From: Eledone cirrhosa
Taxonomy: Eukaryota
DNA: 64,000 bases
Reading direction: 5' to 3'
Assembly (NCBI GenBank): GCA_964016885.1
Contig: OZ024746.1
Span: forward strand, 79,794,001 to 79,858,000
A program made the position numbers and the translations under genes. How positions within the stretch are numbered: position 1 is the first letter of the stretch; each line of letters begins with the position of its first letter. Positions 1-64,000 of this stretch are shown piece by piece. The notes beneath the pieces were generated by a model, which saw only the letters and a program-made list of their open reading frames with translations, did no database searches and was not told the DNA's origin.

Positions 1-47
1 CATTTTCTATTATCTGCCTATTTGTATTTATATGCTGATATATATTG

Positions 48-351
48 GAAATCTCTGTCGGTTCCGACGCCGAGTGTTCCAGATGTTTGATCTAAGGAAC
101 AGCCAGTAATGTTAACCTGTAAGTGGTTCAGCATTCCACAGACCAGTACACCCTTAACGTATTTCTCAGTGACCAAGCTGGGCTCTTTGAATCACATGAA
201 CAACTTGTTTTTTGCCAGCTGAAAGGACTGGGGCAACATGAACTAAAGTGTTGTTGCTCAAAGAGACAACATGACGTTCGCCCCGGGTGTCGATCTCACA
301 ACTTGATATTTGGGATGCGAACAACCTAAGCACTAAGCAACGCACTTTCAC
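48..351 (-). mobile_element. tRNA-derived SINE (CORE-like body), degenerate
   Basis: Minus strand starts with a tRNA-like head (GTGCGTTGCTTAGTGCTTAGG...GAGATCGACACCC), then a CORE-like TGTCTCTTTGAGCAACAACACTTTAGTTCATGTTGCCCCAGTCC segment. The same body recurs at 49215-49345. Confidence 0.7.
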
Positions 352-1211
352 ACATTGATATAAACATGACGGAACACACGCACCTTATCTAAGATGATGG
401 CCCTCATTCTGTGGTGGCCTAAATATGGGCTTATTTTACTGAATGGTTAATTCAACCCCGATAGTCCTATATATCCCTAAAAAGATGGAATTCTCGTAGG
501 TTGAATATTTTTTAAAATTATAGATTAGGACTAAACAACATGGGATGTTTCAACTGGAAATCAAATCTGTATAGGTGACTCTGTTCTCCGGAAACTTACC
601 ATCAAACTACTACATATAAAATATCAATAACATTAAAATTGACCTCTCCTTACAGCATACAAACTTACATTCTATCATGAATTTTATATACTAAACAATT
701 TTGCCGCGCCAGACAATCAGTCTTTCATTGCCAACCAGATCAACAATAGATTTTGCCACTCTGAATCAGTTAATTGCCTGCTATTTTCCTCCTGATCCAC
801 TCACTATATACGCCTTCCTCTCTTCATCTGGTCACATATGTCTCACTCCGCCTCCCCAATAACTACTATGTCAAATACTTCACAATTGGACCATCAACCA
901 CTTTCCATGGAATTATTTTATGATCACTTTTTGCGGCGACACAAGTCGAGCTACAGTTGTTTAATCTGCACATCAATCTCACCGACGATAAGCCTCCATT
1001 GTCAGACGTAGCAGGATATTTGATCGTATCAGTTAAACAAATGGGCCTTGTACGAAGTGGAATATACGCAACGATAGAAAGAATATTTATCGGCGCAAAC
1101 ATGGCTGTGTGGTTAAAGAGTTTGTTTTATAACGACATGGCTCTGCGTTCAGACCAGCAGCACGACACCTCACGGAAACTGCAGAAGCACGTCAGATATG
1201 TATATATATAT

Positions 1212-2234
1212 TCATCTGTATTCATTAATGTAATTGCCATTGTTTTCTATGACTTTAATCCACCTAGCAGGCAATTTAAATATTCCACCGGCATAGAACT
1301 CGGTTGTTTTTAAGAAAAGGAATCGTTTGTGTGGGTTTTGTCACCATCTAAATCATTAAATGATTTTCCGTTTAGAGAGGTCTACAGAGACAAAAACAAA
1401 TGATAATCAGATGATGCAATGTCAGAGGAGTATAGTGGATGGGGAAAGACATACCACCCAAGTCCAGGCAACTTTGTACGGGTAGCAAAAGACTCGTGGC
1501 CCAGCATTATTCTGGTGAAACACCAACCCATTTCTGTTGAAGGGCTCTGGCCTCAAGTCCTTGATCTTCTGATTTAAATTTGCAAGGTGACGGCAGTACA
1601 TATCAGAATTGATGCTCTGATTTTGTGGGAGTAGCTCAAAATAAATAATGCCTTTGAAATCCCACCAGACACAAAGCATGACCTTTTAATGAATATTCTG
1701 CTTTGGAAGCTGTTTTGGAGGATCCTCAAGTAAACATCAGGATCTTTTTCTCACTATATTATCGTAAACAATCCACTTTCATCTCCAGTTACCAGTTGTT
1801 TCAGGAAAGGCTTAGTTTCATTGCGTTTCAGAAGCATATCACAGATAGAATACCGGTCCTTTCAGTTTTGTTCTGACAATTTGTGGGGCACCCAAACATC
1901 ATAGCCAGAAACATACACAAGTTTCACTAAGTGTTCGTGAACGGTACTTTTGGAAACTTCTGGTCGTAATGTTCGAGTTTTCTTCAATGGCTACCTTCAA
2001 AATATCATCATCTAAGGTTAAGGGCCTTCTACAGCGACTGTCATCTTCCAAGCTGAACTCACCACGTTTAAATCTAGCAAACCATCTTCGAATAGTTAAT
2101 TCTCCTACAGCATCTTCACCATAAACTCCACAAATTATTTTGCACGTTTTCGCAGCATTTTCATCTTTTTGGAGGGAGAAGAAAAGCATTAAGTGCCGAA
2201 TATGCAACTTTTGGTTATGTATGTCAAATGGCAA
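1212..2234 (-). pseudogene. Mariner transposase pseudogene
   Basis: Motifs are spread over several frames (ORFs 1899-2234 and 1422-1679) with stops and frameshifts. The second catalytic Asp (HHDNA consensus) reads HQNNA. Confidence 0.9.
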
Positions 2235-2403
2235 TTAGATCTAAAAGAAGTAAAATATATGCTGATTTTTAACGTGTAACTTAGCTAGTCGGCTTCGATA
2301 CTGTAAGCCATTGTGAAATATGAGTGGTGCAAAGATTAGGATTGTTGCATGAAGGGTTTAAAGACTAATCTTTAAATCACTCAGAACTTTCCGGATAACC
2401 TAA
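1212..2403 (-). mobile_element. Decayed mariner (D,D34D-type) DNA transposon; 5' TIR only
   Basis: TIR-like TTAGGTTATCCGGAAAGTTCTGAGTGATTT at 2374-2403. The minus strand gives HTH region IRRWFARFKRGEFSLEDDSR, VWVPHKL, TGDE(K)W, MLCVWWDFKGIIYFELL, HQNNAGP, YSSDIASSDYHLF and LPARWIKVIENNGNYI. No matching 3' TIR is visible. Confidence 0.93.
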
Positions 2404-2974
2404 AATAATACTAAATTAGAAGACGCTTTAGTCTCCAATCGGTAAGATGATCAGCCAATAAGAGAATAGATACGAGGTTTGAACGGAGCAAATAAAAAGT
2501 TAAGAATATTTTCTCGCGGACAGAACACTGTGACACCAAGTAGAACAGCAATACCTTTGGTAGAGGTGGAAACTGCCCAAGTCCATTTCAACGGCTGAGG
2601 ACCTGAAGTCTTGTGCTTTTAGCTTGTCTTTTTTTTTTTTTTTTTTTTTGCCATTATAGGTTTATCCTCACTCATTGCCTTTTTCTACTTATACAATAAT
2701 TTATACTATATATATATGTGGGGTGGGGTGGGGGGTGCGTGTGTGTGTAGTCGTATTTATTGAGTTTCTTACAAAATAATTATGATATTTCAACAAAAGG
2801 AGTTGGTGGTTCACTATGCTTCTTCGAAGGAACATCAACTCGCTTTGCTGAAACATAATAGCTATGTTGTAAGGAACTGAATAAATAAAATTATATGTGC
2901 TCTATTATCAATATTGGTTACTGCAACACTTGTGGGCTAATAAGGTCACTGAATTTACACATTACACACGCACA

Positions 2975-3013
<39 letters not shown>

Positions 3014-3014
3014 C

Positions 3015-3052
<38 letters not shown>

Positions 3053-3239
3053 CACACACATAAGCGTTAAAAATGCCTGTTGTGTATGATTTATGTAAAT
3101 CACACGTAATAGTTATATTTACCACAAGAATCCCACCCTCTACCACACACACATATAACCTCTATACTCCACCCACTCACCGCCATTGTTGACATATTTC
3201 TATTTATATAATACAGGATAGTATGTGCAACGAATGTGG

Positions 3240-5470
3240 CGATGGTGGTGGTGGTCGTGGGGGTGGTGTTAGTGGTGCTGGTGGTGGTGGTAGTGGTGGT
3301 GGTGGTGTTAGTGGTGGTGGTGGTGGTGGTGGTGTTAGTGGTGCTGGTGGTGGTGGTGTTAGTGGTGGTGGTGTTGGTGGTGTTAGTGGTGATGATGGTG
3401 GTGGTGTTAGTGGTGGTGGTGGTGGTGGTGTTAGTGGTGGTGGTGGTGGTGGTGGTAGTGGTGGTGGTGGTGGTGGTGGTGTTAGTGGTGGTGGTGGTGG
3501 TGGTGTTAGTGGTGGTGGTGGTGGTGGTGGTGGTAGTGGTGGTGGTGGTGGTGGTAGTGGTGGTGGTAGTGGTGTTAGTGGTGGTGGTGGTGGTGGTGGT
3601 GGTGTTAATGGTGTGGTGGTGGTGGTGTTAGTGGTGGTAGTGGTGGTGTTAGTGGTGGTGGTGGTGGTGGTGTTAGTGGTGATGGTGGTGGTGGTGTTAG
3701 TGGTGGTGGTGGTGGTAGTGGTGGTGGTAGTGGTGTTAGTGGTGGTGGTGGTGGTGGTGGTGGTGGTGTTAATGGTGTGGTGGTGGTGGTGTTAGTGGTG
3801 GTAGTAGTGTTGTTAGTGGTGGTGGTGGTGGTGGTGTTAGTGGTGATGGTGGTGGTAGTGATGGTGCTGGTGGTGGTGGTGGTGGTGGTGGTGGTGGTGG
3901 CGTTAGTGGTGGTGGTGGTGTTAGTGGTGGTGGTGGTGGTGGTGGTGGTGTTAGTGGTGGTAGTGGTGTTAGTGGTGGTGTTAGTGGTGGTGGTGGTGTT
4001 AGTGGTGGTGGTGGTAGTGGTGGTGGTGGTGGTGTTAGTGGTGGTGGTGGCGTTAGTGGTGGTGGTGGTAGTGGTGGTGGTGGTGATGGTAGTGGTGGTG
4101 GTGGTGTTAGTGGTGGTGGTAGTGGTGATGGTGGTGGTAGTGATGGTGGTGTTAGTGGTGGTAGTGGTGGTGGTGGTAGTGGTGGTGGTGGTGGTGTTAG
4201 TGGTGGTGGTGGTGTTAGTGGTGGTGGTAGTGGTGTTAGTGGTGGTGGTGGTGGTGGTGGTGTTAATGGTGGTGGTGGTGTTGGTGGTGGTGTTAGTGGT
4301 GGTGGTGGTGGTGGTGGTAGTGGTGCTGGTGGTGTTAGTGGTGGTGGTGGTGGTGGTACTGTGGAGTAATGTATGTCTCTTCACTTCTCTCTTTAGAGGT
4401 TTGGCTCTATAGATACATTGTTTAGTTTCTACCGCACCTCTCTGTTGACCATTTACTTACCAAATGTCTTAGTCATTGTTGTTGATCTTGTCGCTGTTGT
4501 TGTTGCTGTTGGTGGTGGTAGTGGTGGTGGTGGTAGTGGTGGTGGTGGTGGTGGTGGTGGTGGTGGTGGTGGTGGTGGTGGTGGTGGTGGTGGTGGTGGT
4601 GGTGGTGGTAGTGGTGGTGGTGGTGGTAGTGGGGGTAGTGGTGGTGGTGGTGGTGGTGGTGGTGGTGGTGGTGGTGGTGGTGGTGGTGGTGGTGGTGTGT
4701 GTGGGGGGGGGGGGGGTAGTGGTGGTGGTGGTAGTGGTGGTGGTGGTGGTGGTGGTGGTAGTGGTGGTGGTGGTGGTGGTAGTGGTGGTGGTAGTGGTGG
4801 TGGTGGTGGTAGTGGTGGTGGTGGTAGTGGTGGTGGTGGTGGTAGTGGTGGTGGTAGTGGTGGTGGTGGTGGTAGTGGTGGTGGTGGTAGTGGTGGTGGT
4901 GGTGGTAGTGGTGGTGGTGCTGGTGGTGGTGCTACTGCTGTTGTTGTTGCTGTTATTGTTGGTGTTGGGGGTGGTAGTGGTAATGGTGGTGGTAGTGGTG
5001 GTGGTGGTTCTACTGCTGTTGTTGTTGCTGTTATTGTTGGTGGTGGTAGTGGTGGTGGTAGTGGTGGTGGTGGTAGTGGTGGTGGTAGTGGTGCTGCTGT
5101 TGTTGTTTTTGTTGTTGTTGCTGTTGTTGTTGTTGGTAGTGGTAGTGGTAGTGGTGGTGGTGGTGGTAGTGGTGGTAGTGGTGGTAGTGGTGGTGGTGGT
5201 GCTACTACTGTTGTTGTTGCTGTTATTGTTGGTGTTGGTGGTGGTGGTAGTGGTGGTGGTAGTGGTGCTGCTGTTGTTGTTGTTGTTGCTGCTGCTATTG
5301 TTGGTGTTGGTGGTGTTGGTAGTGGTAGTGGTGCTGCTGTTGTTGGTGGTGGTGCTGTTGCTGCTGTTGTTGTTGCTGTTGTTGTTGTTGTCGCTGTTAA
5401 GTTGTTGCTGCTGTTGTTGTTGCTGGTGGTGGTAGGTGGTGCTGTTGTTGTTGCTGTTGTTGTTGTTGTT
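3240..5470. repeat. Degenerate (GGT)n/(GTT)n trinucleotide array
   Basis: Direct reading; source of the poly-G/V/T ORFs. Confidence 0.97.
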
Positions 5471-5592
5471 GTGTGTTTTCTAGTGATGTGCCCGCCTTTG
5501 TCTTCTTTACATAAATTTGATATTTATATATTTGATATCAGCTACATTACTTGTTTCAATATGCAAGCGGATATATATATACTTACATATAC

Positions 5593-5662
<70 letters not shown>

Positions 5663-5733
5663 TTATGTGTGTGTGTGTGTGTGCGTGCGTGTGTGTGTGT
5701 GCGTGTGTGTGCGTGCGTGTGCATGTGTGTGTA

Positions 5734-5764
<31 letters not shown>

Positions 5765-5803
5765 GTGTGTGCGTGTGTGTGTGCGCGCGTGTGCGTGTGT
5801 GTA

Positions 5804-5835
<32 letters not shown>

Positions 5836-5838
5836 TGT

Positions 5839-5882
<44 letters not shown>

Positions 5883-6216
5883 GTGTGGGCGCGTGTGCGT
5901 GCGTGTGCGTGTGTGTATGTGTGTGTATGTGTGTGTGTGTGTGTATTCATAGACAAACACTTTAACACATATGCAGGCATATATATGTAATGTATGCGCA
6001 AATATTGAAATTGCGAATTGATGTGTTTGTTCGTGTGCATGTGTGTACATGTGTGTGCATGTGTGTACATGTGTGTACATGTGTGTGCATGCGTGTGCAT
6101 GCGTGTACGTGTGTGTCCATGCATAAGTGTGCTTGTCTGTTTGTGTTTATGTGCGTAACACTTTTAATATTATTCCCGATATCTCTGCACTCTCTGATGT
6201 AAGTTATATGTATGTG

Positions 6217-6249
<33 letters not shown>

Positions 6250-6290
6250 TTGTGTGTGTATATATATGTGTGTGTGTGTGTTTGTGTGTG

Positions 6291-6363
<73 letters not shown>

Positions 6364-6437
6364 TTATATATGATGTAAGTACGTATACATTTATATTGAG
6401 TACATATATATATATGTGTATATATATATATATATAT

Positions 6438-6469
<32 letters not shown>

Positions 6470-6471
6470 AT

Positions 6472-6547
<76 letters not shown>

Positions 6548-6653
6548 ATAGGGAGAAAGAGACGATTATGAGGACGAAAAATATATACTTTTTCTTTTTC
6601 TGTGTCTCTCTCTCTCTCTTTTCTGGGTTAGAAAATGATTAAAACGAAATACA

Positions 6654-6722
<69 letters not shown>

Positions 6723-7289
6723 ACATATGACCCTGATACGATGATTCCACCTACATAGACTTTAAAGACCGTCGTAATACATCATAATGCAGTTATAAGC
6801 ACACACATATACGCATATACACAAACAGACACACAAACAAACACACAAACAAACACCCACACACACATGCACGCACACGCACACACACACACATATATAT
6901 AATATTTGAGCAATTTTTAAAGCATGGTGCTTAGTGTATAAATGTGTTTGGCCGTTGGCTTTTGTTGCAATATGCATCCCACAATATGTATAAAGCTACG
7001 TGTAATTTTGCATGATAGTGTTGGTATCTCTACGTAAGTATATATTTACGATTAACTGTTGAACTATGTAAAACTATTTATGTATCTTTATGTCATAAGA
7101 ACCAGCATGTACATTCTGATTCTCTCCCTTTTTATTCTTTTTCAGTCTCCCTCCTTCTTTCTCACTCACTGTCACCGGTCTTTTTCTTTCTCTTTCTCTC
7201 CCTCCATTTTTTCTCATTCACTTTCTATCTCTTTTTTTTTTTTTCTCTCATTCTGTCTCTCTCTCTCTCTTTTTACCCCCCCCCCCCTC

Positions 7290-7344
<55 letters not shown>

Positions 7345-7565
7345 CATATATATATATATATTCATATATATATATATATGAGTGTATAATGTATTAAGTA
7401 AACTTGGTTGTTCTATTTATTATATATATATATGTATATATATATGTATATATATATATATGTGTGTGTGTGGGCGTGTGTGTCGGGGTGTATGTGTGTG
7501 TATGTGTGTGTGTGTGTGTGTGTGTGCAAGTGGCTTGCATATGTGTTTTGCTGTAATGAGACATG

Positions 7566-7645
<80 letters not shown>

Positions 7646-8465
7646 TGTGTGTGTATATGTGCGTTCAATAATTTTCCTATAATATAAACGAACGGAAATT
7701 GAGCGGTATGTGGTTTGGGTACAGGGAAAGGTTTTAGAAATCGACAAAAGAAATAGTAATAATGAAACACCAACAATAACACCAACAACGACATCACCTA
7801 CAACAACACAACAACACCATAAAAATCAACAATAGTAAAAATAAAAAAAAATTGAAATTGTGGTTAAATCATGAACAACAGCTACAGTAACAACAACAGT
7901 TATAACAACTACCCCAACAGTAATAATAAAAACTACAAGAACAACCGCAACAACAATTGTAACAGCAATGATAGACAAGCTTATTTCTTTTTATTTTTAC
8001 TCTCCAAAAATTGGAGCTAAATAAGAAGAGATTTTGTGTGTTCAGAAAGGTTATTTTCTGTCGCATATGTTATGACATTAGGGTATGGGACTGAAAGGCG
8101 TTCAAACACCGACGTGGCCAAACATACTTTTATCTTTCAAGGCATCGGTAGATGGATGTTTGATAAAATATGCACCGTTCAATACTAGGATCCTTTTATT
8201 TTCACGTTTGCCTGTGTATATATTATCTAGTTATCATACCGTTTCTCCTCTAATCATATTGTATATAGAAGCGAGATAAAATATAAAGTACTCAATACAT
8301 TTGATGAAGTTTATTTCTTTACGGCAATGAAGAGAAGTACAAGAAAGCTTGGGATATATATATAGCGGAGGATGGCTACTTCTTTTTCTGTATTTTAATG
8401 GTCTTCACTCTATTTTATAAACTATTTCTGTAGCACCTCTGCGCTTGAGTGCATCATCCTTTATA

Positions 8466-8577
<112 letters not shown>

Positions 8578-8579
8578 TA

Positions 8580-8668
8580 TAGAGAAAAATACTGCAGGTA
8601 GCACATGGATAACATGTAATAAAATAAGTCCCTCATCAGTGATTTGCCGAAGATCATAGATATTTCAT
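8580..8668 (-). mobile_element. (TA)n-associated element family A, fragment
   Basis: AATACTGCAGGTAGCACATGG...GTCCCTCATCAGTGATTTGCC aligns with 20136-20265 and 26378-26497. Confidence 0.65.
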
Positions 8669-8675
8669 ATACATA

Positions 8676-8706
<31 letters not shown>

Positions 8707-9486
8707 AGAATTTCTTCTAGTCCTCATCGTTGCTTCAAAGCAGCATGAGTCGATGAATGTGGAATGGCCCGATCAAGAATATATATATATGTTGAATTCA
8801 TAGTTGTATTTATACAGTACGGAGGTAACGGAGAGTGCGTGAATGTGTATATAAATTTATACCTTCAATATTTAGACACATATTTCCATGTAGATCTAAA
8901 AAAATGGAATGTCTTGAATCGATATTCGAACCATTTTGGTTCTCACCGGGAGACATTTTTTTTCCATTGCTGATACTACTCGATGATCGAACACAGTTCT
9001 GGCAGAACGAGGTGAGATTTGAACTCAGATCGCGCAGAGCCCCCCCCCTCCCCCCCCCAAAAAAAAACTCCGGTCTCTTTTAAAATTCAGGTAATCAACC
9101 ACCTGAGACACTGCAACTATATTTTTTTACCCTGAAAGGATAAAAGCTAAAGTTGACATTAGTAGAGATACAGCATATATAGATACTCTCCTGAACCAAA
9201 ATATGACTGAACTTGGATTTTTTTTTTTTTTTAGAAAGAAGGCAGCACCTTAATTAATGGCCTTGGTATCCATAGCTTTCAAAATCTGTGAAACGTTCAT
9301 AAGATTCAAAGAATGAGCATTTGCATAAGACACAGCGGAATTGAATTTTTTTCTTCATTACATCCTTGCTCCCGGGAAGATGGCCAGCCAGAAAAATACT
9401 GGAAATTAAGAAAAAGTAACATACCTTCATGCACTCCCGCTCGCAAATACACACACACACACACACACACATAAAAATACACAGAC

Positions 9487-9603
<117 letters not shown>

Positions 9604-10061
9604 CTTTGTCTCTCTCTCTCTATATATATATATATACTTTCTATATATATATATATATGTAACTGCCTCATAGATATATAGCCATACAGCCTTGTCAAAA
9701 AGCAACCAATTGACAAAATATTCTCGGTTTTTGCAAAATTGATTTTAGGCAGAAGTCATAAAAAAATGAACCAGTAAACGTTTATATTACATTCAACTAG
9801 GCAGTTACTTTCCTAAATCTGTACTTTTTACGATTTACCTCCACATTTCTGCAGGTGGTATTATTTTTCTTTCGTCCTTTTACTTATGTTATAGATCTTT
9901 TTGTTGTGAGCATTAACATATTTTTTTTTTTATGTATATTATTGTGTTATTTTTCATATTTCCGGATATCTTTCATTTCTCATATTTTATTTATTTCCCT
10001 CTGCTCTAAATGCATGTAGATATATGGACACATAAACGTGCGCACATCCACACTCACACAA

Positions 10062-10125
<64 letters not shown>

Positions 10126-10150
10126 GTATATACACATATATATGTGTATG

Positions 10151-10228
<78 letters not shown>

Positions 10229-10397
10229 TCGGTTTTTGCATTCTCTTACTTTAAATGTTTAATATCTTTTTGTACAACCATACGCGTAAACACTAATACA
10301 TATATCTATATATGTATGTGTGTCTGTGTGTGTGTGTGTTAGAGAGAGAGAGAGAGAGAAAGAGACAGAGAAAGAGGGAAAGAGAGGGAGAGGGAGA

Positions 10398-10484
<87 letters not shown>

Positions 10485-11546
10485 TGTGTGTGTGTGTGTG
10501 CGTATGTGTGTATGTGTGTAAATGTGGGTGTTTGCTTGGAGCATTGTGGAAAGTATAGAAAATTTACAAGATTTTTTAAATGTACAGCAATGCTAATAGG
10601 ATATTAAATGTTAAAAATACCGTTGTTGGAATTTTGCATTGGGGATGTTTAATCGCTCCTTAATATTTCGGGATAAAACCCCTTTGTCAAGAGTCGGGGC
10701 AAAATATCTTGTTGTTATTAGCTGGCATTTTGGAATGTCTTTTTCAATGCTGAAAGTGGTGATTCTATGACGTGATATGGGTTCTATGTCATGTTCTACT
10801 CTAAGCTATGGCTGTATCTATTTGGGGAATAATATGAAGTCTGGCAGTAAGTTTATGATAGCCACTGGATATTGAATTGTAGTGTGTTGATATTGAATTG
10901 TAGTGTTGAATCTATTATGTATTAGAATAGATTCCTTGATTCAGAGATTGCCGTAGCAGACTTGAGATGACTATGGTCTCCTGACGAGGCCCTGAAATAC
11001 CAAATCATAGCAGTATATCTCACGCTACATGCTAATAAAAATCATGAATACCAGTAAACACGATGATTGATAATTTTCTTAAAGATTGATACTTAACTTC
11101 TGGAAATTATCTCCCTTCCCTTTCGGAGTCACTTGAAATTGCCACGAGGTTTTCGTGTCCTTTCTCCAATTACTAGGAAGTTAATTTCAATTCATTGAAC
11201 ATGTTTTACAAACCACATCTGATACATCACCTCCTGTTTCATATATCTATTTGTCTGTCTAGATACATTTTTCTGGGCCTTCATTATAAGTCAAATACTT
11301 TTAGTAAGATTTTTATCCATATTTCTATTCAGATGTTTTTTACTTTTCGTCTTTTACTCTTTCACTTTCTCTTCTACTCTCTTTCTCGTTTCTCTCCATC
11401 ACTATTTATCGCCCACACTCACACAGAAACACACGATACATCTATCTCTCTATCTATCTATATGTCAATTTATTTATATATTTATTCATTTATCTATCAA
11501 TATATATCATACGTATCATGTATATAAATACTTACATATACATATG

Positions 11547-11616
<70 letters not shown>

Positions 11617-11758
11617 GAGAGAGAGAGAGAAGGAGTCAGATAGAAAGAAAGATAGATAGATACACCTATATATTATATACACATATTTATTATATATGCG
11701 TGTTTTTGTGAGCATATGTATAAATGCATTTACACACATACGTACACAAACACACACG

Positions 11759-11823
<65 letters not shown>

Positions 11824-11924
11824 GAGCGCCCGTGTGTGGGTGTTGGTGGGCGGGTATGTTCGTAATCTCTACCTTTTAGCACAGCAGCAAACTGTCATCT
11901 TCCTAATCATCTCTCTCTATATCT

Positions 11925-11958
<34 letters not shown>

Positions 11959-12008
11959 CACTCACTCTCTCTCTCTCTCACACACATTCTCTCTCTTTCT
12001 CTAGCTTT

Positions 12009-12045
<37 letters not shown>

Positions 12046-12419
12046 CCGCTCTCTCTCTCTAGCTTTCCTTTACTTCGGTCTTGTACTCATTCCTTCTTCC
12101 ACATCTTCTCTCCCTCCAAGCCATCCCTCCTCTATTTCCCTCTATGATGAGATAATAAGCCGCCTGGGTGTCCATTTTATTGTCCCTAATAAGCCATCCA
12201 TTAGACAATTTTCTAGGACGGGTGAGAGGATTGAGCCAAGATTGGTAATGGAGGTGTGTAGAAGTTGGAGAAGGGTTGTGTGGAGATGTTATAAAGAGAT
12301 TGGAGGGGGATTGTAAGTGTATTGAGGCTGGTGTTTAGCGGGGTTTAGAATAGTTTTAAACTGCCTGAAGCTATGTAGTCACTGTGGTAAAGGTGGTGAT
12401 GGTGTTGGTGGTGGTGGTT

Positions 12420-12492
<73 letters not shown>

Positions 12493-12654
12493 AGTCATAG
12501 TTGGCACTATGACAATAATGTCTGGACCAATGTAGAAGACATTTTGGAAATATGATTGTTGTGATTTGTGGTGGGGGAGGGAGGTGGGGGTGCTGGTGGT
12601 GCTGGGGTGGTGGTAGTGCTGGGGGTGTTGATGCTGGCAGTGTAATTTGGGGGC

Positions 12655-12723
<69 letters not shown>

Positions 12724-12849
12724 GTGTTGGTGGTGATAGGGCTAGATGTGACCATTGTGGTTGCGGTGGTAGTACTTATGTTATTGTAGTAGTGGTGGTT
12801 GTAATGGTGTAGTAGTAAATTGTGGGGGTGATTTCGATTTTGATGTTGG

Positions 12850-13615
12850 TGGTTGTCGTCGTGATGATTGTTTGTGTGTTGGTTGTGATGGTGGTGGTTG
12901 TGATGGTGGTGGTGGTGGTAGTGGTTGTGATGGTGGTGGTGGTGGTGGTGGTAGTGGTGGTGGTGGTAGTGTATGTAGTGGTTGTGATGGTGGTAGTGGT
13001 TGTGATGGTGGTAGTGGTGCTGGTGCTGGTGGTGTATGTAGTGGTTGTGATGGTGGTAGTGGTTGTGATGGTGGTAGTGGTGGTGGTGGTGGTGTATGTA
13101 GTGGTTGTGATGGTGGTAGTGGTTGTGATGGTGGTAGTGGTGGTGGTGGTGGTGGTGGTGTATGTAGTGGTTGTGATGGTGGTAGTGGTTGTGGTGGTGG
13201 TAGTGGTGGTGGTGTTTGTAGTGGTTGTGATGGTGGTAGTGGTTGTGATGGTGGTGGTGGTGGTGGTGGTGGTGGTGGTTGTGATGGTGGTGGTGGTGGT
13301 GGTGTATGTAGTGGTTGTGATGATGGTTGTGGTTGTGATGGTGGTAGTGGTTGTGATGGTGGTGGTGGTGGTGGTTGTGATGGTGGTAGTGGTGGTGGTG
13401 GTGGTGTATGTAGTGGTTGTGATGATGGTAGTGGTTGTGATGGTGGTAGTGGTTGTGATGGTGGTAGTGGTGGTGGTGAAGGTGTATGTAGTGGTTGTGA
13501 TGGTGGTAATAGTTGTGATGGTGGTAGTGGTTGTGATGGTGGTAGTGGTGGTGTATGTAGTGGTTGTGATGATGGTAGTGGTTGTGATGGTGGTAGTGGT
13601 GGTGGTGGCGGCGGC
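12850..13615. repeat. (GGT)n-derived minisatellite with a recurring GTAGTGGTTGTGATGGTG unit
   Basis: Direct reading. Confidence 0.95.
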
Positions 13616-14198
13616 TTTTGATAGAAATGATAGGGTAATTGTAGGGAGTGGTGTTATTTGTGGTAATGGTAGTGGTGATCGAGTGGTGGTTGACAAGAGG
13701 GGTGGCAGAAAAAGGGAATAGGACATGGATAAAAGTTAATATGTCGTGTTTGTGTGTGGAGGGGTTTATAGCGGGATTAACATTTGTAGCGATGGTGGTG
13801 AAGGACTTTCTGTGAGCAGTGTGATTTGGTTGAGGAGATAAGTGGGATAGGTGGAGCAGTGTTACACTGATTGTAATAAGTGTTGTTAGTATTGTTATTT
13901 AGCCCCAGGTCAGTCCTAGTAGAGCAAACCTTTGAAGATACTTTAGTTGCAGCCATCGTGTCGTTTCAGACATAGTTTATCTTAGATAACAATATGCAAT
14001 ATATACTCTTAAAGAATATAGCTCAATGTGATTTGAGACAGATTTAGTTGGTATTTGTAGCAGGTCAAGAAACCACACAGGTCATTGTACATTGTAATAG
14101 CAGAAAGTCATTGCGGGAATTGGTGGTTTGTTAACAGACTACAACAAAATGTAAATGACATGAGATGGTTGAGCGCGCAAATGTGGGGTAGATCATTT

Positions 14199-14301
<103 letters not shown>

Positions 14302-14440
14302 GAGTATAGTGAGTAGGGGAATTTCAAGTAAGTGTGTTTATCGCAGTAATTTAGAGAGGGTGAAATCTAAAACAGCAAGCAGAGGAGATAACTGATGCAA
14401 TATCAGCTTATTGCTTATTCCAGCTTTTAAAAAAATTATA

Positions 14441-14631
14441 ATAATTGTTTACTTTCGACACAAGGCCAGCAATTATCCCAGTGTATTACTGGTACTTTGT
14501 TTTATCGACCCCGTAAGGATGAAAGGCAAAGTTAACCTCGGTGGGATTTGAACTCAGACCGTAAAGGGGCGTAACTCTATGCTACAAAGCATGGCGTCCG
14601 ACCCTCTACCGATACTGCCAATCCCGCACCC
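14441..14631 (-). mobile_element. tRNA-derived SINE (Meta-like central domain)
   Basis: Reverse complement of the 53510-53698 family (head ...GAGTTCAAATCCC, body GCCTTTCATCCTTACGGGGTCGATAAAA). The tail is partly duplicated at ~14647-14698. Confidence 0.9.
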
Positions 14632-15478
14632 TAAAAAAATGTATAATAATTGTTTCTACTTTAGGCACAAGGCCAGCAATTACCCAGTACATTACTGAAA
14701 AAAAATTATAATAATGCAATGAAGGAAGGTCTCGTCTTTGTATCTACTAGACTTGTTTCGATCTTGTTAAAGTTCTTCAGTGAAACATATTCGTTTGTTG
14801 TTGAGTTGATTAGAATGCCCAATATAAAGAGAGAGAAAGAGAAAGAGAAGACTATGCATTCTGAATATGTATATCAACATATTAGTGTATATCGTGTGTG
14901 GCAGTGAAAGAAAGAAAGAAAGAAAGAAAAAAAGAAAGAAAGAACAAAAGAAGAAGAAAACAAAAAGAGTGAGAAAATATGCGGAGTTAATTATTTCTAA
15001 AAAAAAAAAACATTATACACTATTTTGGAGGGTAAAGACTCACAATATTAGAATATAATTAGTTCGTAGATTGAAAAATAGAATCTATTGTTTATTTAAG
15101 TGGAATGAGTTATGTTAACTAATACAGAAATGAAATTAACTGTGATTAAAAATAAACTGTTTAAAAACAAACGACGATTAAAAATGAACCACAGTGATTT
15201 AAAATGCGAATTGTCATATTACTGCTAAATATGTTTTCTAATTTAAGTATAAAACCAGCAATTTGAACAGTCGATTTCAATCGACCCTGGTATTTGACTG
15301 GTACTATATTTTACCGACTTGGATAGGATGAAAAGCAAATTTCACCTCGACGGAAGTTGAACTCAGAGCGTAAAGCATCGCCGAGCCATAACTAAATACC
15401 GCCATTATTTTCTGCCAAACAAAATAAAATATATTACTAATCTTATTTAAAATACGAAATAGTAAAAAAGCAAATATA

Positions 15479-15754
15479 CAGGGTGTCCCCAAAAATGTAT
15501 TCACACTTTTATTAGAATGCTGTTGAAGTGTGTATATATTTTTGGGACACCCAGTATATAGTAAAAAAAGCAAATATACAGGGTGTCTCCAAAAATGTAT
15601 TCACACTTTTATTAGAATGCTGTTGAAGTGTGTATACATTTTTGGGACACCCAGTATATAGTAAAAAAAGCAAATATACAGGGTGTCTCCAAAAATGTAT
15701 TCACACTTTTATTAGAATAATGCTGAAGTGTGTACACATTTTTGGGACACCCTG
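15479..15754. mobile_element. Tandem trimer of a 76-bp Tc1/mariner-type MITE (100-bp period)
   Basis: Units start at 15479, 15579 and 15679. Each has TIRs CAGGGTGTC(C/T)CCAAAAA...TTTTTGGGACACCC(A/T)G flanked by TA. Confidence 0.85.
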
Positions 15755-16145
15755 TATATATGTGAAAAGGCGGAAATTGTTGATGTAATTGAGATGAACA
15801 GATTGGCATCATATGGTTGTCAGTTTGACAATATTAGTGATGGTGGAATTGTAGTCGTAGAGGTAATGGGAGTGTGATGATAGTGATGTTTATGATTTTA
15901 ATTATTTACGCAATTACGGGAGACAACTGTAGACATGTTTCAGTCGTATTAAGATCACCTCAGAGACACAAACTTTAAAATATACATATTTCTATGCTTA
16001 CCACATCCAACATACAACCAAAACTACGACACCATCGCTACGTACATACTATTACCATGATCGTCACCACCATTGCTATCACCGCCACTAACACAACCAC
16101 ATTATTAACACTAACGACAACACAAACATCAGTTACGTCCATTTA

Positions 16146-16268
16146 TGATCTGAGTTCAAATGCCGCCGAGGTTAACTTTGCCTTTCATCCTTACGGGGTC
16201 GATAAAATAAAGTACCAGTAATGTACTCCGTAATTGCTGGCCTTGTGCCTAAAATAGAAACAATTATT
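16146..16268 (+). mobile_element. 5'-truncated Meta-like SINE
   Basis: CTGAGTTCAAATGCCGCCGAGGTTAACTTTGCCTTTCATCC...AGAAACAATT. Confidence 0.85.
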
Positions 16269-16319
16269 AACACTAACGACAACACAAACATCATTACTGT
16301 AATCACCACCACAAATGTA

Positions 16320-17830
16320 CCAACACAACAATCAACACTACAACAACTACTACTACCACTATCACCACCACCACCACTACAACCTCTACTACTACCACCA
16401 CTACTACCACCACTACTACCACCACTACTACCACCACTACAACCACCACTACTTCCACCACTACTACCACCACTACTACCACCACTACAACCGCCGCTAC
16501 TACCACCGCTACTACCACCACTACTACCACCACTACTACCACCACTACAACCACCACTACTACCACCACTACTACCACCACTACTACCACCACTACAACC
16601 ACCACTACTACCACCACTACTACCACCACTACAACCACCACTATTACCACCACTATAACCACCACTACTACCACCACTACTACCACCACTACAACCATCA
16701 CTACTACCACCACTACAACCACCACTACAACCACCACTATTACCACCACTATAACCACCACTACTACCACCACTACTACCACCACTACTACCACCACCAC
16801 TGCCACCACTACTGCCACCACTACTACCACCACTACTACCATCACACTACCACCACTACTACCACCACTACTACCCCCACTACTACCACCACTACTACCA
16901 CCACTACTACCATCACACTACCACCACTACTACCACCACTACTACCCCCACTACTACCACCACTACTACCACCACTACTACCATCACACTCCCACCACTA
17001 CTACCACCACTACTACCCCCACTACTACCACCACTACTACCACCACTACTACCATCACACTCCCACCACTACTACCACCACTACTACCCCCACTACTACC
17101 ACCACTACTACCACCACTACTACCATCACACTACCACCACTACTACCACCACTACTACCCCCACTACTACTACCACCTCTACAACATATCACAAACAGCA
17201 AGCATATGAAAACATATTTCTTCCTTCATTATATTCTTATGCAACATTGATTCTTTGGAGTCGTTGACTTCAGTTGTCGACATCAACACCACCACCACCA
17301 CCACCACCACCACCACCACCACCACCACCACCATCACCACCACCATCACCATCACCACCATCACCACCACCATCAACACCACCATCACCACCACCAACAC
17401 CACCAACACCACCACCACCATCACCACCACCATCACCACCACCAACACCACCAACACCACCAACACCACCGCCACCATCACCACCACCACCATCACCACC
17501 ACCATCACCACCACCAACACCACCACCACCATCACCACCATCACTACCACCATCATCATCAACACCGCAACCACCATTACCACCACCATCATCATCAACA
17601 CCGCCACCATCACCACCATCACCGCCGCCACCACCGTCACCTCCACCACCATCACCGCCACCACCATCATCATCAACACCACCATCACCACCACTATCAT
17701 CAGCAACACCACCGCCATCACCACCATCACCGCCAGCATCATCACCACCACCACCATCATCATCACTGCCACCACCACCACCACTATAATCACTACTACA
17801 ACCAACTCCCCACCACTCCCACTGCCACAA
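16320..17830. repeat. (CCA)n/(CTA)n degenerate trinucleotide arrays
   Basis: Direct reading. Confidence 0.95.
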
Positions 17831-17956
17831 CTACTGTAGGCACCACACCCACGAACACTTCCATGACTACCGTACGTACTGCTGCTGCTACTGCTGCTGC
17901 TGTATTTACTGTGTTACGAGTAGTGCAGGTTGTATGGATGTTGCTGTTGTTGTTGT

Positions 17957-17957
<1 letters not shown>

Positions 17958-17987
<30 letters not shown>

Positions 17988-18068
17988 AAGAAGAAGAAGA
18001 AGAAGAAGAAGAAGAAGAAGAAGAAGAAGAAGAAGAAGAAGAAGAAGAAGAAGAAGAAGAAGAAAGAA

Positions 18069-18099
<31 letters not shown>

Positions 18100-18139
18100 A
18101 AAAAGAAAAGAAGAAGAAAAAGAAGAAGAAGAAGAAAAA

Positions 18140-18215
<76 letters not shown>

Positions 18216-18227
18216 AAGAAGAAGAAG

Positions 18228-18262
<35 letters not shown>
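17958..18262. repeat. Compound (AAG)n-(AAT)n-(AAG)n-(AAC)n microsatellite
   Basis: Direct reading. Confidence 0.97.
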
Positions 18263-18263
<1 letters not shown>

Positions 18264-19025
18264 ATGGTAATGATCCTCGCGACCATCACCTTATGATGAT
18301 GATGATGATGATGTTGTTGTTTTAACCCCAGGTCGGCCCTCATCAAGCAGTCCTATGGTACACAAGAATTTGTTGATACGACAACATGTCAAATACAGAT
18401 ATTTTTTCTCCTTTATTTAACCTGTGTCTCCGAGTTGCCGAGGACAATTCTGCACACTCCAGAATGCAACGATTAATCATATAATATGCAATATGACATT
18501 ACGAAGCGTATGTCCTCTCTACATTCTCTGCTCTATACTACTCTACCACAGATACTGCACTCTAAAGAATGTAGTCGAACACTTTGAAGAAAATGCACTT
18601 TCATAACTATCCAGTGTATTTGTGCATGTCAACAGATACTGCATATTCCAACATGCAACGATGCATTGTATAATAGTTTAAACACATTGCACTGTCTCTG
18701 TTGCGCAGTGTGTTTCTGTATTTTCACAGATGCACACTACAACATGCAGCGTTGAATAATATGTAGTGCAGTGCGACAGTCTGTAGATATTGCATTACCT
18801 TTATTATGTAGTGTATTTCTGTACTCTTGCAAATACTGCACGCTCCATCATGCAGTTATCAATGGAATTGAGTGCAAGATGACAATCTAGACTTATTGCA
18901 CACTCTCTGTATAATCTATACATCTGTATATAATCTATACATAGTGCATCGTCCGAAATACAGATAAATCAAATAAGGTATGGTGAAGGACAGAACAAAG
19001 GAGAGACACATAAAATAAAAATTCA

Positions 19026-19068
19026 GTCACTGAGGAGGTCACAGAATGTGTGACGAAAGAGCTTTGAC
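19026..19068 (+). ncRNA. Minimal type I hammerhead ribozyme (family F)
   Basis: GUCA-CUGAGGA-g-GUCACA/gaaug/UGUGAC-GAAA-GAGC-UU-UGAC. Stem I is GUCA/UGAC, stem II is 6 bp and the core is intact. Confidence 0.75.
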
Positions 19069-19254
19069 AATATATAATCAACCATCCGGTTATCGAAATA
19101 ACCAACCTCCCAACCGGAAATTGATAATAAGTGAAAACCAGCTTGTGCGTAGGTTTTTATTGAGAACATGTCCCTCCCAAATTATAACAATATATGTTTC
19201 AACACACATTTTCTGATAAGTAATCTTGTAAAACAAATTCAAGAACGAGGTGTA
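19026..19254 (+). mobile_element. HHR-bearing PLE/retrozyme-like element, family F
   Basis: The HHR is followed by GTGAAAACCAGCTTGTGCGT...AACATGTCCCTCCCAAATTATAAC, which aligns with the fold-back at 40545-40768. It ends in (TA)n. Confidence 0.6.
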
Positions 19255-19255
19255 T

Positions 19256-19294
<39 letters not shown>

Positions 19295-19326
19295 GGTTGT
19301 GTATGTGTGAAGATGTATATATGTAT

Positions 19327-19427
<101 letters not shown>

Positions 19428-19440
19428 TATAGATATATAT

Positions 19441-19640
19441 AGAAAAATGTATGACCCCGACAGCAGAGCTCAAGCCGTTTCGACAGCTATTTCTATTTCT
19501 ATTAGTCCAGAAATAGCCGTCGAAACGACTTGAGCTCAGCCGTCGGGGTCATACATTTTCCTATTACCCACTCTACTACCCTAAGTAATGAGTACTGTGG
19601 TGTGTTATGCTCCATCTGGTTCCTTACTACAACTCCTTCG

Positions 19641-19641
<1 letters not shown>
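19441..19641 (+). mobile_element. (TA)n-embedded fold-back element, family C
   Basis: Inverted 5' duplication (~19441-19560) and a 3' end CCTTCGT|TATA shared with four other copies. Confidence 0.8.
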
Positions 19642-20134
<493 letters not shown>

Positions 20135-20135
20135 T

Positions 20136-20265
20136 CCTGAGGTATATGATTTTTAATGCGATGAAATATCAATGATGGTTGGCAAATCACTGACGAAGGA
20201 CTAATTTTATCATATGTAACCCATGTGCAACCACGCAGTATTCTTCTTTCTCCTCATGTTTTTTT
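20136..20265 (+). mobile_element. (TA)n-associated element family A, fragment
   Basis: Reverse complement of 26378-26497; contains ATCACTGACGAAGGAC. Confidence 0.75.
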
Positions 20266-20839
20266 ATATATATATATGTATATATGTATATGCACGCACA
20301 TATACGTATATATATGCGCGCGCGTGTGTGTGTGTGTGTATGTGTGTGTGTGCCTATGTGTGTGCGTGTGGCGGGGGGGGTGTCTGAGTGTGAATTTACG
20401 CTTAGATAGATAGATAGATACATATTGTATTTTTTCCCGTCAGACTTTAATGCTGTGAAAGCGTATATTTGAAACATATACAGTTGTAAGTTGGGATGTC
20501 ATTCTGCCAATAACACGTGCATCGGTTGTAGTTCATGTTTTACTTTTAATTAAATGATTAATTAATTGGTTTGTGAAAAGTCTTTGGCATTACGAACGTA
20601 TTCGGATGTTCAATGTTCTCTACCATAAACAATCATAGCAACGCCATTGCAATTAGAATTTCACACAGACATGGGATCGTGACAACAAACACAGCTACTT
20701 AAATACACATATCAATACAGAATAAAGCCCACACAAAAAATAATGATTATTATAAAGAAGAGGCAGATGTGGAGTAAATGGTGGAATATTTTTGTCAAAG
20801 CAATCAATAGATTAATTAATTAATCCCCCTACCACACCC

Positions 20840-20902
<63 letters not shown>

Positions 20903-20983
20903 GTGTGCATGTTTGAGTGTATGTTGAGTTTGTGTAGGTATGCGTGCAACCCCTCTTTCTTTCTGCCTCCTCTCTCTCTAAAT

Positions 20984-21015
<32 letters not shown>

Positions 21016-21039
21016 ATATCTACAGTAAGTGTATACATG

Positions 21040-21130
<91 letters not shown>

Positions 21131-21212
21131 TTATATATATATGTATGTATACATGTATATACACACATACACATATACACATATACATATGGTTGTGTGT
21201 GTATGTCCATGC

Positions 21213-21287
<75 letters not shown>

Positions 21288-21309
21288 CACACACACATAT
21301 ACACACACA

Positions 21310-21361
<52 letters not shown>

Positions 21362-21789
21362 CACACACACACACACTCATGAAGTCATATGATTGCAAAT
21401 ATATATATGTGTGTAAGTCATTTATTTGCTCATTACATGTGGCTGCAGGTAAACATTGCACGAGCAACACGTAAACGTATTCAATTCCATATCACAACCT
21501 ATTAGCGTAGTTAGCGTTCATGCTTACCTATTGTATATCTCAAGACTTTGACACGTTCCACAGAGTTGTAACCTCATAGTTGGAAAAGTGTTTTAACACT
21601 TAATTCTAGGCAACTAAGCTACTCCTGTAGTATTCCAATACACAGACACACACGCACATATGGGGAGGGTCATATCGTTTTACCACTGATGACGTTACAG
21701 GTGTGTGATAAAAGAACTTTGATAAACTATACATATATATATATTTACACACACACACACATACACACACCTATATATATATATATAAT

Positions 21790-22070
21790 ATAAGATCAAA
21801 AGATGGTTAAAAGAGTTTCATGTATTTTATTATGCGCATTTCAAAAACAAATATCATCGTGAGATGACATTTGTGTTTTCGTCAGATAAAATAGGGAGAC
21901 ATGATATGAAGGTTAAAAAACACTTGTGAATAGTGCAGTTTTAAATCAACATATGGAACTCTTTTAACCATCTTTTGATCTTATATTATTTATACTCCAG
22001 TCCTACAAACTGTAGAGTGCTACTTATCCGATATCTGCATTGCTTTATTGTAATAATAAAACTCACCTCC

Positions 22071-22073
<3 letters not shown>
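21790..22073 (-). mobile_element. HHR-bearing element, family B, second copy
   Basis: Reverse-complement homolog of 19713-20001 with essentially the same internal inversion junction; flanked by (TA)n. Confidence 0.85.
21823..21893 (-). ncRNA. Type I hammerhead ribozyme (family B)
   Basis: UAUUUUAU-CUGACGA-AAACACAAAUGUCAUC/ucac/GAUGAUAUUUGUUUUU-GAAA-UGCGCA-UA-AUAAAAUA, with an 8-bp stem I. Confidence 0.87.
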
Positions 22074-22116
<43 letters not shown>

Positions 22117-22380
22117 TCATATATATTTTTATATATTTTTATATTTTTATATTTTTATATTTGCATGACCCGAATTACTTGATCGTTTTTTCGCTGTGCG
22201 GATGATTAGTTTAACCACCATCTCAGTGTGTTTGGCCTTTAACGTATGTTGTAGCTCTAATTCATATGAATTATCGAGCGCTTGCCAAACAACTCGGAAG
22301 TGTTTTTCGTTAATTCCTGAGCTGAAATTCGATACTCGCTAATTTATACTTATATATATATATATATATTTATTTATATA

Positions 22381-22635
22381 GGCGGCGAATTGACAGAGTC
22401 GTTAGAACGTCGGATAGAATGCATTATGATATTCGTTGCGGCTCTCTGAGATCAAATCCTTTCGAGGTAGATAAAAAGAATCAGTCTAGCACTGGGGTCG
22501 ATTCTTCCCCTCTCCAGAAGAAATCTGCTGTACTCAGGCCTGGAAAGGGGTGGGCCCGACTAGGCTTAAAATGGCCAAGAAACGCTTCATGTTAATAAGG
22601 CGTCCCTACGACTCTATCAGGAGTTACAGGACCAT
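22381..22635 (+). mobile_element. Diverged tRNA-derived SINE with a different 3' tail
   Basis: GGCGGCGAATTGACAGAGTCGTTAGAACG head. The tail (...CCCTACGACTCTATCAGGAGTTAC) recurs at ~63300-63390. Confidence 0.55.
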
Positions 22636-22698
22636 ACCATATAAAGTACCAGTAATGCACTGGGTATTTGCTGGCCTTGTGCCAAACGTAGAAACAAT

Positions 22699-22739
<41 letters not shown>

Positions 22740-22753
22740 GTTTTATATATACT

Positions 22754-22885
22754 TTATTTTATCGACCCCCGTAAGGATGAAAGGCAAAGTTAACCTCGGC
22801 GGGATTTGAATTCAGAATGGGAAGGGCCATAACTCTATACGTCAAAGCATGGCGTCCGACCCTCTACCGATACTGCCAATCCACC
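22754..22885 (-). mobile_element. Meta-like SINE (head and body)
   Basis: Family match; the tail fragment lies inverted at 22643-22700. Confidence 0.85.
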
Positions 22886-23025
22886 ATAATATTCGCTATA
22901 TAGGGATGCAATTCACTTTTGGCATTCAACGCCATATTCCTAAGAACAGGGATGACGGAGTATATTAATAAAGATGAAAATGCGAAGTTGAAGATGTTAG
23001 AGTCCTCTATTAGGACTCTAACATC

Positions 23026-23134
<109 letters not shown>

Positions 23135-23135
23135 G

Positions 23136-23221
<86 letters not shown>

Positions 23222-23526
23222 AATATATATATATATGTATATATAGAAATATATATATATATATATATATAAATATATATATATAAACGGACACTGTTTA
23301 ATTTTAACTTATTTACAGTCGGTATCGCTTTTCCTTCCAATACGTCAGAAGATATAAGGGTAAATATTTATAATCTCTGGAAGAGATGTATGTAAGACGA
23401 TACATGTCAACACGGAAGACATACAGTATGGAGGAAGCAGAAGAGAATTGGTAAATGAATAGAATACGTTTGGATTTGATTTGCAAACACGAGGAAAACT
23501 TTCGAGGTATATATTAAACTATTAAG

Positions 23527-23705
23527 ATTGGCAGTATCGGTAGAGGGTCGGACACTATGCTTTGACGTATAGAGTTACGCCCCTTGCCATTCTGAGTTCA
23601 AATCGCACCAAGGTTAACTTTGCTTTCATCCTTACGAGGTCGATAAAATAAAGTACTAGTAATGTACTGGGTTTGCTGGCCTTGTGCCAAACGTAGAAAC
23701 AATTA
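23527..23705 (+). mobile_element. Meta-like SINE
   Basis: ATTGGCAGTATCGGTAGAGGGTCGGAC...GTAGAAACAATT. Confidence 0.9.
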
Positions 23706-24074
23706 AGATGACTATAGTGTATTACGCTGTATTTCCCGAGCACCTGCTGATCCAACAGCTAAATACATTATTTCAGGACACAGTATATATATATATATGC
23801 GAATTTTTAAAAATTTATCTTAAAACTTTTTCTCTATTTGCTAGACCTTGATTTTATATATATATATATATAGCAAATGTTACGAGTGTAGGCTATTTTC
23901 ACTATCTGTTTGAACCAGGTGGACCTGGTTCCTTACCACACTTCCTTCGTTATATATATATATATATATATATATAGTGCTAGAACACTGGAGGGTAATA
24001 TCCGTAGTGGTAGAGCACTCAGTCCATGGGACGAGTTAGGTAGAAGTGGTTACACAACAGTTCGCTCACCATAC

Positions 24075-24112
24075 CGAGAAAAATTGTTTCACCTGAGCGG
24101 ATCCTCAGCTCG
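24075..24112 (-). ncRNA. Minimal type I hammerhead ribozyme abutting (TA)n
   Basis: CGAG-CUGAGGA-uCC/gcuca/GGu-GAAA-CAAUUU-UU-CUCG. Stem I is CGAG/CUCG; stem II is short. Confidence 0.6.
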
Positions 24113-24213
24113 TATATATATATATATAATTGGTGTGGGATGCTTAAAGCGTCCGTATGCGGTAGGCCGTTTGAGCACTCGTGCCTTTACACAGCAGAGT
24201 ATAATATCCCGTG

Positions 24214-24272
<59 letters not shown>

Positions 24273-24341
24273 GTGTGTGTGTGTGTGTGTGTTTTCAGTT
24301 TCATACAATCCTATTTTCTTTCCTATTATTTGTTCATTGAA

Positions 24342-24791
24342 GGGTGGTGGTTTGGCAATATCGGTAAAGGGTCGGACACTATCTATGCTTTGCAGCATAG
24401 AGTTACGGCCCATTATGATCTGAGTTCAAATCCTGTCGAGGTTAACTTTACAAGATCGATAAAATAAACCACCAGTAATGCACTGGGGTTGATTAATCGA
24501 TTTTTCCCGTCCCCCAAAATCGCTGGCCTTGTGCCTAAAATAGAAACAATTATTTGCTCACTGGGGCGGTGGATTAGCAGTATTGGTAGAGCGCGGGTCA
24601 CTAGGCTTTGCTGCATAGAGTTACGCCCCTTTACGGTCTGAGTTCAAATCCCGCCGCGGCTGGCTTCGCCTTTTATCATCCTTACGGGGGCGATAAAATA
24701 AAGCACCAGTAATGCGCTGGTGTCGATTTAATAGACTGTCCCTGCCCCTTCAAAAATTGCTGACCTTGTGCCTAAAGTAGAAACAATTATT
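24342..24791 (+). mobile_element. Two adjacent head-to-tail Meta-like SINEs (24342-24553, 24564-24791)
   Basis: Two full head-body-tail matches. Confidence 0.88.
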
Positions 24792-24964
24792 TGTTTCCAT
24801 TTAATGACTGGCCGTATATTGTTTTACTATAAATACCTTGTCTTAGCTTTTAGAAATCAATTACGCGGACAGCGATATTCACGAAACTCCTACGTAGTAG
24901 TAGCAGTAGTAATAATATGTATGTATTACACATACATATAGGTATATATATATATATACGTACG

Positions 24965-25062
<98 letters not shown>

Positions 25063-25301
25063 TATGTGTTGAACAAAAGGGCAACGGTGGTTGCTAAACA
25101 CTGTACGGCTTAATTCGGGATGTTTGTTTACAAGCAAACCGAGCATTATAATAAATGTTCCGTAAATCCATACGTACATATATATATGTGTGCATGTATG
25201 TATATATATAGATACTACTGTACGTCTGTATACATATATGATACTTATATTTAAGTAACAGCCGTACTAAGAGTCAGAAATGAAATTTCGTTTCATTTTT
25301 T

Positions 25302-25359
<58 letters not shown>

Positions 25360-25511
25360 AAATGCTCTGAAATAGCGATATATATGTGAAGATAGACATA
25401 GAATATTCGAAAATATTCTGTATGTTTATAATAAACATTTTGAAGACCTAATCGCTATAGAATAGAATACGTCACGTATTACAATTAGATTCTCGATAAA
25501 AGCAAGGGAAG

Positions 25512-25552
25512 TAACCTACGCGTTTCATTATTATTAGAAATCTTCAGGATTA
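25512..25552 (-). ncRNA. Minimal type I hammerhead ribozyme (weakened stem II)
   Basis: UAAUC-CUGAAGA-uuucuaauaauaau-GAAA-CGCG-UA-GGUUA. Confidence 0.65.
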
Positions 25553-25768
25553 CATATCCAGTGCTTTTATCGAGAATGACACAGCTAGAGACTTATAGAA
25601 TACTTAGCTGTGTACAGGAACTGGTTTGAAAGAGCGGTTGCCGGTCTGGCAGAAATTAGAAATTGGATTAAATGCTCTGAAATAGCGATATATATGTGAA
25701 GATAGACATAGAATATTCGAAAATATAAGTCTCTAGCTGTGTCATTCTCGATAAAAGCACTGGATATG

Positions 25769-25809
25769 TAATCCTGAAGATTTCTAATAAGAATGAAACG
25801 CGTAGGTTA
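25769..25809 (+). ncRNA. Minimal type I hammerhead ribozyme
   Basis: UAAUC-CUGAAGA-uUUCU/aaua/AGAAu-GAAA-CGCG-UA-GGUUA. The palindromic ACGCGU stem III is typical of PLE minimal HHRs. Confidence 0.78.
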
Positions 25810-25940
25810 CTTCCCTTGCTTTTATCGAGAATCTAATTGTAATACGTGACGTATTCTATTCTATAGCGATTAGGTCTTCAAAATGTTTATTATAAACATA
25901 CAGAATATTTTCGAATATTCTATGTCTATCATATATATAT

Positions 25941-26044
<104 letters not shown>

Positions 26045-26052
26045 TTATTTAT

Positions 26053-26280
26053 ATTTATTTATTAAAATAACAGATTAAAGTTTAAGCAAAGAATCGCTGC
26101 TTTCACCCTTAACGGGATCTTTTGAAAATCCCGTTAAGGGTGAAAGCAGCGATTCTTTGCTTAAACTTTAATCTGTTATTTTAATAAATATTTGCTCTAC
26201 GGTTCTTATATATTTGATATATATTTATCCTTATCGAGCACTCTTTGGATTTTAGTCTTCAAATTTATTATTATTACTAT
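26053..26280. mobile_element. (TA)n-embedded fold-back element, family E
   Basis: ~65-bp inverted arms around 26119-26127. The distal part (26205-26280) recurs inverted at 56580-56652. Confidence 0.7.
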
Positions 26281-26334
26281 ATATATATATTATTACTTAC
26301 TATATATATATATATATGTATATATATGTATATA

Positions 26335-26377
<43 letters not shown>

Positions 26378-26382
<5 letters not shown>

Positions 26383-26916
26383 CATGAGAAGAAAGAAGAA
26401 TACTGCGTGGTTGCACATGGGTTACATATGATAAAGATAGTCCTTCGTCAGTGATTTTCCAACCATCATTGGTATTACATCGCATTAAAAATCATATAGG
26501 TTGGTGCGAGCAATAACTAAAAAAAGTTATTGGGACCAGTAAATCGCGTAAAGCGAGGGGGACAAGTAAACAACATAGAAGGGTAAAAGCAAAGCAAAGA
26601 TAGGAAAATAACAAGCAACATGGTTGTCCGGTCAGCATAAGCTGGGTGGATTTCATGAGCGAGAGAAGTACAGACCGTCCGTCGTGAGTGAGATGTGAGC
26701 AAGAAGAGACCCACTGTAAGCCAAACGGGAGGAAGTGAGAAGGGGAGAAACAGAGAGTGAGTGAGTGGAAGTGCGAGGAAGAAGTCAGTCGAGAGGAAGT
26801 GTAACTGACAGAGGAGGCGAAAGTAGGTGAGAGAAACAGAGAGAACGGGGAAGCAGTAAGAGAGAAACAGACAAACGCAGCCGAGGTAAATATATATAAA
26901 AAATACTGCGTGGTTG

Positions 26917-26920
<4 letters not shown>
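26378..26920 (-). mobile_element. Family A element with terminal direct repeat (period 503) in (TA)n
   Basis: AATACTGCGTGGTTGCACA at 26399-26417 and 26902-26920. Confidence 0.7.
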
Positions 26921-26965
<45 letters not shown>

Positions 26966-27337
26966 TTATGTGTGTATGTATGTGTGTGCGTATGTGTGTG
27001 TACTTGTGTGTTTTTATGTGGACATATATATATTCAGCATTCAGGATTATCTTTCCTACTCTTGGCTTTTCCACATCCCCCCCCCACTTTCCTTTAATCA
27101 TTTTGCTACACATCTTGCTCTCTCCTTCAAACGACAGCCATTCTATTCTTTCCCTATCTCTCTCTCTCTATCTCTCTCTCCCCCTCTCTCTCTTTCTCCT
27201 TCCTCGAACCCCTCTCTCTCACATGCTCTCATTCATTTTCACCTTCACACAAATTCTCTCTCCTATCTCTCACCGTTCTGTCTGAGTTTTTCCTTTATGT
27301 ACCTCTTCTTTTGTTTTCTCCCTCCTTCTGTCTTTGT

Positions 27338-27369
<32 letters not shown>

Positions 27370-27479
27370 TCTCTCTATCTATTTTTTTTTACTTTTTCTT
27401 TCCTTTCATTCCCACATCCCCTTCTCACCGCCTATTACTATTTCCGCTACTATTGACATCTCCGACATATTGTTTTCTC

Positions 27480-27720
27480 CTATACAATATTTGACCAAAC
27501 CATTTCTCATGTATTGCACAGAATATCAAAAGCTCGTTACTAAATTTGTCTTTATTTGTCCAAACTGTTTGCACGTCTTCAGCTATATCGACCAACGACC
27601 AAGCAATCTCATTATTCATAGCCTTGCCTTCGTACTCTCGCCTGTATTTCCAGTAATAGACTTTCGCATAGTCAAACACTTTTCTACAAATATGATAATC
27701 CCTATGTCCATGAAAGTCTT
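27480..27720 (-). pseudogene. Possible highly decayed LINE reverse transcriptase fragment
   Basis: VFDYAKVY...SLVDIAEDVQTVWTNKDKFSNELLIFCAIHE loosely follows the RT D..KAFD to GVHQG spacing; weak. Confidence 0.2.
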
Positions 27721-27776
27721 TTTACATATGTTCACTGTTAGTTTGTTTAGCTTCGGTTATTTATTATTACTACGAC

Positions 27777-27850
<74 letters not shown>

Positions 27851-28162
27851 GTGCTTCGTGTGTTTTTCTTTATTATTTTTCCATTTTGGTTGTATAAAAA
27901 CGTTGGCTAAATTCAATAGATGTGCACATAAAAGAGATTGCATACATCTTTCCAACCCCTCTCAGCCTTCACCGATCTTGTCCAACCACTACTCCACCCA
28001 AGCCCACTCTCACCCAACGAACCAACAATATTTGATCACTTATCTGTTTGCTTTAAAATGCTTGTTAATATATGTTTGTTTAGGAAATTAAGTTAATATT
28101 TTCCTTCCATTCATGGCGATCATAGATCCTATCATGGCTCATGGTCGTTAACGGGTATGTAT

Positions 28163-28258
<96 letters not shown>

Positions 28259-28380
28259 TTATTTATATTTGTGTGTGTGTGTATACGTACATATATATAC
28301 AGACTTGTATATATGTATATGTATATGCATAACCAAAGGTATCAACTCAAATATGTAAATATATGTATGTATATATACAT

Positions 28381-28430
<50 letters not shown>

Positions 28431-29902
28431 GGGGGGGGATAAAGAGAGATAGGCAGACAGGTAGACAGACAGATGGACGGACAGATAGATAGACAGATAG
28501 CTAGAGAAATACACACATACATTCATACATGCATACGTACTTACATTTATATGTATGTGTTTATAAGTATGTATGTATATATGCATGCATGCATGTATGT
28601 ATGCAAGCATGTGTGTATGCAAGTATATGAATACGCAGACATATAATCAATCTCTCACAAATAGATGTCTTCAAAAGGCTGTTGGTTATTATTGAGTTTA
28701 GTTTGATTTTATCAGATTCATCTGATTCATTCATCAAAATGGCGAATCTCCCTGGAATACTGGACACAGATATAGTCCTCATCCCCCATTGGGGTATTAG
28801 ATAATACTTTTACTAGCTCAAACCGGAATGTTCTCGATGAAACCTGATTAAACTGGTTGTTATTCATAAGTAAGTATTCTTCAATATAGTTACCTCCGTC
28901 TGTGGGTTTAAGCAGATGTTATCAGTGTCAATAGTTTAATGAAAAAAAAAAAAAAAACGGCAAATCGGCAGAATTGTTAGAATATCAAATAGAATGCTTT
29001 GCTCTATTTGTTTTGGCTCTCTTTGCCCTGAGTTCAAATCTTGCTGAAGTTACTTCGTATTTCATCCCTTTGAGGTCAAAAAATAAAATACCAATCCAGT
29101 CCTCGGGTCGATTCCTTCTCTACATCTCTTCCTCACATTTTCTACGTCACCCTATCTCTCTTTCTGTGGAAAAAAATCGTCTGCGTTCAGTTTTAAATAC
29201 CCAAGACACGCCGTATAATGGAACGGTGTCCGTACATTCCATTAGGAGTTAACAGCCCATTGCATGCCATAGTGTGGCATGTCAACCTCATAGGAGCTGA
29301 AATATGCAGCTAAATTGGTCTCTAGTTATAAATGAAATGATTCATAAGTTTTAAGAAGAGCGACCTTGGTGCAATTCATGAATAAAGTCGAAGAAACGAC
29401 TATGTAGATAAGTAGCTGTACTATTTTCTCGTTGAACATGCGTTCGATTCTCGGACAGGGTGATGCATTATATCCTTGAGCAAAACATTTTATTTAACGT
29501 TGCTCATTCAGCCAGGAAATATTGTTTCCTTGGTCCGATTTCACAATGTCCACCCTACTCAGTGTTTGATCTTGACGAGAACATCTGTTAAAATCCTTTT
29601 TTGGTGTGTCCTTTTGTTTCAACTCACTAAATTATCTGGAATAGGTAGACATTTTGAATGTTTACCTGGCATTCTATCCAGTAGGAGATTATTCTTTAAT
29701 TAACTTCATACTCATGATACCAAGCCTAATAAGCGGCTAACAGAAACTCAGTGCGGTTTAGTTGACATACACCTGTCTTTATAGTAAATGGAAGGAGGAT
29801 AATAGTGAATGATGAGTGGGGAGTTGGGGGTGATAGTTAGATGAAGAGATAACCTAGGATAAAATAAATATAGAGAGAAAGGAGGAAATAATACTACTAA
29901 TA

Positions 29903-30451
<549 letters not shown>

Positions 30452-31204
30452 AAGAAGAAGAAGAAGGGGAGGAGGGGGAGGAGATGAAGCTGCTTGAAAA
30501 CAAGACCTAAAGTATTTGGACTTATCTTGACCGTGTGTCCCGAGTGATAGTAATTTGATGATACCACCACCAAGAACAACAACATCAACAACGATCAGTA
30601 CTAAGATATTAGCTTATTAAAATCACTCTAGAACACAGAAAATGACTAGCATAAATTTATCCATAAACTGCGTGTCAACGTATTTATTTATCGTTTTCTG
30701 TTACACTAATTAGAAAAGATATATAATCCTGATAAATTGCAGTTTAGAAATATCGAACATTACCAATTCATCGATATTAAGTCCGTATAAATTATACATA
30801 TGAATTATAAATTTTTAGTGATAAAGAGTTAATAAAGTGATCTCTCTGTGGCTCACTGACTTGTTAGAAATAGCAGCCAAACATCGTTCAGGTCAGACCA
30901 TAACGTCTTAAAATGAAAGTACATATTAGGAATGTTCTCTGAACTATTCTTACAATATAAATATCGCATGGTCACGACAGTAGTTTTGAGCCCAGGCCTG
31001 CTCAATCAGTGTTGAATTGAAGCTAAATAACACAGCAACAACACGTGATGCTTTATAATAAATTGTTTAATTCCTAGTGATATATTGTCATGTTTTACAA
31101 ACTTTCTACAGTTGTTCTTGCAAAGGCACGTGGCTAACGGGCTAGGTTGTTCGGCTGACAATAGCTAGTTTGCGTCCTGACATTACGATTTTTTCAGCAA
31201 GTTA

Positions 31205-34200
31205 TAACCACCAACCACCAGTCAACAACCACCAACTACCAACCACTTACCACCAACTACCAACCACCAACGACTAACTACCAACCACCAACCATCAACC
31301 ACCAACCACCAGTCAACAACCACCAACTACCAACCAACAACCACAAGCCACCAACTACCAACCACTTACCACTAACCACCAACTACCAACCACCAACCAC
31401 TAACTACCAAGCACCAACCACCAACCACTAACCAACAGCCACTAACCACCAACTACAAACCACATACCACTAACTACCAACAACTAACCACCAACCACTA
31501 ACCAACAACCACCAACCACCAACCACCAGCCACCAACCACTAACCACCAACCACCAACCACCAGCCACCAACCATCAACCAACAACCACCAACCACTAAC
31601 CACCAACCACCAACCACCAACCACTAACCAACAACCACCAGCCACCAACCAACAACCACCAACCACTAACCACCAACCACTAACCAACAACCCCAACCAC
31701 CAACCACCAGCCACCAACCACTAACCACCATCCATCATCCACCAACCACCAACCACTAACCAACAACCACCAGCCACCAACCAACAACCACCAACCACTA
31801 ACCACCAACCACTAACCAACAACCACCAACCACCAACCACCAGCCACCAACCACTAACCACCAACCACCAACCACCAACCACCAGCCACCAACCATCAAC
31901 CAACAACCACCAACCACTAACCACCAACCACCAACCACCAACCACTAACCAACAACCACCAGCCACCAACCAACAACCACCAACCACTAACCAACAACCA
32001 CTAACCAACAACCACCAACCACCAACCACCAGCCACCAACCACTAACCACCAACCACCAACCAACAACCACCAACCACCAACCACTAACCAACAACCACC
32101 AGCCACCAACCAACAACCACCAACCACCAACCACTAACCAACAACCACCAACCACCAACCACCAACCACCAACCACTAACCACCAACCATCAACCACCAA
32201 CCACCAACCACCAACCACCAGCCACCAACCACCAACCACTAACCAACAACCACCAGCCACCAACCAACAACCACCAACCACCAACCACTAACCAACAACC
32301 ACCAGCCACCAACCAACAACCACCAACCACCAACCACTAACCAACAACCACCAACCACCAACCACCAGCCACCAACCACTAACCACCAACCATCAACCAC
32401 CAACCACCAACCACCAACCACCAACCAACAACCACCAACCAACAACCACTAACCAACAACCATCAACCACCAACCACCAACCACCAACCACCAACAACCA
32501 ACCACCAACCAACAACCACCAACCACCAACCACTAACCACCAACCAACAACCACCAACCACCAACCACCAACCACCAGCCACCAACCACCAACCACCAGC
32601 CACCAGCCACCGACCACCAACCACCAACCACCAACCACCAACCACCAACCACCAACCACTAACCAACAACCATCAACCACCAACCACCAACCACCAACCA
32701 CCAACCACCAACCACCAACCACCAACCATCAACCACCAAACACCAACCACCAACCAACAACCACCAACCACCAACCACTAACCAATAACCACCAACCACC
32801 AACCATCAACACCAACCACCAACCACCAACCATCAACCACCAACCACCAACCACCAACCAACAACCACCAACCACCAGCCACCAACCACCAACCAACAAC
32901 CACCAACCACCAACCACTAACCAACAACCACCAACCACCAACCACCAGCCACCAACCACCAACCAACAACCACCAACCACCAACCACTAACCAACAACCA
33001 CCAACCACCAACCATCACACCAACCACTAACCAACAACCACCAACCACCAACCATCAACCACCAACCACCAACCATCAACCACCAACCACCAACCACCAA
33101 CCACCAACCAACAACCAACAACCACCAACCACCAACCACTAACCAACAACCACCAACCACCAACCATCAACCACCAACCACCAACCAACAACCACCAACC
33201 ACCAACCACCAGCCACCAACCACCAACCAACAACGACCAACCACCAACCACTAACCAACAACCACCAACCACCAACCACCAACCACCAACCACCAACCAC
33301 CAACAACCAACCACAAACCACCAACCACCAACCACCAACCAACAACCACCAACCACCAACCAACAACCACCAACCACCAACCACCAACCATCAACCACCA
33401 ACCACCAACCATCAACCACCAACCACCAACCATCAACCACCAACCACCAACCACCAACCACCAACCACCAACCACAAACCAACAACCACCAACCACCAAC
33501 CACTAACCAACAACCACCAACCACCAACCATCAACCACCAACCACCAACCATCAACCACCAACCACCAACCAACAACCACCAACCACCAACCACTAACCA
33601 ACAACCACCAACCACCAACCACCAGCCACCAACCACCAACCAACAACCACCAACCACCAACCACTAACCAACAACCACCAACCACCAACCACCAACCACC
33701 AACCACCAACCATCAACCACCAACCACCAACCACCAGCCACCAACCACCAACCACCAACCAACAACCACCAACCACCAACCACTAACCAACAACCACCAA
33801 CCACCAACCACCAGCCACCAACCACCAACAACCAGCCACCAGCCACCAACCACCAACCATCAACCACCAGCCACCAACCACCAACCACCAACCACCACCC
33901 ACCAACCACCAACCACCAACCATCAACCACCAACCACCAACCACCAACCATCAACCACCAACCACCAACCACCAACCACAAACCACCAACCACCAACCAC
34001 CAGCCACCAACCACCACCACCAACCACCAGCCACCAACCACCAAACAACAACCACCAACCACCAACCACCAACCATCAACCACCAACCACCAACCAACAA
34101 CCACCAACCACCAACCACCAACCACCAGCCACAAACCACCAACCACCAACCACCAGCCACCAACCACCAACCAACAACCACCAACCACCAACCACCAACC

Positions 34201-37200
34201 ATCAACCACCAACCACCAACCAACAACCACCAACCACCAACCACTAACCACCAACCACCAACCACCAACCACCAACCGCCAACCACCAACCACCAACCAC
34301 CAACCACCAACCACCAACCACCAACCACCAACCACCAACCACCAACCACCAACCACCAACCACCAGCCACCAACCATAAACCACCAACCACCAGCCACCA
34401 ACCACCAACCACCAACCACCAACCACCAACCACCAACCAACAACCACCAACCACCAACCACTAACCACCAACCACCAACCACCACCACCAACCACCAACC
34501 AACAACCACAACCACCAACCACTAACCACCAACACCAACCACCAGCCACCAGCCACCAACCACCAACCACCAACCACCAACCACCAACCACCAACCACCA
34601 ACCAACAACCACCAACCACCAACCAATAACCAACAACCACCAACCACCAACCACCAACCACCAACCACCAACCACCAACCACCAACCACCAGCCACCAGC
34701 CACCAACCACTAACCAACAACCACCAACCACCAACCATCAACCACCAACCACCAACCACCAACCATCAACCACCAAACACCAACCACCAACCAACAACCA
34801 CCAACCACCAACCACTAACCAACAACCACCAACCACCAACCATCAACACCAACCACCAACCACCAACCATCAACCACCAACCACCAACCACCAACCAACA
34901 ACCACCAACCACCAGCCACCAACCACCAACCAACAACCACCAACCACCAACACTAACCAACAACCACCAACCACCAACCACCAGCCACCAACCACCAACC
35001 AACAACCACCAACCACCAACCACCAACCATCAACCACCAACCACCAACCATCAACCACCAACCACCAACCAACAACCACCAACCACTAACCACCATCCAC
35101 TAACCAACAACCACCAACCACCAACCATCAACCACCAACCACCAACCAACAACCACCAACCACCAACCACTAACCAACAACCACCAACCGCCAACCACCA
35201 ACCACCAACCACCAACCACCAACCACCAACCACCAACCACCAACCACCAACCAACAACAACCAACCACCAACCACTAAACAACAACCACCAACCACCAAC
35301 CATCAACCACCAACCACCAACCATCAACCACCAACCACCAACCATCAACCACCAACCACCAACCACCAACCACCAACCACCAACCACCAACCAACAACCA
35401 CCAACCACCAACCACTAACCAACAACCACCAACCACCAACCATCAACCACCAACCACCAACCATCAACCACCAACCAACAACCACCAACCATCAACCACC
35501 AACCACCAACCACCAACCAACAACCACCAACCACCAACCACTAACCAACAACCACCAACCACCAACCACCAGCCACCAACCACCAACCAACAACCACCAA
35601 CCACCAACCACTAACCAACAACCACCAACCACCAACCATCAACCACCAACCACCAACCATCAACCACCAACCACCAACCACCAACCACCAATCACCAACC
35701 ACCAACCAACAACCACCAACCACCAACCACTAACCAACAACCACCAACCACCAACCACCAGCCAGCAACCACCAACCACCAACCACCAGCCACCAACCAC
35801 CAACCATCAACCACCAGCCACCAACCACCAACCACCAACCACCAGCCACCAACCACCAACCATCAACCACCAACCACCAACCACCAACCATCAACCACCA
35901 ACCACCAACCACCAACCATCAACCACCAACCACCAACCACCAACCAACAACCACCAACCACCAACCACCAACCACCAACCACCAACCACCAACCACCAAC
36001 CACCAACCACCAGCCACCAACCACCAACCAACAACCACCAACCACCAACCACCAACCATCAACCACCAACCACCAACCAACAACCACCAACCACCAACCA
36101 CTAACCACCAACCACCAACCACCAACCACCAACCGCCAACCACCAACCACCAACCACCAACCACCAACCACCAACCACCAACCACCAACCACCAACCACC
36201 AACCACCAACCACCAGCCACCAACCATAAACCACCAACCACCAGCCACCAACCACCAACCACCAACCACCAACCACCAACCACCAACCAACAACCACCAA
36301 CCACCAACCACTAACTACCAACCACCAACCACCAACCACCAACCACCAGCCACCAACCACCAACCACCAACCACCAGCCACCAACCACCAACCACCAACC
36401 ACCAACCAACAACCACCAACCACCAACCACTAACCAACAACCACCAACCACCAACCACCAGCCACCAGCCACCAACCACCAACCACCAACCACCAACCAC
36501 CAACCACCAACCAACAACCACCAACCACCAACCACTAACCAACAACCACCAACCACCAACCACCAGCCACCAGCCACCAACCACCAACCACCAACCACCA
36601 ACCACCAACCACCAACCACCAACCAACAACCACCAACCACCAACCACTAACCACCAACCACCAACCACCAGCCACCAGCCACCAACCACCAACCACCAAC
36701 CACCAACCACCAACCAACAACCACCAACCACCAACCACTAACCAACAACCACCAACCACCAACCACCAACCACCAACCACCAACCACCAACCACCAACCA
36801 GCAGCCACCAGCCCCTAACCACTAACCAACAACCACCAACCACCAACCATCAACCACCAACCACCAACCACCAACCATCAACCACCAACCACCAACCACC
36901 AACCAACAACCACAAACCACCAACCACTAACCAACAACCACCAACCACCAACCATCAACCACCAACCACCAACCACCAACCATCAACCACCAACCACCAA
37001 CCACCAACCAACAACCACCAGCCACCAACCACCAACCAACAACCACCAACCACCAACCACTAACCAACAACCACCAACCACCAACCACCAGCCACCAACC
37101 ACCAACCAACAACCACCAACCAACAACCACCAACCACCAACCACTAACCAACAACCACCAACCACCAACCACCAACCACCAACCAACAACCACCAACCAC

Positions 37201-39255
37201 CAACCACTAACCAACAACCACCAACCACCAACCACCAACCACCAACCAACAACCACCAACCACCAACCACTAACCAACAACCACCAACCACCAACCACTA
37301 ACCAACAACCACCAACCACCAACCACCAACCACCAACCACCAACCACCAACCACTAACCAACAACCACCAACCACCAACCACCAACCACCAACCACCAAC
37401 CACCATCCACCAACCACCAACCACCAACCAACAACCACCAACCACCAACCACTAACCAACAACCACCAACCACCAACCAACAACCACCAACCACCAACCA
37501 CTAACCAACAACCACCAACCACCAACCACCAACCACCAACCACCAACCACCAACCAACAACCACCAACCACCAACCACTCACCAACAACCACCAACCACC
37601 AACCACCAACCACCAACCACCAGCCACCAACCACCAACCATCAACCACCAACCACCAACCACTAACCAACAACCACCAACCACCAACCACTAACCAACAA
37701 CCACCAACCACCAACCACCAACCACCAACCACCAACCAACATCCACCAACCACCAACCACCAGCCACCAACCACCAACCACCAACCACCAACCACCAACC
37801 AACAACCCCCAACCACCAACCACTAACCAACAACCACCAACCACCAACCACTAACCACCAACCACCAACCACCAACCACCAACCAGCAACCACCAACCAC
37901 CAACCACTAACCAACAGCCACCAGCCACCAACCACCAACCACCAACCACCAACCACCAACCACCAACCAACAACCACCAACCACCAACCACTAACCAACA
38001 ACCACCAACCACTAACCAACAACCACCAACCACCAACCATCAATCACCAACCACCAGCCACCAACCACCAACCACCAACCAACAACCACCAACCACCAAC
38101 CACTAACCAACAACCACCAACCACCAACCACCAACCACCAACCACTAACCAACAACCACCAACCACTAACCACCAACCAACAACCACCAGCCACCAACCA
38201 CTAACCACCAACACCAGCCACCAACCACTAACCACCAACCACCAACCACCAACCAGCAACCACTATCTCCCAACTACTAAACACTAACCACCAACCACCA
38301 ACCACCAACCACCAACCACCAACCACCAGCCACCAGCCACCAACCACCAACCACCAGCCACCAACCACCAACCACCAGCCACCAGCCACCAACCACCAAC
38401 CACTAACCACCAACCACCAGCCACCAACCACCAACCAGCAACCACTAACTCCCAACCACTAAACACTAACCACCAACCACCAACCACTAACCACCAACCA
38501 ACAACCACTAACCACCAGTTCCCAGCCACCAGCCACCAACTACCAACCACTAACCACCAGCCTCCAGCCACCAACCACTAACCACTAAACACTAACCACC
38601 AACCACTAACCACCAACCACCAACCACAAACCATAAACCACTAACCACCAACCCCCAGCTCCCAAACACCAACCACCAACCACTAACCACCAACCACCAA
38701 CCACCAGCCACCAACCACCAACCACCAGTTCCCAGCTACCAGCCACCAACCACTAACCACTAACCACCAGCCCCCAGCCACCAACCACTAACCACTAAGC
38801 AGTAACGAACAACCACCAACCATTAACCACTAACCACCAAGCACTAACCACTAACCACCAACCACCAACCACCAACCATCAACCACCAACCATCAACCAC
38901 CAACCATTAACCATCAACCATTAACCACCAAGCACTAACCACTAACCACCAACCACCAACCACCAACCATCAACCACCAACCATCAACCATTAACCATCA
39001 ACCATTAACCATTAACCAGCAAGCACTAACCACTAACCACTAACCACCAACCACCAACCACCAACCATCAACCACCAACCATTAACCATCAACCATTAAC
39101 CACCAAGCACTAACCACTAACCACCAACCACCAACCACCAACCATCAACCACCAACCATCAACCATTAACCATCAACCATTAACCACTAACCACCAAGCA
39201 CTAACCACTAACCACCAACCAGTAACCACCAGCCACTAACCACCCACCATTAACC
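31205..39255. repeat. ~8 kb heptamer satellite (ACCACCA)n with ACCACTA/ACCAACA/ACCATCA/GCCACCA variants
   Basis: Direct reading; source of the VVGGWWL ORFs. Confidence 0.98.
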
Positions 39256-39419
39256 ATCCTTCCATTATTGTGATTTATGCGTACATTTCTCTTGACATCT
39301 AGACCCACTCACCAACCACTACCTACAGCCTGCTTTAGCATTAAATACAGATTGGTTCATTGTTCCTATTGCTGTTGCATTTACGTGATCAGATTCTTTT
39401 TTCATTCTTTTTGCTTATT

Positions 39420-39790
39420 TTATCTGACTTTAGGTTATTCCATTTTATTTTATTATATTTTATTAGATTTATTTTATTATATTTTATTATATTTTATTAT
39501 ATTTTATTTTTTAATATTTTATTAGATTTTATTAGATTTTATTATATTATATTTTATTATATTTTATTAGATTTTATTTTTTTATATTTTATTATTTTTT
39601 TTATTATATTTTATTTTATTATATTATATTTTATTATATTTTATTACATTTTATTTTTTATATTTTATTATATTTTTTTATTATATTTTATTTTATATTA
39701 TATTATATTTTATTTTATTTTATTTTATTTTATTTTATTTTATTTTATTTTATTTTATTTTATTTTATTTTATATTATTTTATTTTATTG
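39420..39790. repeat. (ATTTT)n/(ATATT)n pentanucleotide array
   Basis: Direct reading. Confidence 0.92.
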
Positions 39791-39988
39791 CTTACCTCAA
39801 AATTAATTATGGTAATTTAGAATGCACCAAATTCTCTCTGAAGAATTCCATAATGCCAATAATATATTTCTGGTATCCCAGTTGCTATGGATATTCTTAA
39901 ATGTCGTAGACATAATAATAGTTTAAATGAAAGCAATTTGCATACATAGTTGCTAGGAAGTAGACAGAGATGTGGGCGAATCATCATC

Positions 39989-40041
<53 letters not shown>

Positions 40042-40072
40042 GTATATATGTATATGTATATATGTGTGTGTG

Positions 40073-40157
<85 letters not shown>

Positions 40158-40167
40158 TGTGTGTGTA

Positions 40168-40200
<33 letters not shown>

Positions 40201-40224
40201 GTATATATATATACATATATATAC

Positions 40225-40385
<161 letters not shown>

Positions 40386-40460
40386 CATAGATATATATAT
40401 ACATATATATATACTTACATATATATATATATACTTATACATATATATATATATGTATAT

Positions 40461-40544
<84 letters not shown>

Positions 40545-40546
<2 letters not shown>

Positions 40547-40764
40547 TCTGAATTTGTTTACCAAGATTCTTTATCTGAAAACGTGTGTTGAAACCGATCT
40601 TGTTATACTTTGGGAGGGTTATGTTGTCAATAAGAAACACACGCACCAGTTGCTTTCACTCCAATTTATTATAAAAACATTATTTTAGATTTAATTTATA
40701 ATAAATCGGAGTGAAAGCAACTGGTGCGTGTGTTTCTTATTGGCAACATGACCCTCCCAAAGTA

Positions 40765-40768
<4 letters not shown>
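40545..40768. mobile_element. Family F fold-back fragment in (TA)n
   Basis: Inverted arms ~40601-40673 / 40695-40768; homologous to 19128-19250. Confidence 0.75.
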
Positions 40769-40855
<87 letters not shown>

Positions 40856-40857
<2 letters not shown>

Positions 40858-41068
40858 CGAAGGAAAAGTGGTAAAGAACCAGATGGACCATAACGCACCA
40901 AAGTACTCAATACTTAGTGTAGTAGAGTGGGTAATAGGAACGAATAGGACCCCGACGGCTGAGCTCAAGCAATTTCGACGGCTAATTCTGGACTAAATGA
41001 ACATTTTCATTTAGTCCAGAATTAGCCGTCGAAACGGGTTGAGCTCAGCCGTCGGGGTTCTATTCGTT

Positions 41069-41070
<2 letters not shown>
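40856..41070 (-). mobile_element. Family C fold-back element in (TA)n
   Basis: TATA|ACGAAGGAAA end; folds back at ~41002. Confidence 0.85.
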
Positions 41071-41128
<58 letters not shown>

Positions 41129-41379
41129 TATGCGTACCCGAGTGCAGTGTCTGTATGTAAATAACTATTTATGTTTAAATGTACATACCTATGTGTATAT
41201 GTCTATATGCATGTAACGTATGCAGTATTAGCGTTCGTATTTAATCAATGCCCATAATATCCGGTTATTAAGTACACAATTAGAAAGGCTATTGATTGTC
41301 ATTGTAATTACTATAGCTGATTGACGTGAGAGTGTTCACTCAAGCATGGATGCCTGCGTAGAATTGACTGGGTTATGGG

Positions 41380-42100
41380 CTGTGATCACATGAAATTACT
41401 TTGCAAGATGTGAAGATATGTCAACAATATTTGATCGAATGATGGAAAGACAGAATTATAAACAGACTTATAAATAAATGTGTAGACAAATCTATGTTGT
41501 CATCGTATGGCAACATAAGCCTACAAGATGTGATCACCTGAAATTGCTGTACAAAATATGAATTCAGGTCTACATGATATAATCACATGAAATTACTCTA
41601 CAAGATGTGGAGACAAGCCTACAAGATCTGATCCCATGGAATTACTGTACAAGATGTGATCACCTGAAATTACTCTACAAGATGTGATCACCTGGAAATA
41701 CTGTACATGATGTGGAGACAAGCCTACAATATCTGATCACATGGAATTCCTCACAAGATGTGATCACATGAAATTACTGTACAAGATGTGATCACATGAA
41801 ATTACTCTACAAGATGTGATCACAGGAAATTACTGTACAAGATGTGATGACAGGAAATAACTGTACAAGATGTGATCACAGGAAATTACTGTACAAGATG
41901 CGATCAGAGGAAATTACTGTATAAGATGTGATCACATGAAATTACTGTACAAGATGTGATCACAGGAAATTACTGTACAAGATGTGATCTCAGGAAATTA
42001 CTGTACAAGATGTGAATACAAGTCTACAAGATCTGATCAACTAAAATTACCAAATCACTGTACAGGATGGGAACATAAGTCTACAAAGTGTATTTACATG
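41380..42100. repeat. 28-bp minisatellite (AAGATGTGATCACATGAAATTACTGTAC); decayed units continue to ~43800
   Basis: TGATCAC at 41761, 41789 and 41817 (period 28). Confidence 0.92.
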
Positions 42101-42309
42101 AGCAGATAGATCTATATGTTGTCATCGTATGGTAACCTAAATCTATGACATGACTCACCAAGATGTGAAGAGATGCCTCCACAATGTGAGGACATGTCTA
42201 CAAGACGTGATCCCATGTAATAATTACAAGTTAGGAAAACTGGTTTACAAGCTATCATCATATGGGAAAACAAATCTAAAAGTTGTGATCGTTAGATATG
42301 ACTCTAGAA

Positions 42310-42600
42310 CAGACATGGGCAACCTTTTTCGAGAATCGGACCGCGCGATATGTTGCTCATCATCAGGCGGGTCACAAGCGCTAATTTACATTCGTGCCCA
42401 CTTTTTTAAAAAGGGTGGTAACTCAGGTTGTTTTGATTTGTTTCTTCAAAATTCGTACACGTTGTTTTCTTCGGTCGTAAAAATAATAGAAAGATAAATT
42501 TCGACTGAAAAGTTTGGGTAAAAAAATAAGAAAGATTTCACTTAGGTGACTTAGGCGAGCCATTCGGAAAGTTTTGCGGGCCGCAGGTTGCCCATGACTG
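42310..42600. mobile_element. Non-autonomous hAT element (MITE), 291 bp
   Basis: TIRs CAGACATGGGCAACCT / AGGTTGCCCATGACTG (15/16 match). Perfect 8-bp TSD CTCTAGAA at 42302-42309 and 42601-42608. Confidence 0.93.
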
Positions 42601-43061
42601 CTCTAGAAGGTACTGAGACGGGATTACAAAATTATATCTATAAGGCGAAAATATATCTATAAGGCGTCGTTATATAGGAAACCGGGCCTAAAAGTTATCA
42701 TTTATATGATGTGACTTTACAAATAACTAATTTGCTAATTGTTACATAAAGTGATTTGTCATTCGTTTTGATCAATGCTATAAAGCTGTAACGACTTTGG
42801 AAAGCATATTTGCAAACGTGGATCTACAAAACCTCACCATATGATTGATGTACAAGAGGTCATATGAAATGACTATGTGATGACTGATATACAGATGTGG
42901 TCGCATGGAATGACTGATGAGCAAGTTGCAACCACATTGTAGGACTGATGACTAAGATGTTATCACATCGCATGACTCATCACTAAGATGTTATCACATG
43001 TTATGACTGGTGTACACGTTGTGATCATATTAGATGACTAAGGTGATGACTTATATATATA

Positions 43062-43437
43062 CGAGGGTCGGCTGAAAACTTCATAGGGTGACCAAGCTAT
43101 TTTCATGGAATGACCAAATGAGATTTATTTTTCAACGTATTCCCCGGAAAGAAACTATGCAGTTATTAATAATTGTTTCTACTTTTGGCACAAGGCCAGC
43201 AATTACCCAGTACATTACTGGTACATTATTTTATCGACCCCGTAAGGATGAAAGGCAAAGTTAACCTCGGCGCGATTTGGACTCAGAATGGCAAGGGGCG
43301 TAACTCTATGCGTCAAAGCATGACGTCCGACCCTCTACCGATACTGCCAATAAGAGATGGAATTAATGCATGTAAGATTTCACAGCTCCAGCATCATTCC
43401 TTCATATTCAGCTTATGAACTTTTCAGCCCACCATCG
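43062..43437. mobile_element. Mariner-type MITE interrupted by a SINE
   Basis: TA-flanked imperfect TIRs CGAGGGTCGGCTGAAAACTTCATA / TATGAACTTTTCAGCCCACCATCG. Confidence 0.8.
43169..43351 (-). mobile_element. Meta-like SINE nested in the MITE
   Basis: Family match. Confidence 0.9.
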
Positions 43438-44124
43438 TAGCGGTCATCCCGTTGAATGACTGATCTAGAAGTTGTAATAATAAAGAATGAATGATGTATA
43501 TGCTCCAATCTCATTATATAACTGATACATAGCAGCTATTGCGTGGCATGACTTATCTACAAGTTTCAATCCTATAAAATGACTGATGTACGCGTCGTGC
43601 TCAAATGAGATCACTAGGCATGACTTATATATAGAGGTGATCCCATAAAATGGCTGATGTACAAGTTATGTTCAAAATGGGTGAACAGGACATGACTATT
43701 TACAAATCCTGATCACATTCAATCTTTGATCACATGGGATCACTAATCTTGAGGCTTAGATGATATAAGATGGCAGCTCTACAAACTGTGATCTCAAAGG
43801 TTGTTGTTGATATTATGGATGTTGTTGTTGGGTTTGTTGTAGTAATTCTTGTTCTCGTTATGGCTGTTGTTACCGCTAACATTTCCGTAATGTTAGCCGG
43901 TCCCTACCAGCTTGTGTCTCATGGGATGTTTTCCTAGGATGAATAGTTACATTCATATCGTGCTACTATTTTACCGGTGACAAGAAAAATTATCACATGT
44001 TACGATTAGGACGTCTATCAGTTAAAGACTCAAGTGATTTGTATATGATGCAACCTCCCTCATAGACGTGGACCAAGCCTATGTGGTGTGATCTGTAACA
44101 GCAAACAAATATAGCAAAGTAATA

Positions 44125-44293
44125 TGGCAGTCAGATATCATGCTTTGCAGCATAGAGTTATGGCTCTTTACGTTCTGATTTCAAATCCCGCCGAGGTTAA
44201 CTTTGCCATTCGTCCATACGAGGTCGATAAAATAAAGTACCAGTAATGCACTGTGTTAATTGCTGGTCTTGTGCCAAAAGTAGAAACAATTAT
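44125..44293 (+). mobile_element. Meta-like SINE
   Basis: Family match with a partial head deletion. Confidence 0.85.
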
Positions 44294-44815
44294 ATTAGTA
44301 TACATGAGGTACTAACTTTGAAATACCAAGAAATTTACATAAGTAGTTTGAAATATTGTTTTGTTTGTTTTGTTTTCTTACTTTATTCTACTTTCGTTTC
44401 CACTCTTTCAGCTTTCCCCAAACATTTATAACCAAATACCTCACAATGTTTCATATACACTATACTGCTTTGTTATTTTAAAGGTGGAATGGCCGAGGCA
44501 ATAAAGTATAAGGCCACCATTTGACAGATAGTGAGTTCGTATAGAGTACAGTACAGTACAGTGCAATGCAGATGCTTTGTTAAATCTGTAGATTAAACAG
44601 TCGTTTCTTCCTGCCTTAAGCTCTCTTGGCTGAGGAAATTTCTTACAAGATATTCTGGGAAGGGCGGTGAGCTATACAGAGAAAAGTTAAATTTATTTCT
44701 CATCTACTTAAACGCTACAACATACTCCAAAGCACAGCAACTTTTGTCACTGGTAGAAGAAGAAAAATATCCACCATAAGCATATTATTGATTTGCTTTT
44801 CCGTTCTTTTCAACC

Positions 44816-44854
<39 letters not shown>

Positions 44855-45782
44855 CAGTAATTTTATTGTTGGTAATTTGTAATAACACCCTAGATTTTTT
44901 ATTTTTATTTTCGGAACTCATTCAAAATGGCGTTAAATTGGTTGTTATGGCAGGGCAATGTTAATATAGGCTGGGAGGTATTTTAAATTCGCAAGCTCTT
45001 GATTTCTAGTTGACGAATAACAAACATTTTTTTTTTTTATCAACTGAACAAATAGATAAACGAACAAAAGAAACAATGAGCAAAATAATATATTAAAAAG
45101 CATAAAAAATATATATTTAAACAAGCAAATAAATGTTGATTAATGGAAATGTTTGTATTATTTAGCCTTTGGCGTTTCTCGGCGAAAAACATTGACAAAA
45201 CAACAACAACAGCACTTTTAAAAAGAAAACATTCATGGGAATAGAGGCCAGTTAGAATAGGTATGAGAGGCAAGATTCAACCAAGTATTGCTCATTAGGA
45301 TTCAGTGGAGAATTTCAATTAGAAATCTACAACAAAACTTGTTTTTAAAATAAATTGCAATAACAGTTCTAAATTGCAAATTGTAAAACAGTTGATAGCT
45401 TTAATTTAAGTTCCTTTTCAAAATAAGATATTTTCAATTCTTTCTCCTCTCTCTAATATACTATAAGCTGATTGATGGATTATCTTCTTCTTCTTCTTCT
45501 TCTTCTTCTTCTTCTTCTTCTTCTTCTTCTTCTTCTTCTTCTTCATCGTCGTCATCATCATCTTCTTCAATTTCATACAATAATCTTCATCAACTGAATG
45601 ACTGAAGAAATAAATGAGAAGGAATGACGAATGCAAAAATAAATATATAAATAAATAAACTAAAAACGTACGTTCATACGTGCGATTCTGATTTCTCTTA
45701 AAATGTTTATAGCATCGACGAGAAGCAGTGAAGCGGTGTGTTTATGTGAGTTTGTTTATATACATACATACGTATGTGTGTT

Positions 45783-45833
<51 letters not shown>

Positions 45834-45911
45834 ATAGTAATATATATATATATATATATATATACACCTACATGCATATATATTTGTGTGTGTGTTTGTG
45901 GTGTTGTGTTA

Positions 45912-45988
<77 letters not shown>

Positions 45989-46429
45989 GTGTGCGTGTGT
46001 GTGTCTTTGTGTATAGATGTATATATATATATATGTCAGTCTCTCTCTCTTTTTCTCTGTATGTATGTGTGGCTATGCATGTGGGTGTGGTTGTGTATTT
46101 ATATGCGTCAGTCAGTCAATATTATCTTCATTCAGGATCGGTCGCTGAAGGAGAGAAATCTTGGGATTGCAGCAACAGAGAATGTATTTTCTATTTCGTT
46201 TGGATTGTTTCGGCGTTCATCTGGAAGGTTTCAGGATATTCCAATCTCTTACAAGTTGACATCAGCTGCGTTTCTCAAGGTGAAGTGGTTTCAGTACCTC
46301 TGCCACTGTCACTTCCCCTCGTTGTCATTACAAACAAAACCACTACTAACTCGTAAACTCCACTATCACACTATAACTACGTATATACTTGCAGTACTTT
46401 AGCTATCTAAATATCCAACTGGTGTATAG

Positions 46430-46850
46430 AGGAAGGGAATATTTCATTCTAGAATGTTGAGTGCCGTTGCAATAAGTAAAGTGTTTGTTTGACTCAGACG
46501 AGTAGCTACTTCATTCGATTGATGTTTTGCTCTCAAACAATTGTATATTTACCAGCTCCACTAATTGTAAACTTTTCTAAAGTACCTTGCATCAATTTGT
46601 CAAAGATGAGTTTTGGTTTATTTTAACTTTCATAGTTAAGGCTTTGTTGGAACACTACCTTGGTATTCGCGCAGTAATTAATGGTCACCAAAATGTTAAA
46701 ATCTGTTTCCTAGAAGAAGCATTTGTCGAAGAGAACATGTAAGATAGATCCAAACTATCGTGTATATACTCTGTACCTCGTAAACATAAATAAATACGTT
46801 GTATTCACTTGAGGAAGAACTATCTCGAGATATGAAGAAACCGGATATTT
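46430..46850 (+). pseudogene. Possible decayed Penelope-like GIY-YIG endonuclease 3' region
   Basis: Frame-broken GIF...KVFV(*)L and KICFLEEA...RKHK resemble PLE GIY-YIG and C-terminal CxLCLxE...H motifs. They are followed by a degenerate TTGAGGA...GAAACCGG. Confidence 0.25.
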
Positions 46851-47340
46851 CATTCTGTACACATTGGTTAAATCGTGTAAAGCAACCAATTTAAAATTCA
46901 TTCTGAATACTAATACAGAGAAACCGTACTATGAGAAATGGACACCATGCTGGTGTTATTTAACGGATATTTTAGAATGCTAAGCTACTGCTACATCACG
47001 AAGTTAATTCGAATGTCATATGTCTATTCTTCGTTTTAGAATTCCAATATCTCAAGAATATTACATAAATATTTAGCTACATAATTTAACATAATAATAA
47101 TTATCGGTATAAATCAAAAGTTATGATTAAGATGGATACAGCCATGTAGGATTGAGTTACTCAGTTGAGGAAAACATTTCATAAAAGTAAGTGAAATGGA
47201 GAATCTTGTTGGTCAGTAATACGGTGTCTATCAAATAACCATACAACCATACATATTCTCGCTCTTTTGTGCTAAAAATTAAGTAGGATTCATATAACTG
47301 AAGTAAGTGATTTCAACATATATATATATATATAAATATA

Positions 47341-47420
47341 AAATACAATATGTTGAAAAGGTAACACACTACAGAGGGGTAGTGTGCCACCAATAAAACA
47401 GGGTCCGTTAATTTATCGTG
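47341..47420 (-). mobile_element. Family D fragment with inverted end
   Basis: AAATACAATATGTTGAAAAGGTAACACAC...CAATAAAACAGGG plus inverted TCCGTTAATTTATCGTG, both found in 58002-58808. Confidence 0.75.
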
Positions 47421-47459
<39 letters not shown>

Positions 47460-47578
47460 TATGTATATATATATATATACATATGCATGTCTCTCTCTCT
47501 CTCTTCCTCTCTCTCTCTCCCACTACTCGTTCTCTCGCTCTCTCGCTCTGTATATATATATATATATATATATATAAT

Positions 47579-47715
<137 letters not shown>

Positions 47716-48830
47716 ATGTATGTATGTTTTTATGTATATATATACAGTGGGAGGGAATGAGAGCGAGGGGGTGAATAGGAGATCTTTATTTGATCGCACC
47801 TCATTTAACACAATAGGTGTTGAAATCTATCTGAATGAAAATATTCTCTGTTGTTCCATTGTATTTTCTAAGAATTTATTTAATGTCAGATATAGATGGA
47901 ATATTCTGGCAGTTTATCATCTTTTCAAATGTACATAATCTAAAGCTTTGTTATTATTTTGAATTGGTCTAATAGAGCAATACTTTCGATGAATCTCGCC
48001 ACAATGTGATGATTTATAGGTATGTAGCACTTCACTGATATATTCAGACAGCTAATAAAGAAAAGAGACACATTTCCCACAACAACTTGACACACATAAC
48101 CAACATTTATTTTGTATCATATTGCCCCTAAAAGCATCTCTTTCTCGTTCATTAAGAACATATTTAGTATTTGTCAATTTTCGGTGAAGTTATAGTTTTC
48201 GAAATATTAAATGATATTGAAGATCGCTCTTTCAAGATAATTTAACCTGTTTGATCAACTTACAGAGGAAATAAATGTTCTTCGTTTACAGATTTTTTTT
48301 TCTACCACAATATATTCATAACATCTCTAGAATTGGTCCGCTGAGAGGAAATACTGTTGACACTTCGACCGAGTGGTTTTAGGCATATTACATTTTAAAA
48401 TATATTTAAAAAGCTAAGATCAAAACCTAAAACATGACCATAGATTAAATATCATTCCATTCATGTACTTCCTGGACATAAATCCTACCAGGGTCTCACA
48501 TACCCTTTCATCTTCTCTGTGTCGATAACATAAATATCTTACACATAAGGCGTTGGGTTAGCAGCATTGATAGAGATTTAGACAAAATATTCTACTTCTC
48601 TGTTCAAGTTCTACCAAGGTTGAATTTGTCTTTCACCTTCCTAGAGTTAATAAAATAAAATACCAGACAAGTATTTAAGTCGATATAATAGACTGCCGAT
48701 TAATTCCAACATTGTACTGTATGAAGCTCAGACGATAAGCTACACATCAATATTCATTCACACATACATTCATTCATTCATGTGTGTGTGTGTGTGTGTG
48801 TATGTATATATATGTATGTATGTATATATA

Positions 48831-48970
48831 TTAGTCCAGAATTAGCCGTCGAAACGGCTTGAGCTCAGCCGTCGGGGTCCTACTCGTTCCTATTACCCAC
48901 TCTACTACCCTAAGTATTGAGTACTTTGGTGCGTTATGGTCCATCTGGTTCCTTACCACATTTCCTTCGT
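48831..48970 (+). mobile_element. Family C element in (TA)n
   Basis: Same sequence and CCTTCGT|TATA end as the other copies. Confidence 0.85.
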
Positions 48971-49214
48971 TATATATATATATATATATATATATATACT
49001 ATATACTTTCTCTATTTAAGTCTTTCAGCATTCGATCATCAGAAGAAATGATGTAGGTGTAAAAGTCAAACACGCTATCTTCAATTTGGTGTGTGTGTGT
49101 GTGACAGCTCACACCTATGCAGGTTTAGCTAGCCTCCTTCAAGGTATATCTTGTTGGAGGTGTCTTGGGTAATTTTTATGATAGGGACCCCAGTCCTATC
49201 ATGTCATTTCTTGA

Positions 49215-49345
49215 GCTGAGTAAACTGGAGCAACGTGAAATAAAGTGTCTTACTCAAGGAAACAACATATCACCCGGTCCGAGAATTGAACTCACAACCT
49301 TTCGATTGCAAGCCCAATGCTCTAACCACTAAACCATGCGCCTTC
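49215..49345 (-). mobile_element. tRNA-derived CORE-like SINE, 5' part
   Basis: Minus strand GGCGCATGGTTTAGTGGTTAGAGC...GAGTTCAATTCTC...CCTTGAGTAAGACACTTTATTTCACGTTGCTCCAG. Confidence 0.85.
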
Positions 49346-49361
49346 AATTTGGTGTCCGTGC

Positions 49362-49427
<66 letters not shown>

Positions 49428-49489
49428 ATATATATATTGATGTGTGTGTGTGTGTGTGTGAGTGTGCTATGTAGGCTACAGAGCTTATT

Positions 49490-49693
49490 AGTTATATAAT
49501 AAACAACATAAGATAATTATTTCATTTACCAGTGGTTTCTTGAAGGCAGGTGTATGTCTGTCTTCAGTCGTCAGAATGAATAAATAACATAAAAACACCA
49601 TGTTATTTATTCATTCTGACGGAAGACAGACATAACACCTGCCTTCAAGAAACCACTGGTAAATGAAATAATTATCTTATGTTGTTTATTACA

Positions 49694-49697
<4 letters not shown>
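49490..49697. mobile_element. ~208-bp near-perfect palindrome of an HHR-bearing element, adjacent to (TA)n
   Basis: Arms 49490-49590 and 49599-49697 are reverse complements. Confidence 0.85.
49521..49580 (-). ncRNA. Type I hammerhead ribozyme
   Basis: UUCAUU-CUGACGA-cUGAAGaCAG...CUGcCUUCAa-GAAA-CCACUGG-UA-AAUGAA. GUA cleavage triplet and 6-bp stem I. Confidence 0.82.
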
Positions 49698-49740
<43 letters not shown>

Positions 49741-49883
49741 ATAAAAGGAAAAGAAAATGCTGACAAATTGTTCCCATATATATATATATATAATTTCAGC
49801 GAGATTGAAAACAATATCCTTGTAGTGTTGACGTAGGTGAGAATGAGTACTCAATACCGATGTAGAGAGTATTACACATACAC

Positions 49884-49915
<32 letters not shown>

Positions 49916-49916
49916 C

Positions 49917-49963
<47 letters not shown>

Positions 49964-49965
<2 letters not shown>

Positions 49966-50069
49966 CGAAGGAAATGTGGTAAGGAACCAGGTGGACCATA
50001 ACGCACCAAAGTACTCAATACTTAGGGTAGTAGAGTGGGTAATAGGAACGAGTAGGGGTCCTACTCGTT

Positions 50070-50071
<2 letters not shown>
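49964..50071 (-). mobile_element. Family C fold-back element in (TA)n
   Basis: Same fixed end; folds back at ~50058. Confidence 0.85.
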
Positions 50072-50124
<53 letters not shown>

Positions 50125-51077
50125 TTTCTATACTTTTCATTTATATATATATATATTCGCCAACTTCCTTAACACAATCTTTGAAAAAGTGTGAGTGTGA
50201 GTGCGTGTGTGTGCATGTGTGTGCATATGTCTGTCTGTCTGTCTGTCTGTCTGCATGTCTGTCTGTCTGTCTGTATGTATGTATGTCTGTATGTATGTAT
50301 GTATGTACGTATATATGCATGCATGCATTTATGTAGATATGTACGTACGGTAGGTATGTATATATGCATTCAGAGATATATGTCAGTAAAGAATACATTT
50401 GGAATACGAAAGAAAAAATTGTGCCGGTGTAGAGAGAGAAAATTGTGTTTGTAAGACGTTTTGGCCCCACTGTGTGAAAACGTCATCAAACAGTGTGTAA
50501 GTTCACTTACAACTATCTACTAATTGACAGGGAAATTGAAATATAGGCGGGAAACGAATGAGTGGGAGGGGGGGGTGGGGGCAATGATATGGGAGAGAGA
50601 GAAGGGAGAGGTGTTTAGAAAATGGTTGAGTGTGTCTAAGGGTGCGTAAGAGTGTGTATAGATATTTGCTGTGTGTGTGTGTGTGTGTAAGTATTTATGT
50701 TTGTGTTTGCGTATAGATGTATGTGTGTATGCGTGTATGTATTTGTGAGAGTGTATAGGTGTGTGCGTTTGCATGTGAATGTATATATGAGGGTTTATGT
50801 GTATATGTATATATATGTGTGTGTGTGTGTGTGTGTATGGATTGTGAAAGGGATAGTATGTAGAGGAATGTGTGTGTATGCGTGGCTTGTTACAGGAGTG
50901 CGTGTATAAATGTGTGTGTATGTGTGAGTGTGTATATGTGTATGCGAGTGAGCCTGGGCTTGTTAAAGGAGAGAATGTGTGTGTATGTGTGTTTGAGTGT
51001 TTAGGTGCGTGTGTATGTGTGTGAATGTGTGTAAGAGTGTGGTTTAAGAAAGGATAGACTCTATAGGTATATGTGTG

Positions 51078-51114
<37 letters not shown>

Positions 51115-51259
51115 ATGTGTGTATGTGTGTATGTATGTTTGTATGACCTGTGAAAGGGGAAGATTGGAAGGAGGTTAATCTTGGAATGCTGACAATAGTG
51201 AAAATGATGTTGTCAGAAAATAACACAGAAAAGAAACGAACGGAAAACTTAACTAAGCT

Positions 51260-51890
51260 TCACATCCCCTACGTCGCCTCCATTACCTACAACGTCTACA
51301 TTACTTGCATCACCTACATCGCCTACATCGTATAGGTCGCCTACATCACTTACATCGCCTGCATCTCTTTCCATCGCTTACATCGCCTACATTGCCGCCA
51401 TTGTCTACGTCGCTTACATCGCATACGTCGTCTACGTTTCCTACGTCGCTTACATCGCCTACATCGCTTCCCGTCGATTACGTCGCCTACATCACCTACA
51501 TCACCTACATCACCTACAACGTCGTCATTGCCTACGTCACCTACTTCGTCTACGTCGCTTACATCGCCTGCATCGTCTGCGTTTCCTACGTCGGTTACAT
51601 CGCTTACATCGCCTACGACACCTGGGTCACCTGCATTGTCTACGTTGCCTACGTCGCCTACGTCGCTTACATCGTCTACGTCGCCTACGTCGCTTGCATC
51701 GTCTACGTCGCCTACGTCGCCTACGTCGCTTACATCACATCGCTTACTTCGTCTACGTCGCCTACGTCGCTTACATCGTCTAGGTCGCCTACGTCGCCTA
51801 CGTCGCTTACAGCATCTACGTCGTCTACGTCGCCTACGTCACTTACATCGCTTACGTCGCCTACATCGCTCACATCGCACACGTCACCTA
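51260..51890. repeat. 9-bp CpG-rich minisatellite (CGCCTACRT)n
   Basis: Direct reading. Confidence 0.92.
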
Positions 51891-52131
51891 CATAAATACA
51901 TACACGATACATACACCACTTCCCACCCAACACACACACATACATACAACACATCTCACCCAACACACAAACATACATACACCACATCTCACCCATTTGT
52001 CTCGCGGTATTTGGCACATATCTGCTTTCGGGAGTTTCTCTGTTCGTTTTAGCGTTTTATTGTTTATCTCATTAGTTTATTTTTAACATGAGTTTCTTTT
52101 ATTTATTCCCACTATTTGTTGTTTTGCTAAG

Positions 52132-52350
52132 GACAGTAGATTGGCAGTATCAGTAGAGCATAGGACACCATGTTTCGAAGCGTAGAGTTACGAACCATTA
52201 CGTTATGAGTTCAAATCTCGCCGAGGTAGCTTTACTTTTCATCCTTACAAGATCGATAAAATAAAGTACCTGTAATGCACTGGGCTCGATTTAATCGACT
52301 TTTCTCCCACTCTCAAACATTGCTGGCCTTGTGCCTAAATCAGAAATCAT
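52132..52350 (+). mobile_element. Meta-like SINE
   Basis: Family match. Confidence 0.85.
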
Positions 52351-53509
52351 TATTTTTTCTTTTATCTAGTTTTCTTACCTGTATTTTTTGTTTGTTTTAT
52401 GTATATTTGTTTATTGATGTTTTTATTTATTTTTGTTTTGTTTTTCGATTGTTTATTCATGTTTTTGCTTTTTTAAATATTCATTTTTCATTATTTATTA
52501 ATTTACATATATTTATTCGTTTTGTTAATGTATGTTTGCTCATAAGTGTTCTTTTATATTTAATTTTATTCATTTATTTACTCATTATCTATTTATCTAT
52601 TGTTTTTTTCTTTGTATGTTTGTTTGTATGTGTGTATTTTTTTATCAATGACTTTTATTTATTTATCTATTTGGTTATTTATTTATTTATTTTACAGCTA
52701 TTTAGTTTTTCCTGACTGAAAATAGAAAAAAATACTGGAAAAAGGAAAAAAAGAAAAGAGAAAAAGAAAACAGAAAAGTGAAAGAAGGTAAGCAAGTTAC
52801 AAAAGTTTGGAAAGAAAGTTGGTGTATCTAAACAGAAAATAAGGAGATCGAAGAGAGGGTGAAATGTTAGTGGAGGGGTGGGACTGGTTGATAGGATGCT
52901 GGGGGGCTACAGAACTGTTTAGGACGTGTGGGAGAATAAAGGAATATAGTTAGGATGGAAGAAAAGAAGCAACATTTGAACGACGACCATGTAAACAAAG
53001 ATGACGACTACAAGACTGAAAATTGCTAATTTCGATCGCATCATCTCCATGGGTCTTTTAATTCCTACAAAGCAGCAAGGCACACACATCGCCATACATG
53101 TGCCTACATTTCAAGAAGATCCGGCTTTACGCAGACTAGCAGAAAAACCACCCGATGGGTGGTTTTCTGCTAGCATAGGTGGTGTGCATATCTATATTAT
53201 ATGCAACTATATACACATGTAGATATGATGTCAAATAAAATCGTGATTGACAATATGCACAGAAATTGAAGAGAGACTGTGCTACACACTCTTCTGTAAT
53301 CAGTAAAGTAATCCGCGATACATTTAAATATAAACTGCATTACGGTGAAATTTAATGAAACCTTATATAACGATGCAAATATATGGATGTTTATATAAGC
53401 AATGTAATAAGTGTTATGATATAACTGACGCTAACCAGAACTGAAGACATTTGAAAATTTTAAAAGAAGTGAAACTTAAAATAAGCAATCATTATATATA
53501 AGAATATAA

Positions 53510-53698
53510 GGGCGGTGGATTGGCAGTATCGGTAGAGGGTCGGACGCCATGCTTTCCAGCATAGTTATGTCCCTTTGCGATCTGAGTTCAAATCCCGCCG
53601 AGGTTGACTTTGCCTTTCATCCTTACGGGGTCGATAAAATAAAGTACCAGTAATGCACTGGGTAATTGCTGGCCTTGTGCCTAAAGTAGAAACAATTA
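53510..53698 (+). mobile_element. Full-length Meta-like tRNA-derived SINE with 17-bp TSD
   Basis: A-box TGGCAGTATCGG, B-box GAGTTCAAATCC; TSD ATTATATATAAGAATAT at 53491-53507 and 53695-53711. Confidence 0.93.
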
Positions 53699-54898
53699 TA
53701 TATAAGAATATTTATGTTTAATCAACAGCTACGAAATTTAGTAGATAAATTATGTAATATTCATTCATGATTTATTCAAAGTAATTAAACTTATTTCACT
53801 AACGGGATAAAAAAATATATTCAGGATGCAGTCTCCGTCTCTTCCCTTTATTATAGTTATGATTTGTGTAACATTGTACGAAGTATCCCTGCTGACAATA
53901 TAATATTTTTCCTTTGAGATTTCACTCCAGGATTTAAGTAGCGGGGAAAGAAATACTTGGTAAAAAAATATTGAAAAAGGCAAATGCAACAAGAACATTC
54001 TTTCAGAAGAGAAATTACTATGGCCAACACTATTTTTCAGCAGAAAGACAGCGTAAAGACAACCTGTCACCATCTGGTTACATCCACCTAAAAAGCATTA
54101 GCACATGAGATAATATTGTAATAAGTTGCTCGCCTGAATTATACCCAGTGTAGAGTGTGGTCCTGTGTATTGCACATCCAGTCTCCATTTAAGACGTATG
54201 CTAAAGGGAGGAGGTGTTCCAAGTAAAATATTTCAAGTTTGGAAGCCCTAAGTTGCAAAAGTCAATGGTGGTAATCAGTCGAATCCTGTCTAGTAATCAA
54301 TATATATATATATACATATATACAAATATAAATATGTGTGTGTGTGTGTGTGTGTTTATGAGAGAGAGAGGGAGAGAAAGAAAGGTATATACAGAGAGAG
54401 ACAAGGAAAATGTATGAGCATGTGTTTTTGAGTGGAGGGGGAAGGGTTACATATGTTTCAGTGTATAAAGGTGCACGAATGGATGTGTATGTATGTACGC
54501 ATGTATGTATATATTTATGTGTGTATGTATGTACACATGTGTAAGTATGTGTGCGCGTGTGTACGTTTGTGTCTGTTAAAAAGGATAGTTATGTCTATAA
54601 GTAGGAAAATAGCTAAAGCAAGACTATCAGCCTGGCAGAGAAAGAAATAATTCTGTCAATTAAAAAGAAATGAATCTTTAATTATCAAGAAAATCCACTC
54701 GAAAATAATCACAGACAATAAAATTGCCGTCATTTGCAACAGAAGTTCACCAAAAAATCCTTTATCACATAATCTCGAGAGAAATTCTAAGAAATGAGAG
54801 GCAAACAATAAAACAAATGAATACATATATACATATGTATGTATATATAAATATATATATATATATGTGTGTGTGTATATGTATATATATGTGTATAT

Positions 54899-54942
<44 letters not shown>

Positions 54943-55237
54943 GTATATATGTTATATGTATATATGTTATATATATATAAAGTATATATATATATACGTA
55001 TATATGTAATATGTATATATATATGTATGTTATATGTATATGTATGTATATACATATATATATATGCATATATGTGTATATGTATATATATGTATATGCA
55101 TATATGTATATATGTGTATATATATATGTGTGTGTGTGTTTATATGTATATATATATGTATATATATATACATATATATATATGTGTATATATATATGTG
55201 TATATATATACTGTTATATATATATATATATATACTG

Positions 55238-55280
<43 letters not shown>

Positions 55281-55757
55281 CATACACACGCACACATATA
55301 TATCTATTTATATATGTTTATAAATACATTTATATACATAATATATCTATAGATAATACCCATTGTGTTGTGCGTGTGAGTGTGTCTGTGTGTGTGCGTG
55401 TATGTCTGTGTGTGTGTGTGTGTGTGTGCGTGTGTGTCGTGTGTCTGTTTGTCTGTGTGTGTGTGTATGTAGTTATGATGAAGAGCAAAGTAGAACAATG
55501 GAATATTTCGAATGCTACTTCTGTCGGTGGAGACGGTTGTGTAGGGTATAGCTTATGTGGAAGTATGTAAGATGAATAATTGTTGAAAGTTATGGTTTTA
55601 TAATTGGCATGTTGTATTTTATTGTTTCCCACATGATATACTATACCACACACCATACCTCTTTCACTTCTCACCACACATATCATCAATTTTATATTAG
55701 CTTTCCACATATGTATGTGTGTGTCTGTGTGTGTGAGTGTGTGTGTGAGCGCGTGTG

Positions 55758-55810
<53 letters not shown>

Positions 55811-55851
55811 ATATATAAATATATATATATATATATATACATATATATATG

Positions 55852-55959
<108 letters not shown>

Positions 55960-56015
55960 AATATATATATATATATATGTATATATAAATATATATATAT
56001 ATACATATATATATG

Positions 56016-56076
<61 letters not shown>

Positions 56077-56296
56077 ATGTGTGTGTGTGTGTGTGTGTGT
56101 ATGTAATGTTGAATTAATTATCTCAGAAGAAGAAGAAATATTCCATATGTAAAGGATTTTTAAAAGAAGTTAAAGAAAAAGAAGCAAAAGTATATTATTA
56201 TCTATTTCAATTATATTAAATATCCCATATTTCTTTGTAATTGGCACCCTAAAAAAGGAACATGGTTATATATATATATATATATATGTGTGTGTA

Positions 56297-56377
<81 letters not shown>

Positions 56378-56652
56378 ATACATAATGGCAGACATAAAAA
56401 TATTATGGCCCCTTTAATGCCTGCCAACATATTTTCCGCCAAATATAGAGCTTCAGTTTTAGTGCGCTAAAGAGACATAAATACGAGATATGTTTTCTAT
56501 ATACATACACCTACACACACACGTACACACACGCGCGCGCGCACACATACATACACACACACACATATATATATATATAGTAATAATAATAAATTTGAAG
56601 ACTAAAATCCAAAGAGGGCTCGATAAGGATAAATATATATCAAATATATAAA

Positions 56653-56692
<40 letters not shown>

Positions 56693-56760
56693 TAGATATA
56701 CATATATACATACATACGTATATACATAACATATATATATACATACATATATATATATAT

Positions 56761-57120
56761 TAGAATTGGTGCTCTGAAATAGCGATATATATATGAATGT
56801 ATATACAGTGTATTTTGCAATACACTGTATGCTTAATTAAAAGCATTTTGAAGACCTTACGCTATTGTTTTAAAGTAGCCACAGTGTCACTTACTTCAAT
56901 TTTCAGCAAACAAGGGGAGATAAGCTGAGAGAGCCCTGTTGTTGGTACTTTTCAAAGCTCACCACTCCCCCTGTTGTTGAAAATTATGAATGTTGGATTC
57001 TTATAGAATTCCAGTAATAGTCAGGAACTGATTATACAGAGCGGTTGCCGGTCCAGCAAAAATTGAAAATTAGAATTGATGCTCTGAAATAGCGATGTAT
57101 AATATATATCGCTATTTCAG
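56761..57120 (-). mobile_element. Diverged member of the 310-nt family, no HHR core found
   Basis: Direct repeat at 56761 and 57071 (period 310). Shares GCTCTGAAATAGCGAT, CATTTTGAAGACCT, CAGGAACTG and AGAGCGGTTGCCGGTC with 25353-25725; short fold-back at 57083-57120. Confidence 0.8.
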
Positions 57121-57350
57121 ATAAATGAAACGAGCTAGAATAAATAAAGTAAGAAAGTTCAACATACAATTTATATGCAAGTTAGTCTCCTGGGAGTTTA
57201 TAAATATACATATGGACATAGATACACAGAACCATACGCATGCAGACATGCACACAACCATCAATCCTACATACATATACACACATTAAAAGTAAACAAC
57301 AATACGACAATGACATGCGTATAATGATTCTGCTGAATAGCAGAATCATG

Positions 57351-57441
<91 letters not shown>

Positions 57442-57503
57442 GTGTGTCTATGTATGTACGAATGTATGTATATATATGTATATATATATATACTCATATA
57501 TAA

Positions 57504-57558
<55 letters not shown>

Positions 57559-57649
57559 GGGGTTATATTTAATTTGTTGGGATTCAACAAGCTTAAATTT
57601 TTTTATAACTGATATAAAGCACCCGACAATTTAGTGGAGTAAATATACA

Positions 57650-57974
57650 ATACAATATATTAACAAATGGAAACTATATTTATAAAACCATATTTATTTT
57701 ATTATACATATTTCAAGGGCCACCAAGGCAAATTTTGGTGCGCTTTCATCAGATAAAATACAATACAGATTTGTTTTATAAATAAATATTGACATACCCT
57801 GAAAAAAGACAACCTTAACGTTTGGAGCTTCCTGACTATCCAGGAAGCTCCAACCGTTGTATTGTATTTTATCTTATGAAAGCGCACCATAATTTGCCTT
57901 GGTGGCCCTTGAAATATGTATAATAAAATAAATATGGTTTTATAAATATAGTTTCCATTTGTTAATATATTGTA
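57650..57974. mobile_element. Fold-back HHR-bearing element adjacent to (TA)n
   Basis: Inverted arms ~57650-57767 / 57858-57974; central hairpin at 57821-57853. Confidence 0.82.
57695..57760 (-). ncRNA. Type I hammerhead ribozyme
   Basis: UAUUUUAU-CUGAUGA-AAGcgCACCAA...UUGGUGgccCUU-GAAA-UAUGUA-UA-AUAAAAUA; the 8-bp stem I is identical to family B. Confidence 0.82.
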
Positions 57975-58001
57975 TATATATATTTATATATATATATATA
58001 T

Positions 58002-58802
58002 CACGATAAATTAACGGAGCCATAGGCCCTCGCCATTCCGTGTAAATAATGTGCTCAAAGGAGAAGAAATCCTGAGCTCTTTAAAATACAATATGTTGAA
58101 AAGGTAAGATACCAGAAAGAGATATACAGTGCGCTATCAATAAAACAGGGAAAAAACCACCAGTGTATGGAATCTATAACCTATGAAAGGCAGATTATAG
58201 ACACGATAATTAAAAATATAAATTAAAGCGTAAATAAAAACCTCTATAATTATATAACACACGTACAAATCCAAAGAGATGTTTCGCCAGTAATTTGTTG
58301 ACAGAAATGGAATAACCGAGGTTCATCAGCGTGTGTTAGGCTATACATTTCAGACACACTAAGAGGATTTTTAAAGCGGCCGTCCAACTACACGTGGGAG
58401 AGAGAAGTCACAGCGTGTTTAAGGGCAGTGAAGCAGTGGCCTCTGAGGGACGAGCTGCTAGAAAGGGCAGCCCAAAACCACTCAGAGAAGTGTGTTCAAC
58501 CAAACAGAGAGACAGGAAAGACTGTTATAAGGAGCGAAATATTCACGATAAATTAACGGAGCCATAGGCCCTCACCATTCCCTGTAAATAATGTGCTCAA
58601 AGGAGAAGAAATCCTGAGCTCTTTAACTTACAATATGTTGAAAAGGTAACACACCAGAGAGAGATATACAGTGCGCTATCAATAAAACAGGAAAAAAACC
58701 ACCAATGTATGGAATCTATAACCTATCCATACACTGGTGGTTTTTTCCTTGTTTAATTGATAGCGCACTGTATATCTCGCTCTGGCGTGTTACCTTTTCA
58801 AC

Positions 58803-58808
<6 letters not shown>
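58002..58808 (-). mobile_element. Family D: 542-nt-period HHR element with long direct repeat and inverted end, in (TA)n
   Basis: CACGATAAATTAACGGAGCC at 58002 and 58544 (~180-bp direct repeat). 58726-58808 is an inverted copy of ~58091-58170. HHR at 58256-58337. Confidence 0.88.
58256..58337 (-). ncRNA. Type I hammerhead ribozyme (family D)
   Basis: AACACACG-CUGAUGA-accucgguuauu...aauuacuggc-GAAA-CA...UG-UA-CGUGUGUU. Perfect 8-bp stem I and GUA triplet; predicted cut between 58264 and 58263. Confidence 0.83.
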
Positions 58809-58889
<81 letters not shown>

Positions 58890-59012
58890 GTATATACATA
58901 TATTTATAAATACATACAAGCGTACATACATACATACATACACACATACATATATACATACATACATACATACATACATACATACATACATACATACATA
59001 CATACATACATA

Positions 59013-59323
59013 CATGGTGGCTGCCAACTCGTTTTCGAGTACGGCCACTACTTTATATCCATGTAGGAGAACCCCTACCGATGCGCTGAACGAATGTGAC
59101 TTTTTAGTCCAGCCAGCGACTTGACAACTCTGGTACAAACACTACACTTGTGACAATTATTGACACATAGTGCTGGACCCATGGTACCATGTGACGACAA
59201 GTGCAGAGAGATCTCCAGATATAAAGCAATGCCTGTGCTGTGAAGCTTTTATAGTGAGCAAAGGCACTACACAAAGCCAGTCCCACTCTCTTAACCAAGA
59301 TGATATTTACCAAAAAGAAGAAC
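59013..59323 (-). mobile_element. 5'-truncated copy of a short RTE-derived element with (ATGT)n tail
   Basis: Reverse complement of ~62172-62478. Confidence 0.88.
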
Positions 59324-60148
59324 ATACATGCATACATACATACATACATACATACATACATACATACATACATACATACGTACATACATACATACATACA
59401 TACATACATGCATACATACATACCATGTGACGACAAGTGCAGGGAGATCTCCAGATATAAAGCAATGCCTGTGCCGTTAAGCTTTTATAGTGAGCAAAGG
59501 CACTGCACAAAGCCAGTCCCACTCTCTTAACCAAGATGATATTTACCAAAAGAAGAACATACATACATACATACATACATACATACATACATACATACAT
59601 ACATACATACATACATACATACATACATACCATGTGACGACAAGTGCAGGGAGATCTCCAGATATAAAGCAATGCCTGTGCCGTGAAGCTTTTATAGTGA
59701 GCAAAGGCACTGCACAAAGCCAGTCCCACTCTCTTAACCAAGATGATATTTACCAAAAGAAGAACATACATACATACATACATACATACATACATACATA
59801 CATACATACATACATACCATGTGACGACAAGTGCAGGGAGATCTCCAAATATAAAGCAATGCCTGTGCCGTGAAGCTTTTATAGTGAGCAAAGGCACTGC
59901 ACAAAGCCAGTCCCACTCTCTTAACCAAGATGATATTTACCAAAAGAAGAACATACATACATACATACATACATACATACATACATACATACATACATAC
60001 ATACATACATACCATGTGACGACAAGTGCAGGGAGATCTCCAGATATAAAGCAATGCCTGTGCCGTGAAGCTTTTATAGTGAGCAAAGGCACTGCACAAA
60101 GCCAGTCCCACTCTCTTAACCAAGATGATATTTATCAAAAAGAAGAAC
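59185..60148. repeat. Five ~138-bp units separated by (TACA)n spacers
   Basis: Units at 59185, 59421, 59628, 59815 and 60010, each TACCATGTGACGAC...AAGAAGAAC. Confidence 0.95.
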
Positions 60149-60241
60149 ATACATACATACATACATACATACATACATACATACATACATGATGGCTGTC
60201 CCCTCGTTATCGAGTATGGCCATTGCACGAGAAAAAAAAAA

Positions 60242-60287
<46 letters not shown>

Positions 60288-60496
60288 GGCGCACTGGGGA
60301 CTATCTCCAAAGGTTTCCAGGGATGGTTAAAGAAAATCGGCCCCTTCACGCTTTTTGGAACGCTTCAAAAGGCATGCTTGCTTGGAACAGCAAGAACCCT
60401 CCGATACGTCCTGAATATCTGAGGCTGCAGGTAGTGGCTTGATATTCAATCCAACGGACTTTCCAGTTAACCAACATCAATGACTGAGATTCAAGG
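60288..60496 (+). mobile_element. 3' end of an R4-clade (Dong-like) non-LTR retrotransposon in (TAA)n
   Basis: IGALGTISKGFQGWLKKIG...LQKACLLGTARTLRYVLNI* is the R4/Dong C-terminus. It has a short 3' UTR and (TAA)n on both sides, the known Dong target. Confidence 0.88.
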
Positions 60497-60502
60497 AATA
60501 AC

Positions 60503-60553
<51 letters not shown>

Positions 60554-60624
60554 AATAAAAAGAAAATAATACATACATACATACATACATACATACATAC
60601 ATACATACATACATAATACATACA

Positions 60625-60658
<34 letters not shown>

Positions 60659-60949
60659 CATACATACATACATACATACATACATACATACATACATACA
60701 TACATACATACATACATACATACATACATAGGCGAGTCGTCATATTTCTGATGATCATCTTAACGTTTGTCGCTGAAACCTCAACCACTCCATTTTCCCA
60801 TTCAATTTCTAGAAACTCCCCTCCTCACATTTTCCCTCTGAACACTTTTCTCTCTGTTGAGAAGAATCCTAAGTGCGTTAGTTTTCAATAAGAACATTTT
60901 AAAGAACTGCATCAGGTGTCAGCCCAAGGCAGTGATATAACTATCTCTC

Positions 60950-61049
<100 letters not shown>

Positions 61050-61117
61050 CTCTCTCTCTCTCAAAGGATACAAACATACACACACGCACGCTCACACACA
61101 CACACATATATATATGG

Positions 61118-61181
<64 letters not shown>

Positions 61182-61219
61182 GTATATGTATATATATATG
61201 TATATGTATATATATATAT

Positions 61220-61277
<58 letters not shown>

Positions 61278-61315
61278 TATATGTATATATTCATATATAT
61301 ATAAACATATATACA

Positions 61316-61382
<67 letters not shown>

Positions 61383-61405
61383 AGTGTGTTCATATATATA
61401 TATGA

Positions 61406-61448
<43 letters not shown>

Positions 61449-61472
61449 GGAGTTTCATATATATATATATAC

Positions 61473-61651
<179 letters not shown>

Positions 61652-61827
61652 TAGATTTATCTAGAGATATAGATATATATACGGGGGTCTATTAGAATTG
61701 TAGTCAGAGTGGTCTTGTTAAAATGTAGAAATAACAATATATATTCAAACCCCAATACGAAGGCAAAAGTAAATAAGATACGAAATAAACGCTTTATATT
61801 GTATATATATATATATGTATGTATGTA

Positions 61828-61981
61828 TTGGAATGTTTTACATATTTTTACTGTTCCATTAATGGATTGTACTTGTAATTTCCTAACTAGTTGTGTTCTT
61901 TCTGTTCCTGTGAAGCCTAGCTTCTCAAGATTTGTATTGAGGCAGTTACTAACATATCCCAGTGCCCCAATAATCACAGGC
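61828..61981 (-). mobile_element. C-terminal fragment of a second R4-clade-like retrotransposon between (TACA)n tracts
   Basis: PVIIGALGYVSNCLNTNLEKLGF...LVRKLQVQSINGTVKICKTF. Confidence 0.78.
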
Positions 61982-62014
<33 letters not shown>

Positions 62015-62080
62015 TGTATGTATGTATGTATGTATGTATGTATGTATGTATGTATGCATGTATGTATGTATGTATGTATA

Positions 62081-62478
62081 ACCCCTTAGCCTTTGTCAAG
62101 GCAGAATTCTAGGAGAAGGAAAACTCTGATATAACACCTGCAGCCCTGATGGTATCCAATGATGTTGACTTGTTCTTCTTTTTGGTAAATATCATCTTGG
62201 TTAAGAGAGTGGGACTGGCTTTGTGCAGTGCCTTTGCTCACTATAAAAGCTTCACGGCACAGGCATTGCTTTATATCTGGAGATCTCTCTGCACTTGTCG
62301 TCACATGGTACCATGGGCCCTGCACTGTGTCAATAATTGTCATAAGTGTAGTGTTTGTACCAGAGTTTTCAAGTCGCTGGCTGGACTTAAAAGTCACACT
62401 CGTTCAGCGCATCGGTAGGGGTTCTCCTACATGGATATAAAGTAGTGGCCGTACTCGAAAACGAGTTGGCAGCCACCA
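62081..62478 (+). mobile_element. ~400-bp bipartite RTE-derived non-autonomous retroposon in (ATGT)n
   Basis: RTE 5'-UTR-like CTAGGAGAAGGAAAACTCTGA (62109-62129), C-terminal C2H2 CSVCTRVFKSLAGLKSHTRSAH, 3' stem-loop GTGGCCGTACTCGAAAACGAGTTGGCAGCCAC and (ATGT)n tail. Confidence 0.8.
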
Positions 62479-62664
62479 TGTATGTATGTATGTATGTATG
62501 TATGTATGTATGTAGGTATGTATGTATATATGTATGTACGCATTAGCATGTGTGTGTATGTATGTATGTATGTATACATATGCATTTCCATATGCATATT
62601 CATGTAAACATGTATGTATATGTAGGCATATTTAAATAAGTATATACTTGTCTGGGGATATAAA

Positions 62665-63030
62665 TAAATGACTGATCACCACCTAGTTATCTGCAGCTTG
62701 AGATTACCTAAAGCCAAAGACGACCACAAAAATGGCAGATCCAGGGTGACCTAAAGTTTAAAGGGGGAAGCATTGGTGGATAAGAAATCAGAACCAGGTA
62801 TGTAGATAGTATTGCATCCAAATTCAGAGAACTCTTGAGCAAACGGAGTAACGTTTAAACAGAGTTGAGGTCTTTCAGCTCAGCATACTAGCTTCATTTC
62901 CTAAACTCGATCACAACAGCATATTCTGATGTAGACGATCTGCATCTGGGAACGGTGAATAATCTCTCGGGGACTGAGGGTACAAGGGCATTTAAGGAGC
63001 TCAAATGTCGTAAGACCGGGACATACTTGC
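62665..63030 (+). pseudogene. Decayed RTE-like LINE fragment (end of APE endonuclease and linker)
   Basis: TDHHLVICSLRL matches the APE SDH motif; the downstream frame is broken. Confidence 0.45.
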
Positions 63031-63046
63031 ATCCATAAATATCCAT

Positions 63047-63079
<33 letters not shown>

Positions 63080-63682
63080 CAGACACACACACACATATAT
63101 ATATATACACACACACAAATATACATATATATATATATGTGTGTGTGTGTATCTCTCTATATATATTAAGGTCGATATAAAAAGTACCAGTCTAATATTG
63201 GTATCGATTCTTCCCCTCCCCCCCCCCTCTCTCTCTCTCTCTCGCTCTCCCCTCTCTCTCTCTCTGCTTCTCTGGAAAAATTCTGATCTGGAGAGTAGAT
63301 GGGTTCCGCCAGGTTTTAAAAGATGCCCTAGAAATGCCGTATGTCAATATGGTTATGGTACCCCTACGACTCCCTCAAGAGTTATGGGTCTCTACATACT
63401 TATGATAGGTGAACGGTGAAGAAGAAGAAAAGAGGGGAAGTAATTGGTCTTATGTTCTGTAGATAATATTTTTATAGATAAATAGATATCTAGATAGTAT
63501 TTGACAGAGCAGAATGTAGGTTATGAGGTGTTGGCGATGATGATGGACATTGTATGGAAACATTGACTAATGTAGAAACCTCAACCAAACCAATTAACTT
63601 CGGCTTTAACCATTCTGATGGCTTTTTAAGCTGTTCGGATTAACGTGATTGTAAATGAATGGTTCGTGTAATGTACAGAAAT

Positions 63683-63739
<57 letters not shown>

Positions 63740-63797
63740 GCACTCCCTCTCTCTCACACACACGCACATACAGACACACACATATTTATGTATGTAT

Positions 63798-63861
<64 letters not shown>

Positions 63862-64000
63862 ACGTACATACATATATGTATACAGACGTACAGTAGTATG
63901 TATATATATACATACATGCACACGTCTGTATACATATATGTATGTACGTATACATACATGCATACGTACATTTAAGTAAGTGCCGTACTAAGAGTGAGAA

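Follow-up and report, generated by a model that had tools for sequence, protein, structure and literature searches.

A likely non-LTR retrozyme in Eledone cirrhosa with the insertion anatomy of Penelope-type elements and a candidate domain for reverse transcriptase recognition

The insertion described here, copy A, occupies positions 25352-25930 of the window, by which we mean the whole 64-kb stretch of DNA that was analyzed. It consists of 1.21 copies of a 310-nt unit and a head-to-head inverted part of 207 nt, and it lies between TA tracts. The RNA sense of the unit is the minus strand. The sense part (25352-25726, minus strand) is 375 nt long, made of one 310-nt unit and a 65-nt terminal repeat. 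The segments 25352-25416 and 25662-25726 are identical at 65/65 nt, which bears out the 310-nt monomer claimed in an earlier note on this DNA. The 3' end of the sense part at 25352 adjoins the left TA tract (25304-25351, 48 nt) with a 2-nt AT microhomology. The inverted, 5'-truncated part (25724-25930, plus strand) is identical to 25391-25597 at 206 of 207 positions, overlaps the sense part by 3 nt at the junction, and runs up to the right TA tract (25931-26040, with a longest pure run of 86 nt). The two tracts, which we regard as the target, adjoin both 3' ends; measured on the unit, the left end reaches 39 nt beyond the right one. These 39 nt (25352-25390, minus strand) are found at the left 3' end only, between two putative RT start points, and form the tail of the insertion. 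The earlier estimate of about 1.2 monomers holds, while the inverted "copy" that went with it covers two thirds of the unit and not the whole of it.

The unit has a GC content of 33.5% and is non-coding; the longest ATG frames in the sense strand of a unit trimer are 26 and 28 codons (26 in copy A). Folded as a circle, it is more stable than its shuffles (z of -5.9 against 150 dinucleotide shuffles), as is the unit of the sister copy described below (z of -4.7). Neither of these two loci is a pLTR attached to an ORF. Sequence-level criteria for a retrozyme are a type I hammerhead in a non-coding unit of 150-450 nt with GC below 50%; with a type I hammerhead in 310 nt at a GC fraction of 0.335, insertion A works like a non-LTR retrozyme by those tests.

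The hammerhead (25511-25553, minus strand) is of type I. It has a stem I of 6 bp, the CUGANGA box, a helix II of 4 bp standing on a U-U pair, the GAAA box, and a helix III of 2 bp with a palindromic ACGCGU, and cleavage is predicted after 25517 (GUA). Every core letter expected from the earlier claim of a ribozyme here is present between 25553 and 25511, and the CUGANGA, GAAA and UH elements occur in order with stems I-III in both arms of copy A. In the sense arm, helix II carries one mismatch private to this copy; the second hammerhead, in the inverted part with its core at 25774, has helix II intact. The lowest-energy fold of the stretch lacks the active core, and the match to the Rfam model HH9 reaches only E=0.24, below the gathering score. 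The U-U at the base of helix II and the 2-bp helix III are as in the axolotl HHR_Amex2 (PMC7229834), and hammerheads of the canonical metazoan type I build are reported to cut poorly alone and better as dimers (PMC4209133; PMC7229834). The hammerhead sits on a long stem (25489-25577, minus strand), as the earlier note had it, of 16 bp (25577-25562 with 25504-25489) and not the 15 bp counted there.

A sister copy, copy B (56759-57121), was found by Blast of the element against the window. It is 66% identical to A over the unit, has the same period of 310, and is collinear with A around the whole unit. Its sense part (56759-57101, minus strand) is a 310-nt unit with a 33-nt repeat (31/33 identical), and a 20-nt inverted piece lies at its 5' end (57102-57121, plus strand), where the right flank is not a TA tract. 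The 3' end adjoins a TA tract and falls at the same place as in A, 12 nt after AGAGC, of which 2 nt are AT microhomology in both (n=2 copies). On neither strand was a hammerhead core found in copy B at 56918-56964. Despite the missing core, it retains stem I and the long stem, and in the latter both sides have changed at 5 of 11 aligned pairs. Hairpins 1 and 2 of the domain described below are likewise kept through compensating changes. Because these other stems are intact and the two repeats differ at only 2 of 33 nt, we infer from this one copy that the core was already missing in the parent of copy B and did not decay in place. Profile and descriptor searches of the 64-kb window returned only A and B, plus one unrelated descriptor match at 8406.

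The strongest conservation between A and B does not lie in the ribozyme. It peaks in a domain around the unit junction (104/138 aligned columns, versus 79/140 in the hammerhead-bearing middle) that takes in 106 nt on the upstream and 31 nt on the downstream side of the main end, about 140 nt in total, with invariant runs of 14 nt (both sides of GGUCU), 16 nt and 23 nt. Its 5' module (25364-25458, minus strand) begins with a P1 stem closing a multiloop that holds a free GGUCU (25448-25444), hairpin 1, hairpin 2 (with a UUCG loop, GCAA in B) and a weak hairpin 3 carrying an (AU)4 tract (25385-25378), and AGAGC follows. In the 3' module (25631-25678, minus strand), the stem P4 (AGAGC/GCUCU) encloses a U-rich single strand together with P5, a hairpin with a loop able to pair with GGUC(U). 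The motifs behind this architecture had been pointed out in the earlier note, and all are in place on the minus strand: GGUCU, the hairpin at 25651-25639, AGAGC at 25368 and 25678 with GCUCU at 25635, and the stem of AUAGCGAU at 25458 with AUCGCUAU at 25379. The putative RT start lies inside the U-rich single strand of the 3' module, at 25662/25661 in that register, and the insert end falls in the least conserved, unpaired part of the domain.

The folding of this domain across the junction is seen in both copies, with P4 at a pair probability of 0.7-0.95. Among 42 chosen pairs in 7 helices, 8 show changes on both sides between A and B and none is broken, a result matched by 2 of 500 shuffles, although the helices were picked from the consensus of both sequences and the test is biased in their favor. 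It omits stem I and P1, where the MAFFT columns are shifted; both were counted by hand. In an unbiased test, with pairs predicted from one copy alone, changed pairs were kept at 16/33 and 16/37 (p of 0.08 and 0.06); two-sided changes co-occurred there (p of 0.005 and 0.001), which is confounded by regional divergence. P1, P4 and the loop pairing show no two-sided change, and P4 and six P1 pairs are invariant. In copy A the 8-bp AUAGCGAU stem competes with another helix (pair probability 0.5-0.62), and in copy B it is reduced to 6 bp. Four further families of the PLE type in the window lack the domain, which is thus not general among such elements here.

Those families belong to a crowded neighborhood, as the 64-kb window is rich in microsatellites and in small elements. 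Two elements of a different family from A and B, 92% alike and set in TA tracts, lie at 19713-20000 (plus strand) and 21790-22075 (minus strand), and a long terminal hairpin in each contains a type I hammerhead with an 8-bp stem I (cores at 19908, plus, and 21885, minus). At 58001-58806 the minus strand contains 1.34 copies of a 542-nt non-coding PLE-type unit that is inverted at its 5' end and flanked by TA; its anatomy is like that of A, it has a hammerhead-like core at 58329, and a related fragment lies near 47339-47403. Head-to-head inverted remnants with hammerheads on the minus strand (at 49574 and 57752) and TA-rich flanks are found at 49494-49683 and 57560-57985. Another small family, with inversions and flanking TA, is represented by four copies (19454-19641, 40857-41070, 48823-48970 and 49965-50056); three of them share one end, and no hammerhead was found in any. 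A 73-nt element with equal boundaries, 72/73 identical, occurs at 26206-26278, 276 nt from copy A, and at 56579-56651, 108 nt from B. The long near-perfect palindrome at 26060-26190, just past the TA tract of copy A, is probably another head-to-head remnant. There are also many copies of a tRNA-like SINE (for example 24572-24793, 14436-14697, 43163-43351 and 53507-53705), in which ARAGORN calls no tRNA.

The family is found well beyond this window. Among the matches listed from public sequencing runs, 20 of 24 rows (17 studies) have part of the 310-nt unit; none is recorded as RNA, and five are guessed to be DNA. Four runs, designated X1, X4, X9 and X12, were examined at the level of contigs, which cannot reveal RNA ends. 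Run X1 contains 581 contigs of the family, whose depths add up to 2-5 x 10^5 across most of the stretch. The family is high-copy, and its multi-copy nature follows from these 581 contigs together with the second copy in the window. X4, X9 and X12 each give one 340-nt contig (310+30) in the form of a closed k-mer cycle, and the joint in X4 goes back 310. In each of the four runs, the share that continues into unlike sequence is 0. The dominant form in the runs is a closed 310-nt unit, with the head-to-tail junction visible and full dimers not resolved in contigs of 340 nt. We considered these cyclic contigs as proof of circular RNA and rejected them, since any DNA copy of at least 1.1 units (more than 340 nt) gives an equal cycle. 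The closed contigs of X4, X9 and X12 are single and of low depth (10-34), and they come under different organism codes and different studies; the plain reading is trace host DNA, and related hosts or RNA may account for them instead. The letter that closes helix II is carried by X4 and X9 and reaches only 17% in X1.

Among the variants listed for X1 there are ten; three restore a pair missing in copy A, two keep a pair as wobble or Watson-Crick, and the other five fall in loops, single strands or N7, with no invariant core base hit. The best-supported loose end among those listed is that of 12 contigs of X1 that start at 25378 behind TA letters. They represent a second class of end, at the (AU)4 tract, and correspond to a tail of 26-34 nt. 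Four contigs with a loose end at 25631 and two with one at 25673 belong to further relatives that share the domain and then diverge. Pattern scans for further members gave 0 matches in one scan of viral contigs and 1 in another, which is unrelated sequence; among metagenome contigs, 10/10 matches were GC-rich chance hits with no further likeness, and genome contigs gave 0 matches.

The anatomy of the insertion is that of a PLE. For EN+ PLEs, the insertion signature is described as a partial tandem, an inverted 5'-truncated neighbor copy, a 30-40-bp tail at one end and a (TA)n target (Craig et al. 2021, PMC8557442; Arkhipova et al. 2013, PMC3846280), and insertion A shares all four. The partial tandem and adjacent inversion are 65 nt and 207 nt in A and 33 nt and 20 nt in B. 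The tail, an optional feature, is 39 nt in A; in B the inverted piece stops 16 nt from the 3' end, a poor fit to a tail of 30-40 nt. Unlike the EN+ PLEs, copy A has no RT-GIY-YIG frame, and its unit, complete at 310 nt, forms a closed cycle. It is reported from PLEs that pLTR sequences suffice for mobilization in trans and that hammerhead-less clades spread well (PMC8557442; PMC3846280). The nearest biochemical counterpart is PAc, Poseidon of the green anole (Frangieh et al. 2024, PMC11167929). Its protein cut and extended both target strands in vitro, and reverse transcription began at two internal sites whose spacing equals the tail. It needed the RNA from +20 to +172 around the starts, a span of about 150 nt; hammerhead cleavage was dispensable (PMC11167929). 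The PAc start is described as lying in an AC-rich stem-loop within the ORF with no homology to the target, whereas in our family the main end is located within a non-coding domain, in its U-rich loop, and a second end coincides with or lies close to an (AU)4 tract with the potential to pair with the target.

Since the anatomy matches EN+ PLE insertions and the span of the conserved domain is similar to the RNA needed by PAc, we consider it probable that a PLE protein acting in trans binds this domain and takes it as its signal to start. With like confidence, we take the non-coding hammerhead unit to be a parasite copied by a Penelope-type RT that binds the domain and starts inside it on a circular or multimeric template. 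In the proposed sequence of events, tandem master copies elsewhere would be transcribed. Hammerheads, likely dimeric through the palindromic helix III, may cut the transcript into monomers, and host ligase may close these, as has been shown for other metazoan retrozymes. A PLE protein with RT and GIY-YIG activities, supplied in trans, would bind the domain of about 140 nt through the P1 multiloop, P4, P5 and the probable GGUC/GACC pseudoknot, would nick both strands of (TA)n, and would prime two cDNAs. One would start 10-12 nt past AGAGC, within the U-rich loop, the other 26-39 nt upstream near the (AU)4 tract. The first would have crossed the hammerhead site uncut and continued 65 nt beyond one unit, and the two would have met head-to-head at the 3-nt microhomology. 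Twin priming of the L1 style on one multimeric template, which would yield an equal inversion, may have acted instead. An autonomous partner, probably of the Neptune type with TA as its target, was sought among 70 of 182 candidate frames of the window, where Pfam gave 0 matches to RT or GIY-YIG. What Pfam found was a mariner transposase in fragments (HTH_48 and Transposase_1; 1425-2234, minus strand) and a C2H2 finger, the latter in a repeated retroelement-like 3' end at 59016-60300 and 62113-62477. Locus A itself has 1.21 units and one hammerhead per strand; it cannot free a monomer on its own and is likely a product and not a source.

The first matter to be decided within this scheme is the template. 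The 375-nt cDNA crosses the site of cleavage and exceeds one full unit by 65 nt, and therefore needs either a circle or an uncut multimer as its template. A random template jump is excluded by the pairing across the junction in two diverged copies. The earlier note took the junction-spanning motif as a signature of circular RNA, which overstates it. The domain is split in the genome because the end of the insert falls inside it. The hammerhead cut is 165 nt from the 3' end of the insert, and the motif is whole in a linear cut-to-cut monomer too, which folds P1, P4 and P5 as well as the circle does. That the RNA is a covalently closed 310-nt circle copied by rolling round, as opposed to an uncut tandem transcript, seems to us to have slightly less than an even chance. 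The 65-nt repeat of A is identical in both places, including letters that are in the minority in X1 (25391/25701, at most 16%; 25358/25668, at most 9%), and the inverted arm carries the private letters of copy A at 7/8 variant positions, which points to one template sequence throughout. A homogenized tandem master would give equal identity, however, and the repeat of copy B differs at 2/33 nt. Retrozymes of like build in coral, mussel and axolotl are reported to make circles (PMC7229834). Against this, motifs with a weak helix III are described as poor cutters as monomers, and 8/9 Xenopus dimers remained uncut in vitro (bioRxiv 10.64898/2026.07.22.740005), while the main substrate of PAc was unprocessed RNA (PMC11167929).

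The second matter is the loop pairing. GGUC and GACC are unpaired in the circular folds of both units, and GACC/GGUC is the sole accessible GC-rich 4-bp loop pairing in both, whereas any such pairing arises in 5/250 mononucleotide shuffles of A. The AGACC/GGUCU complementarity reported earlier stands in copy A, but the perfect match is private to it. The family majority has GGACC, which makes a G-U pair; the G at this position of the P5 loop accounts for 98% of summed contig depth in X1 and is found also in X4, X9, X12 and copy B. On balance, a GGUC/GACC pseudoknot is somewhat more likely than not. A competing reading, which we find plausible if the less attractive of the two, is that the hairpins are real, there is no such pseudoknot, both short runs are conserved as sequence contacted by protein, and the P5 loop is a GAC triloop. 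The majority GGACC loop can indeed close the hairpin as a triloop, its G letting the first loop base pair within the hairpin. Five pairs drawn from a 5-nt loop are sterically doubtful, which also speaks for that reading, as do the pairs themselves, with 4/5 invariant between A and B and two-sided changes at 0/5. It does not account for the uniqueness of the pairing against the shuffles, nor for the G-to-A change of copy A, which breaks the in-hairpin pair and spares that of the pseudoknot.

It is quite unlikely that both loci are chance by-products of a full-length PLE, each a pLTR with a tail left by internal deletion or a template jump. Their insertion anatomy equals that of full PLEs, and the X1 loose ends at 25631 and 25673 could mark a parent. 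Such accidents would not be expected to give two 66%-identical copies that are collinear round the entire unit with the same period, junction-crossing pairing in both, or a closed 340-nt unit assembled in three runs with nothing running on into unlike sequence in any of the four. Highly improbable, finally, is the second, unclassified catalytic motif that the earlier note had offered beside an RT-recognition element, and for which we found no evidence: as a self-cleaving ribozyme making the 3' end, the domain would explain the independence of copy B from the hammerhead, and its long invariant single-stranded runs and pseudoknot-like topology would suit one, but the end falls in unpaired, U-rich sequence that is conserved least of all, which would not suit a catalytic core, each cDNA passes this site in its second round, neither half of the permuted motif, searched separately, matches an Rfam ribozyme (HH9 on the hammerhead aside), and a PLE in vitro had no need of cleavage (PMC11167929). 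The Rfam check suggested for the motif gave 0 matches at the gathering score in the window, and E-value searches of both loci gave weak hits only (2 and 10), none at the gathering score. The order of helices in the domain presumably sets it apart from HDV-like, twister and pistol ribozymes as well.

With the Penelope-parasite reading preferred, 25352-25930 is likely a non-LTR retrozyme, non-autonomous and with a candidate RT-recognition domain, and the retrozyme-like unit with a structured likely recognition element is the part of the earlier proposal that stands. The kind of element is known, with circles found in corals, mussels and axolotl. The metazoan non-LTR retrozymes of Cervera and de la Pena (2020, PMC7229834) have a 170-400-nt non-coding unit of GC below 50% with one type I hammerhead per unit, and a PLE was proposed as their mobilizing partner, as here. 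They differ in forming tandem arrays, where we see 1.21 units with an inversion and a tail, and a hammerhead-less sister copy. Circles were shown for theirs, and the parts of that report used here describe no RT-recognition domain or RT start site. Li, Clavereau and Pollet (bioRxiv 10.64898/2026.07.22.740005) conclude that non-LTR retrozymes derive from PLE pLTRs, in agreement on origin with our reading of copy A. Their evidence as presented is co-occurrence and pLTR phylogeny, mostly in vertebrates. Solo monomers are described there as common and are counted as family members, and the activity rule is two hammerhead units in tandem, by which locus A is not an active copy. The main text has no mention of pseudoknot, tail, initiation, secondary structure or the stem "mollus-". 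The open-access literature searched gave no pseudoknot at a retrozyme or PLE RT start and no paper on the 310-nt family; nor did it yield a conserved domain at an RT start, a retrozyme with a tail signature or a sister lacking the hammerhead. The family may already be catalogued in Repbase or Dfam.

The gain is mechanistic, as the recognition and copying of animal retrozymes are stated to be open questions (bioRxiv 10.64898/2026.07.22.740005; PMC7229834). A bolder reading, doubtful as a whole, is that the domain and not the hammerhead is what makes a retrozyme mobile, the RNA being a circle with a pseudoknotted docking domain for the telomerase-related Penelope RT, like a miniature telomerase RNA. 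It would require jointly that a pseudoknot and multiloop stand beside an (AU)4 tract, that this tract pairs with the (TA)n target, that the fold fixes the RT starts, and that hammerhead-less sisters such as copy B go unseen by ribozyme searches. Short of that, the 310-nt family itself carries the PLE insertion signature in its tail, inversion and TA target, and this points to an RNA domain of about 140 nt around the RT start. If that domain is the cis signal, it would explain why the genomic copies are permuted relative to the hammerhead-cut monomer. It would also predict hammerhead-less relatives that current searches miss, and it would offer a small tag for PLE-driven insertion.
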